Below are positions 1-64,000 of a DNA stretch of 64,000 bases, piece after piece. The position numbers were made by a program, and so were the translations under genes. Under the pieces are notes generated by a model. That model did no database searches. It had not been told where the DNA came from and worked only from the letters and a program-made list of their open reading frames with translations. The first letter of the stretch is position 1; each line of letters begins with the position of its first letter. Location: assembly GCA_002753615.1 (NCBI GenBank), contig PEAO01000001.1, positions 28,319 through 92,318 on the forward strand, written 5' to 3'. The stretch is from Magnetococcales bacterium DCbin2. Its GTDB lineage: Bacteria; Pseudomonadota; Magnetococcia; Magnetococcales; UBA8363.

Positions 1-217
1 GGCGGAGGTGTTTCGCGCCAATGTTGAGCGGATCAGGATTCCCCATGAATTTTCTCAGATTGCCCCTTTTGTCACTTTGAGCCTTGGTGTGGCGACGTTG
101 ATTCCATGTATGGAGAGCAAGCCGGTCACCTTGGTTGAAAAAGCCGATTCTCAACTCTATATTTCCAAAAAAAGTGGTCGAAACCGGGTGACTGGTGTCG
201 ATTTTGGCAAGCTTTGA
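1..217 (+). CDS. C-terminal fragment of a GGDEF-domain diguanylate cyclase (5' end outside window)
   Basis: Reading frame is open to the window edge. ...VTLSLGVATL...KADSQLYISKKSGRNRV matches the conserved GGDEF C-terminal pattern S.G.A ... AD.ALY.AK..GRNR. Confidence 0.7.
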   Translation, partial: AEVFRANVERIRIPHEFSQIAPFVTLSLGVATLIPCMESKPVTLVEKADSQLYISKKSGRNRVTGVDFGKL

Positions 218-688
218 AGGGTATCACCCAAAACCCACTGAACCCGATGACATACCAGAAATTGGTTGTATGAGTCCTCTCTTTTTCAAGATGTGGTACG
301 TGGATGCCGGGCCGATGGCGAAGAGTCACGATCCAGCATCAGAAACGTCAAACGACGGTAATCATCCTCTCGATATTCTTGATAAAAGAATATAGTTTCC
401 TATTATCTCCCAATTTTCCACCCATAAAGTCCCTTGGATGTAGAACTGTTATGGTCATTGATTTGACCATACCGCCCGTACCCGTTGTGGGGTTCGTCTC
501 TGCTAACATGGAAAATTGTGGGTTCTAGCGACTAATGCACTTTCCGGTAATAGAGGGGAAATAAGCCTTGACCGGCAGCATACTGCATGGAACGGGTCTG
601 TCTGATCTAAAATTGTTAATGATCAATCCCTTATATAAATAATACAACGCAAATATTATTAAGTTACGTTAATTTTGAAAAAAGTCAA

Positions 689-717
689 TTGACAATGTAA
701 ATTTGCATGAGTAGAAT
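689..717 (+). promoter_or_regulatory. Near-consensus sigma70-type promoter (TTGACA-N17-TAGAAT) upstream of the secretin operon
   Basis: TTGACA at 689-694, 17-nt spacer, TAGAAT at 712-717, embedded in an AT-rich stretch about 220 nt upstream of ATG 938. Confidence 0.55.
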
Positions 718-937
718 CCGCGAAATCAACGCAATTAGTCATCTAATTTTTTCTTCGTAGGGGGGGAACCTTTTTGTGGAAAAAGACGGTGACCGGATGG
801 GTCTGCTGAATCTGGTTGGAACTGGATAAAAACGAGTTTCACGGGGAGTGGAATTCCGTGTGCTGGTGGATGTGAAACCGATGAGCGATTCATTTTCGGT
901 TTTCATGTAACTATTCTGAGGTAGGGGAGGAGAGGGG

Positions 938-3217
938 ATGGGAGGTGTATCGCCACGGAACCGCCGTCTGGAAGCTACGAAACCGTCGCCTGGGTGGATG
1001 GGGGGGAGGTTGGCTGATGCCAAGGTTCTACTACCCCTGGGGTTGGTACTGATATTCCTGCTTGTTTTTTTCCATTCTGCAAGTGAAGCCTTGTCGGAAC
1101 CGAATCAAAATGAATCTCCTCAAGGTAATGCGGCTACTGGGAAGGAGCCTACGCGCCTGACGGCTGACACATTGAATGACCCTCATGGAGTTCCGTGGGA
1201 TAAGGTTAAGGCCGATAAGAAAACCGGCAGGGCCTCGTACAATATCGAACTTGGGCGTCTTTTATGGGGCCTGCTTCAGGGTAACACCACCGTTGATCTG
1301 ACCATTAAAATTGAAGGTCAGTTGATAGAAAAGGAAGAGGATAGTGCTAAAGCCCTGAATGAAAAAGTCTCCTACGACTTGCGGGAACTGACTGTCCAGG
1401 GAGCTTTCGAGAGACTTTTGAGGAAACATAATCTGTCTTTTCATTACGATGGAGAGAAGGAAGAAATTAACATTTTCAAAAATCAGGGGAGGCCCCAGTC
1501 CACAGGTGGGGGTGCCACGACAGAAAAGGATGAGACCGTTGCTGCACCGAAGGAAAACAATAAAACTTTAATCCATACATTTGCCAATCCTGAGATGGTA
1601 AATAAGCTGAAATTTGCACTGAGTCGAATGAATATTAGTGCAACGGATACCTCCTTTACTGTTATTGATGAGGTTACTGTTTTATTCCGGGGGCCTGATT
1701 CTATCATCAATGACGTCGGCACTATCGTTAGGGGTTTGCAGGAAAAGGAAACCAGGGAAGCTGTCAAAGTCGGAATCATAACAAATGATGTAAAAGAAAC
1801 GATTGACACTATTATGAAAAGGAATAAGTTAAAGTGTTCCTTGTCGGTGGAGGAGCAGCAATCGACTGAAATAATTTGGTCGGGTAATACAAAAAAAGGA
1901 CCAACCGAAGTATTCTGGCTCAGTGATACAGAGTGCGGGTTCAAGAGGAAGATAAGTCTCGGCAACGCCGTAGCCGACACGATTATGGAACCTATCCAGA
2001 CCATGATCGACAAGGTTTATCGCATTATTGATGTGAAGCCGGCGGAGCAGGAGTTGACTGCGAAAAATGTAGAACCAAAGGCAGAATCGACAGGGGGCTA
2101 TTCTTCGGCAGATCCAAAAAACAACCCTATCGTATTGCAGTTCCAATCGTCTGCCGAGCAAAAGAAGCAGCCATCATTTCCCGTCGTTGTGAGGGATCCG
2201 ACGTGCAATGGATTGATTATATACGCCACGAACATTGATCACATTCCAGCACTTTCAGAACTCATTAAAGATTTGGATCAACCGGCCCAGTTAGTCGAAA
2301 TCGAGGTCATGATTGTGGAGGCGCAGAAAAATCTGCTGCGTTCCCTGGGGACAAAGTTGGGGGGGAGTGCCTATCCCACGATAGTCACCAAAGATACTAC
2401 CAATACTTCCAGTATTTCCAATTTATTCGATGGAAACAGAGGGGACCATGCCAGTGTGATTTCCCCCCTGACGAGTGGGGCTTCCTTGGGTTTCCTTTAT
2501 CAGGGGTCGCGAAATCTCCTGGACGCCACTCTGTCTGCATTTGCCCGCGACAATCTTCTGGAACAGGTGGCATCGCCCAAGGTTGTTGTCCTCAATGGAA
2601 AATCTGCTGAAATCAAGAGTGCCGACCAGCAAAGTTTTCGGGTGGAAGGGAGTGCTTTAACCAATCCACCAACCAATGATAGCTATCAAACTGTGGATAC
2701 CGGTGTTGAGATCAACATTACCCCGACTGTGGTGAGTGGTAACCCGACGGAGCCACAGATGGATGGAAAGAAATTTATACAATTAATAATTCATGCGCAA
2801 AATAGTTCGGTCAATCCACAAACTTTGGCGGCATTTTCTCAAAATTCGCAAACAATGGATAGTGTCGTGATCGTCCCGGTGAACTCTACCTTCATTGTCG
2901 GCGGGCTTTTCAAGACAACTCGGGAGGAAATAGAGGCTGGGGTTCCCTATCTCAAGGAAATACCCCTTTTAGGCGGACTTTTTAAGGAAAATAAATCGGA
3001 AGATCGAACCAGAGAGACTATCTTTTTCATCACTCCGCGTTCCCATTCCATCAGCCTCAATGACAGACAGTCCCAAGACTTGGCTTCTCTTATCGGAGGA
3101 AAAGAAATGAAAGCTTATGTCGTGAAGAAAAAAGGTGAACTTGGCCGGGATCAGGCGGAAATAATCAAAAATAGTAAGCTGATCGACATCAAAGATCATT
3201 GGCAGGAGGATGAATAG
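938..3217 (+). CDS. Secretin (GspD/PilQ family outer-membrane channel)
   Basis: 759-aa ORF with a purine-rich RBS (ggaggagagggg) directly before ATG 938. Signal-like segment LLPLGLVLIFLLVFFHSASEA. C-terminal secretin core LVEIEVMIVEA ... GVPYLKEIPLLGGLFK ... ETIFFITPR. Confidence 0.88.
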   Translation: MGGVSPRNRRLEATKPSPGWMGGRLADAKVLLPLGLVLIFLLVFFHSASEALSEPNQNESPQGNAATGKEPTRLTADTLNDPHGVPWDKVKADKKTGRASYNIELGRLLWGLLQGNTTVDLTIKIEGQLIEKEEDSAKALNEKVSYDLRELTVQGAFERLLRKHNLSFHYDGEKEEINIFKNQGRPQSTGGGATTEKDETVAAPKENNKTLIHTFANPEMVNKLKFALSRMNISATDTSFTVIDEVTVLFRGPDSIINDVGTIVRGLQEKETREAVKVGIITNDVKETIDTIMKRNKLKCSLSVEEQQSTEIIWSGNTKKGPTEVFWLSDTECGFKRKISLGNAVADTIMEPIQTMIDKVYRIIDVKPAEQELTAKNVEPKAESTGGYSSADPKNNPIVLQFQSSAEQKKQPSFPVVVRDPTCNGLIIYATNIDHIPALSELIKDLDQPAQLVEIEVMIVEAQKNLLRSLGTKLGGSAYPTIVTKDTTNTSSISNLFDGNRGDHASVISPLTSGASLGFLYQGSRNLLDATLSAFARDNLLEQVASPKVVVLNGKSAEIKSADQQSFRVEGSALTNPPTNDSYQTVDTGVEINITPTVVSGNPTEPQMDGKKFIQLIIHAQNSSVNPQTLAAFSQNSQTMDSVVIVPVNSTFIVGGLFKTTREEIEAGVPYLKEIPLLGGLFKENKSEDRTRETIFFITPRSHSISLNDRQSQDLASLIGGKEMKAYVVKKKGELGRDQAEIIKNSKLIDIKDHWQEDE

Positions 3218-3250
3218 TCCCCATTCAAGAATCAACCTACGACTGGGAGC

Positions 3251-4006
3251 TTGTTATTGCAAATGGATATTATTAATAAAATGTATCGTTTAAAATTTAT
3301 GCTAAGTATTTTTATTATGGTTTTGGTGGTTTACGGTTGCGTTACTCCCGTCATCGAAGATCCTCAAGATGTTCAAGAGGACGACATCACAAGAGTGACT
3401 CCTGACTCTGCGGGCGTCCCGGTATGGACTGTTGGTGAAAGATGGGAATACAGCGATGGTTATGCGTTGGAGGTGGAGAGTGTTTCCAAGGAAGACGGCA
3501 CTTTGCGGGGTGATCATGAACCTTATCCCCCCGAAAATACATTGACACGCTTCAAGGTAACACTGCCGGGCGAAAGTTCCATGGAGTTTCGGGAGGATTC
3601 CTGGATAGTCTGTAAGGGTTTTTTTAAAGTTGAGTCAAATTTTAGCGGCGAACACAGGAAGAATGTCTTCGTTTCTGAAAAGCCAGACCAATTATTTCCT
3701 TTATCCGTTGGGAAATCGGTGACTTATGACCGCGAATTTCTTCGGAATGGAAAACTTATCAAACATCGTAGTTCCTGGCAGGTGATAGACTACCAACCCA
3801 AAGTAACAATCTCCAATCATGATTATGGGTGCTGGATTCTGGAATGGCAAACCGATTCTTTGCAAAGTGATTGGAGTGGACATGAAACTTGGTGGTATTG
3901 CCCAGAGATCAATAACTATGCGCGGATGGAATACCGTTATGGCGAAAATGAGACTTCTTCCCGAGTGTTGATCAAATACTCTCACCCTAACAAGCATGAC
4001 CAATAA
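3251..4006 (+). CDS. Hypothetical lipoprotein (possible pilotin/accessory protein of the secretin)
   Basis: N-terminus MLSIFIMVLVVYGC resembles a lipobox signal. Lies 33 nt after the secretin stop. Likely true start is ATG near 3281 (MYRLKF...). No recognisable catalytic motif. Confidence 0.5.
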   Translation: MLLQMDIINKMYRLKFMLSIFIMVLVVYGCVTPVIEDPQDVQEDDITRVTPDSAGVPVWTVGERWEYSDGYALEVESVSKEDGTLRGDHEPYPPENTLTRFKVTLPGESSMEFREDSWIVCKGFFKVESNFSGEHRKNVFVSEKPDQLFPLSVGKSVTYDREFLRNGKLIKHRSSWQVIDYQPKVTISNHDYGCWILEWQTDSLQSDWSGHETWWYCPEINNYARMEYRYGENETSSRVLIKYSHPNKHDQ

Positions 4007-4072
4007 AATTGACGAGAACAGATCAGGCTGACGTGGCGGTGTTGGTCGCTCCTTGGAAAGGGGCGATATGGG

Positions 4073-4690
4073 ATGGCTCGGACAGGACAGTGCAAGGAGA
4101 CGGTGATGGCCATTGAGAATAGAAAGGTGGGTCGGTTTGGGAGTCAAGGGGGTTTTACACTGGTGGAGTTGATGGTTGTGGTGACGATCATTGCAATCCT
4201 CTCTGCGGTCGGACTTCCCAGGTTGTATAAATATGTCCGCTCCAGCGAAGCGACCCAGGCATTGGAGGTTTCAGGTTGGATCGTCAAGGCAATTCATGGG
4301 TATGTGGACTCCCAAAGCAATACCCCCATCGACCAGTTGAATGCGCTCCTTAAGCCGGGGTCTGTGGGTAATCTGAACAGTGGTTCTCCAGACAAGGAAA
4401 TTTCCACTCTGATTCCGCACCTGACAGGGCCTCGTGAAGTAAAATTTCAGTACGAGATCAACGCTATCGTACAAGCGAACCACGATGTTTGGATTTGTGT
4501 CAAGTCGTGGGACAAAAAGGCAGACGGGGGGGGGGATCCCAACGCCTACATTCTTTATTCGGGGGCGGAATCGGCCAATCCTAACTGGCAGGGGCACTCG
4601 TTTTTGGCCAAGTATGTGGATGTTGCTGCTACGGCGATTCCCGGTGGTAACTGTGATGCCAATGGCGGAGCGGTCGCTGACCAGGATTGA
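4073..4690 (+). CDS. Prepilin-type N-terminal cleavage/methylation domain protein (major pilin/pseudopilin candidate)
   Basis: GG/FTLVELMVVVTIIAILSAVGLP: class III signal followed by a hydrophobic helix with Glu at +5. Alternative start ATG 4106 gives a 16-aa leader. Confidence 0.85.
   Translation: MARTGQCKETVMAIENRKVGRFGSQGGFTLVELMVVVTIIAILSAVGLPRLYKYVRSSEATQALEVSGWIVKAIHGYVDSQSNTPIDQLNALLKPGSVGNLNSGSPDKEISTLIPHLTGPREVKFQYEINAIVQANHDVWICVKSWDKKADGGGDPNAYILYSGAESANPNWQGHSFLAKYVDVAATAIPGGNCDANGGAVADQD
4526..4535 (+). repeat. Homopolymeric G10 tract inside the pilin CDS
   Basis: gac ggg ggg ggg gat encodes D-G-G-G-D (ADGGGDP); ten consecutive G. Confidence 0.9.
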
Positions 4691-4714
4691 TCATAAAATA
4701 TTAAAACGGGAAAA

Positions 4715-7309
4715 GTGGTCTTAGTCATGAATGGAAGTCATTATCTGCGTGTGACCTACCATATGGAAAGCGGTAATCCGAAAAGTTGCTGCTTTGAAAT
4801 GACCATGAAGGGTCCCAGATCGTTAGTTCTTGGCGGTTTGGGTCCCGACTATCCGAGATTCAATGATTTTGCTCTGTGTCATCCGAAATTTCCCTTGCCG
4901 TATCGGTTTTGTCTTCTGTCTCGATGCATGGATGGGAACGGGGGGTGGAAGTGGCAAATTCTTGATTTGGTGCCTAAGCGTAGTTGGGGGCGTGATCCTG
5001 CCAGGACGCAAGATTTGCGACCTTCCCAGGCCGTATGTTTCTTGGAAAAGGGGAATGTGCGGGTGGGTTACGAGCTGCTGGATGTGAAAAATGGCGATAA
5101 AGTTGTCATTCGCCCCCCCCACGGCAAGGGGGGGGGCGGTTCTCGGAATTTGCCAAGTATTGAACTAGAAATTCTCCATGTTCGTCCTGCTGGAAATTGC
5201 CAACGGGTTGAATATGATGGAAAAACAATGATCTGCGATCCTCAGGTCGAACTGGGTGGGTCAGGCTCTCCTTCGGTCAGTTGGAAAACCTTGATCTCCG
5301 ATCTCCATTGGGAGGATCTGTTGAGTGGGGTTATCAGTAATGAAATATATGATATATTTAATTATTTAAGACGAATCAAAGCGATAAAGAAAGGTGCTTT
5401 TTGGCAGCAAGACCAGAGCGAAAAAGAGTTGCGTGCTAAGTTTAAACATTTGAACAAGGTCATGGCTGAGAAATACACCAAGATTTATTCAAAGTGGGTT
5501 TTTGAAGTAAAAGATGAAGAAGAAAAATTAAAATCTGGTGCTATGCGGATCCTTAATCAGGATTTGACATCTTTTTTCCGTTTTCTTATGCGCATCTTAC
5601 AGCTTTATCAACTAGGACCGGAGCGAGTCAGAATCATCCAATGGGCTGGTTGGAAGACCGGGATACCCGTTTTCGTGGGTGATGCCATGGAAAAGGTATT
5701 GAAAGATATGGAGGGGGTTCCGAAAGGTCGTGGCGGTGCTTCAGGCAAGGGAAATGAGGCTGATGCCAACAAAGCTTCGGACAAAAAAGACTTGCCCCTC
5801 ATTATTTACACGAGGAAAAATCTAAAATATTTGGATAAATATCCTAAGGAAGTTTTGGACAGGTTTGGAATCATTCCTCTGGCCTCCTCGGTACGCCAGG
5901 ACCGTCATTATTGGGCGGTGCTGGATCCTTTCGATCAGGGGTGGCGATTTTTTATGGATGCGTTACGGCAGCCCAATGAACCGGAATATTTGCATGTGGT
6001 GGATATCGCAGATTACGACCAGTTCCGAGGCGAGATGGGAAAACGTCTGGATTATCGCCAAACTTCTGGGGATGGCGCATCGGTGGAGGATGGAAGCCAG
6101 GAATTGCCGTACGAAGCCATTCCAGATCGTATGCTGAAAATGTTGCAGGATGCCCAGGATCAACGGGCTTCCGATATCCATATTGAGGCGGACGATGAGA
6201 AAGGTGTTGTCCGTTTCCGGGTGGATGGCGTATTAAGCGAATATGCCGAATTCGCTAAGGAGACCCATAATGCTATTGTCTCCCATTTTAAGGTGAAAAC
6301 CCAGATGGATGTCACGGAGAAGCGACGGCCCCAGGACGGGCGTTTGACGGTTCATGGGACCGACATCCGAGCCTCAACCTATCCTACTGTCAAGGGAGAG
6401 AAATTTGTTTTGAGGTTGTTGGACCAGGAGGGGATCAAGAAGTCTACCGATTATTTGGGAATGCTCAGCATGGACTTGCAGCTTTTGCGTACCAACATCC
6501 ACAATCCCAGTGGTCTGATTCTTATCTGCGGTCCTACGGGTTCTGGGAAGACCACGACTCTCTACGCTTGCCTTTCGGAGTTGAACACACGCGAAAGCAA
6601 TATCATGACTATTGAAGAGCCGGTGGAATATCAACTGCATGGAATCAACCAGATGCAGGTGAGGACCGACATCGATCTTACTTTTGAAAAGGGTTTGCGG
6701 ACCATCCTCAGACAGGATCCCGACATCATCATGGTGGGGGAGATTCGCGACAGCAACACCGCCAACACCGCCATTCAGGCAGCCATGACGGGGCACCTCG
6801 TTTTATCCACCATCCATACCAATTCAGCACCCCAGGCAATAGGGCGGTTGTTGGAGATGGGGGTAGAGCCTTATATGATTACTTCCGCTCTGAATCTTAC
6901 GGTGTCTCAAAGACTGGTGCGTCGGGTCTGTTTGTCCTGCCGCAAACCGATATCGGGCGCGGAAATCAGGAGAAAAATGGATGATAATGGTTTTGATTAT
7001 GGCCATTTTGTCCAGACTTTTGGAATGGATATCCCTCTTCAAGATTATTTCTATGAGGCTGACCCGCATGGTTGCGAACAGTGTTTTAATCGTGGCTACC
7101 AGGGGCGGATGGCCATTTTTGAAACTTTTAATATGAATCGGGAAGTACGAGACTGTATTCATGCCAAAAAGACCGATACCGAGGAATTATGGGAGGCTCT
7201 GCGTGGTCCCAGGTGGAAGGAGATGACTCTTTGGGCACATGCGCGTTCTTTGTTGATGCGGCAAGGGGTGACGACATTCGATGAAATCACCCGCGTCATG
7301 GGGTATTAG
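4715..7309 (+). CDS. GspE/PilB-family secretion ATPase with a long unrecognised N-terminal extension
   Basis: Walker A GPTGSGKTTTLYA, Walker B/Asp box IIMVGEIRD, His box LVLSTIHTN, tetracysteine CLSC...CEQC. T2SSE_N-like segment YPKEVLDRFGIIPL...AVLDPFD. The preceding ~365 aa have no motif I can name. Confidence 0.9.
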   Translation: MVLVMNGSHYLRVTYHMESGNPKSCCFEMTMKGPRSLVLGGLGPDYPRFNDFALCHPKFPLPYRFCLLSRCMDGNGGWKWQILDLVPKRSWGRDPARTQDLRPSQAVCFLEKGNVRVGYELLDVKNGDKVVIRPPHGKGGGGSRNLPSIELEILHVRPAGNCQRVEYDGKTMICDPQVELGGSGSPSVSWKTLISDLHWEDLLSGVISNEIYDIFNYLRRIKAIKKGAFWQQDQSEKELRAKFKHLNKVMAEKYTKIYSKWVFEVKDEEEKLKSGAMRILNQDLTSFFRFLMRILQLYQLGPERVRIIQWAGWKTGIPVFVGDAMEKVLKDMEGVPKGRGGASGKGNEADANKASDKKDLPLIIYTRKNLKYLDKYPKEVLDRFGIIPLASSVRQDRHYWAVLDPFDQGWRFFMDALRQPNEPEYLHVVDIADYDQFRGEMGKRLDYRQTSGDGASVEDGSQELPYEAIPDRMLKMLQDAQDQRASDIHIEADDEKGVVRFRVDGVLSEYAEFAKETHNAIVSHFKVKTQMDVTEKRRPQDGRLTVHGTDIRASTYPTVKGEKFVLRLLDQEGIKKSTDYLGMLSMDLQLLRTNIHNPSGLILICGPTGSGKTTTLYACLSELNTRESNIMTIEEPVEYQLHGINQMQVRTDIDLTFEKGLRTILRQDPDIIMVGEIRDSNTANTAIQAAMTGHLVLSTIHTNSAPQAIGRLLEMGVEPYMITSALNLTVSQRLVRRVCLSCRKPISGAEIRRKMDDNGFDYGHFVQTFGMDIPLQDYFYEADPHGCEQCFNRGYQGRMAIFETFNMNREVRDCIHAKKTDTEELWEALRGPRWKEMTLWAHARSLLMRQGVTTFDEITRVMGY
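5113..5136 (+). repeat. C8 and G9 homopolymer tracts 7 nt apart inside the ATPase N-extension
   Basis: cgc ccc ccc cac ggc aag ggg ggg ggc encodes RPPHGKGGG. Confidence 0.9.
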
Positions 7310-7313
7310 GCCC

Positions 7314-8357
7314 ATGGCCCGCATTCGTCCTCGCTCCTTGCTTTTTTTTACCCGACAGTTTTCTTCGATGGTGAACAGTCACCTGCGGCTCAAGCAGATT
7401 CTGGAATCCATGGCGAATGATCCGAGTACGGACAAAAATATGAGGCCTGTATTACGACATCTATCGGATTCACTGGACCGGGGTATGGATCTTGATGTGG
7501 CGATGGGTAGTCGCAGAGATGTTTTCAATCAAGATTATATTTCTATTGTTCGATCGGGAGTGCAGTCCGGCAAATTGGGATCGGCACTGGAGCATCTAAC
7601 CAAATATCTGAGTGAAGCGCATCAAAATCGGAGCAAGCTGCTGACGGCCATCTCTTATCCCGTATTTATTTTTATAATTTTTCTGATCATGTTTCATATC
7701 ATGGTGTTTTTTATCCTGCCAAGATTTGAACTTATTTTTAAGGAGTTTGATAAGCCACTCCCGGAACTGACCCGGTGGGTGTTGGCATTCAGTCATTTTT
7801 ATCTTGAACACCTGACGATCATCATAACCTTGCTGGTACTGCCGGTGACCATGTTTCTGACTACCCGAATGAGTTCAAAGTGGCGACTGATCTGGGACAC
7901 GTACAAGTTGAACGTCCCCATTCTAGGATCCTTGTGGAAACTGTCGGCCCTGCACCGCTTTTTAAGTAGTCTCGGACTACAGGTAAAAAATGGCGTTTTG
8001 ATCGTGGATGCCATTCCGCTTGCCGGGAGTGCTGCCAACAATCTTTTTCTTAGAAGCATCTCTGATCAGGTGAAGCAAAGTCTCCAGGATGGTGCTTCTG
8101 TGACGGTGGCTTTTTCCCCCCACCCCCTTTTCCAAGGCGTTGCCCTCCAGATGATCCGCGCAGCCGAGGAGAGTGGTGTCATGGCCGAACCGTTGATTTC
8201 CACCGCAGACCATTTCAATGAACTGCTTCAGAGTCGGATACAGGTCATTACCGATCTGGTGACACCGATTCTGACCATTATTCTTGGGATGATCATTACT
8301 ATGATGCTTATTTCAGCCTTTCTGCCTGTATTCGAACTGGGAGGGTTACAGAGATGA
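7314..8357 (+). CDS. GspF/PilC-family inner-membrane platform protein
   Basis: Polytopic membrane protein with hydrophobic helices (LTAISYPVFIFIIFLIMFHIMVFFILP; LVTPILTIILGMIITMMLISAFLPV) and helical cytoplasmic repeats typical of T2SS protein F. ATG 7314 lies 4 nt after the ATPase stop (the track ORF begins at 7281). Confidence 0.8.
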   Translation: MARIRPRSLLFFTRQFSSMVNSHLRLKQILESMANDPSTDKNMRPVLRHLSDSLDRGMDLDVAMGSRRDVFNQDYISIVRSGVQSGKLGSALEHLTKYLSEAHQNRSKLLTAISYPVFIFIIFLIMFHIMVFFILPRFELIFKEFDKPLPELTRWVLAFSHFYLEHLTIIITLLVLPVTMFLTTRMSSKWRLIWDTYKLNVPILGSLWKLSALHRFLSSLGLQVKNGVLIVDAIPLAGSAANNLFLRSISDQVKQSLQDGASVTVAFSPHPLFQGVALQMIRAAEESGVMAEPLISTADHFNELLQSRIQVITDLVTPILTIILGMIITMMLISAFLPVFELGGLQR

Positions 8358-11300
8358 CCATCTCAACGCAACGGAACCTTTGGAATTTGCCCAATTGGGG
8401 ATTGATGTCCGAGCCGGAACCGTTTAGTTCTGTAGAAATACCCAGGAAAGATGCCGCTACCGGCGTGCTTCGTTGTCTGGCATGGAACCGTGACGGAACT
8501 TTGCTGGCCGCTGCCACCGATGAAGGGCTTTTCCTGAGTCCCAGTCAACAATCTGGGGAAGAGGAAAGGCCTGAAGAAAATAGTATCCGATGGAAAATGG
8601 TTATACCAGGTGTTTTTAACGCCATTATTTTTCGAGGGAATAACCGATTCGTCCTGGTAGATCGCCGGGGTATGATTCTCCCCTGTCTGTTTCGGGAGGA
8701 TCTTTTGAAGGTTCAGGTTGGCAAGGCGTTGCCTGGGTCCTCTGGACGATTTTGGTTACCAGCTTTTTCCGAAGACGGAAGCCTATTGGTTGCACCGACC
8801 GATGGCGGTGGTATCGGCCTTTATTTTCCGTATGGTTCAGAGGCGGATCGCAAATTTCTACCAGAGACGGGGAGAGCGATTGAGATGGCGGCCATCTCTC
8901 CCAATAAGAAATGGTTGGCCTACTCTCAGGCCTCTGGGAGTCGTTCCGAAATTTTTGTTTTTGGCTTGGTTTTGGATGATGGTGATAACGGATTGAAGAT
9001 AGGTTCAGAACCGCAACGGGTCTTGGAATACACTCAAAGTGGGGATTTTACCGCATCCTTTTTATTGTTTGATCGCGAGGGTACTGTTTTGTATGTTGGT
9101 GGTTCCAAGCACCAAATCAAGACATTTATTTATGGGCTGGACCCCGCTGGGTCGGATACATGGGTATGGGTCGAAAAGACGCACCGACATGGCGGTGGGG
9201 CTGGGAGGGTCAATGCCATTGAATTTTGGGGTGGTGCCGAGGAGTACATGGTTTCTGTCTCCGATAACCGCACGCTGTGTCTTTGGCATCGTGGTCACTC
9301 TCGTTCCTCCTCTATCGGTTATGACGCTTATTGGGTTGTCAGCCACTATGCTGGAGAACAGGTGGCTAAGATGGCATTTCACCCCAAAAAAACTTGGTTG
9401 GTCGCCCACAGGGCGGAAGAAGAGAGGATCAGCTTTTTTGCCGTAGACACACAAGATATCGCTAATCGAAAACAATTTACCAAGCTTCAAGCCTTCAAGG
9501 TACTTTTGGTCGGGGACGAGCCAGAAATAACGAGGCTGTTTGAGAAATTTCTTGCAGAGGGAAAGGCGAGCATTCAAAAGCAATTTGTTGGTGGAAGCAA
9601 TCATGACGATATTAATATTATTAGAGTCAACTGTAATAATTATTTTAGTGATGATGGACCGAACAGGGGACAGGGAGATCAAGACCAGGGAAAAGTATGG
9701 CGGGAGGTGTTCTTTTGGCGTCTTCCCAAACTGAAAATGGGAAGTGCCCATGATGCCATTCGGTGGTTATTACTGAGAGTTTATATACAGAACGCCGATT
9801 TATTGATCTACGTTGCCAAGGATCCATTGAAATCTGGCCTAACTCCCGATGGTATTTCAAAGTTTTCCAACGATTTGCGTCGTTGGGTCAGAGTTCTCAC
9901 AAATGCGGCCCCCAGGCGGGGTTCCCCCCATGACGATGGGATACCTTGGTTATTGGTTACCCAGAAAGATATCAAGGGAGAAGATGACAAAAAACTAGGT
10001 TCATTTCTCGCCGATCATCAATGTAGAGAAGTGGTGGAGATTGGTTCCTGGGATTTTCCAAGTGAGAATATGGAAAAAATCAGGGAGGCGGTTTGTTCCG
10101 TTCTTCTTAAGATGTTTCCTACGGGTAATATCGTAAAAAGAAATAGCGTATTTCCCATTTTTCGCGGATTCATGCGGGAGAGGTTTTATGCCCAGGCACA
10201 GATCCTTCCAACGGCAACGTTTCTTGATGAGGCCAACAAGATAACTCCTGGGGTTGACCGGCCTCAATTGGAGAGGGATTTCAATTCTTTCCGCGTTCCG
10301 GCGACCCGAAGCGGTTGGATGACGACGGCACCCGACAAGGATCTGTTATTGATTAACCGGTATGCCATGGATGCGTTGTTGGCACATCTTCTGGAAAGTG
10401 CGGTGAACAATCAACGCAAGGATGGAGCCGTGTTTTGGGATGAATGGGTGGAGAATTCTCAAAAGAGTTCCAATCAATTGGTATCCCGTGCTTGCCAATT
10501 GGGTTTGCGGGAATGGGTCTGGAGCCTATGCGAACGGGAGCAGTTGGCGGCAGGATTTGAAACTGTTTTGGAAGATGGGGAGTTGATCGAGCGGAGAAAA
10601 ATGGTATTTTCCCCCCTAACCAGTGGGCGTACATTTCCAACCGGGGGATACTTGCCAGCACCGAAAGTGACCTACTCTTTATCTTGTTCTGAGGATGAAC
10701 TGTTCCACAATCTTGTTATCAAGCTGAAAATAATATCAGGAATAAAAAGAATAGATGCATTCTGGCAGAATGGGATGATATTTTCCGCATCTGGCGACCA
10801 AAGGTACTCCCTTGGGTTTTATTTTGGCCTTTACGAAAGAAAGCGTGATTATTGTGACCGGCAGGAGGGAAACAGGGTTGTACTCAACCTTTTTTACATG
10901 GGTGAGAATATCCCCACTGCGACTTGGCAGCTATTTCAGGATACCGTTGAGACACTGTTGCGGACTTGGGCTTATGACTCTTTGACTCATCAGGAGCCTG
11001 CCAAGGAGGTTATCGCTGAGCGTTTTATCCGATTTTTTTGTACAAACAGGGAATGTGGCCATGACGAACTTGATTCTGTTCGTGCTAAAGAGGCATTCAA
11101 AAAAGGTAATCCACGGGAAACATGTCAGTGTGGTGCGCCGATTGAGTTGAGAAGCTTTTTCGATGTTGGCAGCGGTCAGGACGCTGGGACAAAACAATTA
11201 TATCGGGAAGAGAAAGTTGAGAGTCGTATCAGAAAACATAAACGGGATTTTTCAAAGTGGTTGCTTACAAATACATCTTATGAAATCTCACAAGCTACCC

Positions 11301-11914
11301 TAGATGGGTTGACGGTGGTTTTTACCGATATTAAAGGTTCCATGGATCTGCTGGCTCGGGAGAAAGAGGAAGGGTGGTTTAAGGCATTGATGCTCCATTT
11401 TGATCGGGCTAACGCTCTTCTTGAAGAATTTCGGAATGGGTATATGGTCAAGAACATGGGTGATGGATTTGTTTTTGTGTTTACCGATACTTTTGAAGCC
11501 CTGAACTATTGCGCCCAACTTCTTAAAGATTCCCCCCGCGACAAAGGTATTCAAATCCGGGCATCCATGCATAGTGGTCCAGTCTACATCGATACCGAGA
11601 TTGGAGATATTTTTGGTGTGCATGTGGGTTTGACGGCTCGGATTATGGAGCTTCACAAAGGGGCGGTCATTCTGGCCAGCCAAGTGGCCCTCGATAAACT
11701 CAAAAATCACCCAAATTTTGAGCCTCAATTTTCTACAGATCATATCGCATCGGTGGATAAAACGGGCAACAGATTTGTTATTGTCAATGAGGCGAGATAT
11801 ACCTCAGAAGAGCTTAAAAAGGTTGGAAAGGGAAATAAGGTTGATTCTTTGGCAGATGATGATGAGATCAAGGTTTATCTGATCGATCATCGCAAAGCAG
11901 CTACAACATCTTAG
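8354..11914 (+). CDS. 1186-aa multidomain protein: WD40-like beta-propeller, degenerate ROC/COR-like region, Zn-ribbon, class III nucleotidyl cyclase
   Basis: ATG overlaps the platform-gene stop (ATGA). WD-like strands: CLAWNRDGTLLAAATDEGLF, ISPNKKWLAYS, VSDNRTLCLWH. Ras/ROC-like strand KVLLVGDEPEITR (P-loop GKT/S lost) and LLVTQKD (NKxD-like). CxxC...CxC at FFCTNRECGH...CQCG. Cyclase motifs VVFTDIKGS, VKNMGDGFVFVF, FGVHVGLTAR. Confidence 0.75.
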   Translation: MTISTQRNLWNLPNWGLMSEPEPFSSVEIPRKDAATGVLRCLAWNRDGTLLAAATDEGLFLSPSQQSGEEERPEENSIRWKMVIPGVFNAIIFRGNNRFVLVDRRGMILPCLFREDLLKVQVGKALPGSSGRFWLPAFSEDGSLLVAPTDGGGIGLYFPYGSEADRKFLPETGRAIEMAAISPNKKWLAYSQASGSRSEIFVFGLVLDDGDNGLKIGSEPQRVLEYTQSGDFTASFLLFDREGTVLYVGGSKHQIKTFIYGLDPAGSDTWVWVEKTHRHGGGAGRVNAIEFWGGAEEYMVSVSDNRTLCLWHRGHSRSSSIGYDAYWVVSHYAGEQVAKMAFHPKKTWLVAHRAEEERISFFAVDTQDIANRKQFTKLQAFKVLLVGDEPEITRLFEKFLAEGKASIQKQFVGGSNHDDINIIRVNCNNYFSDDGPNRGQGDQDQGKVWREVFFWRLPKLKMGSAHDAIRWLLLRVYIQNADLLIYVAKDPLKSGLTPDGISKFSNDLRRWVRVLTNAAPRRGSPHDDGIPWLLVTQKDIKGEDDKKLGSFLADHQCREVVEIGSWDFPSENMEKIREAVCSVLLKMFPTGNIVKRNSVFPIFRGFMRERFYAQAQILPTATFLDEANKITPGVDRPQLERDFNSFRVPATRSGWMTTAPDKDLLLINRYAMDALLAHLLESAVNNQRKDGAVFWDEWVENSQKSSNQLVSRACQLGLREWVWSLCEREQLAAGFETVLEDGELIERRKMVFSPLTSGRTFPTGGYLPAPKVTYSLSCSEDELFHNLVIKLKIISGIKRIDAFWQNGMIFSASGDQRYSLGFYFGLYERKRDYCDRQEGNRVVLNLFYMGENIPTATWQLFQDTVETLLRTWAYDSLTHQEPAKEVIAERFIRFFCTNRECGHDELDSVRAKEAFKKGNPRETCQCGAPIELRSFFDVGSGQDAGTKQLYREEKVESRIRKHKRDFSKWLLTNTSYEISQATLDGLTVVFTDIKGSMDLLAREKEEGWFKALMLHFDRANALLEEFRNGYMVKNMGDGFVFVFTDTFEALNYCAQLLKDSPRDKGIQIRASMHSGPVYIDTEIGDIFGVHVGLTARIMELHKGAVILASQVALDKLKNHPNFEPQFSTDHIASVDKTGNRFVIVNEARYTSEELKKVGKGNKVDSLADDDEIKVYLIDHRKAATTS
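11306..11728 (+). other. Class III adenylate/guanylate cyclase homology domain of the 1186-aa protein
   Basis: Both metal-binding Asp are present (FTDIKG; MGDGF), as is the Lys in VKNMGD. The Arg of the N...R pair is present but the Asn position reads Gly (VGLTAR). Confidence 0.7.
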
Positions 11915-11974
11915 GTATATCGAGATTGTGGTGGTTATGTGGCTGTCACTGGGCAGATCCGTGCGAGGTTTTAA

Positions 11975-12613
11975 GTGGATAATAGTCCTGAGAATGGGTT
12001 TACGTTGGTTGAATTGATGATTGTTGTCGTCATCATCGGCATTTTGGGAATTCTTGGTCTTCCCAAGATGAGACCCTATATGTTGCAGGGCAATCTTCAA
12101 GCTGCGATTCCCTATCTTATGGCTATTGCAGCTAAAGAACGTTCCTACTACCAACTGAATGGATCCTATTATTCGTCGCCGGATAATGATGAGCAGGGCT
12201 TGGAGGATATTCTGGGTGTGGATTTGAGTGGGGCTGGAGACTTTTGTTTTTTGGTCAGATTCGGAGATGGAAACTATATCAGCCCTTCGGGAAACAGTGG
12301 CAGCGGTGATGAGGGGATCGCAAAATTTGAGGTGTGGGCACTTCTTCGGGACGATTCCTACTCTGGGCTGACTTCGGAAAACGATACCGTGACGGCCTTT
12401 AACTTGGCGAGTGTTTCGTGTATTACCGCCGATGAAAAAAATCATGCGACCGGATTTGTTGGTCCTGATGGGAGTGATGTGGGGGGGGAGGGGCGTATTC
12501 TATCACTTCGTTTTCCACCACCGGCGTTCGGCGTGGATCCTCGCACACGGGCCGGGCGCAGCATCAATCTGAACTGGGAAAACGGAGTTACCCTCCATGA
12601 CGCACTGCGCTGA
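11975..12613 (+). CDS. Prepilin-type N-terminal domain protein (second pilin/pseudopilin, GspG/H-like)
   Basis: MDNSPENG/FTLVELMIVVVIIGILGILGLP: short leader, Gly-Phe cleavage site, Glu +5. Confidence 0.85.
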   Translation: MDNSPENGFTLVELMIVVVIIGILGILGLPKMRPYMLQGNLQAAIPYLMAIAAKERSYYQLNGSYYSSPDNDEQGLEDILGVDLSGAGDFCFLVRFGDGNYISPSGNSGSGDEGIAKFEVWALLRDDSYSGLTSENDTVTAFNLASVSCITADEKNHATGFVGPDGSDVGGEGRILSLRFPPPAFGVDPRTRAGRSINLNWENGVTLHDALR

Positions 12614-12635
12614 CGATATGTTGGGGGATGATTGG

Positions 12636-13271
12636 ATGGGGAAGAGATCCAAACTGAAGAGGTATCGGCGGACAGCGGTACAACGGGGCATATCCTTGAT
12701 CGAAGTGATGATGGGGATTGTTTTGCTTTCTTTGTTTGTCATTGGTGTTGCGGAGTTTTGGGCGGTTTTTAAAGGGCAGCTTGTCCAAAACACGATTCGG
12801 CAGCAGGCGGTGTTTGTTCTTCATGGCCAGATGGAGCGTATTGTTGCCATTTATCGGCAACCGGACGAGTCCTATCAGATTTACGGTTTGACCACCGACT
12901 ATAACGCCGATCATCCCGATACGAGCCATTCCATTCTCGTTGACAGTCCCAATGGATTGGTGACGAGCGATAGGAACGATTTTGCCCAAGGAGTTATCTT
13001 CTTTCAGGATACGGGGATCTTTGGTCCCTCTTCCAAGGATCGCAATGTGGTCTGGATTGACCAGGAACATGGCGTGGCAGGTTACCTGAGTTGGGTATTG
13101 GCCGGTATTGGTCAAGCCAACTGTTATCCTGGCGTGTATTGTCAGGAATTAAAAATCTATTTGGATTATCCCTACTGGGTTGAAAAAAACGACATGATCT
13201 TGCAGCTTCGCCCATCCCCGGACGGCATTGATACGCTACGTATCGATACCTTGGTTGGGCAGTGGTCATGA
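12636..13271 (+). CDS. Minor pseudopilin (GspI/PilV-like)
   Basis: ...AVQRG/ISLIEVMMGIVLLSLFVIGV prepilin-like N-terminus. Internal ATG 12636 (MGKRSK...) is preferred over the track start 12597, which overlaps the upstream gene. Confidence 0.65.
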   Translation: MGKRSKLKRYRRTAVQRGISLIEVMMGIVLLSLFVIGVAEFWAVFKGQLVQNTIRQQAVFVLHGQMERIVAIYRQPDESYQIYGLTTDYNADHPDTSHSILVDSPNGLVTSDRNDFAQGVIFFQDTGIFGPSSKDRNVVWIDQEHGVAGYLSWVLAGIGQANCYPGVYCQELKIYLDYPYWVEKNDMILQLRPSPDGIDTLRIDTLVGQWS

Positions 13272-13909
13272 GTAGGGTGGCATTCACAGGTGCCATGGTG
13301 CCTGGATCGGCGAGGTTCTGCTGGCCACAGTCCGGGTCTACCCTGGTGGAGTTAATGGTCGCCTCTTTCATCTCCTTGCTTATTGGTTTGGCGGTGTTGC
13401 AGACCGTTTTTCAAATTGAAAAAATGGTGACCTTGTTATTGGCTACGGCACGGATGAATCAGGAAGCACGGGAAATATTTTTCCTTCTTCTTTCCGGGGG
13501 GAGGGAGGGGGATGCCTATTTTCCCGGGATTCACGGCCATGACCGCGATCCAACGGGTAGCGATCTGCTTCATGTCAGTGGGCAGATATGGTTGGGAGAT
13601 GGGATCAATGGAACTGGGATCTTTGATGGTGGGGTCTCTCCGTATGATATTTCCTGTCTGAAAGCAAATGATCCACTGCCTCTTTGTTCAGCCGGAGGTG
13701 ACCATGTTATTGGAAAAGGGATGGTTCTCGACTTCGGTACATCTCAATCTTTGGCCATTCATGGCCGAACGGTGGATGTCTCATTTCAGTTGTTTTCACC
13801 CCATCTTGTCCCCCGTGGGACGCATGGTGGCTATCATCAACCCGATTACATGAAGCGGTTTTGGACATCGGTAGGGATGATGCTTTCTCAAGCCCCGGAG
13901 GTCCCATGA
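13268..13909 (+). CDS. Minor pseudopilin (GspJ/PilW-like)
   Basis: ...PQSG/STLVELMVASFISLLIGLAVL prepilin-like N-terminus. ATG 13268 overlaps the upstream TGA (ATGA). Confidence 0.65.
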   Translation: MSRVAFTGAMVPGSARFCWPQSGSTLVELMVASFISLLIGLAVLQTVFQIEKMVTLLLATARMNQEAREIFFLLLSGGREGDAYFPGIHGHDRDPTGSDLLHVSGQIWLGDGINGTGIFDGGVSPYDISCLKANDPLPLCSAGGDHVIGKGMVLDFGTSQSLAIHGRTVDVSFQLFSPHLVPRGTHGGYHQPDYMKRFWTSVGMMLSQAPEVP

Positions 13910-14535
13910 CGCCATGCCGGTTGGGGTATGTCCATAAAGATTTAGGGGGAGAGTTCGGTGGTGTACTTATGACCATTTTGATCATCATTACAGCGATGGT
14001 CGGATTGATTGCCTTTTTGTTCGAGCATCTCCTCTATGTGGAGACCATGGCGGTGGAGGAATCATTGGCTCGGGTACGAATTTACTGGGCCATGTCGGGT
14101 CAGGGGAATTATTTTCTGAGCCGTTTGAAATGGCGCGTCAGAGAACTTGATGAGACAAGTGTCCCCTCATTTTCTGCCGTTCAGACCGCTTTGGGATCTT
14201 TCAATTTTGCACAACAGGATCCCGATCCCACCGTGTGTGCGACCACCATCGACAGTTCTATGATCATCCGCTGCATATGGGATGACGTGGCACCCCATAC
14301 TGCGCAAAATATTCGCCCTTGGGACTACGGACCGGGATATTTGCTTCCCATTCGTGTTTCTGGAGGTGAGAAAGCGGGCAGTATACTTTTTTCTTTGGCA
14401 CAGGGTGCTGTCGCCGGTAATGGACCGTTGTTACAGTCCAAATTAATCGCAGGCAAAGGGTTGCAGGTATCCTATGCCTTGGATGGTGCCAGCGGATTAT
14501 CCGCAACGGTTCGACTCACGCAATACCAGGAATAA
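13906..14535 (+). CDS. Minor pseudopilin-like membrane-anchored protein (GspK/PilX-like position)
   Basis: N-terminal hydrophobic anchor GGVLMTILIIITAMVGLIAFLF without Glu +5, as in GspK-type proteins. ATG 13906 overlaps the upstream stop (ATGA). The call rests on position and N-terminus only. Confidence 0.5.
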   Translation: MTPCRLGYVHKDLGGEFGGVLMTILIIITAMVGLIAFLFEHLLYVETMAVEESLARVRIYWAMSGQGNYFLSRLKWRVRELDETSVPSFSAVQTALGSFNFAQQDPDPTVCATTIDSSMIIRCIWDDVAPHTAQNIRPWDYGPGYLLPIRVSGGEKAGSILFSLAQGAVAGNGPLLQSKLIAGKGLQVSYALDGASGLSATVRLTQYQE

Positions 14536-14539
14536 TGGC

Positions 14540-16621
14540 ATGTTTGGGAATATAAAAACCTCCGGTGGGGTTACCCCCGAATCAAAAAATGTAAACCGTC
14601 CTCTTCCGAACTCTGTACGCGACCGGTTTATGAAAATAAAGGCAGATTTTCAGCATGGATTTCGCGCATGGTCTAAGGGACTTACCTCTACGAAGACGCC
14701 ACCTAAAGCGGATCCGCCAAAAAATAAGGTGTCGCTAAACAGGGAGGTGAATCTGGTGTTGACTTCCTGGGGTTGGTTGCGGCTCGGTCCTGGGAATCAA
14801 TCCAATGACAGGGTATTTTCTTATAAAGTTATTATTGACCAATATGAAAATAATAGAGAAAAACAAGATGATATCAGCAAGTCTGCCGAGCAGTCACGGT
14901 TAAAGCAACGGCATGAGACGCTGCAACTGTCGGCGGTTCTTCATTCGCTTAGAAATTGGTGGTCCGAATCTGCTGAGTCGCAATACCGAGACCAAATTTC
15001 CCATCTTCATGTGATGTTGGGTGAAATCAGTGGCGTCATTGTCATGCCCAAAGATGATAGTTTCGTGAGTCGCGCAAACTGGATACGGACGAATTATCGG
15101 ATTCACAAGGCCCTTTCCTGCCGTTTAGCCTCCTATCTTCCTGGTTCCTACGCCTTTGTGCAAAGAAAGGTTCTGGACGATTTTCATTCCAAATTTGAAC
15201 CCTTTAAGGAGTTCACCAACAAAAAAATTGCTGGGGTTTTTCCTCTGGATGTCCTCCTGCTACATCATACGGATATCAAGAAATACTATGATGATAAAAA
15301 ACTGGTTGGGATTCTTAACCTGGAAGCGAGAAGAACCCGAATATTTTTGATTGAACGAGAAAAAACAGAGACCCTCCCCTTTGATGTTCCATGGGGGTTT
15401 GTGGATGTATTTGAAGATAGTGAATTTTCTACCAGTTTAGACGGTACACCGGAGGAGATTATCGGGAACCTGTTACCCATCGATCAAGACGAGTTGTTGC
15501 GCTTGATGCACGCTTACCCTGTTCCCCATTTGGCGATGCAAAAACTTTTTTCTCATCTTCTTGGATCATTACGCCTTGTCCTGGAGGGATACGTTCTCCG
15601 GGAAGGGGAAGATATTTCTCAAGATAGCCCATTTTTTCTGGCTGGAGGTTTTGATCTTTACTCGGAAAAGACCCCCGATAGGAAGGATTGGAAGCTTTTA
15701 AATGAGCTGGGGAAAAGAGTCGTTCATATACTTGGATTCAAAGAGAAAACACTCTCATCCCATTCCGAATCTAGTTGGTTACCATTGACTAAAAAAGATA
15801 TACAAGGGATCGGCGGTGGCATCTATTTTTCCAAACCTGGTCTCAGGGAGGTTTCGTCCGAGAATGAGACAATAGAGACGTATTACTCTGAAAGTGATTT
15901 ATACTATGCTGGGAATTCGCCAAGTAATCATGCTCTATCAAAATTTGCATCTGCATCCCGGGAATCTGTCAATAGTCCTCTGCCCCATGCCGAGGTATCC
16001 CCGACCGTCCCTGATGAGGAGAAGCCCACGATGTCGATAGGCGGAAAGGTATTTACGGGTATTTTCCTAATCCTATGCATTGGTTTTTATTTTTTTAGTA
16101 GGCACTATAACTCCTTGTATGATGGTCTTTATACCGGTTATATCGACACCGTCAAGTCGAACAAGGTCAAGATGGAAGAATTGGATAAATACCGGGATTA
16201 TTATCTCTCATCATCAAGCAATCGGTTGCTGCGTTTGAGTAAGGAGATGGATGAACGGATTAAACTCCAGAAACTTCGCGTCACCAAGCTGGGATTGGGT
16301 CAGTACAAAATAATTTTAGAAGGGGTGTTTTATAATAAAATACAGGGAGATGGAACAAATTTGAAAGAGACGAGAATGATCGATGAGTCGCGTGTTCACC
16401 AAGATAAGGGTACGGGAAGCGGCTCCATCAAAGGGCTAGGCGACAAGGCTGTGAGTGACCACTTCAAGGAGTATCTTGGTCACCTTTTTAAATCGACCGA
16501 CTCCGTTACCTATGGAATCGGCGAGTTGAGCATCGTGGGGCAGGATCGGCAACAGTCCGGTGGATATAGTTTTATCGTGACGATTATTGAGAGCAGTAAT
16601 AAAAAAGAAATAAAACTTTAA
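14540..16621 (+). CDS. Bitopic membrane protein in the GspL / PilM-PilN position (assembly-platform component candidate)
   Basis: About 690 aa. Large predicted cytoplasmic part, a single TM (VFTGIFLILCIGFYFF) about 170 aa from the C-terminus, then a periplasmic tail. Start is 4 nt after the upstream stop. No sequence motif recognised; the call is from topology and synteny. Confidence 0.4.
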   Translation: MFGNIKTSGGVTPESKNVNRPLPNSVRDRFMKIKADFQHGFRAWSKGLTSTKTPPKADPPKNKVSLNREVNLVLTSWGWLRLGPGNQSNDRVFSYKVIIDQYENNREKQDDISKSAEQSRLKQRHETLQLSAVLHSLRNWWSESAESQYRDQISHLHVMLGEISGVIVMPKDDSFVSRANWIRTNYRIHKALSCRLASYLPGSYAFVQRKVLDDFHSKFEPFKEFTNKKIAGVFPLDVLLLHHTDIKKYYDDKKLVGILNLEARRTRIFLIEREKTETLPFDVPWGFVDVFEDSEFSTSLDGTPEEIIGNLLPIDQDELLRLMHAYPVPHLAMQKLFSHLLGSLRLVLEGYVLREGEDISQDSPFFLAGGFDLYSEKTPDRKDWKLLNELGKRVVHILGFKEKTLSSHSESSWLPLTKKDIQGIGGGIYFSKPGLREVSSENETIETYYSESDLYYAGNSPSNHALSKFASASRESVNSPLPHAEVSPTVPDEEKPTMSIGGKVFTGIFLILCIGFYFFSRHYNSLYDGLYTGYIDTVKSNKVKMEELDKYRDYYLSSSSNRLLRLSKEMDERIKLQKLRVTKLGLGQYKIILEGVFYNKIQGDGTNLKETRMIDESRVHQDKGTGSGSIKGLGDKAVSDHFKEYLGHLFKSTDSVTYGIGELSIVGQDRQQSGGYSFIVTIIESSNKKEIKL

Positions 16622-16649
16622 AACAGATTAATGGAGGAAACCCTATCCC

Positions 16650-17777
16650 ATGATTTCCTTTGAAAATATCAAAAAACAAGTTTTGCACCCACGACGGTTT
16701 GTTAAAGAAAATAATACGTCCATTATGGTGTTTATAGCATTTGTGGCATGGCCAATCTTGGGGGCCTTTTTCTTTACGAGTTACCCCAAAATTGATTCGA
16801 TCACCAGCCAGAGCGACGCGGCAGTTTGCTCTGATACACAGTTGAGTTTTATTTTGCAATCACGGAAAAATAATACAAATCAGTCCGATGATAATCCAAC
16901 GACATTGTTAATCCAAAATATAAAAGATGCGGCCAGGGGTGCGGGTGTTGCGGAGTTGAAGAATTTGCAGGTTGTTGTTAAGGGAAAGGACAAGGGGGTG
17001 GTCGATGTCAGTTATGATGGCACGTATGAGAAATTCGTTAGGATGGTGAATCAATTGGAAGAGAATGGCCATCAAATATCCGAGATGTCCCTGGAATTCC
17101 TAAAGGAAGAGGGTAATATTGATTTACTGGCGATACGTTTTTCTCTAGAACATACCAATTTCCCTAATTTTCATAGAGATTTGAATGGTTTTAAAAATAT
17201 TCCAAATGAGCTTTCCGATTTTATTGGTAAAAATGCCCAAGGGCAGCAGGATGCCAATGGAGATTCCAGTCTATACTCAAAAGATAATTGTAACTTCGAC
17301 GTGAAAGAAATCAAGTCTGCGGTTGGTTCGTTTCCGTCAGGTAGCGTACCAGCCGAATTTAAAAAAATATTTGATGAATTGGCTACGGTAGTGAAATATA
17401 ATATAGATCAGAGGAATATTGTTGACCAGATTGCCAGTATTTCTGAAAAAACACCTCAACAGGATATCATCTTATCATTCAGGAATCCGTTTCATGAGTA
17501 TATTCGGTATTTTGAGAAAAATTATCTGAAGGTTCCAGATTATTATAAATTAGACAGGATTGATATTGTCGATAATTCCAAACAAGCTGATATCAACGGT
17601 ATCAGGTATGTCGTTGGTGACAGATTTCCTCGTAATGCCCACCATAAAGATGGTACCGCATTCTCCAACCTGGATACCCTGGTGGTTCGAGAAATAGATC
17701 CGGGAGGGTTTGTCCTTTTCCGTCAGGATAATGTTTATCCTTCTTACCTATTGCTTCCAAAGTTAAAGAAACTATAG
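16650..17777 (+). CDS. N-terminally anchored membrane protein in the GspM / PilO position
   Basis: RBS ggagga about 12 nt upstream. TM IMVFIAFVAWPILGAFFF near the N-terminus. The N/K/D-rich remainder has no recognised motif. Confidence 0.4.
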   Translation: MISFENIKKQVLHPRRFVKENNTSIMVFIAFVAWPILGAFFFTSYPKIDSITSQSDAAVCSDTQLSFILQSRKNNTNQSDDNPTTLLIQNIKDAARGAGVAELKNLQVVVKGKDKGVVDVSYDGTYEKFVRMVNQLEENGHQISEMSLEFLKEEGNIDLLAIRFSLEHTNFPNFHRDLNGFKNIPNELSDFIGKNAQGQQDANGDSSLYSKDNCNFDVKEIKSAVGSFPSGSVPAEFKKIFDELATVVKYNIDQRNIVDQIASISEKTPQQDIILSFRNPFHEYIRYFEKNYLKVPDYYKLDRIDIVDNSKQADINGIRYVVGDRFPRNAHHKDGTAFSNLDTLVVREIDPGGFVLFRQDNVYPSYLLLPKLKKL

Positions 17778-17818
17778 GTTATATTTATAAATGGCGCGTT
17801 ACAGAAAGAGGATATTTT

Positions 17819-18205
17819 ATGAGTAAGATAAAAGAGATAAGATTGGACGAAGAGACTACTTTTTTCGTCCAGGTTGTGGACGATGAAGATGAAGTGGAGT
17901 GGCTGGATTCTTCAACGGAACAGGAAGAGTCTGGGGGACTGATCCGAGCCGGCCGGCGGGAAGAATCTTTGACCAAAAGAGTCTCCGTTTCGATGACGGA
18001 TGCCCTGACGGCGGTCTATCCGGTGATAGAAAAGGTTGTGGAAAAGTTTCGTGCCATCGATCCTTCGGAGTGCCGGGTCTCTTTTGGCCTGAAAGTTCAT
18101 GGCAATGTGGGGGTTGTCTTGGTCTCCGAAGTGGGGGTTGAAGCACAGTTGAAGGTAACCTTGCGTTGGCGTAAACCTAAGGCAAAAAAACAAAAAACAT
18201 CATAA
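17819..18205 (+). CDS. Small acidic protein resembling Trypco1 (trypsin-co-occurring domain 1 / CU044_2847-like)
   Basis: 128 aa. Acidic N-half (VVDDEDEVEWLDSSTEQEESG). C-terminal VSFGLKVHGNVGVVLVSEVGVEAQLKVTLRW matches my recollection of the Trypco1 signature (EFGLK...G...A.L.V.L.W). Sits immediately upstream of a trypsin-like protease gene. Confidence 0.6.
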   Translation: MSKIKEIRLDEETTFFVQVVDDEDEVEWLDSSTEQEESGGLIRAGRREESLTKRVSVSMTDALTAVYPVIEKVVEKFRAIDPSECRVSFGLKVHGNVGVVLVSEVGVEAQLKVTLRWRKPKAKKQKTS

Positions 18206-18219
18206 AAATAGGATTATAC

Positions 18220-19647
18220 GTGTCTAATAAGTTGAATGCCTATCACCGTTGTCTGGTCACATTTTTAGGTCCTTCAGGCACTTCGGTGGGTATGGGCTTT
18301 CTGGTTGGGGAGAGACTGATTCTTACCTGTGCCCATGTGGTGGAGAGCGCAATTGGGAGGAAGAAACCCCAGGAACAAATGCCGGGAGATCCAGTTAGCA
18401 TTGAATTTCCGTTTTTACACCAGGAAGGGAAAGCAACGGTCTCCCAGTGGAGGCACTGCAAAGTTTCCCCTTCTCTGGAAAGGGAAGGTGCTGCCGCCAC
18501 TACGGACCTAGCCCTTTTGACCCTGGTGGGTGATCCTCCGCCAGATGCTTATCCCATTACCCTGGTGAAGAATCGGTCTGGCGAGGGTTTGTCATGCAAG
18601 TGTTATGGTACTCCTGATCCGAAAGTCAGCGAAGATTGGGTGTACGGGCAGGTCGGAGAGGTGCATCCTGGGGGGTACCGGGATTTCAGACCTCCGGGAG
18701 GCGATAACTCTGTGCTTGGGAACACGTTCTTCGTCAGTGAAGGATTCAGTGGTTCTCCCGTTTATTTCCAGGATGACCCCCATCTGGCTTGGGGCATGGT
18801 TACCATGATCAAAAAACGGGGTGGTTCCCGTATCGCCTACCTTGTCCCCGCACACACTCTGATTGAAGTATTCCCGGGGGTCAAACGGGAAGACTATGCA
18901 CCTCCGAAAACCGGCGGAAGCCACGTCTCTCTACCCGATCAGGTCATTGCTAGGTTATGGCGTCTGGACCGTCAGCCACAATGGTATGCCCTTGAAAAAG
19001 CCGTTAAAGAGATACGTGACGGTACCCTGGTGACAGTTCTCTCTGGGAACCAAGCAGATCGTTCGGATATCCTGGTGAAGCGATTTAATAGTGATCTCTG
19101 GCATGTCATGGGCGGCTTGCCCAAGGGTGGCCATTCTGCACGGATAGTACACAAGAACTGGCCTTTCCTTTTGGACCGGGAAGAGATATGTCCCGCCGAC
19201 AAACCCACACTTCTCTACGTTCAGATCGATGCCGGAGCTTGGAGCCAGAAAGACGGGGAACAGTTTCGGGATTTTCTTCAGGAGATAAAAAACAATCCTC
19301 CACATGCTGGTACCGCAATTTTTATCTATTTTCAGTATTCTGAAGGGTTATTATCAAATTTTTTTTCACCATCAAAAAACAATCGACTGGGAAATCATGT
19401 CGAAAGCTTCTTGGGTGCGCATCCAGGATCCATTCACTTTCTTTCATTGCCGCCTTTTTCACTCATAACCGATCTGGATATTTACGGATGGATATTGAGC
19501 GAGGCTGAGAGAGTTCTGGAATGGTCGCAAGCAGAAAAATTAAGAAAAGAAATATTTTGTAGAAAACGGTGGAAGCCGATTACTATGGATAAAGTCGTGA
19601 ATCAGCTAGAAGAACTTATTCCTGCGCTCCCGAATATGACCTCCTGA
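18220..19647 (+). CDS. Trypsin-like serine protease fused to a ~250-aa unrecognised C-terminal domain
   Basis: Catalytic triad context: LILTCAHVV (His39), TDLALLTL (Asp96), GFSGSPVY (Ser177). GTG start 14 nt after the upstream stop. No signal peptide seen, so it is predicted cytoplasmic. Confidence 0.8.
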   Translation: MSNKLNAYHRCLVTFLGPSGTSVGMGFLVGERLILTCAHVVESAIGRKKPQEQMPGDPVSIEFPFLHQEGKATVSQWRHCKVSPSLEREGAAATTDLALLTLVGDPPPDAYPITLVKNRSGEGLSCKCYGTPDPKVSEDWVYGQVGEVHPGGYRDFRPPGGDNSVLGNTFFVSEGFSGSPVYFQDDPHLAWGMVTMIKKRGGSRIAYLVPAHTLIEVFPGVKREDYAPPKTGGSHVSLPDQVIARLWRLDRQPQWYALEKAVKEIRDGTLVTVLSGNQADRSDILVKRFNSDLWHVMGGLPKGGHSARIVHKNWPFLLDREEICPADKPTLLYVQIDAGAWSQKDGEQFRDFLQEIKNNPPHAGTAIFIYFQYSEGLLSNFFSPSKNNRLGNHVESFLGAHPGSIHFLSLPPFSLITDLDIYGWILSEAERVLEWSQAEKLRKEIFCRKRWKPITMDKVVNQLEELIPALPNMTS

Positions 19648-19663
19648 AAAGGTAAGATGACCA

Positions 19664-20668
19664 ATGTCTGATCTTTATACCGTCGATGGCCCGTCTCCTC
19701 AGGAACCGACAGCATGGAAGCCGATTCCCCTGAAAAACGTTTTGCAAGATTCCACCGGTTATCGGCCCGATCCGGGATTGGTGGATGCCGTCAATGTGGC
19801 CCTGACTCTGGGTATGCCCTTGTTGGTTACCGGGGAACCTGGTGTGGGCAAGACCGCCCTGGCAGATAGTGTGGCACGCCGTCTGGGGTTGGGAGATCCT
19901 TTAAAGTTTGTCGCTAAGAGCGAATCCCGCGCCTCGGATCTTTTTTTCACCTATGATCGTCTGCTCCGGTTTCAAGAGAGTCACTGTACGAATGAGCCAT
20001 TGGATTTTAAGAAGTATATTAGTTATGTCGCCCTGGGGCAGGCTATTCTGAACAGTCGCAGCCGAGAAGAATGGGGTGGCTTGTTGGATGGAAAGCCTCA
20101 TGACGGACCCAAACGGAGCGTCGTGCTGATTGATGAAATCGACAAGGCCCCACGAGATTTTGTCAACGATCTCTTGGTGGAGATTGAACGACTGGCCTTT
20201 CCGCCCCTGCCGGACATGCCTAACCAGATGTCCATGGAGGCTGACCCGAATCTGGCCCCGGTGGTGATTATCACCAGCAACCAGGAACGTTCCCTGCCAG
20301 ACCCCTTTCTACGCCGTTGTGTCTACTATCATATCCCTTTTCCCAACCACAAACAGTTGCAGGAGATTGTGGAAGTACGGATGAAAAAACTGTTCAACCC
20401 ACAAACTCAACCTGCTTGGCTGGCTCGCGCTATGGAGCTTTTCTGGTGGTTGCGGGAAGGGGTGAAACCGGAACTGCGTCGGAAACCAGGACTGGGAGAA
20501 CTCCTGACTTGGTTGGTTTTTCTTGGAGAACGAGCCATCGGGCAAAGTTCTCTGAAAGATTCCTTTTTGTTTGAAACTGCCTGTCCGTTGATGCTGAAAA
20601 CCAGCCTTGATCAGGGACGGCAAGAGGCTCTTATCAAGGTGTGGACGTCCAGTTCCAAACAAGGGTGA
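19664..20668 (+). CDS. MoxR-type AAA+ ATPase
   Basis: Walker A LLVTGEPGVGKTALA, Walker B VVLIDEIDKAPRDFVNDLL, sensor region VVIITSNQE, single AAA+ module of about 330 aa. Confidence 0.85.
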   Translation: MSDLYTVDGPSPQEPTAWKPIPLKNVLQDSTGYRPDPGLVDAVNVALTLGMPLLVTGEPGVGKTALADSVARRLGLGDPLKFVAKSESRASDLFFTYDRLLRFQESHCTNEPLDFKKYISYVALGQAILNSRSREEWGGLLDGKPHDGPKRSVVLIDEIDKAPRDFVNDLLVEIERLAFPPLPDMPNQMSMEADPNLAPVVIITSNQERSLPDPFLRRCVYYHIPFPNHKQLQEIVEVRMKKLFNPQTQPAWLARAMELFWWLREGVKPELRRKPGLGELLTWLVFLGERAIGQSSLKDSFLFETACPLMLKTSLDQGRQEALIKVWTSSSKQG

Positions 20669-20672
20669 TCCG

Positions 20673-23507
20673 GTGGCTGAAGAAAATGATCATCGCTTGC
20701 CCGATCCCACTGTATTTCTCCTGCAATGGCGGCACTACGGCCATCCCCTGACTCTGGAACGGTTGGTGGTGGTCCAACGTCTGTTGCTGGATCTGGCGGC
20801 ACGCGGCAATTTGCCTGCGGACCCTCGGCGATGGGCAGGGTTGCTTGCCCCTCTTTTTTGTCAATCCGCCGAGGAGCAGGAGACGTTTCACCAAAGCTAT
20901 GGCAAATGGTTGGATGGGTGGACTTCGAGTACTCATCCAAACCCTCAGGGAATACCAACATCCCCTGGCCAACCCCGCCCCTCCGTCCTGAAACAGGCTC
21001 TCAAGACCGCTCAACAGCCTCTACGATCATGCATTCACCTCTTTTCTGGGTTGCGCAACCGATGGTGGGATTATCTAAGACAGGTCGTCCTGTTCTTTTT
21101 GATCGCCGGTGTTTCCATCGCGTTGATCGCCGGTGTTTCCATCGCGGGTTATGCCGTGATCATGGGAGCAATATACGTTCCGTCTGGGGATCCTTTCTTG
21201 TTCCGGCGGCTATTGTTGGCCGGAATTGCGGTCGCTACCGCTTCTATCGTATTGAGGCAGCAACGGCGAAACCCGCGTTCATGGTTGTCGCGCCAGCCTG
21301 ATTCGGGGAGTATCACAGAATCTTTTCCCCTCTACCTGAGTCGTGATGGTCTGGGCGATCTTAGCCGTGAGGCCCGTGAGACTGCCAGATATTTACGTCA
21401 ACGTGAGGCAATTTTGACTCGGGATCTGGATGTGGAAGCTTCTCTGAAAGCCACACTGGACCAAGGTGGTTTGCCTACCCCCATTTTGGGGAAACGCCAT
21501 AAGGTACCGGAATATCTGGTCCTCGTGGATCGGCGCAATCTTCGGGATTCCCAAGCCGGCATGACCATGAAGTGGCTTGAATGGTTGCGCGAAGAGGCTG
21601 TTGAAGTCTCCAGTTGGACCTTTCATGGGGATCCTCGGTATTGCTCTCCAACGGATCCAGATGAGGCGTCCTGTTCGCTGGAGACTCTGCTGGCGCGCTA
21701 TCATGATCGGCGATTGTTGATCTTTGCCGAATCTCGCCTTTTCTTCGATTATGCACGGGGACTTTTTCAGCCCTGGGTGGCAGAGTTGGATGATTTCCCT
21801 TGGAAACTCCTGGCCGTCCCTGAAAATCCAGGGGCATGGGGGTTCCGGGAAAGGGGTATCCAGGGGTTGGGCATGATGGTTGCGCAAGCCAGCGTCTCCG
21901 GGTTACAACAGGCCATCGCGCGTCGTTCTGAATCCCTGCCGAGTGGACTGCCGCTGCCGGAACCCTCTACCGCCAATCCCTTTCCCCCTTTGTTGGCCGA
22001 CGATGATTTTTCCTGGCTGGGCGGGGCGACCCCAGAGCGTAAAAACATTGCTCGCCTGATGAGAGAGTTGGAACAATACCTCTCGGATGGTGGTGTGTCC
22101 TGGTTGCGGGCTTGCGCTATCTATCCAGAGTTGGATTGGCGTTTGACTTTACAATTGGGGAGCCGGTTGTCCGACCCCGATGGCCGAACGCTGTTTTCTC
22201 AGGATACCCTTCTCCGCCTGACTCGGCTTCCCTGGTTTCGTCTCGGTAGTATGCCCCTCTGGCTACGCCGGGAGTTGATTCGGAGTATAAACCGCAGGCA
22301 ACGTTCCAAAATACGCAAACTGATCTGGTCGTCCTTGTTAGAGGGGCGTGAGCATAAGGATCTCGCCTTATTGCTATCATCAGCCCACATTTCTTCTTTC
22401 AGTACCATGTTCAAAGCTTGGCTCAATCGTCAGCCCGATAGGGAACCTATGCGAGATAAGCTTTTTGTCTCCTTTCTATTGGGTTGGCGGCACTGGAACT
22501 ACCCCTTACCCCTTCCGCCGATGGAATTGATTTCGAGATGGAATACAACAGGATGGGAAATCGCTATGGGCTTGATGTCGGGAATGACGGTATTCCTGGT
22601 GATCACCGCGCCATCCACCCTGTTGACCATTACCGTTGCCTCTGGATTTGTTGGGTGGGTTGCCTTTTTTATCTGGAATACACGGAGCATTGCGCCTCTC
22701 TCTCTTGTTTCTCCATCGGTGACAAATTTATCTTCCGCCAAGCCCATGGTCCCACAAGAACCACAGCCCTTTGAAGTATGGCAGGATCATGTGAGTAAAA
22801 TGATGTTCGTTTGGATTCCACCGGGGCAATTCACTATGGGGAGTCCAGCGGATGAAAAAGGGCGGTCTTCCGATGAAGGTCCAGAACATGAGGTGGAGAT
22901 ATCGGGGTTTTGGTTGGGAAAATATGAGGTAACGCAGGGGGAATGGGAACGATTCATGGGGGAAAACCCCTCGCGTTTCAAAAAAGGGGATCGTTACCCG
23001 GTTGAACAGGTATCCTGGGACGATGTGCAGAAATTTATCTATAGGTTGAACATTGCAGGGGATGGTGGGTATCGTTTGCCAACGGAAGCGGAGTGGGAAT
23101 ATGCGTGCCGAGGAGGGACACGGACGCCGTTCTCATTGGGTGAGACTTTGATTGCGGGCACGGATGCCAATTTTGATGGAAGACAAGTTTCTCAACCTGA
23201 GGGTGTCCAAGGGGTTTATTGCGGGGAAACCATGCCGGTGGGGAGTTTCCCGGCCAATTCCCGGGGATTGCATGATATGCACGGAAATGTTTGGGAGTGG
23301 GTACATGACAGTTATGTTTCGGAAGCGTACTCGAACCATGCGCCTCAGGATCCATGCATTGACATAGACCGATCCAGCCGCATTCGTCGTGGCGGGGCAT
23401 GGGTTGGTGAAGTTAAGAACCTGCGTTGCGCCTCCCGCAAAAGTCTTGCCCACGACGACCGTGGTCACCATATCGGGTTTCGTCTTGCTAAAAATCACAA
23501 GGCGTAA
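20673..23507 (+). CDS. Polytopic membrane protein with a C-terminal FGE-sulfatase (SUMF1/EgtB/PvdO-like) domain
   Basis: GTG 20673 lies 4 nt after the MoxR stop (track ORF starts 20607 inside moxR). TM clusters VVLFFLIAGVSIALIAGVSIAGYAVIMGAIYV, LLLAGIAVATASIVL and WEIAMGLMSGMTVFLVITAPSTLLTITVASGFVGWVAFFIW. C-terminal FGE motifs listed in the domain entry. Confidence 0.8.
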   Translation: MAEENDHRLPDPTVFLLQWRHYGHPLTLERLVVVQRLLLDLAARGNLPADPRRWAGLLAPLFCQSAEEQETFHQSYGKWLDGWTSSTHPNPQGIPTSPGQPRPSVLKQALKTAQQPLRSCIHLFSGLRNRWWDYLRQVVLFFLIAGVSIALIAGVSIAGYAVIMGAIYVPSGDPFLFRRLLLAGIAVATASIVLRQQRRNPRSWLSRQPDSGSITESFPLYLSRDGLGDLSREARETARYLRQREAILTRDLDVEASLKATLDQGGLPTPILGKRHKVPEYLVLVDRRNLRDSQAGMTMKWLEWLREEAVEVSSWTFHGDPRYCSPTDPDEASCSLETLLARYHDRRLLIFAESRLFFDYARGLFQPWVAELDDFPWKLLAVPENPGAWGFRERGIQGLGMMVAQASVSGLQQAIARRSESLPSGLPLPEPSTANPFPPLLADDDFSWLGGATPERKNIARLMRELEQYLSDGGVSWLRACAIYPELDWRLTLQLGSRLSDPDGRTLFSQDTLLRLTRLPWFRLGSMPLWLRRELIRSINRRQRSKIRKLIWSSLLEGREHKDLALLLSSAHISSFSTMFKAWLNRQPDREPMRDKLFVSFLLGWRHWNYPLPLPPMELISRWNTTGWEIAMGLMSGMTVFLVITAPSTLLTITVASGFVGWVAFFIWNTRSIAPLSLVSPSVTNLSSAKPMVPQEPQPFEVWQDHVSKMMFVWIPPGQFTMGSPADEKGRSSDEGPEHEVEISGFWLGKYEVTQGEWERFMGENPSRFKKGDRYPVEQVSWDDVQKFIYRLNIAGDGGYRLPTEAEWEYACRGGTRTPFSLGETLIAGTDANFDGRQVSQPEGVQGVYCGETMPVGSFPANSRGLHDMHGNVWEWVHDSYVSEAYSNHAPQDPCIDIDRSSRIRRGGAWVGEVKNLRCASRKSLAHDDRGHHIGFRLAKNHKA
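21101..21148 (+). repeat. Direct in-frame tandem duplication (2 x 24 nt, 22/24 identical)
   Basis: gatcgccggtgtttccatcgcg occurs twice back to back, encoding IAGVSIAL-IAGVSIAG within a predicted TM helix. Confidence 0.9.
22770..23492 (+). other. FGE-sulfatase / SUMF1-like domain
   Basis: FVWIPPGQFTMGS, GFWLGKYEVTQGEW, YRLPTEAEWEYACRGG, GLHDMHGNVWEWV, RIRRGGAW, HIGFRLA. Confidence 0.85.
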
Positions 23508-23682
23508 TAAATCTTCGGGTGTTCTTGCTGAGGAATTCGTTTGCCGGCCAGACATCTTTAACGGTTTTTCGATAGTGATGGCACCGATGCGTCCTGCCTA
23601 CAGTGCAGATAAACGCTTTCTCACAAATAGCCTTGGTGTGCGGTCCGCGAGCGAGACAAACGGGCGGATGCTTGGCAGCACA

Positions 23683-24414
23683 TCAACGGCTGAAGGGTGG
23701 CTGGGACATTGGGTTTTTGAGACTATCTCTTGCACAGGTCCGTGCGTCCAGAAACAAATGATAAAGTGCGGATACGAGAGCAAAATCTCCAATCAGATAA
23801 TCGAGCAATCTTGAGTCAAAGATGTGCGGCTCATATTCGGAGACACGGCATAGATAAACATTCTTTTTTCCGTAAATATTGCGTATCGGTTCAGGCGTCC
23901 CCTCCGGTGGCATCACCGGCGGACGTTTATAGTTGGTACCTTCAACTGTAAACCCTTTTTCCTCGGCCTTTTTGATCGTACTGAGGAAGAGTTCCTGCTG
24001 TTGCTGGATAATGGTCCGAGCGATTCCCATCGTCGCTGGCTTGGCTGAGTAAAATCCCATTCCGTAGCGGCAGCGGTCTGGCGTCACTTCGAAAAAATAG
24101 GCCGGCATACCGGTCCATTCGGGGTCTGCACGGTGGTAGGCGAACCATGCTTCTGTCTTGTAAGGTGATTTGTTGGCGGAAAAACGGGTATCCCTCTGTG
24201 GACGCGACAGCTTCAGAGAAATGTGACTGTCGATTTGTACCATATGCGATGCCAAGGCTTCCGCCAGGGATTTCAGCGGTTTCATGACGTGGGTTTCATA
24301 GGCGTCTTTGTTTGAACGATACCACTCGCGCGAATTGTTCTCTCTTAGTTTCCCCAAAAGAAGCGGAAGTTGGTCACTCAGGGATAGAAAAGTCGGCGTG
24401 TTTGAGTCCTTCAT
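23683..24414 (-). CDS. DUF2461 / TIGR02453-family protein
   Basis: LRENNSREWYRSNKDAYETHV ... RPQRDTRFSANKSPYKTE ... GFYSAKP matches the family signature (NN.R.WF ... R..RD.RFS.DK.PYKT). Confidence 0.75.
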   Translation of the reverse strand: MKDSNTPTFLSLSDQLPLLLGKLRENNSREWYRSNKDAYETHVMKPLKSLAEALASHMVQIDSHISLKLSRPQRDTRFSANKSPYKTEAWFAYHRADPEWTGMPAYFFEVTPDRCRYGMGFYSAKPATMGIARTIIQQQQELFLSTIKKAEEKGFTVEGTNYKRPPVMPPEGTPEPIRNIYGKKNVYLCRVSEYEPHIFDSRLLDYLIGDFALVSALYHLFLDARTCARDSLKNPMSQPPFSR

Positions 24415-24464
24415 TTAAAAGCCCCTCCATTCCCATGACTCTGAAATCCATAACCCGCCGATGA

Positions 24465-25940
24465 TCATCGTTGCCATGAGGTCAGCTTTTCCCAAATCTT
24501 GCCCAAGAACTGTTTGGCAGACATCCTGCGGATGGATTGGTAACGTACATACCCACGGGGACTGGTCATGTACCACCGCACCAGTCCAAACACCCTGGGC
24601 AGAATCATGCAAATCCTGACGGCGAGACGACGGACGGGTGAATCCCGCCAAAGCTCAAGGTTCACCATGTCGGCATACATGGCAATCTTGCGTTTATGAG
24701 ACAGGGGATAATTCAGTGAAGAAAGGGAATAATAATTGCTGGGCCGGATTTTCGGATCAAAGAGATCCATGGCCAGAACTTTGGTGTAGAGTTCTGTCGC
24801 TGGCAACGGGTAAAACGTCGTCGCCTGGGCACTGTCAGGCTGGATGGTCTGCAACAGTCGGATACTATCTCGCATGACCAGCTCCGATTGTTCCGGCATT
24901 CCCATCATGACAAAAGCGTGCGTCCGAATCCCATGTTGTTGCATCAAACGGTAACTGTCGAGAATCTTTTGATCAGGCATGTTGCGTTTGAGAATTGTTC
25001 GACGGAACGCTTCATTGCCACTTTCAATTCCTATGGAACAGGAATAAGCCCCCGCTTCCTTCAGATCCCGTACCCGATTTTCACGAATCAATTCCGGGCG
25101 TTCCATAAAAACAAATGGAGTTTTCAAGTCATGGAGGTGTTCCCGCAATTCATCGGTACGATGGTCGGTCGTCATGACCACCTCATCGACAAGATACATC
25201 ATGTCCATACCGTAAGCCGATCGGAACAAATCCATTTCCCGCCGTAACTGGGAACCGCTCTTTTCCCGACGCCACTTGCCCGCCCCTTTGCTGAGGTCCA
25301 TCAATGCGGAATTACTACAGTAGGTACACAGATAGGGACAACCGCGACTCCCTTCAAAGACGCCACACACCCCCGCCTGTGGAACCAAACGTAAAAAACA
25401 ATGTTGCGTATAGTGCCGCGCATCAAACAGTTCATAACGGGGGGCGGGGGAATTGCTCAAATCAAACAGCGGCCCTACCGGATTTTTGACCAACTCACTC
25501 CCATATTGAAAAAAAATATTGGGGAGATCACGGATTCGTTCTGGCGCACCTTGGGCCATGGCACGGGCGACAGCCAGACAGGCATCCTCCCCATCGCCCA
25601 TCACCCCGTAATCCACCAGGGGTGCCAACTCCTGTGGAACAAACGTGGCATGGGGACCACCCGCCAACAACAGCCGGTTGCCTTTATTTTTTCTCAGGGC
25701 CTCCAGGACGGGGAGCGTCGCGGAGAATTCCAGGGTACGCAACGAAATTCCGATAATATCCGGTTGCCATCGTTCCATCTCAGCCATAACGTAGCCGGCC
25801 CATTGACCCGCCTCATGAAAAGTCAGGTCACATACGCGGACATCCACCCCATGATGCAGCAGATGGGAGCCTAACGCTAAAATACCCATCTGCGGCGTTT
25901 TTGGTCGGGTAATATTAGGATAAACAAACATGAACCGCAT
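24465..25940 (-). CDS. B12-binding-domain radical SAM enzyme
   Basis: N-terminal Rossmann-like cobalamin-binding region (MRFMFVYPN...GILALGSHLLHHGVDVRVCDL...LLAGGPHATF). CX3CX2C in EGSRGCPYLCTYCSNS. The track ORF extends to a GTG at 25964 that abuts the adhesin stop; ATG 25940 is the conservative start. Confidence 0.8.
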   Translation of the reverse strand: MRFMFVYPNITRPKTPQMGILALGSHLLHHGVDVRVCDLTFHEAGQWAGYVMAEMERWQPDIIGISLRTLEFSATLPVLEALRKNKGNRLLLAGGPHATFVPQELAPLVDYGVMGDGEDACLAVARAMAQGAPERIRDLPNIFFQYGSELVKNPVGPLFDLSNSPAPRYELFDARHYTQHCFLRLVPQAGVCGVFEGSRGCPYLCTYCSNSALMDLSKGAGKWRREKSGSQLRREMDLFRSAYGMDMMYLVDEVVMTTDHRTDELREHLHDLKTPFVFMERPELIRENRVRDLKEAGAYSCSIGIESGNEAFRRTILKRNMPDQKILDSYRLMQQHGIRTHAFVMMGMPEQSELVMRDSIRLLQTIQPDSAQATTFYPLPATELYTKVLAMDLFDPKIRPSNYYSLSSLNYPLSHKRKIAMYADMVNLELWRDSPVRRLAVRICMILPRVFGLVRWYMTSPRGYVRYQSIRRMSAKQFLGKIWEKLTSWQR

Positions 25941-25963
25941 GGCACGGCACCTTAAGTCATGCA

Positions 25964-28900
25964 CTACGTGGGGAGAGGGTGATTGAAATCAGCCATGCTC
26001 AATGTATCGGTAAGCTCTTTGAATATGGGGAAAAAAGAGTGTCCCTGTACGGCGTCATCCAGGTGCGTTGCACCACCTTCAAAAGCACTCTGGGCGGTTG
26101 CAACGCCATGGTAGAATTCTACCAAATCGCTGTAGATCGATGGCAATCCGTGTTGCCCCTGTTGCATGTCCATCACATGAAGATGATCGATCTGTTCCTG
26201 GTTCATGATCCCGGCAGGTTGGGTTTCCATGACCCAGTGCATGAAATTCACAAATTGATCTTCCAGTGAACCGTTGACGTCCGACGATGCATTCCCTTGT
26301 GTTTCCACCCCTGTATGGGCGTCTCCGCCAAGTTGTTCCGGTGGTTGACCCCATCCAGATTCTGGATGGGCCAGGGCATTCATGAAGTCCGTAAACTGCT
26401 TCTCAAACGGATCGACCTGGGTGGCTACCGAATGGTCACCAACATGAGGAGTCCCCATACCCGACGCATAGGACATGTTGACATCCGCCATGAGGCCCAC
26501 AGTCCCGTCAGCCCTCTCAAAACTCGCCAGTTCCGATATGAAATTGCCGGCTACCTCTGTTGGATGGGGTATCGTTTGTGATGTCAGCGTCAAGGTGGTA
26601 ATGCCCAGACCGCCCAGACCAACCAACGCGCCATCCGCCGCCAAAACATGCAGATTGCCGAAGGCCGCATCCTGCATATCGATATAATGGTCATGATTGT
26701 CATCCAAGGAGGCCAGTGCCGTCAGACCGTTGGTGCTTCCTGGGGAAAAGTATTCGGAAAACACCTCTCGAATATCGTCAATGACCCCATTGCCGTTACG
26801 ATCCATGACCAGCAAACCATCTCCGCCGGTGACCCAACCCGTCTGATCCAGCTTACCATCGGCGTTCATGTCGAAGGAAAAAGGATCGGTTTGTCTGGAG
26901 GAAAGTTCAATGCCATTACCATTCAGGTCCAGCACAAGGGGATCACCACCCCAGTCGTTGATGCTAGCAAGGGCAGTGCCGGTATCGCGATTGTCCAAAC
27001 TGGTATAATACGTGAAAGTGGCGGACGCCCCAGAGGCAAGCGATCCAACATCAAAGGTGATCGAAATCCCCTGGTCTGCGGTATAGGTTATCCCCGTTGC
27101 GGGAGCCGATTCATAGACCCCAGGATCATAAATATTTTTTATGGTAAAACCATCATTGCCGTACCCGTCGGTATACGGACCGTTGTAGTATGAGGGAAAG
27201 CTTGCAACCTGAGCGCGCGCATCATCCGAATAGAAAAAAATAGAGGCTTGGGTCTCGGTCAGGTTTTGATAAGCATCGTTGGGGAGGCTCGTAGCCTGGA
27301 CCAGGGAATGACCGCTGTCCTGATAGACCACGGTGTTAATGGTCGTGAAGCTTCCCCCTTTGTCAACCGTATTATCGGGGTCAAAACTGCGCATGAAACG
27401 AACCTCGTCCAGTGTTCCTGAACTTAGGTTAGTCAGCGTGACAACGTTGCGAAAGAAATTGGCATTGACATCAAAGCAGATAGTTTGCGAAATACCCAAA
27501 GCATTCTCAAGCTCACCCTCGATTGTGGCCGACAAAGTATTTCCCGCAGAATTGTCCGTAATAGAGAGGATGGTGATGTCACCACCGCCCGAAAGCTGGG
27601 AATTCGTACCGATGTGGGGGGTTCCTCCCTCTTTAAAACCGGCAGTCCATCGCTCTTCGGGCGTGCCGGGTAGGAAGAAATCGATGGCTGAATTGATCCC
27701 CTGGTTGAAACCATCATGATCGAAGCTCATCCCAATATTGGAGTGACTGGAAGTTCCGTAGAAACCTGTTGGTTTTGATCCCCCGGTGCCGAACGATCCC
27801 AGGGAGGAAATACCCAACTCAATATAATTTCCCCCTAGAAAAACCTCACCGCCATCCTTGGTGTGATGCGCCCCTGTGAGGGTTACGGAGGGGGCTATCT
27901 CCAGGGCAAAACTTTGACCCGAAATGGTACCGTCGCCATCACTCAGGGAAAAAAGAAAACTGTCACTGGTGCTTGCCCCACCATCGTGGGTATACCACAT
28001 GATACCGTCGTTGATATCGGCTTGGGTAAAGGTACTGCCCACCCCTAACATGGTTCCACCCTTGGTCAAAACGCCATGACTCGGCAAGGTGTCCAGGGTG
28101 TAAACCAAGGATGATGTGGATAGCGTTTCCACATCGGTGGTTACCAGGGTGGCGGAAGAGATGACGACATCACCATCATTGAAAAGAGACGCCCCCTGAT
28201 TGGCGATGGTTGGCGTATCGTTGGCACCGGTCATGTTGACATTCAGGGTCGCTGTCCTGGTGAGTGTTCCATCGTTGGCGGTAACCGAAAAACTGTCTAC
28301 CCCATTGGAGAGCAGGCTGTTGATGGTTTGGTCGTTTGGTACATAAACGTAGGCACCGCTTGCCGCATGGAGATAAAGCGTTCCGTAGGCTCCTTCGTTG
28401 ATGAGATCATAGGAAATACCGCCGATGGTGGTATTGAGACTGGTACCACCGACCATACCGTATGTGATGCTGCTTGCAGAAGAATGGGTGAGGAACAGGG
28501 TACCGCCGGTTTGGGTGAACACATCCAACCCAGCCGTATCGACATAAGTAATTGCATTCACGGTAAAGCTGGGGGAGGGGGGGGCGATCACGATCATGGT
28601 GACGGGGTTTGTGGCCTGACTTGCAACACTTTCCAGGGTGCTAAAACCGTCGGTATAGGAAGCGATGACACGGATGGTTTTATCGATCAGGGCATTGCTC
28701 AAGATCAAGGTGTTTCCTGTGGCCCCGGTGATATTGGTGCCGTTTGCCTGCCATTGATAACTGATGATCCCCAATCCGTCTCCATCAGCCAGGGTATTGG
28801 CCGCAGTCAAGATATGCCCCTGGATGGCTGTACCGGAAATGGTAACCGTTCCGGTAGGCTGTGCATTGATGTGAGTGACCGGATTGGTGGCACTGCTGGT

Positions 28901-30976
28901 GACACTTTCCGCCGTACTGTGGCCATCGGTATAGGTGGCGACAACCTTGATGGCCTTTCCCACTTGGTGTGCCGTCAATACCCACGTATCTCCTGTGGCA
29001 CCGTCGATGTTTTTGCCGTCTGCCTGCCACTGGTATGTGATGGTCCCCAATCCGTCCACATCGGCCAGGGTATTGCTTGCAATTAAGGTTTGTCCCTGAA
29101 CAGCATTCCCCAAGATCGTTACCGTCCCGGTAGGGAGGTCATTGACATTGGCAACCAAATCCGTTTTGTTGCTGGATATCTTCTCCACCTGACCACGGAC
29201 ATCGGTAACGGTGGCGGTGACATCGATCACCTTGCCAACCATGCTTTCCGTCAGAGTCAAAGAACTCCCAGTTGCGTCACGGATCTCCTTGCCGTCCGCC
29301 TGCCACTGATAAGTGACGGTCCCCAATCCATCGGCGTCGGCCAGGGTGCTGACGAGGGATAGAATTTCATTCTGAACGAATTTTCCTGAAATGGTGACCG
29401 AGCCGGAAACAGGGCGATTGACAACCGGCGTTGGTTCTGGTGTCGGTTCCGGTGTTGGTACGGGTGTCGGTTCCGGCGTTGGTACGGGTGCCGGTTCCGG
29501 CGTTGGTGCTGGTGTTGGTACGGGTGTCGGTTCCGGCGTTGGTTCCGGCGTTGGTTCCGGCGTTGGTTCTGGTGGCAACTCATTGGCTGGTTGTTTTGGT
29601 GTTTTGTTGACAACCAGTATTTCCGATGTCAGCTTGGGTTTGGCGACATCCGGCCCCGTGGCCCCAATTAAGCCCCCCAGGGAGAGTTGGGTCGGTGCTG
29701 GTTTTGCGGATAACGTGGTTCCGACATCTTGAGTCGCCACGTTCTGACCATTTAACGCTCCTCCGGTTCCGATCAGGTCGGCGAGATTGGCGGTATCGTT
29801 GGGTCCGTTTTCTGGATTGTTGGGCGTCTCTGCGGTATCTTCATTGATCCCCTGTGCGTCGGCGGCATTGTCACCTCCGTTTGCGGGTTTTCCTTCCCCT
29901 GGCGTTTCATTCCCTTCGGTTTTTGCTTGCGGCTCGTTACCTGTAGCGGGTGGTTCCGCACTCTGACTGCCCTGTGAATCCTGTGTATCCTCCCCTTTGC
30001 GTTCCTCTTTGGCCTTACCAATGTCTAACTGTTGCGTGATATGCGTCAAAAAGGCGGCAGGTGCTTTGAAAACGGGTTGCGGGGCACCGGCCCCAAAAGT
30101 TACCTGGGTGGCGGTTCCGGGTTCCACAAGGGTGACAGTCCCCTGTCCTTTTGCATCGGAGATATCCAAAATACCCGATGAATGCACGACGGTGGTTGAT
30201 CCATCTTCCGTGACCTCTCCGGCAAGCTGACTGCCTCGAATGCCAATCACCGCCGTTGGAGTTTTAATGGTTGAATGGTGTCCCGTATGTAACCCGGAAA
30301 TGGCACCACTTTCAAAGCTGAAAATGCCTCGGGTAATCGTTGCTTCAAACCCCCCCTGCTTTTCGCTGGGATTGAAAATATATTTATCCAGGACCGCCTG
30401 AGACTGTTCGCCCAGTTGAAAAGTGGTTCCATCAGGAAAAGCCAGTTTGACCAGCCCCCCTTTTTGCGTTCTAAGCACATCGCCCTTGAAAACGGCGTCG
30501 CCCTCCTTGAGAGGTCGTTCCACCCCATCGGCCCCCCTGACGATGACATCACCCAGCATTTCTGAAATCTTTCCGATGGGGGAAATCGTTTGTTTAGGCG
30601 GGGGTGCCCCAGGGGATGTTGTACCGGGTTGTGCCGATTCGGTCGTATTCATCGTTGGACCCGCAACCATGGTGACCGCTGGGTTTGCGTTGATAACCAG
30701 GAGCGCATGGACGGTTTCCGGCATAAGCAGGGCACCATTGGGGGCCATCAGAACGGGCGGAATCGAGGCATCAAAGTAGCCTTCAACCCGGAACGCCGCA
30801 CCATCGGAATCTGTGATAACAAGATCGCCATCCTCCCGCATGTAGCTTCCCTGAAGCAACATCGCCACATCTGGAATCGTGACCTCTGTTTCCAAACCGG
30901 AAAGTGCCACGCCATGATCAAACGATTCATTGGAAAAAGGTGTATGTTGATCAGGAATGATGGGTTGTATACTCAT
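25964..30976 (-). CDS. 1670-aa secreted repeat adhesin-like protein
   Basis: N-terminus LLQGSYMREDGDLVITDSDGAAFRVEGYF (giant-adhesin/BapA-prefix-like). FecR-like segment GDVIVRGADGVERPLKEGDAVFKGDVLRT...LAFPDGTTFQL. Pro-Thr linker. Three ~92-aa Ig-like repeats (TITYQWQADGK...). Cadherin/VCBS-like segment. Ca-binding-like GGDPLVLDLNGNGIE ... DRNGNGVIDD. Confidence 0.8.
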   Translation of the reverse strand: MSIQPIIPDQHTPFSNESFDHGVALSGLETEVTIPDVAMLLQGSYMREDGDLVITDSDGAAFRVEGYFDASIPPVLMAPNGALLMPETVHALLVINANPAVTMVAGPTMNTTESAQPGTTSPGAPPPKQTISPIGKISEMLGDVIVRGADGVERPLKEGDAVFKGDVLRTQKGGLVKLAFPDGTTFQLGEQSQAVLDKYIFNPSEKQGGFEATITRGIFSFESGAISGLHTGHHSTIKTPTAVIGIRGSQLAGEVTEDGSTTVVHSSGILDISDAKGQGTVTLVEPGTATQVTFGAGAPQPVFKAPAAFLTHITQQLDIGKAKEERKGEDTQDSQGSQSAEPPATGNEPQAKTEGNETPGEGKPANGGDNAADAQGINEDTAETPNNPENGPNDTANLADLIGTGGALNGQNVATQDVGTTLSAKPAPTQLSLGGLIGATGPDVAKPKLTSEILVVNKTPKQPANELPPEPTPEPTPEPTPEPTPVPTPAPTPEPAPVPTPEPTPVPTPEPTPEPTPVVNRPVSGSVTISGKFVQNEILSLVSTLADADGLGTVTYQWQADGKEIRDATGSSLTLTESMVGKVIDVTATVTDVRGQVEKISSNKTDLVANVNDLPTGTVTILGNAVQGQTLIASNTLADVDGLGTITYQWQADGKNIDGATGDTWVLTAHQVGKAIKVVATYTDGHSTAESVTSSATNPVTHINAQPTGTVTISGTAIQGHILTAANTLADGDGLGIISYQWQANGTNITGATGNTLILSNALIDKTIRVIASYTDGFSTLESVASQATNPVTMIVIAPPSPSFTVNAITYVDTAGLDVFTQTGGTLFLTHSSASSITYGMVGGTSLNTTIGGISYDLINEGAYGTLYLHAASGAYVYVPNDQTINSLLSNGVDSFSVTANDGTLTRTATLNVNMTGANDTPTIANQGASLFNDGDVVISSATLVTTDVETLSTSSLVYTLDTLPSHGVLTKGGTMLGVGSTFTQADINDGIMWYTHDGGASTSDSFLFSLSDGDGTISGQSFALEIAPSVTLTGAHHTKDGGEVFLGGNYIELGISSLGSFGTGGSKPTGFYGTSSHSNIGMSFDHDGFNQGINSAIDFFLPGTPEERWTAGFKEGGTPHIGTNSQLSGGGDITILSITDNSAGNTLSATIEGELENALGISQTICFDVNANFFRNVVTLTNLSSGTLDEVRFMRSFDPDNTVDKGGSFTTINTVVYQDSGHSLVQATSLPNDAYQNLTETQASIFFYSDDARAQVASFPSYYNGPYTDGYGNDGFTIKNIYDPGVYESAPATGITYTADQGISITFDVGSLASGASATFTYYTSLDNRDTGTALASINDWGGDPLVLDLNGNGIELSSRQTDPFSFDMNADGKLDQTGWVTGGDGLLVMDRNGNGVIDDIREVFSEYFSPGSTNGLTALASLDDNHDHYIDMQDAAFGNLHVLAADGALVGLGGLGITTLTLTSQTIPHPTEVAGNFISELASFERADGTVGLMADVNMSYASGMGTPHVGDHSVATQVDPFEKQFTDFMNALAHPESGWGQPPEQLGGDAHTGVETQGNASSDVNGSLEDQFVNFMHWVMETQPAGIMNQEQIDHLHVMDMQQGQHGLPSIYSDLVEFYHGVATAQSAFEGGATHLDDAVQGHSFFPIFKELTDTLSMADFNHPLPT
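28598..29419 (-). repeat. Three tandem ~276-nt coding repeats (Ig-like adhesin modules)
   Basis: Each unit contains P.G.VTI.G.A.QG..L.A..TLAD.DGLG.I.YQWQA.G..I.GATG..L.L.... Confidence 0.85.
29423..29578 (-). repeat. Degenerate tandem repeat encoding a (PEPTP/PVPTP)n Pro-Thr linker
   Basis: ggttccggcgttggt-type 12-15-nt units repeated about 10 times; in frame in the adhesin (aa ~467-518). Confidence 0.9.
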
Positions 30977-31426
30977 CGAAGACCTCGAAGTTATCGTGAC
31001 TTGCTCGGAATCATCGGGATATTCCTGTGCCTGGGGATACTGGTTTTATGATGCAAACTCTTGGCCATTGAGAAACCCAAGTGTCTCTTCTAAAATGAGC
31101 TGACCGATCTCTCCCCGATTATACCAACATACCAACAAATCGACCAACAAATTCGCTGGCACGCGACGGTTTTCTTTGGTCTCGATGGTGTCAGGCTACC
31201 CATGGAAAATCTTGAAAAAACCTTTATTAATGTTATTTTCCGCGATAAGTTTTTTTGACGTATTTTATTCGTTAAATAGCATAATCTGTATAACTAAGAG
31301 GCGTTTGCTGTGTTTAAATGTGTTATGATTCCAGGACAGCCATGGTTTGCCAATCATGGAGATCGGGAGAAGCGGAAGGATTTACTGGGGAAAACGTTAG
31401 ATCCAAATAGCTTTTAAGAAGAAATT

Positions 31427-32551
31427 TCATCGTGTCGAATGGATCTGAATGGGGGTGGCGGGATTTTGATGATCGTTTTCCAGGTTGAAGTAAGGGAGTG
31501 TCAATTGCCGCCAAGTTCCGGGAGGACTTTGGCAGGGACCGGACAGGGTGATCCCCAAGAGCCGTACCCCCCTGGGTGGAATCGCAATACGGCGAAATAA
31601 AAGCCTTGCGATGGCCATTATTTCTTGGGTATCCACGATGGGGCGGTCGCTGGTGCGGCTGCGGGTAACCTGCCGAAAATCGGCAAATTTGATCTTCAAC
31701 GTCAGCGTTTTGCCGGAAAAATGGCATTTTTCCATGCGTCGCACGACTTCATGGACAATGAATTCCAATCGGGCCAACAGTGCGTCAGGGTCGCGAAGAT
31801 CTTGCTCAAAGGTATCCTCCGTCCCCACCGAGTGGCGTTCCCGGCTGGGATCCACGGGCCGATCATCCTGATTGCGCACAATCTGGTAATAAAACCGACC
31901 TGTTTTTCCAAAGGCAGTCTCTAGCTCTACCAAGGGCCGACGCAATAAATCGGCCCCCGTTTTGATCCCCATGGCGTGCATTTTGGTGGCGGTGACTTTG
32001 CCGACCCCATAAAATTTTTCGATGGGTAACGTGGCGATGAACGACGACGCCTGTTGCGGCGCAATCAACGTGAAACCATCGGGTTTGTTCATGTCCGAGG
32101 CCACCTTGGCGAGAAATTTATTGATGCTGACACCCGCCGATGCGGTCAGGCCCGTTTGTTGGCGAATCCGGGTACGAATCTCCTGTGCCACCATGGACGC
32201 AGAAACCATCCCCTTTTTGTTGGTGGTGACATCCAGGAAGGCTTCATCCAATGAAAGCGGTTCCATCAGATCGGTATATTCCAGGAAGATGGCCTGAATT
32301 TGTTGGGATACCGCCTTGTAGGCGGCCATCCTGGGGGGGACGACGATCAGGTTTGGGCATTGGGCCAAGGCTTTTTGCATGGCCATGGCGGAGCGAACGC
32401 CAAATTTTCGCGCCTCATAACTGGCGGCGGCGACGACACCTCGGGCACTTTTCCCCCCGACCACCAGGGGATGGCCACGAAAGGCGGGGTTGTCCCTTTG
32501 CTCTACCGAAGCATAAAAAGCGTCCATGTCGATATGGATGATTTTGCGCAT
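31427..32551 (-). CDS. dinB: DNA polymerase IV
   Basis: MRKIIHIDMDAFYASVEQRDNP...PLVVGG...RGVV..ASYEARKFGV. Start moved to the ATG giving the canonical MRKIIH N-terminus. Confidence 0.92.
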   Translation of the reverse strand: MRKIIHIDMDAFYASVEQRDNPAFRGHPLVVGGKSARGVVAAASYEARKFGVRSAMAMQKALAQCPNLIVVPPRMAAYKAVSQQIQAIFLEYTDLMEPLSLDEAFLDVTTNKKGMVSASMVAQEIRTRIRQQTGLTASAGVSINKFLAKVASDMNKPDGFTLIAPQQASSFIATLPIEKFYGVGKVTATKMHAMGIKTGADLLRRPLVELETAFGKTGRFYYQIVRNQDDRPVDPSRERHSVGTEDTFEQDLRDPDALLARLEFIVHEVVRRMEKCHFSGKTLTLKIKFADFRQVTRSRTSDRPIVDTQEIMAIARLLFRRIAIPPRGVRLLGITLSGPCQSPPGTWRQLTLPYFNLENDHQNPATPIQIHSTR

Positions 32552-32826
32552 GACATCCGGCCCCGTTCCATGACACGCATGAAGCAAAAAAAAGATCATA
32601 AACGCTCCGTCTCTTTTTTCACAAGAAGCTTGTCAGCCGTTTCTTTCCAAACAGGCGTCCTTTTTATCCCCGCGAGCATTTTCCGGGAATTGAAATGAAA
32701 GGGGTGGGCAAGGGGGGGAAAATCGGGTAGAATTTGGGGTTCGATAACCAGTAGCTTTGATTCATCCAAATACCTGTGGCCAATCCTGGCCTAAAAACCG
32801 ATTGCCTAATGAATATTGAAGAGCTT

Positions 32827-35637
<2,811 letters not shown>

Positions 35638-35640
35638 GCC

Positions 35641-36933
35641 GTGTTGGATATCAAGCAGATTCGTGAGCAGCCGCAGTGGGTTGAAGATCGTCTGAAAAGG
35701 CGGGGAGGCAAGGTTGACCTGTCTGGTTTTCATGCTTCCGAGGCCCGATTGCGCGAGATTCGCGTGGAGACGGAAAAACTTCAGGCGCGTCGCAATGAAA
35801 TTTCCACGGAAATCGGTCGCCGCAAAGCGGCCAAGCAGGATATTACCGAGCTTTTCGAGGAAATGAAGACTTTGGGTCCGGCGTTGAAGAATCTTGAAAA
35901 CCAATTGCGGGATCAAGAACGACTTGTTGAAGCGACGCTGGTGGTGATTCCCAATCTCCCTGAAGATTCGGTTCCAGAGGGGCGGGATGAGCGGGATAAT
36001 GTGGTGTTGCGGTATTGGCCGGAGGAAAAGAGTCTGGCGCAGCATTCTTTTCAACCCAAGCCCCATTGGGAAATTGGCGAGGCGTTGGGTATTCTCGATT
36101 TTGAGGCGGGTACGCAGATTGCGGGGGCCCGGGTTACTGTCCTCCGGGGTGCGGGTGCGCGGTTGTCGCGGGCTTTGATCAATTTTATGTTGGATCTCCA
36201 TACGGGTGAGCATGGTTACACCGAAATTATGCCACCCTTGTTGGCGAATGATCGGACTTTGTTTGGTACGGGGCAACTGCCTAAATTTGAGGAAGATTTG
36301 TTTGCCTGTCGTGACAATCCCTTATTTTTGATCCCCACGGCTGAAGTTCCCCTGACCAATCTGGTTGCTGATCAGATTTTGGATGAAAAACAATTGCCCA
36401 TGCAGATGACCGCTTGGACAACTTGTTTTCGCCGTGAGGCGGGGGCGGCGGGTAAGGATACCCGTGGGTTGATCCGCCAGCATCAGTTTGACAAGGTTGA
36501 GCTGGTCTGGATTACCCGCCCGGAGGAGAGTGGTGCCGCACTGGAACGGTTGACGGGCCATGCCGAGGAGGTATTGAAACGTTTGGAATTGCCGTTTCGG
36601 ACGGTGAGTTTGTGTGCTGGGGATATGGGGTTTTCCGCTGCCAAGACCTATGATTTGGAGGTTTGGTTACCGGGGCAGGGGTGTTATCGGGAGATTTCTT
36701 CGTGTTCCAACACCCAGGCGTTCCAGGCGAGACGGATGAAGGCCCGTTTTCGTCGGGGTGGCGAGAAAAAGACCGAACTTGTGCATACGTTGAATGGATC
36801 TGGCGTTGCGGTGGGACGTACTTTGGTTGCTATTTTGGAAAATGGTCAGCAGGCGGATGGCAGTGTGGTGATCCCCAGGGCGTTGCGACCTTTTATGGGG
36901 GGGATGGAAGTGATTACCCCTCTGGCTGTTTGA
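35641..36933 (+). CDS. serS: Seryl-tRNA synthetase
   Basis: GTG start 3 nt after the gyrA stop. MLDIKQIRE..., N-terminal coiled coil, class II motifs FRREAG...GL.R.HQF.KVE and TLNGSG.AVGRTLVAILEN. Confidence 0.95.
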   Translation: MLDIKQIREQPQWVEDRLKRRGGKVDLSGFHASEARLREIRVETEKLQARRNEISTEIGRRKAAKQDITELFEEMKTLGPALKNLENQLRDQERLVEATLVVIPNLPEDSVPEGRDERDNVVLRYWPEEKSLAQHSFQPKPHWEIGEALGILDFEAGTQIAGARVTVLRGAGARLSRALINFMLDLHTGEHGYTEIMPPLLANDRTLFGTGQLPKFEEDLFACRDNPLFLIPTAEVPLTNLVADQILDEKQLPMQMTAWTTCFRREAGAAGKDTRGLIRQHQFDKVELVWITRPEESGAALERLTGHAEEVLKRLELPFRTVSLCAGDMGFSAAKTYDLEVWLPGQGCYREISSCSNTQAFQARRMKARFRRGGEKKTELVHTLNGSGVAVGRTLVAILENGQQADGSVVIPRALRPFMGGMEVITPLAV

Positions 36934-37039
36934 TTTGTAATAAATCAGAGTGGTTGCGGAGCAAAGCTTTTGTTTGAAGAAAGCGGATTTTAACAAGGTG
37001 GGGCATTTAAAAATCGAAAACATGACAAAGGGGTAAAAA

Positions 37040-37300
37040 ATGAAAAAAATCCTTGGTGCTGTGACTGGTTTGGCTCTGACGTTTGGTCTTTCTTCCGTTG
37101 CTTTGGCCCAGGATGTGGTCATCCATCCTGCGGTTGCTGGTGTGATGGTGCAGCCTGTTTCTCAGGGGACGCAACAGATGGTGATCATTCCTGTGGTTGA
37201 CGAGTCGCATGGTCATTTTCTGGGGCGTTCTCATTACCAAAGATACCACCACCACCATGGTTTTCTCAGCCATCTTTTTGGCAGTGCCGAGCATTGGTAG
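37040..37300 (+). CDS. Small secreted His-rich protein (hypothetical)
   Basis: Signal peptide MKKILGAVTGLALTFGLSSVALA/QD. C-terminus SHGHFLGRSHYQRYHHHHGFLSHLFGSAEHW. RBS-like aaagggg upstream. Confidence 0.55.
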   Translation: MKKILGAVTGLALTFGLSSVALAQDVVIHPAVAGVMVQPVSQGTQQMVIIPVVDESHGHFLGRSHYQRYHHHHGFLSHLFGSAEHW

Positions 37301-37320
37301 ACAATGCCGGATGGTCGATC

Positions 37321-37344
37321 AAGGGGGTCTTTCGAGACCCCCTT
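37321..37344. terminator. 10-bp GC-rich hairpin with UUCG loop between convergent genes
   Basis: aagggggtct-ttcg-agaccccctt. Lies between the stop at 37300 (+) and the stop at 37358 (-). No clear U-tract on either strand. Confidence 0.45.
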
Positions 37345-37357
37345 GAACTCCGTGTTA

Positions 37358-37684
37358 TCAGTGCAACGAAATGATTTGTCCTTCACATCGGGCGATTTCA
37401 ATCAAGGGGATGCTTTCATCTTCCGCCCATTGTCTGGTGCCTATCCCTACGGGTTCGATACGGCTATCGATGAATACGGCGGTTTCCCAAAGCAACTCTG
37501 TGTCTGACCAGGAGTCAGAATGGTCAAAACGGGGGGAGACCACGACCAGATCGACATCACTATCGGCGTGCGCGTCACCTCGTGCAAAGGAACCATATAG
37601 CACTCCAAAGGCAACGGGCATACCCCGCTCCTCCAGACGGTGCAAATAGCTTTTTATGGTGAGGATAATGTCTGTTGCAACCAT
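37358..37684 (-). CDS. Minimal nucleotidyltransferase (MNT/Pol-beta superfamily)
   Basis: GVLYGSFARGDAHADSDVDLVVV is the GS.ARG...SD(V/I)D motif. Start taken at the internal ATG (MVATDI...) because the upstream part of the track ORF overlaps gmhB. Confidence 0.7.
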   Translation of the reverse strand: MVATDIILTIKSYLHRLEERGMPVAFGVLYGSFARGDAHADSDVDLVVVSPRFDHSDSWSDTELLWETAVFIDSRIEPVGIGTRQWAEDESIPLIEIARCEGQIISLH

Positions 37685-37715
37685 GCTCTGACCTTTTGTG
37701 CATTGTGAAGGTAGC

Positions 37716-38312
37716 TCACGGTTTTTTCTCAGATTGGATCTGGCCTTGTAGAAACCATTTGGCAAAAACGGTGGTTTGACCCATATCTTCGGCAACATGG
37801 TGGGCTTCCAGGGCATCTTTATCGGTAATATCATAGCCGCTGTGAACCAAGACCAAATGACCGACACCCGCCTGACGCGCCGCTTGGATGTCGCTGAGTT
37901 TATCCCCGACCATGATGGAATGGGATAAATCAATCTGATGTCGCTCAGATGCCTCAAGGATCATGCCGGGTTGGGGTTTGCGACAGGAACATTGAAGGCG
38001 ATACTGGGGCAGGCGGGCTTTGGGATGATGGGGGCAGTAAAATACGTCGGTGAGCGCAATACCCGCTTCGAGGAAACGTGCGGTCATCCAGCGGTTCAGA
38101 TGGTGAAAATCATCCTCGGTGTAATACCCCCGGGCAATGCCCGACTGATTGGTCACAACAATCAGGGCATAGCCCGCATCCTGAAACAGGCGGCATGTGT
38201 CAAACAAATGGGGGATGAATATAAAATCTTCTATCTTATAAAGATAATTGACATCTTTGTTGATCACCCCATCGCGGTCCAGAAACAAAGCGGGTCGTTT
38301 CCTGTTGGTCAT
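37716..38312 (-). CDS. gmhB: D-glycero-D-manno-heptose 1,7-bisphosphate phosphatase (HAD-IIIA)
   Basis: LFLDRDGVIN, VVTNQSGIARG, Zn-site CPHHP...CSCRKPQPGM, VGDKLSDIQAA. Confidence 0.85.
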   Translation of the reverse strand: MTNRKRPALFLDRDGVINKDVNYLYKIEDFIFIPHLFDTCRLFQDAGYALIVVTNQSGIARGYYTEDDFHHLNRWMTARFLEAGIALTDVFYCPHHPKARLPQYRLQCSCRKPQPGMILEASERHQIDLSHSIMVGDKLSDIQAARQAGVGHLVLVHSGYDITDKDALEAHHVAEDMGQTTVFAKWFLQGQIQSEKKP

Positions 38313-38443
38313 GGTGAAAAAATACTCCGTGCGGAGAAAATAGTCTGGAAAGTTCGCGTCGCATTATAGACATGAGCCGCCCGGTTGCAAATGGATGGTC
38401 CGGCAAAAGGGGGATTAAAGAGGGTGGGTCTCGTTAAATAGCG

Positions 38444-38472
38444 TTGCCAAATCGCTCATTTTAGGATACTAG
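38444..38472 (+). promoter_or_regulatory. Candidate sigma70-type promoter (TTGCCA-N17-TACTAG)
   Basis: Hexamers lie about 75 nt upstream of ATG 38548. The -10 matches TATAAT in only 4 of 6 positions. Confidence 0.3.
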
Positions 38473-38547
38473 AATCGTCGGCATCCGAAATTAAATGTGA
38501 ACACGATGTTTTTCTTGCTCCTAAAAGCTTGATCAGGGGGGAATCTC

Positions 38548-39288
38548 ATGGCTGCAACGGCAAAACCACCGCGTATTCTGGCCATGACCCTGGCGAGGGG
38601 TGGGTCTAAGAGTGTACCCCGTAAAAATATCGCCCCCATACTCGGTATCCCCTTGATTGCCTATACCATCGGCGAAGCGAAGAAAAGTACGTTGATTACC
38701 CACTATGTAGTCTCCACCGATGATGTGGAAATTCAACAGGTGGCCATTGCGTATGGTGCCGAGGCCCCCTTTTTGCGCCCGGCGCACCTAGCCAGCGATA
38801 CCGCCAATTCCCGGGATCCCATGCAACATGCGGTCACCTGGATGGAGGGGCGTGAAGGGCAACCTTATGATTATGTGATCGAATTGATGGCAACCAATCC
38901 TATGAAAACGGTGGAGGATATCGATGGTTGTCTGAAAAAACTCATCGAGACAGGTGCCGATTCGGTGATTGCCGTGCATGAATTGCAGGATCATCATCCC
39001 ATGCGCATCAAAAAGGTTGTCGATGATCGTATTGTTGATTTTTGTGTTCCCGAACCGCCGAACGCCCGCCGCCAGGATCTTTTGCCCAAAGCCTACATCC
39101 GTAGTGGTGCTATCTATGCCATGCGGCGCGACCATTTGATGGTGGAAAATTGCCGTTACGGTTCAGCCAACAGCCGCCCTTGGTATTTATCCGCAGAAAG
39201 GGCTGTCAATGTCGATTCCATGGCCGATTTTTACTTGGCCGAAATTTTACTGAAACAACGCCAGGAGGGTGCAGGATGCGTATCTTAA
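38548..39288 (+). CDS. Acylneuraminate (nonulosonic acid) cytidylyltransferase family protein (NeuA/LegF/PseF-like)
   Basis: LARGGSKSVPRKNI..ILG.PLIAYTI..A, VSTDD, ...ATNP... pattern of CMP-sugar synthetases. Confidence 0.8.
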   Translation: MAATAKPPRILAMTLARGGSKSVPRKNIAPILGIPLIAYTIGEAKKSTLITHYVVSTDDVEIQQVAIAYGAEAPFLRPAHLASDTANSRDPMQHAVTWMEGREGQPYDYVIELMATNPMKTVEDIDGCLKKLIETGADSVIAVHELQDHHPMRIKKVVDDRIVDFCVPEPPNARRQDLLPKAYIRSGAIYAMRRDHLMVENCRYGSANSRPWYLSAERAVNVDSMADFYLAEILLKQRQEGAGCVS

Positions 39289-40013
39289 AAAGAAAGATTT
39301 CGGTGGTTGGATTGGTCGCCATGTGTGCATTGCCTTCCCTGGCATGGTCCGAAGATCCTGCCCCGACGGCGGCACCTGCGGCGATGGATCAACAGGCCAA
39401 ATTTAGCTATCTCTTGGGTTGGCGCATGGCTTCCGAACTGGAAAATTTTCCCATGAAGCTGGATCCCAAGGCGTTGATGCAGGCGATACAGGATCGGATG
39501 GCGGGAAGTCCGCCGAAAATAGATAAGACGGAGATGGAAAAGGTCCGTATGGAGATGATGGCCTCATTCCAAAAGGAAAAAGCGCGGCAGGTTGAAGAAC
39601 TGGGCGGAAAAAACCGGGCCGCAGGTCAGGCTTTTATGGTGGAGAATGCAAAAAAATCGGGGGTCATGACAACCCCCAGTGGTCTGCAATATCAGGTGTT
39701 GGTCGAGGGCAAAGGGGGCAAACCCAAGGCGACCGATCAGGTGACGGTCCATTATCGGGGTACCTTGTTGGATGGTACCGAGTTTGATAGTTCCATCAAG
39801 CGTGGCCAACCGACGACGTTTCCCTTGGACAAGGTGATTGCCGGTTGGACGGAAGGGTTGCAGTTGATGGCGCAAGGGGCCAAATACAAACTGTTTGTCC
39901 CCCCCCAACTGGCCTATGGCAAAATGGGGTCGGGAGGGGTTATTGGACCTGAGGCGACGCTGATCTTCGAGGTGGAATTGTTGGAAATCCAACCCGCTCA
40001 ATCGACCCCATGA
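39276..40013 (+). CDS. fkpA: Periplasmic FKBP-type peptidyl-prolyl isomerase (FkpA/Mip-like)
   Basis: Signal peptide MRILKRKISVVGLVAMCALPSLAWS, FKBP_N-like helix region, VTVHYRGTLLDGTEFDSS...F.L..VI.GW.EGL. ATG 39276 overlaps the upstream gene by 13 nt. Confidence 0.85.
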   Translation: MRILKRKISVVGLVAMCALPSLAWSEDPAPTAAPAAMDQQAKFSYLLGWRMASELENFPMKLDPKALMQAIQDRMAGSPPKIDKTEMEKVRMEMMASFQKEKARQVEELGGKNRAAGQAFMVENAKKSGVMTTPSGLQYQVLVEGKGGKPKATDQVTVHYRGTLLDGTEFDSSIKRGQPTTFPLDKVIAGWTEGLQLMAQGAKYKLFVPPQLAYGKMGSGGVIGPEATLIFEVELLEIQPAQSTP

Positions 40014-40049
40014 TGATTCGGGTACGTTATCCCCGGATGGAGACAAAAA

Positions 40050-41252
40050 ATGGTTGTTTTATCCCAACGCATTCAAAAGGTTAAACCTTCGGCAACACTG
40101 CAAATCACGGCTAAGGCCAAGGAGTTGCGTGCCCAGGGGAAAAATGTTATCGGATTGGGGGCCGGAGAGCCTGATTTTGATACCCCAGAGCATATCAAAG
40201 ACGCTGCGGTCACGGCGTTGCGTGCTGGTTTTACCAAATACACCCCTGTGGATGGCATTCCTGAATTAAAGAAAGCTATCGTTGGTAAAATGCAACGAGA
40301 TCACAACCTGTCTTACGGCGTTGATGAGGTGTTGGTCACGGCTGGGGGTAAACAGGCTTTTTTTAATATGGCGTTGGCCTTGCTGGATCCGGGTGATGAG
40401 GTGATCATACCGGCCCCCTATTGGGTCTCCTATCCCGATATGACCTTGGTGGCTGATGGCAAGCCGGTGATTGTGGATACCGAGGAGGCGGATGGATTTA
40501 AATTAAAACCGGAAAGGTTGGCTGCGGCCATCACGCCAAAGACCCGTTTTGTGGTGATCAACTCCCCTTCCAATCCGACGGGAGCCGCCTATTCCGTCGA
40601 TGAATTGGCAAAGATCGCCGAAGTCATTCGGCCCCATCCGCATGTCTGGGTGGTTACTGACGATATTTATGAACAGATTGTCTACGGCGGATTTCACCAA
40701 TCCAATATTGTCGCCGTGGCCCCGTTTCTGAAGGATCGGACCCTTTTGTTGAATGGTGTTTCCAAGACCTACTCCATGACGGGATGGCGCATCGGTTATG
40801 CCGTGGGACCACGCGATGCCATCAAGGCCATGGGCAAGGTTCAGGAGCAAAGCACCTCCTGCGCTACCTCTATCTCCCAAAAAGCGGCTGCCACAGCCAT
40901 ATCGGGGGACCAAAGCTGCATTCAACCCATGCTTCAGGCATTTTCCGAACGCCGCGACTTCGTTGTTCAGGCTTTGAATGCGATTCCCGGTATCCATTGC
41001 AACACACCGGAAGGGGCCTTTTATGTTTTTCCCAACGTGGCGGGTTTGATGGGGAAGAAGACCTCTCAGGGCAAGCTGATTCAGAATAGCATGGATTTGG
41101 CGGATCATCTGTTGAACGATTGGGAGGTCGCTTTGGTCCCTGGTTCTGCGTTTGGTAAAGATCCTTTTGTTCGGATTTCTTTTGCCATCTCTATGGACGA
41201 CCTCAAAGAGGCGATGAAACGAATCGAGCGGGCGGCACGAGAGCTTGTGTAA
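40050..41252 (+). CDS. Class I pyridoxal-phosphate aminotransferase (aspartate aminotransferase type)
   Basis: GAGEPDFDTP, INSPSNPTG, PLP-lysine context SKTYSMTGWRIGY. Confidence 0.88.
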   Translation: MVVLSQRIQKVKPSATLQITAKAKELRAQGKNVIGLGAGEPDFDTPEHIKDAAVTALRAGFTKYTPVDGIPELKKAIVGKMQRDHNLSYGVDEVLVTAGGKQAFFNMALALLDPGDEVIIPAPYWVSYPDMTLVADGKPVIVDTEEADGFKLKPERLAAAITPKTRFVVINSPSNPTGAAYSVDELAKIAEVIRPHPHVWVVTDDIYEQIVYGGFHQSNIVAVAPFLKDRTLLLNGVSKTYSMTGWRIGYAVGPRDAIKAMGKVQEQSTSCATSISQKAAATAISGDQSCIQPMLQAFSERRDFVVQALNAIPGIHCNTPEGAFYVFPNVAGLMGKKTSQGKLIQNSMDLADHLLNDWEVALVPGSAFGKDPFVRISFAISMDDLKEAMKRIERAARELV

Positions 41253-41258
41253 TCCTGA

Positions 41259-42065
41259 ATGTGTGTGGAAAAGAAAATGCAAAAAGAAATAGCATTGGAT
41301 CGGATCGCCTTGTTGCGAAGGCAACTCGATGACCACCCCGTTTACTCCGCCGTAAAATCGATCGAAGATTTGCGCGTGTTTATGTCGCACCATATTTTTT
41401 CGGTGTGGGACTTTATGAGTTTGTTGAAGTTTCTCCAAAGAGAACTCGCCCCGACCGAGATTCCCTGGGCACCGCGTGGGAATACTTCCGTCCGCCGTTT
41501 TATCAACCACATCGTCTTAGAAGAAGAGACCGATTTGGGCCTCCCAGATGAAGCGGGTGAGCCACGGTATGCCAGTCACTTTGAGCTTTATGCGGCGGCC
41601 ATGGAAGAGGTGGGCGCGACTTCCCTGGTTGCGCAACAATTTGCGAGAAAAGCGGCAGAGAAGGGATTTCATGATGCACTGCTTGCATCGGCCCATGACA
41701 TCCCGCAACCCGCCCAAAATTTTATGAAGCAGACATTCGCGTTTATTGCGAGTGGAAAACCCCACGTTGTCGCAGCGGCGTTCGCCCTCGGAAGGGAACA
41801 CATCATACCGCCGATGTTTCGGGCATTGATCAGGAAAATGTCGATTTCACCCGCCGAAGCCCCAGCGTTTCATTATTATCTGGAAAGGCATATTCACCTG
41901 GATGAAGATCACCACGGGCCATTGTCCTTGTTGATGCTCAATTCATTGTGTGCCGCTGACCCCTCTTTTTTTGAGGAAGCGGAGACTGCCGCCAAACAGG
42001 CGATTCAAGCACGCATCCAATTTTGGGATGGTGTGTTGGAATCGCTCCAAATGGCAGGGCATTGA
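41259..42065 (+). CDS. DUF3050-family (heme-oxygenase-like fold) protein
   Basis: HPVYSAVKSIEDLRVFMSHHIFSVWDFMSLLKFLQ ... RRFINHIVLEEETD matches my recollection of the DUF3050 signature. Confidence 0.65.
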   Translation: MCVEKKMQKEIALDRIALLRRQLDDHPVYSAVKSIEDLRVFMSHHIFSVWDFMSLLKFLQRELAPTEIPWAPRGNTSVRRFINHIVLEEETDLGLPDEAGEPRYASHFELYAAAMEEVGATSLVAQQFARKAAEKGFHDALLASAHDIPQPAQNFMKQTFAFIASGKPHVVAAAFALGREHIIPPMFRALIRKMSISPAEAPAFHYYLERHIHLDEDHHGPLSLLMLNSLCAADPSFFEEAETAAKQAIQARIQFWDGVLESLQMAGH

Positions 42066-42102
42066 TCCACGCGCCGGGGTCAACATTTTTAAGGAGAATA
42101 CG

Positions 42103-42501
42103 ATGGATAAAAGTCAATATGTCGTTTTAAAATTCGTTCAAGGAACCTTTGACGCCGTGGTGGCCAAGGTGCGTCATGCGTTGATGCAGCAGGGCTTTGG
42201 CGTGTTGACGGAAATCGATCTGTCGGGAACTTTTAAAAGCAAATTGAATGTTGATTGGCCGCGGACTATCATTTTGGGCGCGTGCAATCCCCCGGTGGCA
42301 CATCGGGCAATGGCGGCTGATCATGATGTCGCTGTCTTTCTGCCGTGTAACGTGGTTGTCCGAGAAGACGGCCACGGTGCGGTGGAAGTTGCCGCCATGA
42401 ACCCGGAAATCATCGGTTATGTCATTCAAAATAATCATCTTACCGAGGTGGTCACCGAGGTTCTGGCGAAAATACGCACAGCCCTGGATCATGTGGAATG
42501 A
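42103..42501 (+). CDS. DUF302-domain protein
   Basis: RBS aaggag 6 nt upstream of ATG 42103. GFGVLTEIDLS..FK.KL......ILGACNP..A...M......V..LPCNVVV. Confidence 0.7.
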   Translation: MDKSQYVVLKFVQGTFDAVVAKVRHALMQQGFGVLTEIDLSGTFKSKLNVDWPRTIILGACNPPVAHRAMAADHDVAVFLPCNVVVREDGHGAVEVAAMNPEIIGYVIQNNHLTEVVTEVLAKIRTALDHVE

Positions 42502-42509
42502 TCAAGCCG

Positions 42510-42546
42510 GTGTGTCCACAACCTGAACTCAGGGTTGTGGACACAC
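42510..42546. terminator. Perfect 14-bp hairpin between convergent genes (bidirectional terminator candidate)
   Basis: gtgtgtccacaacc-(9 nt)-ggttgtggacacac, between the stop at 42501 (+) and the stop at 42560 (-). Confidence 0.55.
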
Positions 42547-42559
42547 GCACGACCTTCAA

Positions 42560-43618
42560 TCAGGAAAACACTTCTGGGTAATCCCGGCTTGCCTGTTGCA
42601 AGTCTCCCATTCGCCCGATGTCCATCCAATAATCCAAGAACGGAAATGCGGCGGTGGCATGTCCTTTGGCGATGACCCGGTGGAACAAGTCGGGCATGTC
42701 AAAATAGGTGTTTTCCGGGATGTAATCGATGACCTTGGGATCCAGCAGATAGATCCCCGCATTGATGAAATACTCCTGAACCGGCTTTTCTTCAATGCTT
42801 AACAGGGTATGGTGGTGCGTGTGAACGACGCCATAGGGGATGGACTGTTCCACCTTGCGGACGCACAACGTCGCCAATGACCCATGTTCCTCATGGAATT
42901 CCAGGATGTTTTTATAGTTGATCTGGGTCAGAAGATCACCGTTCATGACAAAAAACGGATCTTCCGGCATTTCAGGCAATAACGCCAGTGGCCCCGCCGT
43001 GCCCCGCCGATCCTGTTCTTCCAGGTATTGGATGGTGACTCCCCAGTCGGAACCATCCTTGAAATAATCCTGGATGATCTCTTTGCGATAATTGACGGAG
43101 AAATAAAACTGTTTGAAGCCGTCGGCGGCAAAGCTTTCCAGGATTAATTCCAGTATGGGTTTGCTCCCGACCTTCAGCATGGGTTTGGGACAGGATTTGG
43201 TCAGCGGTCCCATGCGGGAACCTAATCCCCCCGCCATAAGAACCACCCAATTGTTACGTTGTTCCCGACTGGCCAATTCCCGCAATGTTTTGAGACCGAT
43301 CAGGTGACCATCCTCATCAACGACCGGCATGTGGTCGATACTTTTGCTGGTCATCAGTGCCAAGACTCGATCTTCAGAGTCGCTGACCCGTGCAACGGTC
43401 GGTGTTCGTGCCATCACGTTCTCGACGGGATCTTTCATGTTGATGCCACTCAATAATCCTCGGCGTATGTCGCCATCGGTGACGACACCGATTAAACGGC
43501 TAGACTCGTCAGTCACCAGGGCTACCCTGAGTGCGCCCCGGTCGATCACCTTCATGACATCCAACACGGATGTCTGTGAACCAATGACAACCTTCCGCCA
43601 ATATTCTACGGCCGTCAT
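42560..43618 (-). CDS. CBS-pair + sugar-phosphate nucleotidyltransferase (PtmE-like, nonulosonic acid pathway)
   Basis: N-terminal CBS pair (VLDVMKVIDRGALRVALVTDESSRLIGVVTDGDIRR). NTP-transferase motif VVLMAGGLGSRMGPLTKSCPKPMLKV. Confidence 0.8.
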   Translation of the reverse strand: MTAVEYWRKVVIGSQTSVLDVMKVIDRGALRVALVTDESSRLIGVVTDGDIRRGLLSGINMKDPVENVMARTPTVARVSDSEDRVLALMTSKSIDHMPVVDEDGHLIGLKTLRELASREQRNNWVVLMAGGLGSRMGPLTKSCPKPMLKVGSKPILELILESFAADGFKQFYFSVNYRKEIIQDYFKDGSDWGVTIQYLEEQDRRGTAGPLALLPEMPEDPFFVMNGDLLTQINYKNILEFHEEHGSLATLCVRKVEQSIPYGVVHTHHHTLLSIEEKPVQEYFINAGIYLLDPKVIDYIPENTYFDMPDLFHRVIAKGHATAAFPFLDYWMDIGRMGDLQQASRDYPEVFS

Positions 43619-43818
43619 AACGATATCCTCCCTGGCATTTCAACTGGCTCCAAACCCAAGACATTCAAGGGTTCTGTGGGTGAGTATGCAGAAAAGGTGC
43701 CTAAATGGAAGTTTTCTTTATATCGTTGTTATTGTTGTGTAATAGCTATCGATTTTTATGGTTTCATAAAACAGGGGAATGTCCATGGGCAAATCGGTGT
43801 TCATTCGAACGGCAAGAA

Positions 43819-44499
43819 TTACCGCAGACCGTGGACTGGTTTGGCGGGAATACCCACCACCCTGGCGTTTTCAGGGACATCGGTGACGACGGTGGCCCCC
43901 GCAGCAACCAAGGCACCGGAACCGATATGGATTCCCTGGATGATCACCGCCCCCGTACCGATGTGGACACCAGATCCCACATGAATGCCGCCCGATAACA
44001 CCGCTCCGGGGGCAATGTGGACGTGGCTTTCAATCTGGCAATCGTGGTCGATGATGGCTCCGGTATTGAGGATGACGTTATCATGCAGGGTGGTACCCGG
44101 TTGGATCATGGATCCCGCCATGAGTTGGCAACCTTCCCCGATGGTGACGGCTTGGGCGCAATAATGACGGGGATGGACGACCGAGGCGAAGCGATATCCT
44201 AGATTCCGATAATGAATAAAAAGTTGTTTTCGTTTTTCGTTGCTTGCCACCGAACCGATTCCCATAATCAAGTGTACGGTACGGGGGGGAAACTGTTGGA
44301 GGAGGGCGGCGTCGGAGGAAATACGCAGTATCTTTTCTCCCCAGGGGGGGACACTGGCATCCGGGGGGATATACAGACCCAGAATTTTTTGCTGGCTTGG
44401 GTACAGGGCATCCATCAGGACGCGGGCATGTCCTCCGGCACCCAGCAATATTAAGGGATCGGCGTGATTGGGAATGATGGTTGAATCTTCACACATCAT
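43819..44499 (-). CDS. NeuD/PglD-family hexapeptide-repeat sugar N/O-acetyltransferase
   Basis: N-terminal LILLGAGGHARVLMDAL and a C-terminal left-handed beta-helix (IG.G..I..G..I). ATG 44499 overlaps the upstream TGA (ATGA). Confidence 0.8.
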   Translation of the reverse strand: MMCEDSTIIPNHADPLILLGAGGHARVLMDALYPSQQKILGLYIPPDASVPPWGEKILRISSDAALLQQFPPRTVHLIMGIGSVASNEKRKQLFIHYRNLGYRFASVVHPRHYCAQAVTIGEGCQLMAGSMIQPGTTLHDNVILNTGAIIDHDCQIESHVHIAPGAVLSGGIHVGSGVHIGTGAVIIQGIHIGSGALVAAGATVVTDVPENARVVGIPAKPVHGLR

Positions 44500-45662
44500 T
44501 CCAACCCTTGTAACCCCCGACGAACTTCTGCGACAACATGCTGGAGTTCTTTTTCGGTGATGGTGGTGGAGCAGGGAAGGACCACAATCCGAAACCAAAG
44601 TCCCTCACTGACGGTTTGGCGGGTTGTCGGGGCGTTGCGATAAGGGGCCTGGAGGTGCAATGGTTTCCAAAACGGCTTGGACTCGATCCCCTGTTGCCGC
44701 AAGAAAGTTCTGAGTTCCGTTGTCACGGTGGGCGATGGGTTTTTCAGGACAATTCCAGAAAACCAATCTGCCGATTGGCCATGAAGGGATTGGGGAAACG
44801 GGGTAACCGCTTCCATGTCGTGGAATGCTCGGCGATAGGTTTCCCGGATTTTTTGTTTTCTGGCGACCAGATGATCCAACCGTTCCAGTTGGGCGCACCC
44901 CACGGCGGCCTGGATATTGGTCAAACGATAATTAAATCCGATGTGATCATGATCATAACCTTCGCCACGGCGGGCGGTGGTGGATAAATGGCGGACGTGT
45001 TGTAGCAGTTCCTTGTCCGAACCGACGACGGCACCGCCCCCCCCACAGGTGATGGTCTTGTTGCCATTGAATGAAAACACCGTCAAATCGGCACCCAGAT
45101 CACCCACGTTGCGGCCATGATATCGGGCACCCAGGGCGGCGGCGGCGTCGGCCACCACCGGCAGGCCAAATTTCTGGGCCAGGGGGAGGATACGATCCAT
45201 ATCCGCCGGAGTGCCCAGGGTATGGACCGGCATGATGGCGGCAACCCGTTGGCCCGTTTTTTTCTGGGTCACCCGTCCACAGCAAGAGTCACATTCTTCG
45301 GTAAGAATCTGTTCCAACAATCCGCAATCCAGGTTCCATGTGTCTGGATCACAATCCACCAGCCACGGTTGGGCACCGCAATAGCTGACGGCATTGGCAG
45401 TGGCGATGAAGGTTAAACTGGGAAGGATCACTAAGTCTCCCGGTTTTACCCCCAACGCGACCAGGGCGACGTGCAATCCCGCCGTACCGGAGGCGGTGGC
45501 CACGGCATAGGGAGATCCTGCCGCCTGGGCGATCATCTGTTCAAATCGGCTGACAAACGGCCCTACCGAGGAGACAAACCCACTGTCGATACATTCTTGC
45601 AGGTATTGGGCTTCGTTACCGGAAAGATTGGGAACAGCCAGAGGGATCAGGGTGGCGGTCAC
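44496..45662 (-). CDS. DegT/DnrJ/EryC1/StrS-family PLP aminotransferase (PglE/LegC-like)
   Basis: LSGNEAQYLQECIDSGFVSS.GPFV..FE, TFIATANA, PLP-lysine context FSFNGNKTITCGGGG. Confidence 0.85.
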   Translation of the reverse strand: MTATLIPLAVPNLSGNEAQYLQECIDSGFVSSVGPFVSRFEQMIAQAAGSPYAVATASGTAGLHVALVALGVKPGDLVILPSLTFIATANAVSYCGAQPWLVDCDPDTWNLDCGLLEQILTEECDSCCGRVTQKKTGQRVAAIMPVHTLGTPADMDRILPLAQKFGLPVVADAAAALGARYHGRNVGDLGADLTVFSFNGNKTITCGGGGAVVGSDKELLQHVRHLSTTARRGEGYDHDHIGFNYRLTNIQAAVGCAQLERLDHLVARKQKIRETYRRAFHDMEAVTPFPQSLHGQSADWFSGIVLKNPSPTVTTELRTFLRQQGIESKPFWKPLHLQAPYRNAPTTRQTVSEGLWFRIVVLPCSTTITEKELQHVVAEVRRGLQGLE

Positions 45663-46894
45663 ATTTTTTCATCCAGATTTTTGGTTTTTGCCAGATGTTT
45701 GAGTCCAGGGACCGCCAAACCGAGCCAATGGGCCATGGTGTGTGAGTCCCAATCCTGGGAGTCGCGTAATGCACACAATCCACGTATCGCTTCTTGAACC
45801 GGCCCCTCCAGGCTGGGTTGGCTCAAAACACGCAAAATTGCGTGAAAGCGTGCGTCATCGACGGTTTCCGAGGGGTCGAAAAATTCCTCAAACGGTTTTT
45901 CCCCCGAAGTATCACTGAGAGAAAAACAACAGGGCCAACGGATATCGTCCGGGTGGCGGTTGCGGGCAAAAGTACGGGCTTCTCGGTCATCGGCACAGAG
46001 TTCCGCTTCCAATCCCCGATCCTGCAACAAGAGAAGGGCGATATCGGCAAAACTTTTCAAGTCGGTATCGGGGTTGAGCTTGGGGATATAGATTTCGCGA
46101 TGTTCTCCCAGAAAACAGGCCAGGAGACACAATTGGCCCGCTTCTTCATGAGAAATAAAATAACGTTGAATATCCCGTGGTGCCGATAGGGGTTGCCCTT
46201 TTTCCAATCGCCGTAAAAATCCATGGGTCAGGCTTCCATCGGAAAAAGCGACATTGGCAAAGCGCGCACTGGTACAGGTAAAGTTACGCGATGGGAGAAA
46301 CATCAAACGTTCCATCATCGCCTTGGAGGCACCCATAAGACTGGCGGGCTGTACCGCTTTATCCGAGGAGACGGAAAAAAAACGGTGTGGGGGTGCTTTT
46401 TCCAGTTGATCCAGCCAGTGCGCCAAATCAAGCACGTTGGTTTGAATCATCCGCATGGTGCTGAAAGGGTCACGTTCGGAGCGGACATGTTTGAGGGCGG
46501 CAAAATTGACCACGGTGTCGAACTGGGGGACGCTGGCGAGAAAACGGTCAAACATGGGGGTGCCCAAGGCGATGGAAACGGTGGAAAAATCCTTGGGGAA
46601 AACGATGTGGGAGGAACGCAGATCTCTGACCAATTCTACCAAGTTGTTCTCACTGGGATCCACCAAGCAGACCCCTTGGGGACCGATTTCCATGAGTTGT
46701 TTAACAAAGTGTGAGCCAATAGAACCCGCAGCACCGACGACCAACACCCGGCTCGGCTGAACAAGTGCGGTAATCCGATCTTTGGATGCCGCAAAATCCT
46801 GCTGAAAAAGCCCCTGGGATCGTCCCAAAAGGCGGGCCATGAATTGGGTGTTCTCAGGCATCAGCGGCTCCTTGTTGATGGGTCGCTTTCTCAA
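45659..46894 (-). CDS. CapD/PglF-family NDP-sugar 4,6-dehydratase/epimerase
   Basis: Rossmann motif RVLVVGAAGSIGSHFVKQL, FVNFAALKHV, SSDKAV. The start is uncertain (ATGs at 46894, 46861 and 46840); 46840 avoids overlap with the upstream gene. Confidence 0.75.
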   Translation of the reverse strand: MRKRPINKEPLMPENTQFMARLLGRSQGLFQQDFAASKDRITALVQPSRVLVVGAAGSIGSHFVKQLMEIGPQGVCLVDPSENNLVELVRDLRSSHIVFPKDFSTVSIALGTPMFDRFLASVPQFDTVVNFAALKHVRSERDPFSTMRMIQTNVLDLAHWLDQLEKAPPHRFFSVSSDKAVQPASLMGASKAMMERLMFLPSRNFTCTSARFANVAFSDGSLTHGFLRRLEKGQPLSAPRDIQRYFISHEEAGQLCLLACFLGEHREIYIPKLNPDTDLKSFADIALLLLQDRGLEAELCADDREARTFARNRHPDDIRWPCCFSLSDTSGEKPFEEFFDPSETVDDARFHAILRVLSQPSLEGPVQEAIRGLCALRDSQDWDSHTMAHWLGLAVPGLKHLAKTKNLDEKM

Positions 46895-49361
46895 GCAGCA
46901 TCAGGGCCATTTTGTGTCCCGCATCCTTATCCAAAATGGTTTGGCAACACCCTTTGACCCCATCCCAGTCACCTTCTTCCAACAGCAATTGTGCCAGCTT
47001 GACCTGGCTTACAAAATCATCCTTGGCGATTCGTGTATAATCTTTGTAGATGCCAATCGCCATGGACCGTTCACCCGTCATGCGTAACAAATCGGCAAGG
47101 AATGGGAAATGGGCCAAAGAGTTTTCCGCCAGACGTTTGGCAACCGCCGTGGCACTCACCAATTCTCTGCGTCGCAGGTGTACCGTCAATTGGCGTTGCA
47201 ATCCTTCCATGATTAACGGTTTATAGGAAATCATGCGATACCATTTCAAAGCTTGATCAAAATCGGCATCCTGTTCGGCCAAAAGTCCCCGGATCAGAGA
47301 GACAAATTGATCCTTTTCTTCCATGGTCCCCTGGCTGATTCCATCCATAAAGTTTTTCAGCCGTTCGATTTCATTATTTTGATACATGGTCATGATCTTG
47401 AAACGGACGGCACCTGGGGCCGCCAGACGATTTTTGCAATGCTCCTTATAGTCATTTTGGGTTTGTTGCATCAGGGCGATGAATTCATTTTGAAACGCTT
47501 CCAGCCGCGTTTTCATTTTTTCGGGATAACTGTCGGGCGACTTCTGCTGCTTGGCGAGGAAAACGGCCACGCGCCCCTGTTGGCCATCTTTTTGATATTG
47601 TTCCAGGATTGCCTTGATATTGGGCGATTTTTTCTCCTCTTCCATGCGAGATTGGACGCGGGCGCGGTTTTCGTCGATGGTTTTTAACAGGTTGGTGGCA
47701 CTATCGCGATAAATCTCATAATAACGACGGCCAACGGTTTCAATTTCTTCATCGCTCCATTCCTTGTTTTTATCGGGTCGGCTTAACTTGAGGAGATCAC
47801 CAACACTCCACCGTTTGACCAGACGGGAGGCATCGACCAATTCGCCATCCAAAATGGCTTCAATGGCATCCATCCGTTTTTTATATTTAAAATCGGGTGG
47901 CTTTCCTTTTCTGCCGAATAACCGCTGATTGCAATCGATCCCTTCGATCGTCAGTTTTCGGATGCGGCGAATCTCGCCTCGAAGGCGCAATAACTCGGTT
48001 TCGACCTGTTGAAAATGGTTGAGACGATCTTCGGAACTTTCTGCGGGGAGTGTTTGTTGGATCACTTCCCAGGCGGTGCGGTCCACCGGCTCACAGTGCA
48101 GTTGATCCCAGGGATGCCAGGCAATTCCTTCAATTTTAGCTGCTGCCGCCGCTGGATTGATCACCTCACACCCATGGGATTGGGCATATTCCGCCAATGA
48201 ATGCAGGGCGGGCAAGGCATTGAAGAAATCACTGCTGGTTTCGGCCCGCCAGCCGCCGTTGGTTTCAACCCAAAGTTCCGAACGGTGGACATACGGCCCG
48301 GTCGCCATTTCGATGCTGCCACGGGCATGGGTAAACCCTTCCTTGCTGAAACATAAATCGAATCCTGCCAGGATAATTCTGGAAAATCCCATCTCCACCG
48401 CCGTCCCCAGGGCCTGATGGCTGACGGTAATGCCCGGATAATTGCGCGATGCAGGATTCAACGGGGTTGGCCAGGGAAAGAGGGTTCCCATGAACAGGCT
48501 ACGCCCCCGCCATAACCCGACGAGCCGGGGGTTGAGATGGTACATGTTGACCAGGAGGCTTTTTTCGTGGAATTCGAGCGTTTTTTTGCTCTGATGGAAG
48601 ATAATGTCGTTCGGATCGATGGCAAACAGCATATCCGGTACAATGTTTTGGGCTGCCAACTGTTCGGCGATACGCGCTACCGCCATGACGACAAGATTAT
48701 CTCGATTTTTTTTGACCCAATCAAAACTTTCATCCAAAGAGGGTCCGCCTCCCAAAAGTACAGCGGTGCGTCCCTTGAAAACCTGATCGAAAAGGATGAC
48801 GGGGGTGCGGTTTTCCGCCAGATTTTCCAGGCCCTTGACCATGAAAATCCGGGAACCGGTCTCCTGGGCCACTCCGATCTGGAATTGGCCGAGGCGTTCG
48901 TCAAAATCGTTCCAAAGTTTCACGTAGGCGGCATGGTTGCCATCGATGACCGCCATGGAACGCAGGGAGATGACATTGCCAATGTAAAAATAATCCTTAA
49001 GGGATAACTCCTCCGCCTTTTTTAACCATGTATCGGGGGTGGCGATGGCAATATGGTCTGGCAATTGGGGGGGGAGTATGTGTTCATCGTGGAGGCGTTG
49101 CAGTAGTTCGGGGTGTTCGATAAACAGATACCGGCTTCCTTCGCCGGTTTTTTTATGACAAATCCAGTTGACGAGCAATCCACCATCGGTGCCGGGGATC
49201 AGATGCAGGGAATCCTTGTTTTGCAGGATATTTCCGAAATGTCGTTGAAAATAACTTTCCGAACCGATTTTGGAAAAGGTTTCACCGTTGATGGCGGGAA
49301 AATACCGTTCACCAAAAGAGTTGGTGAGGATGGTACCAAAGGGTGGGGTAGTATCGCTCAT
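46854..49361 (-). CDS. Motility-associated factor (Maf, DUF115/MptE-like) glycosyltransferase with C-terminal helical/TPR-like region
   Basis: AVLLGGGPSLDESFDWVKKNRDNLVVMAV.RIAEQL...NIVPDMLFAIDPND is the DUF115 core pattern. It sits within a nonulosonic-acid gene cluster. Confidence 0.65.
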   Translation of the reverse strand: MSDTTPPFGTILTNSFGERYFPAINGETFSKIGSESYFQRHFGNILQNKDSLHLIPGTDGGLLVNWICHKKTGEGSRYLFIEHPELLQRLHDEHILPPQLPDHIAIATPDTWLKKAEELSLKDYFYIGNVISLRSMAVIDGNHAAYVKLWNDFDERLGQFQIGVAQETGSRIFMVKGLENLAENRTPVILFDQVFKGRTAVLLGGGPSLDESFDWVKKNRDNLVVMAVARIAEQLAAQNIVPDMLFAIDPNDIIFHQSKKTLEFHEKSLLVNMYHLNPRLVGLWRGRSLFMGTLFPWPTPLNPASRNYPGITVSHQALGTAVEMGFSRIILAGFDLCFSKEGFTHARGSIEMATGPYVHRSELWVETNGGWRAETSSDFFNALPALHSLAEYAQSHGCEVINPAAAAAKIEGIAWHPWDQLHCEPVDRTAWEVIQQTLPAESSEDRLNHFQQVETELLRLRGEIRRIRKLTIEGIDCNQRLFGRKGKPPDFKYKKRMDAIEAILDGELVDASRLVKRWSVGDLLKLSRPDKNKEWSDEEIETVGRRYYEIYRDSATNLLKTIDENRARVQSRMEEEKKSPNIKAILEQYQKDGQQGRVAVFLAKQQKSPDSYPEKMKTRLEAFQNEFIALMQQTQNDYKEHCKNRLAAPGAVRFKIMTMYQNNEIERLKNFMDGISQGTMEEKDQFVSLIRGLLAEQDADFDQALKWYRMISYKPLIMEGLQRQLTVHLRRRELVSATAVAKRLAENSLAHFPFLADLLRMTGERSMAIGIYKDYTRIAKDDFVSQVKLAQLLLEEGDWDGVKGCCQTILDKDAGHKMALMLLEKATHQQGAADA

Positions 49362-49467
49362 GGTTGAGAAGTCTTTGGCTAAGAAGTTAAAAGAGAACTT
49401 GATTTTTACTTGGAGGGGAGCCTATCTTCAAGAGATTATTGGCAGTTGTACGCAGTTTCGACCGTGA

Positions 49468-50958
49468 ATGGTAACCATGTCATCAGACCCCTCCGATCCT
49501 GTACAAACTTTAATCCATGAATCGGTCCGGTTGCTCAAGAGCAATTTGGGAAAAGAGGTTGTTGCCCGCATCAAGCCTTTCATTCAGCAATTTCCGGGCC
49601 ATCCACGATTGCATCATCTCCTGGGATTGGCCCTGGAGCAATGCGGTGATGCCGATGCCGCCATGCATCACGTCAGCCGGGCCATCGCTCTGGAGCCTGA
49701 CGAGGGGGAATCGTATAAGTCATTGGCCATGTTGCTGAGGAAAAAAGGGAAAATTTCTATTGCTCTGGCCAGGGCTATGGATGCCCTGGAACGGAGACCC
49801 CAGGATTCGGATATTCACTTTTTGTTGGGTGATCTCCATATGGATCGGGGGGCCATGGAACAGGCGATAGCCAGTTTGACCCAGGCCGTTACCCTGCAAC
49901 CGGAATTTTTATCCGCATGGATCAATTTGGGGTTGTGTTACAAGGCTCAGGGACAATTGGTCCGTGCCAAAGAATGTTTTGAACAGGTTTTGACTATTGA
50001 CCCCGAAAGCTCGTTGGCCCACGTTAATTTGGCTTTGACATGGTTGCTTCTGGGGGAGTATGGACGCGGTTTTGATGCCTTTGAATGGCGTTTTCGTTTA
50101 CCGTCGGGGGAACATCCCCCCATTCCACCACCGGAAAATATTCCTCGGTGGCATGGAGAGTCTTTGCAGGGCAAGAATATCCTGGTCATCGCGGAACAGG
50201 GTTATGGGGATACCATTCAGTTTGTCCGGTTTTTGCCGCGATTGGAATCTTTGGGTGCCAAGGTCCATGTGATGGTACCGGTCCCCCTTGAATCTTTGTT
50301 GGCGCGGCATCCAGAAATGGGGCAGGTGCAATCCACGACCCGGTGGGAGGAAACATTGGATTATTTTATCCCCATGATGAGTCTGGGGCAATTTTTTGCG
50401 CGCGACCTGGGGCAACTGGCTATTTTTTCCGACTATCTGACTGCCGACCCTGAAAAATCTTGTTATTGGCAACGCCGGTTACCGCAGGATCGTTTGAAAG
50501 TTGGTTTGGTATGGGAGGGAAAGCCCTTACATAGCAACGACCCTCTGCGACGCCGTTCGGTGACGCCGCATGATCTTGCCCCCCTGGGGCAGTTGCCGGA
50601 GGAGAAAGTTGTGTTTGTCAGTTTGCAACGGGAGGTCACTCAGGAACAACGGCACTGTTTTCCCCAAGGGATGACGGTGGTGGATGTTGGAATGGATTTG
50701 CACGATTTTTCCGATACGGCGGCGGTGATGGCCAATCTGGATTTGATGATCACCGTCGATACCGCTGCGGCGCATCTGGCGGGGGCCATGGGGAAACCTG
50801 CTTGGGTGCTGCTCCCTTTGGCACCCGATTGGCGGTGGAGTATGGATCGGGATTCTTCTCCCTGGTATCCCAGTTCCAAGCTTTATCGGCAAACCCGGAT
50901 CAATCATTGGGAGGGGCCGATCCGTCAAATGGTCATCGATCTGAGAAACAGGCTATGA
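49468..50958 (+). CDS. TPR-repeat protein with C-terminal GT9-like (heptosyltransferase-fold) glycosyltransferase domain
   Basis: N-terminal TPRs (..HLLGLALEQCGDADAAM.H..RAIAL.P). C-terminal AEQGYGDTIQFVRFLP...WEGKP...DLHDFSDTAAVMANLDLMITVDTAAAHLAGAMGKP.W.LL. Confidence 0.7.
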   Translation: MVTMSSDPSDPVQTLIHESVRLLKSNLGKEVVARIKPFIQQFPGHPRLHHLLGLALEQCGDADAAMHHVSRAIALEPDEGESYKSLAMLLRKKGKISIALARAMDALERRPQDSDIHFLLGDLHMDRGAMEQAIASLTQAVTLQPEFLSAWINLGLCYKAQGQLVRAKECFEQVLTIDPESSLAHVNLALTWLLLGEYGRGFDAFEWRFRLPSGEHPPIPPPENIPRWHGESLQGKNILVIAEQGYGDTIQFVRFLPRLESLGAKVHVMVPVPLESLLARHPEMGQVQSTTRWEETLDYFIPMMSLGQFFARDLGQLAIFSDYLTADPEKSCYWQRRLPQDRLKVGLVWEGKPLHSNDPLRRRSVTPHDLAPLGQLPEEKVVFVSLQREVTQEQRHCFPQGMTVVDVGMDLHDFSDTAAVMANLDLMITVDTAAAHLAGAMGKPAWVLLPLAPDWRWSMDRDSSPWYPSSKLYRQTRINHWEGPIRQMVIDLRNRL

Positions 50959-52448
50959 GCGAAGAGACAATTCCACAGTTATTGCAGCAGGCCACCGAGT
51001 TTTACGCTCAGGGTAATCTCGCCAAGGCGGGTGCGCTGGCCAACCAGGTCTATGGCAAACAACCCGATAACCATCATGCCCTCTATATTCTAGGGATGGT
51101 CGCCAATGCCGCTGGTCGGGATACACTGGCGGTGACGTTGTTACAGCAGGCCATCGCCATCCATGCGCAGCACCCTTATTATTATTTTCATTTGGGGAGT
51201 ATTCTGCAAGGTCAGGAACGATTGGTACGGGCCAAAGATGCTTATCAGTCGGCCCTTCAACTCAAACCTGATTTTTGTGAAGCGCATTTGAATCTGGGCA
51301 ATATTCAGTTTTTAGAGGGCGATGCCGGGGGTGCCAGGGAAAGTTTTCAGGCGGCCATCGCCTGTAATCCCAATCATGCCACGGCTTATTTCAATCTTGG
51401 GGTGTTATCTCAGGAAGAGGGCAATCATGAAGCTGCTCTGTTGTCTATTGATCGTTCGCTACAGTGTCATCCCGATGCCCCCCAGGCCCACATGGCCAAA
51501 GCATTTTCATTGCTGATGCTGGAGCGTTTTGCCGAGGGATGGCTGGAATATGAATGGCGTTGGCGTCTGGACAATCTTTCGCCACGGATTTGTCCCAAAC
51601 CTCGTTGGCAGGGCGAATCATTGGCGGGGAAGAGTATCTATGTTTATACCGAACAGGGTTTTGGCGATGCCATCATGGTGTGCCGCCTTTTGAAGTTATT
51701 GAAGGCTGGAGGGGCACGGGTTCATTTTGAGTGTAAGGCGGAGTTGGAATCTTTGTTTCGCCTTGCCGAGTTGTCGGATTTACTGCACATCCGCCAGCCC
51801 GATGATGTCGATCCTCCCCCTTTTGACTATGATGTGCATCTTCCCATCATGAGTTTGCCTGGTTTTTTCATCCAGACTTTGGCCGACATTCCCAAGGAAA
51901 TTCCTTATTTGAAGGCAGACCCTGATCGCCTTCTGTATTGGTGTCGTCGTCTGAATCCGGGACATGGATTAAAAGTGGGGCTGAACTGGTCCGGCAATCC
52001 CACCGCTACCGCCAACCGTTACCGGGCTTGCACGCTTCAGGATTTATATCCACTGACCCAGGTTCCTGGAGTCCGTTTTTTCAGTTTGCAAAAGGGATCA
52101 CCCGCCGAGCAGTTGCGGTTTGTGGACCAGGAGGGAAAAATCACCGATTATGCGGACGAGTTGGTTGATTTTGCCGAAACTGCCGCATTATTAAGCAATT
52201 TGGATTTGTTGATTTCCACCGATACGGCTGTGGTGCATTTGGCGGGGGCGTTGGGGATTCCCACCTGGACGTTGTTGCATACTGGTTCCGAGTGGCGTTG
52301 GCTGGCGCATCGTGATGACAGCCCTTGGTATCCTGGTATGCGGTTGTTTCGTCAAAAGACTCCCAAAGATTGGGCGTCGATGATTGCGGATGTTGTCCAG
52401 GAGTTGAAAATTTTTCGTCGGGGATTACGGAAAAAGTCGATGCCATGA
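50955..52448 (+). CDS. Second TPR + GT9-like glycosyltransferase (tandem paralog)
   Basis: ATG 50955 overlaps the upstream TGA (ATGA). Same architecture: TEQGFGDAIMVCRLL...NWSGNP...LVDFAETAALLSNLDLLISTDTAVVHLAGALGIPTWTLL. Confidence 0.7.
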   Translation: MSEETIPQLLQQATEFYAQGNLAKAGALANQVYGKQPDNHHALYILGMVANAAGRDTLAVTLLQQAIAIHAQHPYYYFHLGSILQGQERLVRAKDAYQSALQLKPDFCEAHLNLGNIQFLEGDAGGARESFQAAIACNPNHATAYFNLGVLSQEEGNHEAALLSIDRSLQCHPDAPQAHMAKAFSLLMLERFAEGWLEYEWRWRLDNLSPRICPKPRWQGESLAGKSIYVYTEQGFGDAIMVCRLLKLLKAGGARVHFECKAELESLFRLAELSDLLHIRQPDDVDPPPFDYDVHLPIMSLPGFFIQTLADIPKEIPYLKADPDRLLYWCRRLNPGHGLKVGLNWSGNPTATANRYRACTLQDLYPLTQVPGVRFFSLQKGSPAEQLRFVDQEGKITDYADELVDFAETAALLSNLDLLISTDTAVVHLAGALGIPTWTLLHTGSEWRWLAHRDDSPWYPGMRLFRQKTPKDWASMIADVVQELKIFRRGLRKKSMP

Positions 52449-53383
52449 TAAGGATCTGGGGGGAGAGTCCTACAGAAATTTTTTCTTGGAAAAACAATTC
52501 CAAATCGTGTAGCGTTACATAGAGGGTGAAATGAGGGGGCTAGCACGGATTATTGCCAATGGTGATTCTGGGTTGGGGCTATGAAACTCAAAACCGAAGG
52601 GTGTTTGGAATGCAGTGAGGTCGGAGAGGGGGATGGCGCATTGACTGTTGCACAGATGGATCGCGATCATGCCCGACGGATGGATGAGGAGATGCGGTTG
52701 TCTGGAATGAAACATACCTCCTGGTCGTCTATCTCAGCCGATGAGGAGGATCTTGAACCTTCTTGATCGGGTTGCCTTTTCCTGAGTTGGCTGTTCAACC
52801 GTAGCGGTGGGTTTTCACGCAAAAATTTCAAACCAAGACAAGTCAGGCAAATATTATACAATATTAATTTGTTATAATAAAGTATTTTCCGAATAGAGTG
52901 GCCTTGTCCTGCATGGTGAAGGCAGGATCTTAGAATAGGATTATAATAATGAACATTCATTGTTTTATATTTTAGCAAGATAATTGCGTGTATTTTTTAA
53001 ATAAGGGGGGCGATGCCTGTGATTGTGCTTGAAATGGCCCTGAAAATTGCTTATGATGAGTGTCAAGGGTGAAAATGATGTTCATGGAAAAGAACTGGGC
53101 CAAGGAGGAGCGTGGTTGGTGCGCGGGGGTGTATGAAAATTAGAATAATCGCAAAAAGCGCGTGATAGACTAGGTGTCATTATTTGCGGTTGGCTACACA
53201 AAGACCCCCGGTTTGCTTCGATGATGGGGACCTGGAGGTGATTTTGGGCAGATGGTATCCGGTTGGTTGAATCTTCGTTGCTCTTGAATTGAAAAAGTTG
53301 ACATCTCCTGGCTGCGGTGGCCGCTCTGGCGGCACTCCGGTGGGTTCGTGTTTGTCAAAAATCCTTGTCGAGTGAGTCGAACC

Positions 53384-54139
53384 ATGACTAAGAAACCCCC
53401 TTCCGATACGGAATCTCCAAGCACTGTCCTGGAAGAGTTGACGGCGGCCCAGATCAAAGAACTCGAAGCATCCCGTCGCAGTGAAGAAGAAGCCCGTTTA
53501 CATGCCGAAGCGGAAAAAATTCGCCAAATTCGTGAGGAAGAGGCCCAAAAAGGGAAAAAAAAGGTCGTCGAGAAAATTTCCATTGAAGATGCCCCCGTCG
53601 TCATGGAAGAAAAAAAACAGGGACTCCCGGAAAGAATTAAAAAATTACCCAAAGACCATCCCGAACGGATCCTCTTTGAAAAAGGATACAACGCACGGCA
53701 ACACAGAGAGGGGAATAAAGCCTCCCAAAGGAAACGGCATTTTGCCCCCGTTATCAGCAAAATGTTTATTTTGGACGTGTTGGTCTTCTTGGCCGCTGTG
53801 GGCGGTCTGTACTACGGTGCCATTCAATATGCCGTTGCCGTGGAAGATACCCGCGATGCCATCGTCAAAATACTGAAACAAAAACATTATTCCCTTAACG
53901 ACCCCAAAATATCCGGGGATTTTCTATATCTGCATACAGTCAACTGGCTCCCTAAGCTCTACGCCCTCTACAGTACCGCAAAATCCTTGGATATCAATTA
54001 TGATACGTTTGAGGACAATCCTGAGGAGGGGACGTATCTCGACTATATCCGGCGGCACAATAAGCCGTTTGACGAAAGAGAAGCGATGGTCTGGCGGGTG
54101 CGCGAAGTCCGTAAACCCAGCAAAGGGAGAAGCCAATAA
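53384..54139 (+). CDS. Hypothetical K/E-rich protein with one TM segment
   Basis: Charged N-half (EEARLHAEAEKIRQIREEEAQKGKKK), TM MFILDVLVFLAAVGGLYYGAI. No motif recognised. Start could be 53348 (track) or ATG 53384. Confidence 0.4.
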   Translation: MTKKPPSDTESPSTVLEELTAAQIKELEASRRSEEEARLHAEAEKIRQIREEEAQKGKKKVVEKISIEDAPVVMEEKKQGLPERIKKLPKDHPERILFEKGYNARQHREGNKASQRKRHFAPVISKMFILDVLVFLAAVGGLYYGAIQYAVAVEDTRDAIVKILKQKHYSLNDPKISGDFLYLHTVNWLPKLYALYSTAKSLDINYDTFEDNPEEGTYLDYIRRHNKPFDEREAMVWRVREVRKPSKGRSQ

Positions 54140-54159
54140 CCGGCCATTTGCGGATCATG

Positions 54160-57100
54160 TCACTGTGCCGTTTTTTTCCCCGCAAGGGTGTCGAGTATCC
54201 GTTCCAGGTGTTGTAGGCGTGCATGGGGGTCTTCCCAGTTGCGCTCTCGAAACGAAAGCAGATTTTTGTCTTGATTAAATAATACCGATCCTCCCCCTTT
54301 CCGAATCATGTCGATCAACACCGGCGGGTGGATGTTGGGTTGCGGGTGAAAGGTGAAAACCGCCCCTTTGGGGCCAGCCTCCAGTTTCAACACCTTCACG
54401 GTAACGCATTTTCTTTTGATGGATACCACCTTCAATAGATTTTCCACCGAGGTGGGGAGGGGACCAAAACGGTCGGTGAACTCCACCTTCATTTCCGCAG
54501 TTTCCTCCGACGATTTTAACTCGGCGACCCGTTTATAGAGTGTCAAACGCAAATTCATGTCGGTGATGTAGGTGTCGGGGATGTTGGTGGACAAACTCAG
54601 GTTGATCATAGGGACGATTTCTTCTTCCGGCATCTCCCCTTGGGCATCCACAACCGTCCCCGCACCAAAGGCTTCCACCGCTTCCTTGAGCATTTGGTTG
54701 TATAATTCAAAGCCTATTTCTTTGATGTGACCCGATTGGGCATCCCCCAAGACGTTGCCAACGCCGCGAATTTCCATATCCTGACTGGCCAACATAAAAC
54801 CCGATCCCAACTCTTCCAACGATTCGATTGCCTCCAACCGTTTTCGGGCATCGGCGGATTGAGCCTGGATGGGGGGGGTGAGCAGATAGGCATAGGCCCG
54901 ATGGCGGGAGCGTCCGACCCGACCCCGTAATTGATGCAGTTGCGCCAGACCAAAATGATCGGCCCGATGAATGATGATGGTATTGGCACTGGGGATATCG
55001 ACCCCGTTTTCAATGATGGTGGTACATAGGAGGACGTTGAACTCCTGGCGATAAAATGAAACCATGATCCGTTCAAGGCGACCTACGGGCATTTGTCCAT
55101 GGGCGATGCCGATTTTGGCTTCTGGGACCAGTTCCAGGAGCCGATGGGACATCCGTTCGATCTCCTGAACCTTGTTGAACACATAAAAAACCTGCCCACC
55201 ACGATAAATTTCTCGAAGAATCGCCTCCCGAATGCGGCTTGGAGAATATTCAATGACAAAGGTTCGTATGGCTAGGCGGTTGGTCGGGGGGGTGGCGATG
55301 ATGGAGATGTCACGGATGCCCGACATGGCCATGTGCAGGGTACGGGGGATCGGGGTTGCGGTCAGGGTGAGAATATCGACATTGGCACGCATTTTTTTGA
55401 TCTGTTCCTTGTGGACGACACCGAAACGTTGTTCCTCATCCACAACCAAAAGTCCAAGATCCTTGAATCCGACATCTTCCTGCAACAGCCGATGGGTGCC
55501 GATGATGATATCGGTTCTCCCTTCGCGGGTTTTTTCGACTAGTTCGGTCAATTGTTTTGCGCTGCGAAACCGCGACATGACCGCGACGTTGACGGGGTAG
55601 GGGGCAAAACGGCGGGAAAAGGTTTCATAATGTTGTTGCGCCAGAATGGTGGTGGGGGCCAGGACCGCCACCTGTTTGCCATCCATGACGCAGCGAAAGG
55701 CGGCCCGTAACGCCACTTCCGTCTTTCCAAACCCCACGTCGCCACAAATCAATCGATCCATGGCGTGGGGGGAGGTCATGTCTGCCAGGACCGCCTCGAT
55801 GGCTTGGGCCTGATCGGGGGTCTCCTCGTAGGGGAACGTGGCACCAAATTCATGGTCGGCGGCATGGGGCGGGGAAAAACGGATCCCCTGAGCGGTTTCC
55901 CGTTTGGCTTGAATGGCCACCAGTTCCGCAGCCATTTCCAAAATTTTCTTTTTGACCTTCTGTCGGGTCTTTTTCCACTTGGTTCCACCCAGTTTATCCA
56001 GGATTACCTCGTCGGAACCGGCATACTTGCTGACCCGATCCAGGTTTTCCACCGGAACATAGAGTTTATCCGAGCCGGCGTAGGTCAGCAGAAGAAAATC
56101 GTTTTGGATTCCTCCCACCGCCAAAGTATGTAGACCGCCAAAACAGCCGATGCCATGATCGGCGTGGACGACAAAACTCCCCTCTTTTAGATTGCGAAAG
56201 GAGGCCAATATCCGGTCAAGATAGTTGGGGTCGGTGTGTTTACGACGGGTGCGGGTTCCCAGGATCGCATCTTCATGGATCACCGTCAGGCCAAGACCGG
56301 AATGGGAAAAACCGTTGGCCAAATCACCGATGACCAATTGGATCACATTGGTTGCGGTCGTCAGTGCCTGATGCCAGCTCAGGGCGGTTTCCGATTTTTG
56401 TCCATGATCGGCCAGTAACTCCCCAACCCGGTCGCGTTGGCCCAGGGAACGGGCGGAAACAATGATACGTTGACGCCGTTTTTTCTCCCCTTTGATGAAG
56501 GCGACGACGCGATCCAAAACCGAATGTCCTGCGGGAACCTCCTCGCTCACCGGATCGAGAAATTCGGGAATGGCTTCAAAACCGAGGGAGCATCCCCCTT
56601 CGGAGGGATGATTGTCGATCCCAACGCTATGAAAACGGTCCAAAGACTCCATGAGTTGGCTGGCAGTCAGATAGAAACGGTCGGAAGGGAGCAACCGTCT
56701 CTGGGCGGCTGGGTCTTCTTGTAACAAAAGCTCTTTTTGGGTCTCTATCTTTTGGGCAAAGGCAACCGCTGCCGGTTCGACATCGGTATCGAGGATAACG
56801 TGACTCCCTTCGGGGAGATAATCGGTCAACAGGTCGGTGGTTTCGTAGAACAGGGGGAGGAATCGTTCCATCCCTTGGAGTTTTGCCCCGGAAGAAATGA
56901 CTTTATAGAGTTCATCCTGGGCCGCTTGGCCTCCGAAAGTTTCGCGGTATTGGGTCCGAAAACAGCGGATGGTCTCCTCGGTCAGGAGGACTTCACTCAT
57001 GGGGAGGGTTTCCAGCCGGGAGGCTCTTTGGGTAGACCTTTGGGTGTGGATGTCAAAATGGCGGATGGTTTCCACTTGGTCGCCGAATAGTTCAATCCGC

Positions 57101-57723
57101 ACCGGTTCTTCATATCCGGGGGGGAACAGGTCGATGATGCCGCCACGAGCGGCGAATTCACCCGGTTCTTCGATCTGGGTGGCGGAGCGATAACCGGAGC
57201 TAATCAAAAATTGTTTGAAGGCGGGTAGATCCATCTGATCCGACTCCCGAATGGCAAAGCCATGAGCCGCCAGGAGGTGCCGGGGGATGAGTCTTTGCAT
57301 CAACGCCATGGGGGTGGTGATGATGATGGCCTGTTTTTGTCCCCGTTCATTTTCGGCACGCACCGCACCCAATCCCAACATTTGGGTCAGACGGTACAGG
57401 GTGGCAATCCGTTCCCCGACAATCGGCCCATAAGGTGATAAGGGTTCAAAGGGCAATATCTCCCAGGAGGGAAACGGGAGAATGGTGGTAGGTTTATGGC
57501 GATCCCCCTGGAATAGCAGGAGTTCTCGGTATATCGCCTCGGCGCGGGCGGTCGTCCCGGTGACGATGACCAAGGGGTCGGCCAACCCCTGTGCCCACTC
57601 TTTGGCAAGCAGACTGAGGGTCGCCCCCGGCAGATCGGTCAGGATGCCATGGGGGCGTCCTTTCCGGTGGGGTAGAGTATCCAAGCGTTGGGCAAACAGG
57701 GTGGCAAGTGGGGTTGCGTCCAT
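54160..57723 (-). CDS. mfd: Transcription-repair coupling factor
   Basis: 1187 aa. Helicase motifs LICGDVGFGKTEVA, LLVVDEEQRFGV, TLTATPIPRTL, RGRVGRS. UvrB-homology N-region and TRG motif region. Confidence 0.95.
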   Translation of the reverse strand: MDATPLATLFAQRLDTLPHRKGRPHGILTDLPGATLSLLAKEWAQGLADPLVIVTGTTARAEAIYRELLLFQGDRHKPTTILPFPSWEILPFEPLSPYGPIVGERIATLYRLTQMLGLGAVRAENERGQKQAIIITTPMALMQRLIPRHLLAAHGFAIRESDQMDLPAFKQFLISSGYRSATQIEEPGEFAARGGIIDLFPPGYEEPVRIELFGDQVETIRHFDIHTQRSTQRASRLETLPMSEVLLTEETIRCFRTQYRETFGGQAAQDELYKVISSGAKLQGMERFLPLFYETTDLLTDYLPEGSHVILDTDVEPAAVAFAQKIETQKELLLQEDPAAQRRLLPSDRFYLTASQLMESLDRFHSVGIDNHPSEGGCSLGFEAIPEFLDPVSEEVPAGHSVLDRVVAFIKGEKKRRQRIIVSARSLGQRDRVGELLADHGQKSETALSWHQALTTATNVIQLVIGDLANGFSHSGLGLTVIHEDAILGTRTRRKHTDPNYLDRILASFRNLKEGSFVVHADHGIGCFGGLHTLAVGGIQNDFLLLTYAGSDKLYVPVENLDRVSKYAGSDEVILDKLGGTKWKKTRQKVKKKILEMAAELVAIQAKRETAQGIRFSPPHAADHEFGATFPYEETPDQAQAIEAVLADMTSPHAMDRLICGDVGFGKTEVALRAAFRCVMDGKQVAVLAPTTILAQQHYETFSRRFAPYPVNVAVMSRFRSAKQLTELVEKTREGRTDIIIGTHRLLQEDVGFKDLGLLVVDEEQRFGVVHKEQIKKMRANVDILTLTATPIPRTLHMAMSGIRDISIIATPPTNRLAIRTFVIEYSPSRIREAILREIYRGGQVFYVFNKVQEIERMSHRLLELVPEAKIGIAHGQMPVGRLERIMVSFYRQEFNVLLCTTIIENGVDIPSANTIIIHRADHFGLAQLHQLRGRVGRSRHRAYAYLLTPPIQAQSADARKRLEAIESLEELGSGFMLASQDMEIRGVGNVLGDAQSGHIKEIGFELYNQMLKEAVEAFGAGTVVDAQGEMPEEEIVPMINLSLSTNIPDTYITDMNLRLTLYKRVAELKSSEETAEMKVEFTDRFGPLPTSVENLLKVVSIKRKCVTVKVLKLEAGPKGAVFTFHPQPNIHPPVLIDMIRKGGGSVLFNQDKNLLSFRERNWEDPHARLQHLERILDTLAGKKTAQ

Positions 57724-58078
57724 AATAGGTTAATGCCAACCACCGTCGTTCTGCCTGAACCACCGATCAACGGGGCCATGGGTTGGAGGGTGACGGCTGA
57801 ATCGAAGATCACTGGTCTGATGGATCCATGGGGGATCGGATCGTCTCATACTATATTCATTATATTTCATAATGTTGTACAGGAAAACGCAGGACTGATT
57901 CCCTGTATAAAACGATCGGGAATTAGCCTTTTGCATGAAAACAGCATGTCAGGTCAACGAGAGGTACTACCGAACATTGCAGCAGCCGCCCGGAATCCCA
58001 GAGTTCAACCATGGCGGGCCACAGGCTACTTGAATTTTGGGATTTAGGCAATGCTATCAATTGAGACGAGTTCCTTTT

Positions 58079-58112
58079 GGGGGGTATAAGCCCCCCCCTA
58101 CGATTTTTTTTT
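58079..58112. terminator. G6-loop-C8 hairpin followed by a T9 run
   Basis: gggggg-tataag-cccccccc then tacg-ttttttttt on the + strand, about 25 nt beyond the stop of the 1290-aa minus-strand gene. The U-tract sits on the + strand, so the direction of action is unclear. Confidence 0.35.
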
Positions 58113-58134
58113 GTCGGATTGCGGTCACGCTACG

Positions 58135-61100
58135 TTATCCTTTTTCCCACCTCTTCATGATCTGTTTGAATTGGGTCAGATCAATGATGGCTCCATCTTC
58201 TTTAGCATAGTTAACATCCTTGAGAAATTCTTTGAGGAACTGACTCATGAACAGATGGCGGCGCTTGGCCAATTTCTGGCTTGCAGGCAGGTTGAGGTGA
58301 TCGGTCAAATTGAGCAACTTTTCATAAAAGTGGGTGATGGCAGAACGGTAACGGTCGAAGCCCTTGCCATAGGGATTTCCCAACTCTTTCAGCGTACGTG
58401 GGGTTTCCTTAAAATTATAAATGCCCCGGTTTTTCCTGAAGGCAAAACAGCGTGCGATGCCAATGGCACCGATCGCATCGATCCGGTCTGCATCCTCCAG
58501 AAGCTTGCATATAGTACGATCAATCACACTTTCCAACTTTGCCCAGCGGTTCTCCTTGTCGGTTTTGTTGACGTAATCTTCAAAAGAGGTACACATCACA
58601 ATTTCTTTAACGCGCTCGATGGTTGCCTGACTCAGGTTCCATGCCTCCATTTCCGGTGTCAGGAACTCAATCACCATCTTGTCACGTTGATCCGCGCTAT
58701 CCAAGGTTATCTTGCTATCCCCGAGATCGTGAAGCAGGCAAGCGGCCTGAAAAACATCAAGATCGACTTCTTTGAACAGAAACCCCTCTTCTTTGGCAAT
58801 GTCTCTCGCCAGATCCCTTACCCGAATGAAGTGGTCGATCGCATGGCTCGGATCGGAAGTTTCTGGAAGAAGGGCCTTTAGTTTCCGCTCAATTTTTTCT
58901 CCCAGGCTCAATTCTTTGGGATTGAAAGTTTTTTCGTTGTAGAGGCATTTCTCGTTGGGACAATTCTGGAGAAAATGATTATTCTTTCCAATACACAGAA
59001 CCTGGGAGAACTTCCGTGACCCATCCCCGACATGAGTGAGGCAGGTACTTTGGGTCATGAGAGACAATGCGCAGGGGCTGGAGAGAAAAACAGTGGGTCT
59101 TTCCCTGCCTGATCGCCACCCGTTGTTTATTTCATCTCCCAGGATCCATTTTTTTATATCGGGTACCCAGTCGAACACATGGGCCACCTCGTTTGTACCG
59201 GTGGGATGTTTCTGGTCACTGTTGTGGGCACTGTAAGTCTCATACTGCCGCATGAAATTGTAGGGACCATCGGCAAGTTTATGAAGATTAACATCTTTTT
59301 TATTATTTAAAGACCAAAGCGCCATCTTGTGAGATATGCTTCGGGTCATGTAAGCGGAGCCGACGACAATCACCTTGCATTGGGCTAACAGCCCAGAGAG
59401 TTCCGTGTCGGTATCGGTTATTCCGGGCAGAAAGGGTTTTACATAGGGGATGACATGCATTCCGTATTCTTGAAGAAGCCCTTCTTCATCCTGATGCTTG
59501 GCAATAGTAGAGAGGTCTTCTTTTAATCTTTCTGCACGCTTCTCTCCCGGTGTACAGGATTCGAGGGTATTGGCATGTTTGACGGTGGAAAGTGAATAGA
59601 AAATCACGATTCTTCCACGTATCATTCTTGTGACGTCGGTTTGACTGTATTGCTTTTGTCCCTCATGTTCCCTGTCGATCAATGTTTTTTCAATGGATGC
59701 CTTTAGCCGTGCAACCGTGTCCAGGGATTCCTTGGTGGCAATCTGGATGATATTTTTTGTCTCATAACGCAAAAAGTGTTCAAGCAGTAGAGACAGGACG
59801 GTCACCGTGGTGTTGAAGTTTAAACCGGCACTCAGAGGATCATTGCTGTTTCCGAAGGAGAAGATAAAATCATCTACCTGCATTTTGTTTCTCAAACTTT
59901 TATACTCTTCAACGAAGACTTTCTTATCCATTTTCTCAGGGGGAATGTGGTCACTAATGCAGTATTGACAGCCCCTTTTGCAGATATCGCCGTAGTTGAT
60001 GAATAGCCGGTGTTCCTGATCGAACGGAGGTTTATAGAAATATTTGTATTTTTCCTTGTGCATCACCTCCAGCGAATTGACGTTTCCTGAAGAGAGGATG
60101 CGGTAGAACTCGTCCTTGTGTTTGCCCTCTGCCGTCCATTCGTGCATGCCCAATTCATCCCGGATGCTCTCTAATTCTATTGGACAGTCCGTGCGTTTGT
60201 CATTCTTTTTTACTTTGTCGAGGTAGACTACCAAACCCGATGGTCGGGCAAGATCGGACATTCGGGAAGCCAAGTTGGCTGCATTTCCCGAAAAGTGGTA
60301 TTCATGTTGCTGTGTGCCTTCGATGGCGCATTCAATCCGTTCCAGCGTACCATAGGCGATTCCGATCCCTACTCCCAGACTTTCTCGCGCCATTTCTCCA
60401 AGAAAACGTCTGGCACCCCGGATCAATTTGGCTAGAACAGGAAGCCAGTCTTTCGGACCATGGTTATGCGGGTCAAAGTACTTGGCCATGATATAACCAT
60501 CACCGGAATAGTTGATATCATCCATATGGTCGGCCAAGTGAATCTGAATCATTTCTTTCAGTTTTGACATGACTCTCTTGGGTCTTTTCTGTTCACCATC
60601 TTGGGTTTCAAGATTGGCCTTCGTCCAACCCCTCAAATCGACACATACCGATATAGCGTCCTTGGTGGTAATATCATCCGGCTTTCCCAAAATCTGATGT
60701 TTTTTGGCAAACTGAGATTCGTATCCATTGATAATTTTACTGGTTGTATCATTCAGTCTTTCCCAATTTCCCGAACCAACAGACGCATTTTTGAAAAATC
60801 TCATTATATGATCAATGTTTTTCTTCGTTGAATCCAAAAGCTCATAACTTCCAAGGAGTCTTGGAAGTTTTTTCTTGATATCTTCTTCCACTTTTGCCCA
60901 GTGGTTCTCATGAAGATCTTCAATAATATCTATGAGAAATGTCTTGAGTTCCGTTTTATAGTCATGGCTGTGTTCGACCGCATTCCTGTATTTCTCAATG
61001 AGTGGAACTATATATGTTTTATAAATAAAATCGACATCAGCTTTATTTTTTGGATCATTTTTTGCCAGTTCTACAAATACTTGGAAAAAATGCACAAGAT

Positions 61101-62007
61101 AATACTCATTCTTATCTTCTCCAAGCAGTTCCAAGCATATTCTAAAGCATTCACCAGCATTCCCTAGACGGTCGTTTCTGTTTTCTCTAACATCATCACT
61201 CAAAAAATAATGAAAGTGTCCTAAACTGAACTGAACCATATAGGTATTAAAATCAGAGGTGGCAAGTTCAAATTCATGTGTGATTTTACCAATAATGTCA
61301 GCTCTGTTGGCTTGATCTTTCATTCCCATGAAATAGTATCGGCGTAGGAATGTTGCATGATGTTTATGCGAAAAATGGAGAATATGTTTCTTTTCTACTT
61401 CTGAAAGTTCGTGACCAAGACCTTCCATATTTAACAAATCATGAAACAAATATCTTGCTCTAATGAAATCACCAGAGTTCTGAGTGGCCACGATTTTGCC
61501 ATCCAGAGATAAGAGATAAAGATAGGGATGTCTCTGTTTGCCCAGGGTTTCCATGATATGATCGAATAGAGAAATAGCCCGGGCCTGATAGCCAAGCTTG
61601 TCCAAAAAACGTCCAACTTCATAGCAGATTGATTCAATGGATTTTTCGATATTATCGCCATATTCTTGTTTTGCTTGATGATACGCTTGATTCCACAATG
61701 AAGGCTCCAGAAGCTTGCCAACAAAACGGTATTCCATTTCTTTGGGATCGCCTCCATTACTACGCGCACATTTCTTAATGCATTCCTCAAGATGGTACCC
61801 ACACTGCCGCCTTAGGGTCTCCAACAGGTGTTCCGTATGAACATTCTCCAGGGGAACCAGCGCGAGATAGGTGATAAATGCCCGTGGCAGATTTTTAAGG
61901 CAATTTAAGCCATGACCGGAGAAGGCTGCGTTTACTTTTTCTCGAATATGTATTAAGTAATTTCCACCAAATTTTTCCCCCATGATTTCGTCTATTCTAA
62001 CATCCAT
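58135..62007 (-). CDS. 1290-aa fusion protein: helical N-domain, class III nucleotidyl cyclase, SplB-like radical SAM domain, Cys-rich linker, HD phosphohydrolase
   Basis: Strong RBS (ggagggg) 4-5 nt upstream of ATG 62007. Domain motifs are listed in the three sub-feature entries. No neighbouring gene on the same strand is close enough to form an operon. Confidence 0.8.
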   Translation of the reverse strand: MDVRIDEIMGEKFGGNYLIHIREKVNAAFSGHGLNCLKNLPRAFITYLALVPLENVHTEHLLETLRRQCGYHLEECIKKCARSNGGDPKEMEYRFVGKLLEPSLWNQAYHQAKQEYGDNIEKSIESICYEVGRFLDKLGYQARAISLFDHIMETLGKQRHPYLYLLSLDGKIVATQNSGDFIRARYLFHDLLNMEGLGHELSEVEKKHILHFSHKHHATFLRRYYFMGMKDQANRADIIGKITHEFELATSDFNTYMVQFSLGHFHYFLSDDVRENRNDRLGNAGECFRICLELLGEDKNEYYLVHFFQVFVELAKNDPKNKADVDFIYKTYIVPLIEKYRNAVEHSHDYKTELKTFLIDIIEDLHENHWAKVEEDIKKKLPRLLGSYELLDSTKKNIDHIMRFFKNASVGSGNWERLNDTTSKIINGYESQFAKKHQILGKPDDITTKDAISVCVDLRGWTKANLETQDGEQKRPKRVMSKLKEMIQIHLADHMDDINYSGDGYIMAKYFDPHNHGPKDWLPVLAKLIRGARRFLGEMARESLGVGIGIAYGTLERIECAIEGTQQHEYHFSGNAANLASRMSDLARPSGLVVYLDKVKKNDKRTDCPIELESIRDELGMHEWTAEGKHKDEFYRILSSGNVNSLEVMHKEKYKYFYKPPFDQEHRLFINYGDICKRGCQYCISDHIPPEKMDKKVFVEEYKSLRNKMQVDDFIFSFGNSNDPLSAGLNFNTTVTVLSLLLEHFLRYETKNIIQIATKESLDTVARLKASIEKTLIDREHEGQKQYSQTDVTRMIRGRIVIFYSLSTVKHANTLESCTPGEKRAERLKEDLSTIAKHQDEEGLLQEYGMHVIPYVKPFLPGITDTDTELSGLLAQCKVIVVGSAYMTRSISHKMALWSLNNKKDVNLHKLADGPYNFMRQYETYSAHNSDQKHPTGTNEVAHVFDWVPDIKKWILGDEINNGWRSGRERPTVFLSSPCALSLMTQSTCLTHVGDGSRKFSQVLCIGKNNHFLQNCPNEKCLYNEKTFNPKELSLGEKIERKLKALLPETSDPSHAIDHFIRVRDLARDIAKEEGFLFKEVDLDVFQAACLLHDLGDSKITLDSADQRDKMVIEFLTPEMEAWNLSQATIERVKEIVMCTSFEDYVNKTDKENRWAKLESVIDRTICKLLEDADRIDAIGAIGIARCFAFRKNRGIYNFKETPRTLKELGNPYGKGFDRYRSAITHFYEKLLNLTDHLNLPASQKLAKRRHLFMSQFLKEFLKDVNYAKEDGAIIDLTQFKQIMKRWEKG
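58408..58860 (-). other. HD-domain phosphohydrolase (YpgQ/YedJ-like; aa ~1050-1200)
   Basis: SHAIDHFIRVRDLARDIA ... AACLLHDLGD ... LEDADRIDAIGAIGIARCF gives the H...HD...D metal-ligand pattern. Confidence 0.75.
59338..60015 (-). other. Radical SAM domain, SplB / COG1533-like (aa ~665-890)
   Basis: FINYGDICKRGCQYCISD contains CX3CX2C (Cys676/680/683; nt ~59959-59982). The following FSFGNSNDPL resembles the GT.TDPY motif of the DNA-repair-photolyase-like radical SAM family. Confidence 0.65.
60208..60660 (-). other. Class III nucleotidyl cyclase homology domain (aa ~450-600)
   Basis: SVCVDLRGWTK (first metal Asp), NYSGDGYIMAKYF (second metal Asp, no Lys at the usual purine-specifying position), GVGIGIAYGT, FSGNAANLASRM (Asn...Arg pair intact). 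Confidence 0.7.
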
Positions 62008-62484
62008 TTTCCCCTCCAGATTTATGTCAGGATTGTAAAATTAAGTAAAGGTTTTAAGCGTCACGCATAACCACAAATACCAAAGGATTGTTGTATACCA
62101 TACTGGCAATGAAATTAACACCGAAAAATATTCCAGAAGAGGAAAAAATTATCAATATTTTTGTATTCCTCCGCAACGATGAGTTGGTTGACCTTCCCCA
62201 CGTGTGACGCATGAGATTTAATATTATTATTTTACGAATGACAAATATATAAATTTTAGGTTTGACAACAATCTTGAGGGCGGAGAGGCAACCAAGACTG
62301 CATGAAATTGGATTTTTTGAACGATTTATATTTTAGTATTGTGCCTGTGCATCGCCAAGGCAAGAAGATCAGGTAGTTTCGCATAAAACATGACAACTGC
62401 GTGTCATTCTGTCAGAATGATGCGAAACTGTTTGCTTTTTGATTGTTTCTTTTAGAAGCCACGCCATTCTTCGGGAGCCAGGTT

Positions 62485-63693
62485 ATGAAACGTCGTGCAT
62501 TCATTCAATCATCCGCTCTGGCGGCCACCGCCATGGTGGTGGGAACCCCGGCTCAGGGGGAGGAATCACCGGTGCGAGCGGACGTTCGCCGCTTTCGTGA
62601 TTTGGGTAAAACCGGAATCGCCATGAGTGACATCTCCTTTGGTGCCGGGAGCGTCCCTTCCGGTTCCCTCATACTGCGTGCCATCGATCGGGGAATCAAC
62701 TATTTTGACACCGCCCCCGATTATGGCCCCAGTGAAGATCGTTTTGGCGAAGTCATGAAACGGATCAAAGATCGGGAAAAGATTAAAATTGCTTCCAAAT
62801 TTTGCCACCCCGTCCCCTACCAGGAGGGTAAAAGTCACCTAGCTCTGGGAACCAGCGTCCATGACTATATTGCCTCTGTGGATAACAGCCTTAAACGGAT
62901 GAGGACCGATTATTTGGATGCCGTTTTTGTACACGCCATCGGGGAAAGGAATGATCTGGAGGGGGAAAAAGGGCGCATGTTGGACGAAAACATGCTGAAC
63001 GCCACAGAAAAACTAAAAAAAGCGGGTAAGGTTCGGCATCTGGCGGTATCCTCTCACGGTCCACACAACATGGAACCCCTCATGGTGGAAGCGGTCAATT
63101 CGGGCCATTTTGATTGGATCATGATTGCGTTCAACTTTATGAAATTTCCCCGTATCCCCGATATTTTGCGCCTGGCCAAACAAAAGGGGGTGGGGGTCAT
63201 CGCCATGAAAACCCTCGCGGGGGCCAAGGAGAGCGGTGCCAAACTGGATGTGGGACAGTTTGAACAGGCGGCCTTGAAATGGGTTTTAAACCATGAAGAA
63301 ATCGCCGGATTGGTGATTACCTTCAAATCGGCCCAGGATTTGGATCTTTACCTGCCCGCTTCTGGACAAACTTTGACCGCCAGGGATCAAAAAGCTCTGG
63401 ATCATTATGCGGCACTCCACGGGGATCAATACTGCCGTACCGGCTGTGGTGATTGCTCTGGCGTGTGTGACCATCAGGTCGATATCGCCACCATCCTGCG
63501 CTATAACATGTATTTTAGCGATTATCGGGATGAAAAACGGGCGATGGAATCCTATGCCAGACTGCCGCAGTCGGCCCGTCCATGTCTGGATTGTCGCACA
63601 CAGGCTTGTGCCGGTCTTTGTCCCCACGGTTTGGATGTGGTGGCGCAACTGCGCCAAGCACATCACCATTTGACGTTGACCGGTGTGGCGTAA
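62485..63693 (+). CDS. Tat-signal aldo/keto reductase with C-terminal Cys-rich (Fe-S-like) extension
   Basis: MKRRAFIQSSALAATAMVVGTPAQG twin-arginine signal with RBS gggag upstream. AKR motifs GINYFDTAPDYG, VFVHAI. C-terminal CRTGCGDCSGVC ... CLDCRTQACAGLCPHG. Confidence 0.8.
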   Translation: MKRRAFIQSSALAATAMVVGTPAQGEESPVRADVRRFRDLGKTGIAMSDISFGAGSVPSGSLILRAIDRGINYFDTAPDYGPSEDRFGEVMKRIKDREKIKIASKFCHPVPYQEGKSHLALGTSVHDYIASVDNSLKRMRTDYLDAVFVHAIGERNDLEGEKGRMLDENMLNATEKLKKAGKVRHLAVSSHGPHNMEPLMVEAVNSGHFDWIMIAFNFMKFPRIPDILRLAKQKGVGVIAMKTLAGAKESGAKLDVGQFEQAALKWVLNHEEIAGLVITFKSAQDLDLYLPASGQTLTARDQKALDHYAALHGDQYCRTGCGDCSGVCDHQVDIATILRYNMYFSDYRDEKRAMESYARLPQSARPCLDCRTQACAGLCPHGLDVVAQLRQAHHHLTLTGVA

Positions 63694-63744
63694 GATCGAC
63701 CGAAATGAACCGATAACGACCCTGTTTTCCAGGCAAAGAAGATT

Positions 63745-64000
63745 ATGCCCGCATCGAATGAACCCCACCCCTGGATTCGGGTCGTATTGCTCCTCATCCT
63801 TGGGTTATTAGCCCTGGGGATTGGGTATGACGGGCAGCGGTATGACCCTGGACTGCTTGATTTTTCCAAAGGGGATCGGTCGGGGGCGGCGATGGATACC
63901 TCCTGGATTCCCGAGCAATTGCCCCCGCTGTCTCGTGTGGGACCGTTGCGCCATTTCACCCGGGATAACCTGTTTGAATACGTCAATGGCCATGCCGAGT
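63745..64000 (+). CDS. 5' fragment of a membrane-anchored hypothetical protein (runs off window)
   Basis: ATG 63745, open to the window end. MPASNEPHPWIRVVLLLILGLLALGIGY... carries an N-terminal TM. Not in the ORF track because no stop is reached. Confidence 0.4.
   Translation, partial: MPASNEPHPWIRVVLLLILGLLALGIGYDGQRYDPGLLDFSKGDRSGAAMDTSWIPEQLPPLSRVGPLRHFTRDNLFEYVNGHAE

What the first reader, a model, noticed from the sequence alone, without database searches (positions are those of the whole stretch)
58135..62007. Orphan AT-rich 1290-aa gene fusing a class III nucleotidyl cyclase, a SplB-like radical SAM domain and an HD phosphohydrolase
Seen: a single long ORF with a strong RBS, flanked by 410-nt and 430-nt AT-rich spacers and visibly lower in GC than mfd next door. 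The cyclase motifs are intact for catalysis (two Asp, Asn...Arg) but lack the usual purine-specifying Lys. A CX3CX2C motif (ICKRGCQYC) is followed by a GN.NDP motif as in COG1533 radical SAM enzymes. A Cys-rich linker (CALS..C..C..C..C) precedes a complete H...HD...D domain. The ~440-aa helical N-terminus is unassignable. Known: cyclase-based (CBASS, Pycsar) and radical SAM-based (viperin-type) anti-phage systems exist. HD domains hydrolyse (d)NTPs or cyclic nucleotides. I know of no described protein combining all three. Inference: it may be a self-contained nucleotide-modifying, signalling or defence enzyme that makes, radically modifies and/or degrades a nucleotide. The composition suggests horizontal acquisition.
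Basis: partly seen in the sequence, partly recalled or inferred. Interest (0 to 1): 0.87.

Follow-up and report, generated by a model that had tools for sequence, protein, structure and literature searches.

The report
Mobile cyclase–radical SAM–HD defence-like gene
A 1290-residue protein in a magnetotactic bacterium joins a helical repeat domain, a nucleotide cyclase, a radical SAM enzyme and an HD nucleotide hydrolase; it sits on a 4.6-kb piece of DNA that a sister strain lacks, and it belongs to a very rare, undescribed family whose other members lie next to known anti-phage killer genes, so it is most likely a new kind of nucleotide-based phage defence.

Summary

Domains, tested with profiles and AlphaFold models:
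- TPR-like alpha-solenoid, aa ~18-441.
- Class III nucleotidyl cyclase, aa ~445-649.
- Radical SAM barrel of the COG1533 (PA0069/Rv2578c/SplB) clade, plus an invariant 4-Cys module, aa ~660-1025.
- YpgQ/YedJ-type HD hydrolase, aa ~1047-1270.

It is not an orphan. An exhaustive HMMER search of 1.84 billion representative proteins found 17 distant homologs (29-34 % identity) with the same domain order.

The CX3CX2C triad, the 4-Cys set and the HD ligands are invariant. The cyclase Asp residues are lost in a subclade.

Evidence for a defence role:
- Two homologs sit next to PycTM, the Pycsar effector.
- Others carry TIR, trypsin or metallophosphoesterase modules, or lie among STAND, CHAT and restriction-modification genes.
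- Two show domain fission.

In this genome (Magnetococcales), the gene and its AT-rich flanks (57794-62375) are missing from a ~93 %-identical strain, at a variable spot beside mfd.

Best reading: a horizontally acquired, single-gene, Pycsar-related conflict system with a nucleotide-directed radical SAM-HD core. The chemistry is unknown. I found no description of this architecture in the literature searched.

The parts
57794..62375 (.). 4.58-kb indel cassette: the gene plus 341 nt downstream and 368 nt upstream. A ~93 %-identical strain lacks it. Boundaries are good to about +/-15 nt.
   Evidence: L024 1-605 aligns to window 62981-62376, and L024 715-5575 aligns to window 57792-52926; about 108 unrelated nt lie between them in L024. 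Cassette GC is 0.432, below the minimum (0.442) of 267 other 4.58-kb windows.
58135..62007 (-). 1290-aa ORF, stop codon included.
   Evidence: The identical protein occurs in six contigs, including GCA_003483605.1, GCA_015234035.1, JGI 3300003895, SRR6486482 and ERR711863.
62011..62017 (-). Shine-Dalgarno sequence GGAGGGG, 3 nt before the ATG.
   Evidence: Read directly from the sequence.
60685..61956 (-). TPR-like all-alpha solenoid, aa ~18-441, about 20 helices. Proposed sensor/regulatory module. It is the least conserved part of the protein and has the lowest GC (0.38).
   Evidence: AlphaFold model pLDDT 83, all-helical. Pfam TPR families hit several homologs. Composition.
60061..60675 (-). 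Class III nucleotidyl cyclase domain, aa ~445-649, with D457, D503, N578 and R582 intact. The specificity positions are Asn499 and His571 instead of Lys and Asp.
   Evidence: Pfam Guanylate_cyc E 2e-4 on the isolated segment. Family profile against PDB, E 1e-8. Foldseek 127 hits at E<1e-3, TM(target) 0.55-0.71. Residue table.
59083..60030 (-). Radical SAM barrel of the COG1533 (PA0069/Rv2578c/SplB) clade, aa ~660-975. Includes the GGE-like G719..N722-D723-P724 motif and the invariant T758-K759, S805 and K857-P-F-L-P-G862.
   Evidence: Model pLDDT 85, pTM 0.89. The Foldseek top 7 are all radical SAM enzymes. hhalign to stand-alone relatives gives 98.8 % and 97.5 % probability, and those relatives hit PA0069 at 1e-13 and Rv2578c at 5e-10.
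59959..59982 (-). CX3CX(aromatic)C cluster motif: C676, C680, Y682, C683.
   Evidence: Invariant in 18/18 homologs at about 30 % identity.
58933..59082 (-). Cys-rich module, aa 976-1025. C979, C1005, C1016 and C1021 are invariant; C989 is variable. Candidate auxiliary Fe-S (Twitch-like) or Zn site.
   Evidence: Metal identity is inferred, not tested.
58198..58869 (-). YpgQ/YedJ-type HD phosphohydrolase, aa ~1047-1270. Ligands H1055/H1059, H1093-D1094 and D1172.
   Evidence: PDB sequence hits 2qgs 1e-22, 3dto 3e-21 and 5dqv (YpgQ) 1e-14. Pfam HD is above its threshold. Ligands are invariant in 15/15 HD-bearing homologs.
58079..58098 (.). GC-rich hairpin (GGGGGG-N8-CCCCCC), 37-56 nt past the stop codon. 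The T-run lies on the + strand only. Possible terminator or insulator inside the cassette.
   Evidence: It is a consensus scan hit, not evidence of function.

Best explanation
The gene is a horizontally acquired, single-gene member of a rare, undescribed family of anti-phage (biological-conflict) proteins. The family is related in logic to Pycsar.

Proposed working model:
1. The N-terminal TPR-like solenoid is the sensor/regulator. It holds the enzyme off until it meets an invader-derived cue. (Inferred.)
2. On activation, the class III cyclase domain, acting as a dimer, turns an NTP into a cyclic mononucleotide. Its base specificity is non-canonical: there is no Lys/Asp pair and no Glu/Cys pair. 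The domain and its catalytic residues are shown; activity and product are inferred.
3. In some family members this signal goes to an adjacent PycTM membrane effector or to fused TIR, protease or phosphoesterase modules. The adjacency and the fusions are shown; the signalling is inferred.
4. The family-constant catalytic core is the COG1533-type radical SAM domain with a 4-Cys auxiliary site, followed by a YpgQ-type HD (d)NTP pyrophosphohydrolase. I propose this pair acts on nucleotides or nucleic acid, either making a modified or poisoned nucleotide or depleting the pool. In this model it is the built-in effector in the window's copy, which has no PycTM nearby. (Inferred.)

The cassette arrived as a 4.58-kb insertion between the AKR operon and mfd in a Magnetococcales genome. 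(Shown.)
For: Architecture is real and conserved:
- 17 homologs align across aa 1-1030.
- The domain order is the same in all of them.
- Two independent domain fissions fall exactly at module borders. The HD module is a separate overlapping gene in P0003/L007, and the TPR module is a separate overlapping gene in P0014/L008.

Domain identities.

Selection on catalysis:
- The radical SAM Cys triad, the 4-Cys set and the HD ligands are invariant.
- Cyclase D457 and D503 are kept in 15/18 and 13/18 members.
- The window's copy has all of them.

Defence signature:
- A PycTM gene (Pfam E 6e-16 and 1e-13) lies directly next to P0005 (8-nt overlap, same strand) and P0004 (divergent, 137 nt away).
- P0006 carries a TIR_2 insert (E 1e-16). 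It sits among DUF4062-STAND, CHAT-TPR, SLOG/LSDAT and RyR genes.
- P0008 has a trypsin fusion with a Trypco1 gene upstream. NACHT and a restriction-modification pair are nearby.
- P0013, P0016 and L020 carry an N-terminal calcineurin-like phosphoesterase. PADLOC's CBASS-effector and PDC-S60 models hit 2 members (not identified in the output), which I attribute to this module.
- L020 is followed by a tyrosine recombinase gene.

Mobility:
- An empty site exists in a ~93 %-identical strain.
- In relatives, the same mfd flanks carry PCMT plus a NotI restriction-modification pair, or a Fic gene.
- The cassette has the lowest GC in the window.
- The family is sporadic across Magnetococcales, Nitrospirota and others, and no two contexts are alike.

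Nucleotide focus of all three enzymes:
- The cyclase uses NTPs.
- YpgQ, the only characterised enzyme of that HD clade, hydrolyses (d)NTPs (PMC8177086).
- A stand-alone relative of the radical SAM module lies between a dTMP kinase and an OPRT-like PRTase.
Against: - There is no experiment of any kind.
- The window's own copy has no PycTM or other recognisable receptor within 64 kb. Its immediate neighbours (AKR operon, mfd) are housekeeping genes.
- PADLOC PycC models hit the window protein only at E 0.02. The one PycC structure in the PDB hit list scores E 0.34, against 1e-8 for ordinary adenylyl cyclases. Membership of the Pycsar cyclase clade is therefore not shown.
- Single-sequence Pfam scores for the cyclase and radical SAM domains are below the gathering thresholds.
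- TM-scores of the radical SAM model to solved enzymes are low, about 0.34.
- One homolog (P0003) lies among cell-wall genes.
- Only about 8 family loci have readable flanks, so the association counts are small.
- The roles I assign to the radical SAM and HD modules are analogy-based.
Confidence: 0.6

Rival explanations
1. A physiological enzyme for signalling or nucleotide-pool/DNA repair. On this reading, a TPR-regulated cyclase is coupled to a SplB-like radical SAM repair enzyme and a YpgQ-like pool-sanitising HD hydrolase. The position beside mfd (transcription-coupled repair) would then be meaningful.
For: The only characterised COG1533 enzyme, SplB, repairs DNA. This is established knowledge; the link of this domain to that clade comes. 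YpgQ-type HD enzymes hydrolyse (d)NTPs. mfd is adjacent. P0003 lies among housekeeping genes.
Against: - A ~93 %-identical strain lacks the gene altogether.
- No other homolog is next to mfd.
- The family has only 18 clusters among 1.84 billion representatives.
- PycTM, TIR, trypsin and Trypco1 associations are hallmarks of conflict systems, not of repair.
- SplB itself is not detectably similar by sequence profile or by fold search.
Confidence: 0.1
2. A stand-alone biosynthetic enzyme that makes a modified nucleoside, nucleotide, cofactor or secondary metabolite, with no role in immunity.
For: Radical SAM plus phosphohydrolase combinations occur in nucleoside natural-product and cofactor pathways (established knowledge). 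A stand-alone relative sits with a dTMP kinase and a PRTase, which looks like a small nucleotide pathway.
Against: - No biosynthetic cluster, transporter or resistance gene travels with it. The cassette carries a single gene.
- The TPR sensor, the PycTM neighbours and the swapping of effector-type domains fit immunity better.
- The kinase-radical SAM-PRTase arrangement itself parallels the validated Ophion defence system.
Confidence: 0.1
3. A selfish or toxic element, or a decaying remnant. On this reading the fusion is tolerated cargo whose cyclase or radical SAM domains no longer work, and only the HD domain is functional.
For: The cyclase catalytic Asp residues are lost in 3-5 homologs. Public annotation recognises only the HD domain.
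Against: - The window's copy keeps every catalytic residue.
- The radical SAM and 4-Cys ligands are invariant at about 30 % identity across 18 lineages, which requires purifying selection.
- The intact 1290-codon frame is identical in six contigs.
Confidence: 0.05

Closest known systems
Pycsar (PycC cyclase plus PycTM/PycTIR effector) and its recently proposed relatives (Pucsar; 'immune clades' of cNMP cyclases)
   Same: It has a class III cyclase domain with intact catalytic residues. Two family members have a bona fide PycTM gene directly adjacent, and one carries a TIR domain. It is sporadic, mobile and defence-island associated. TPR fusions to immune cyclases are mentioned in the Pucsar preprint.
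   Different: The cyclase is embedded in a 1200-1560-aa protein together with a radical SAM domain, a 4-Cys module and an HD hydrolase. Neither survey I read mentions these. The window's copy has no PycTM or PycTIR. PycC profiles match only weakly, and ordinary adenylyl cyclases match better than the solved uridylate cyclase. In a subclade the cyclase is catalytically dead while radical SAM and HD stay intact.
COG1533 radical SAM proteins (PA0069 family, Rv2578c family, spore photoproduct lyase SplB)
   Same: It has the CX3CX(aromatic)C motif, a GGE-like motif and a ...KPFLPGITD... strand. Stand-alone relatives (L010, L011) link the domain to PA0069 and Rv2578c at E 1e-13 to 1e-8, and to SplB at 1.5e-3.
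   Different: The window domain itself scores only 4e-5 at best against these models, and only in 4 of 18 members. SplB is absent from both the sequence-profile and fold-search hit lists. The invariant C-terminal 4-Cys module and the fusion partners are specific to this family.
Prokaryotic viperins (pVips) and Ophion (radical SAM OpnA + PHP OpnB + PRTase OpnC)
   Same: The concept is the same: a radical SAM enzyme in an anti-phage system, teamed with nucleotide-metabolising or phosphoesterase partners and proposed to make transcription- or replication-poisoning nucleotides.
   Different: It belongs to a different radical SAM clade, with no viperin hit in any search. Here the partners are fused in one chain and include a cyclase and a TPR sensor. 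The relation of OpnA to this clade was not testable because no sequence was available.
YpgQ/YedJ-type HD phosphohydrolases
   Same: The full H...HD...D ligand set is present. It gives 1e-22 to 1e-8 matches to eight solved members, including YpgQ. YpgQ is a Mn-dependent (d)NTP pyrophosphohydrolase.
   Different: Those proteins are about 210-240-aa stand-alone enzymes. Here the domain is the C-terminal module of a giant fusion, or a translationally coupled separate gene in P0003. The NCBIfam equivalog cut-off is not reached: 47.5 against 286 bits.
Cas10 of type III CRISPR (HD nuclease plus cyclase-type Palm domain)
   Same: One polypeptide combines an HD metal-dependent phosphoesterase with a nucleotide cyclase that produces a second messenger for accessory effectors. 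This is a functional analogy from established knowledge.
   Different: The cyclase fold family differs (class III, not the GGDEF-like Cas10 Palm). There is no CRISPR context. The HD domain is C-terminal and YpgQ-like. The radical SAM module has no counterpart in Cas10.

Membership tests
Class III nucleotidyl cyclase (PF00211) | Cyclase catalytic fold | tested here: met
   Foldseek gave 127 PDB hits at E<1e-3, and the 50 best listed are all class III AC/GC, with TM(target) 0.55-0.71. The family profile against PDB gives E 1e-8.
Class III nucleotidyl cyclase (PF00211) | Two metal-binding Asp residues and the Asn...Arg transition-state pair | tested here: met
   D457, D503, N578 and R582 are present in the window protein. 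They are kept in 15, 13, 11 and 13(+3 Lys) of 18 homologs respectively.
Class III nucleotidyl cyclase (PF00211) | Canonical purine-specifying pair (Lys/Asp for ATP, Glu/Cys for GTP) | tested here: not met
   Position 499 is Asn (never Lys in the family). Position 571 is His (mostly Tyr, never Asp).
Class III nucleotidyl cyclase (PF00211) | Pfam gathering score | tested here: not met
   The window protein scores 18.1-21.4 bits against a threshold of 21.9. Six homologs match, best E 5e-9.
Radical SAM superfamily | CX3CX(aromatic)C motif for the SAM-binding 4Fe-4S cluster | tested here: met
   C676, C680, Y682 and C683 are invariant in 18/18.
Radical SAM superfamily | Partial or full TIM-barrel fold | tested here: inconclusive
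   The model has pLDDT 85 and alternating beta/alpha elements. The top 7 Foldseek hits are radical SAM enzymes at probability 0.94-0.99, but E is only 2e-3 and TM about 0.34, and generic TIM barrels follow.
Radical SAM superfamily | Pfam gathering score | tested here: not met
   18.6-20.8 bits against a threshold of 29.5.
Radical SAM superfamily | Fe-S cluster binding and reductive SAM cleavage | not testable with these tools
   Needs anaerobic reconstitution, EPR and a 5'-deoxyadenosine assay.
COG1533 / PA0069 / Rv2578c / SplB clade | Sequence membership in the clade's models | tested here: inconclusive
   The direct test is weak: 4/18 members, best E 4e-5. The transitive test is strong: hhalign gives 98.8 % and 97.5 % to stand-alone proteins that hit PA0069 at 1e-13 and Rv2578c at 5e-10. 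No curated cut-off is reached.
Spore photoproduct lyase proper | Similarity to SplB and its catalytic Cys/Tyr relay | tested here: not met
   SplB is absent from the profile-versus-PDB list and from the Foldseek top 50. Only the intermediate L011 hits TIGR04070, at 1.5e-3.
Pycsar | Cyclase gene next to a cNMP-activated effector (PycTM or CNBD-TIR) | tested here: not met
   For the window copy, tblastn with two PycTM proteins found nothing in 64 kb. The feature is met for homologs P0005 and P0004.
Pycsar | Cyclase belongs to the PycC clade | tested here: inconclusive
   PADLOC PycC scores E 0.02 for the window protein and 3e-4 at best in 4 homologs. The solved uridylate cyclase 8jsz scores E 0.34, against 1e-8 for adenylyl cyclases. 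No phylogeny was possible.
Pycsar | Synthesis of cCMP/cUMP and phage protection | not testable with these tools
   Needs LC-MS of reaction products and plaque assays.
YpgQ/YedJ HD phosphohydrolases | H...HD...D metal ligands and overall sequence similarity | tested here: met
   H1059 (and H1055), H1093-D1094 and D1172 are present. PDB hits range from 1e-22 to 3e-8 and include YpgQ and YedJ. Pfam HD scores 27-32 bits against a threshold of 22.
YpgQ/YedJ HD phosphohydrolases | NCBIfam equivalog cut-off (PRK10119) | tested here: not met
   47.5 bits against a cut-off of 286.
Viperin / pVip | Sequence or structural similarity to viperin-type radical SAM enzymes | tested here: not met
   No viperin family or structure appears.

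The most novel reading that the evidence does not exclude
One polypeptide senses infection through its TPR solenoid and then uses a cyclase, a COG1533 radical SAM enzyme and an HD hydrolase in sequence. The result would be a radical-modified nucleotide: either a new class of (cyclic) nucleotide messenger read by PycTM-type effectors, or a chain-terminating or pool-poisoning antiviral nucleotide made by a non-viperin radical SAM clade. This would be the first assigned function for the large PA0069/Rv2578c group outside spore photoproduct repair. It would also be a new branch of nucleotide-based immunity.
Probability: 0.22. Interest if true: 0.9.

Novelty: new variant of a known kind. Interest (0 to 1): 0.74.

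Why it matters
Cyclase-based systems (Pycsar, CBASS, type III CRISPR) and radical SAM-based systems (viperins, Ophion) are so far treated as separate branches of bacterial immunity. This family joins the two physically, and adds an HD nucleotide hydrolase and a repeat sensor.

- It offers a compact single-gene model for asking how sensing, signalling and nucleotide chemistry are coupled.
- It gives a functional handle on the COG1533 radical SAM proteins. They are widespread, but their only characterised member is spore photoproduct lyase.
- The subclade with a dead cyclase but intact radical SAM and HD suggests which module is the indispensable effector. The PycTM-linked members give a ready read-out for the cyclase product.
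- The clean presence/absence polymorphism beside mfd marks a previously unnoted variable hotspot in Magnetococcales genomes.

Tried and rejected
- Full-length word-index search of 5.8 billion proteins found only the protein itself. This misled towards 'orphan' until the exhaustive HMMER search.
- The same word-index tool run with the radical SAM alignment A2 returned nothing, not even the family. I treat this as a tool null, not as evidence.
- The family radical SAM profile against PDB sequences gave only noise-level hits around the Cys triad: RimO and PFL-AE at E ~0.3, with T-cell receptor chains scoring above them.
- Viral contigs gave no relative, and JGI metagenome contigs gave only two. 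Annotated plasmids and phages gave no tblastn match.
- No tRNA is present in the window, and there are no long flanking repeats or inverted repeats at the cassette ends.
- No Rfam family matches the cassette. The 368-nt leader folds no better than shuffled sequence, z = +0.49, so there is no sign of a riboswitch.
- The 52-aa hydrophobic ORF in the leader has no Pfam match.
- I tried to read nucleotide specificity from the published PycC structures. The specificity residues differ between clades and could not be mapped.
- I considered and rejected four readings:
  - a functional link to mfd, because no other homolog is next to mfd and an empty site exists;
  - viperin membership, because no similarity was found;
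  - SplB orthology, because no direct similarity was found;
  - assembly chimera, because the sequence is identical in six contigs and 17 homologs share the domain order.

Full report
**1. The observation**

The minus strand carries a single 1290-codon ORF at 58135-62007. GGAGGGG lies three bases before the ATG. The ORF is separated from mfd by 411 nt and from the aldo-keto reductase (AKR) ORF by 435 nt.

The gene's GC is 0.435 (GC3 0.471). mfd is at 0.545 (0.616), and six other genes in the window are at 0.50-0.53.

- Cyclase: D457, D503, N578...R582.
- Radical SAM: C676-x3-C680-x2-C683, with Tyr682 before the last Cys, and G719-N-S-N-D-P724.
- Linker Cys: 979, 989, 1005, 1016, 1021.
- HD: H1055/H1059, H1093-D1094, D1172.

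**2. Not an orphan**

The word-index search of 5.8 billion proteins found only the protein itself. That identical protein occurs in six contigs, including two NCBI MAGs, one JGI metagenome and two SRA assemblies, always in the same context.

The exhaustive HMMER scan of 1.84 billion cluster representatives, queried with aa 1-1035, gave a different answer. It found 17 homologs at E 1e-110 to 6e-31 and 29-34 % identity, most aligned over nearly the whole query. The family is therefore real but extremely rare. It has no relatives in 2.9 M viral contigs, only two in the JGI contig set, and none in annotated plasmids or phages.

**3. Domain identities**

*HD domain.* The window protein matches eight solved YpgQ/YedJ-type HD proteins at E 1e-22 to 3e-8. 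It passes the Pfam HD threshold. YpgQ is the only biochemically characterised member of that clade. It is a Mn-dependent (d)NTP pyrophosphohydrolase using H29/H58/D59/D124 (PMC8177086). The equivalent ligands are invariant in all 15 HD-bearing family members.

*Cyclase domain.*
- The single sequence is just under the Pfam threshold.
- Six homologs match, with E down to 5e-9.
- The family profile hits about 30 distinct class III cyclase structures, with E down to 1e-8.
- The AlphaFold model built on the family alignment (pLDDT 83) gives 127 Foldseek hits at E<1e-3. The 50 best listed are all class III cyclases, with target TM 0.55-0.71.
- The two positions that specify purines in adenylyl and guanylyl cyclases are Asn499 and His571. 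They are never Lys or Asp anywhere in the family. The product therefore cannot be predicted.

*Radical SAM domain.*
- Sequence evidence for the window domain alone is weak: Pfam 18.6-20.8 bits against 29.5, and a family profile against PDB that reaches only noise level.
- However, the Cys triad with its aromatic residue is invariant in 18/18 sequences.
- The model is confident (pLDDT 85, pTM 0.89), with alternating strands and helices.
- The seven best structural matches are all radical SAM enzymes (DesII, biotin synthase; probability 0.94-0.99). TM-scores are low, about 0.34.

*Radical SAM sub-family.* The genome scan recovered two stand-alone proteins, L010 (283 aa) and L011 (329 aa), which share the family's strand motifs. 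The family profile aligns to them at 98.8 % (E 5e-17) and 97.5 % (E 6e-12) over about 245 columns. These proteins in turn hit the PA0069 family at 1e-13, Rv2578c at 5e-10 and spore photoproduct lyase at 1.5e-3. Orthology to SplB does not.

*Cys-rich module.* The four Cys after the barrel (979, 1005, 1016, 1021) are invariant, while C989 is not. An auxiliary Fe-S or Zn site is likely, but this is an inference.

*N-terminus.* This is no longer unassignable. It is a roughly 20-helix alpha-solenoid, and Pfam TPR families hit several homologs.

**4. Evidence that the modules work together**

The domain order is constant across the family. In two lineages the protein is split exactly at module borders:
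- In P0003 (a Nitrospirota MAG), the HD module is a separate 263-aa gene overlapping the upstream gene by 4 nt.
- In P0014 (Candidatus Magnetomicrobium), the TPR module is a separate 327-aa gene overlapping the downstream one.

Three to five members have lost the cyclase metal-binding Asp residues but keep every radical SAM, 4-Cys and HD ligand. I therefore regard the radical SAM-HD pair as the indispensable core. The cyclase looks like a signalling add-on that can decay.

**5. Evidence for a conflict/defence role**

- P0005 is preceded by a 164-aa PycTM gene that overlaps it by 8 nt. P0004 has a 157-aa PycTM gene 137 nt away on the other strand. I rescanned both, and they score 59 and 52 bits against a Pfam threshold of 27. 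PycTM is the membrane effector of Pycsar.
- P0006 carries a TIR_2 insert (E 1e-16). It lies among DUF4062-STAND, RyR, DprA/SLOG, CHAT-TPR and LSDAT genes.
- P0008 has an N-terminal trypsin domain with a Trypco1 gene just upstream. A NACHT protein and a restriction-modification pair are nearby.
- P0013, P0016 and L020 carry an N-terminal calcineurin-like phosphoesterase. PADLOC's CBASS-effector and PDC-S60 models hit 2 members (not identified in the output), which I attribute to this module.
- L020 is followed by a tyrosine recombinase fragment.
- P0014 is followed by a HicA toxin gene and an SMC-like ATPase/phosphoesterase pair.
- P0003 is the exception: its neighbours are cell-wall genes.

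No two family loci share a context.

**6. The window's own locus**

Mfd's nearest relatives are all Magnetococcales. That is the host lineage, and the 'Nitrospirae' label on one assembly is probably a binning error.

*Empty site.* A strain with 98 % identical Mfd and ~93 % identical DNA (L024) has the AKR flank and the mfd flank about 108 nt apart. The window has 4.58 kb between the same two points. Homology breaks at ~62376 and resumes at ~57793.

*A variable spot.* A more distant relative (L023, Mfd 76 %) has the same AKR-DUF6599-DUF362 operon next to mfd, but with a small PCMT gene in the slot and a NotI restriction-modification pair on the other side of mfd. Another relative (L022) has a Fic gene there.

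*Composition.* The cassette has the lowest GC of any 4.58-kb stretch in the window: 0.432, against a minimum of 0.442 and a mean of 0.504 elsewhere.

Horizontal acquisition of a one-gene cassette at a variable hotspot is therefore shown directly, not merely suggested by composition.

*What the cassette lacks.*
- No PycTM-like sequence anywhere in the 64 kb.
- No tRNA.
- No convincing terminal repeats.
- No Rfam element, and no unusually structured leader.

**7. How it most likely works**

*Shown:* the four modules and their conserved catalytic residues; their coupling; the mobile, sporadic distribution; and the links to Pycsar-type and other effectors.

*Inferred:*
- The TPR solenoid senses an invader cue. 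It is the least conserved part of the protein and has the lowest GC, which fits a fast-evolving sensor.
- The cyclase dimer makes a cyclic mononucleotide of non-canonical specificity. This activates PycTM where one is present.
- The radical SAM domain with its auxiliary site, and the (d)NTP-type HD hydrolase, act on nucleotides or nucleic acid. In the window's copy they would be the resident effector.

The nucleotide focus rests on three points:
- the cyclase's substrate;
- YpgQ's known activity;
- the operon of a stand-alone relative, which runs dTMP kinase, then radical SAM, then an OPRT-like PRTase. That operon parallels the experimentally validated Ophion system, made of a radical SAM enzyme, a PHP phosphoesterase and a PRTase.

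I put 0.6 on the defence-system reading as a whole. I put much less, about 0.2, on any specific chemistry.

**8. Comparison with what is known**

The family works like a Pycsar-type system in some members. The window's copy, however, fails the defining Pycsar features that I could test: there is no adjacent effector, PycC profile matches are only weak, and ordinary adenylyl cyclases match better than the solved uridylate cyclase.

- It is not a viperin.
- It is not SplB.
- It is only a domain-level relative of YpgQ.

I checked three sources for this architecture:
- the 2020 survey of NTP-dependent conflict systems (PMC7159879);
- the 2026 survey of immune cNMP cyclases;
- full-text searches for the domain combination.

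None describes a cyclase-radical SAM-HD protein. I therefore rate it a new variant of a known kind (cyclase-based nucleotide immunity). There is a real chance that the radical SAM-HD chemistry makes it something categorically new.

**9. Limits**

- Only about eight family loci have readable flanks.
- All function is inferred.
- The radical SAM structural matches are weak in TM terms.
- The literature search covers open-access papers and preprints only.

Noticed in passing
window 54160-57723 (mfd); L001/L002: The same contig sequence is labelled 'Nitrospirae bacterium' in GCA_003483605.1 and 'Magnetococcales bacterium' in GCA_015234035.1. All close Mfd homologs (52-98 % identity) are Magnetococcales, so the Nitrospirae label looks like a binning or taxonomy error.
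   Followed up: partly
L023 13774-15908; L022 2632-3471; window 57724-62442: Both flanks of mfd are variable in Magnetococcales. One relative has a DNA methylase plus NotI restriction pair just after mfd and a PCMT gene before it. Another has a Fic gene before it. The window has the 4.58-kb cassette. This looks like an integration hotspot for defence or accessory genes.
   Followed up: partly
window 60688-62007 versus 58135-60687: Composition is mosaic inside the gene. The TPR-like N-terminal 440 codons have GC 0.38 / GC3 0.35, while the cyclase, radical SAM and HD parts have GC 0.45-0.48 / GC3 0.52-0.56, close to host genes. This could reflect a faster-evolving or separately acquired sensor module.
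   Followed up: no
window 62054-62212 (-): A 52-aa ORF with a hydrophobic stretch (ILIIFSSSGIFFGVNFIASMVY) lies in the cassette leader, 46 nt upstream of the main ORF. JGI and Logan annotations call it as a gene. It has no Pfam match, and it may be an artefact of the AT-rich sequence.
   Followed up: partly
L010 8964-11280: A Myxococcales MAG has a tight three-gene operon: dTMP kinase, then a stand-alone COG1533 radical SAM related to the window's domain, then an OPRT-like PRTase. The layout resembles the validated Ophion defence system (radical SAM + PHP + PRTase) and may be an undescribed nucleotide-modifying system.
   Followed up: partly
L019 5769-6440: A 223-aa gene starts 15 nt after homolog P0004. 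It has a sub-threshold 4Fe-4S double-cluster (Fer4_16) match at E 1e-4. It could be a dedicated electron donor for the radical SAM domain.
   Followed up: no
window ~62364-62371 and ~57805-57812: The octamer TGATCTTC occurs a few bases inside each end of the indel cassette, in the same orientation. It could be a remnant of the insertion mechanism or chance (roughly 1-2 % expectation by my estimate).
   Followed up: no
window 62443-63693 (+): The neighbouring aldo-keto reductase has a twin-arginine-type signal (MKRRAFIQSSALAATAMVVG) and a C-terminal Cys-rich tail (CRTGCGDCSGVC...CLDC...C...CP). It heads a conserved AKR-DUF6599-DUF362-ferredoxin operon of unknown function, which is also present in relatives.
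   Followed up: no
L016 14924-16925: Two further stand-alone radical SAM genes (one with Fer4_12) lie just downstream of the trypsin-fused homolog P0008, in the same orientation. Their relation to the system is unknown.
   Followed up: no
window 58079-58098: A perfect G6/C6-8 hairpin lies 37 nt after the stop codon. Its T-run is on the opposite (+) strand, although no + strand gene ends there. It may act as a bidirectional terminator or insulator between the cassette gene and mfd.
   Followed up: no
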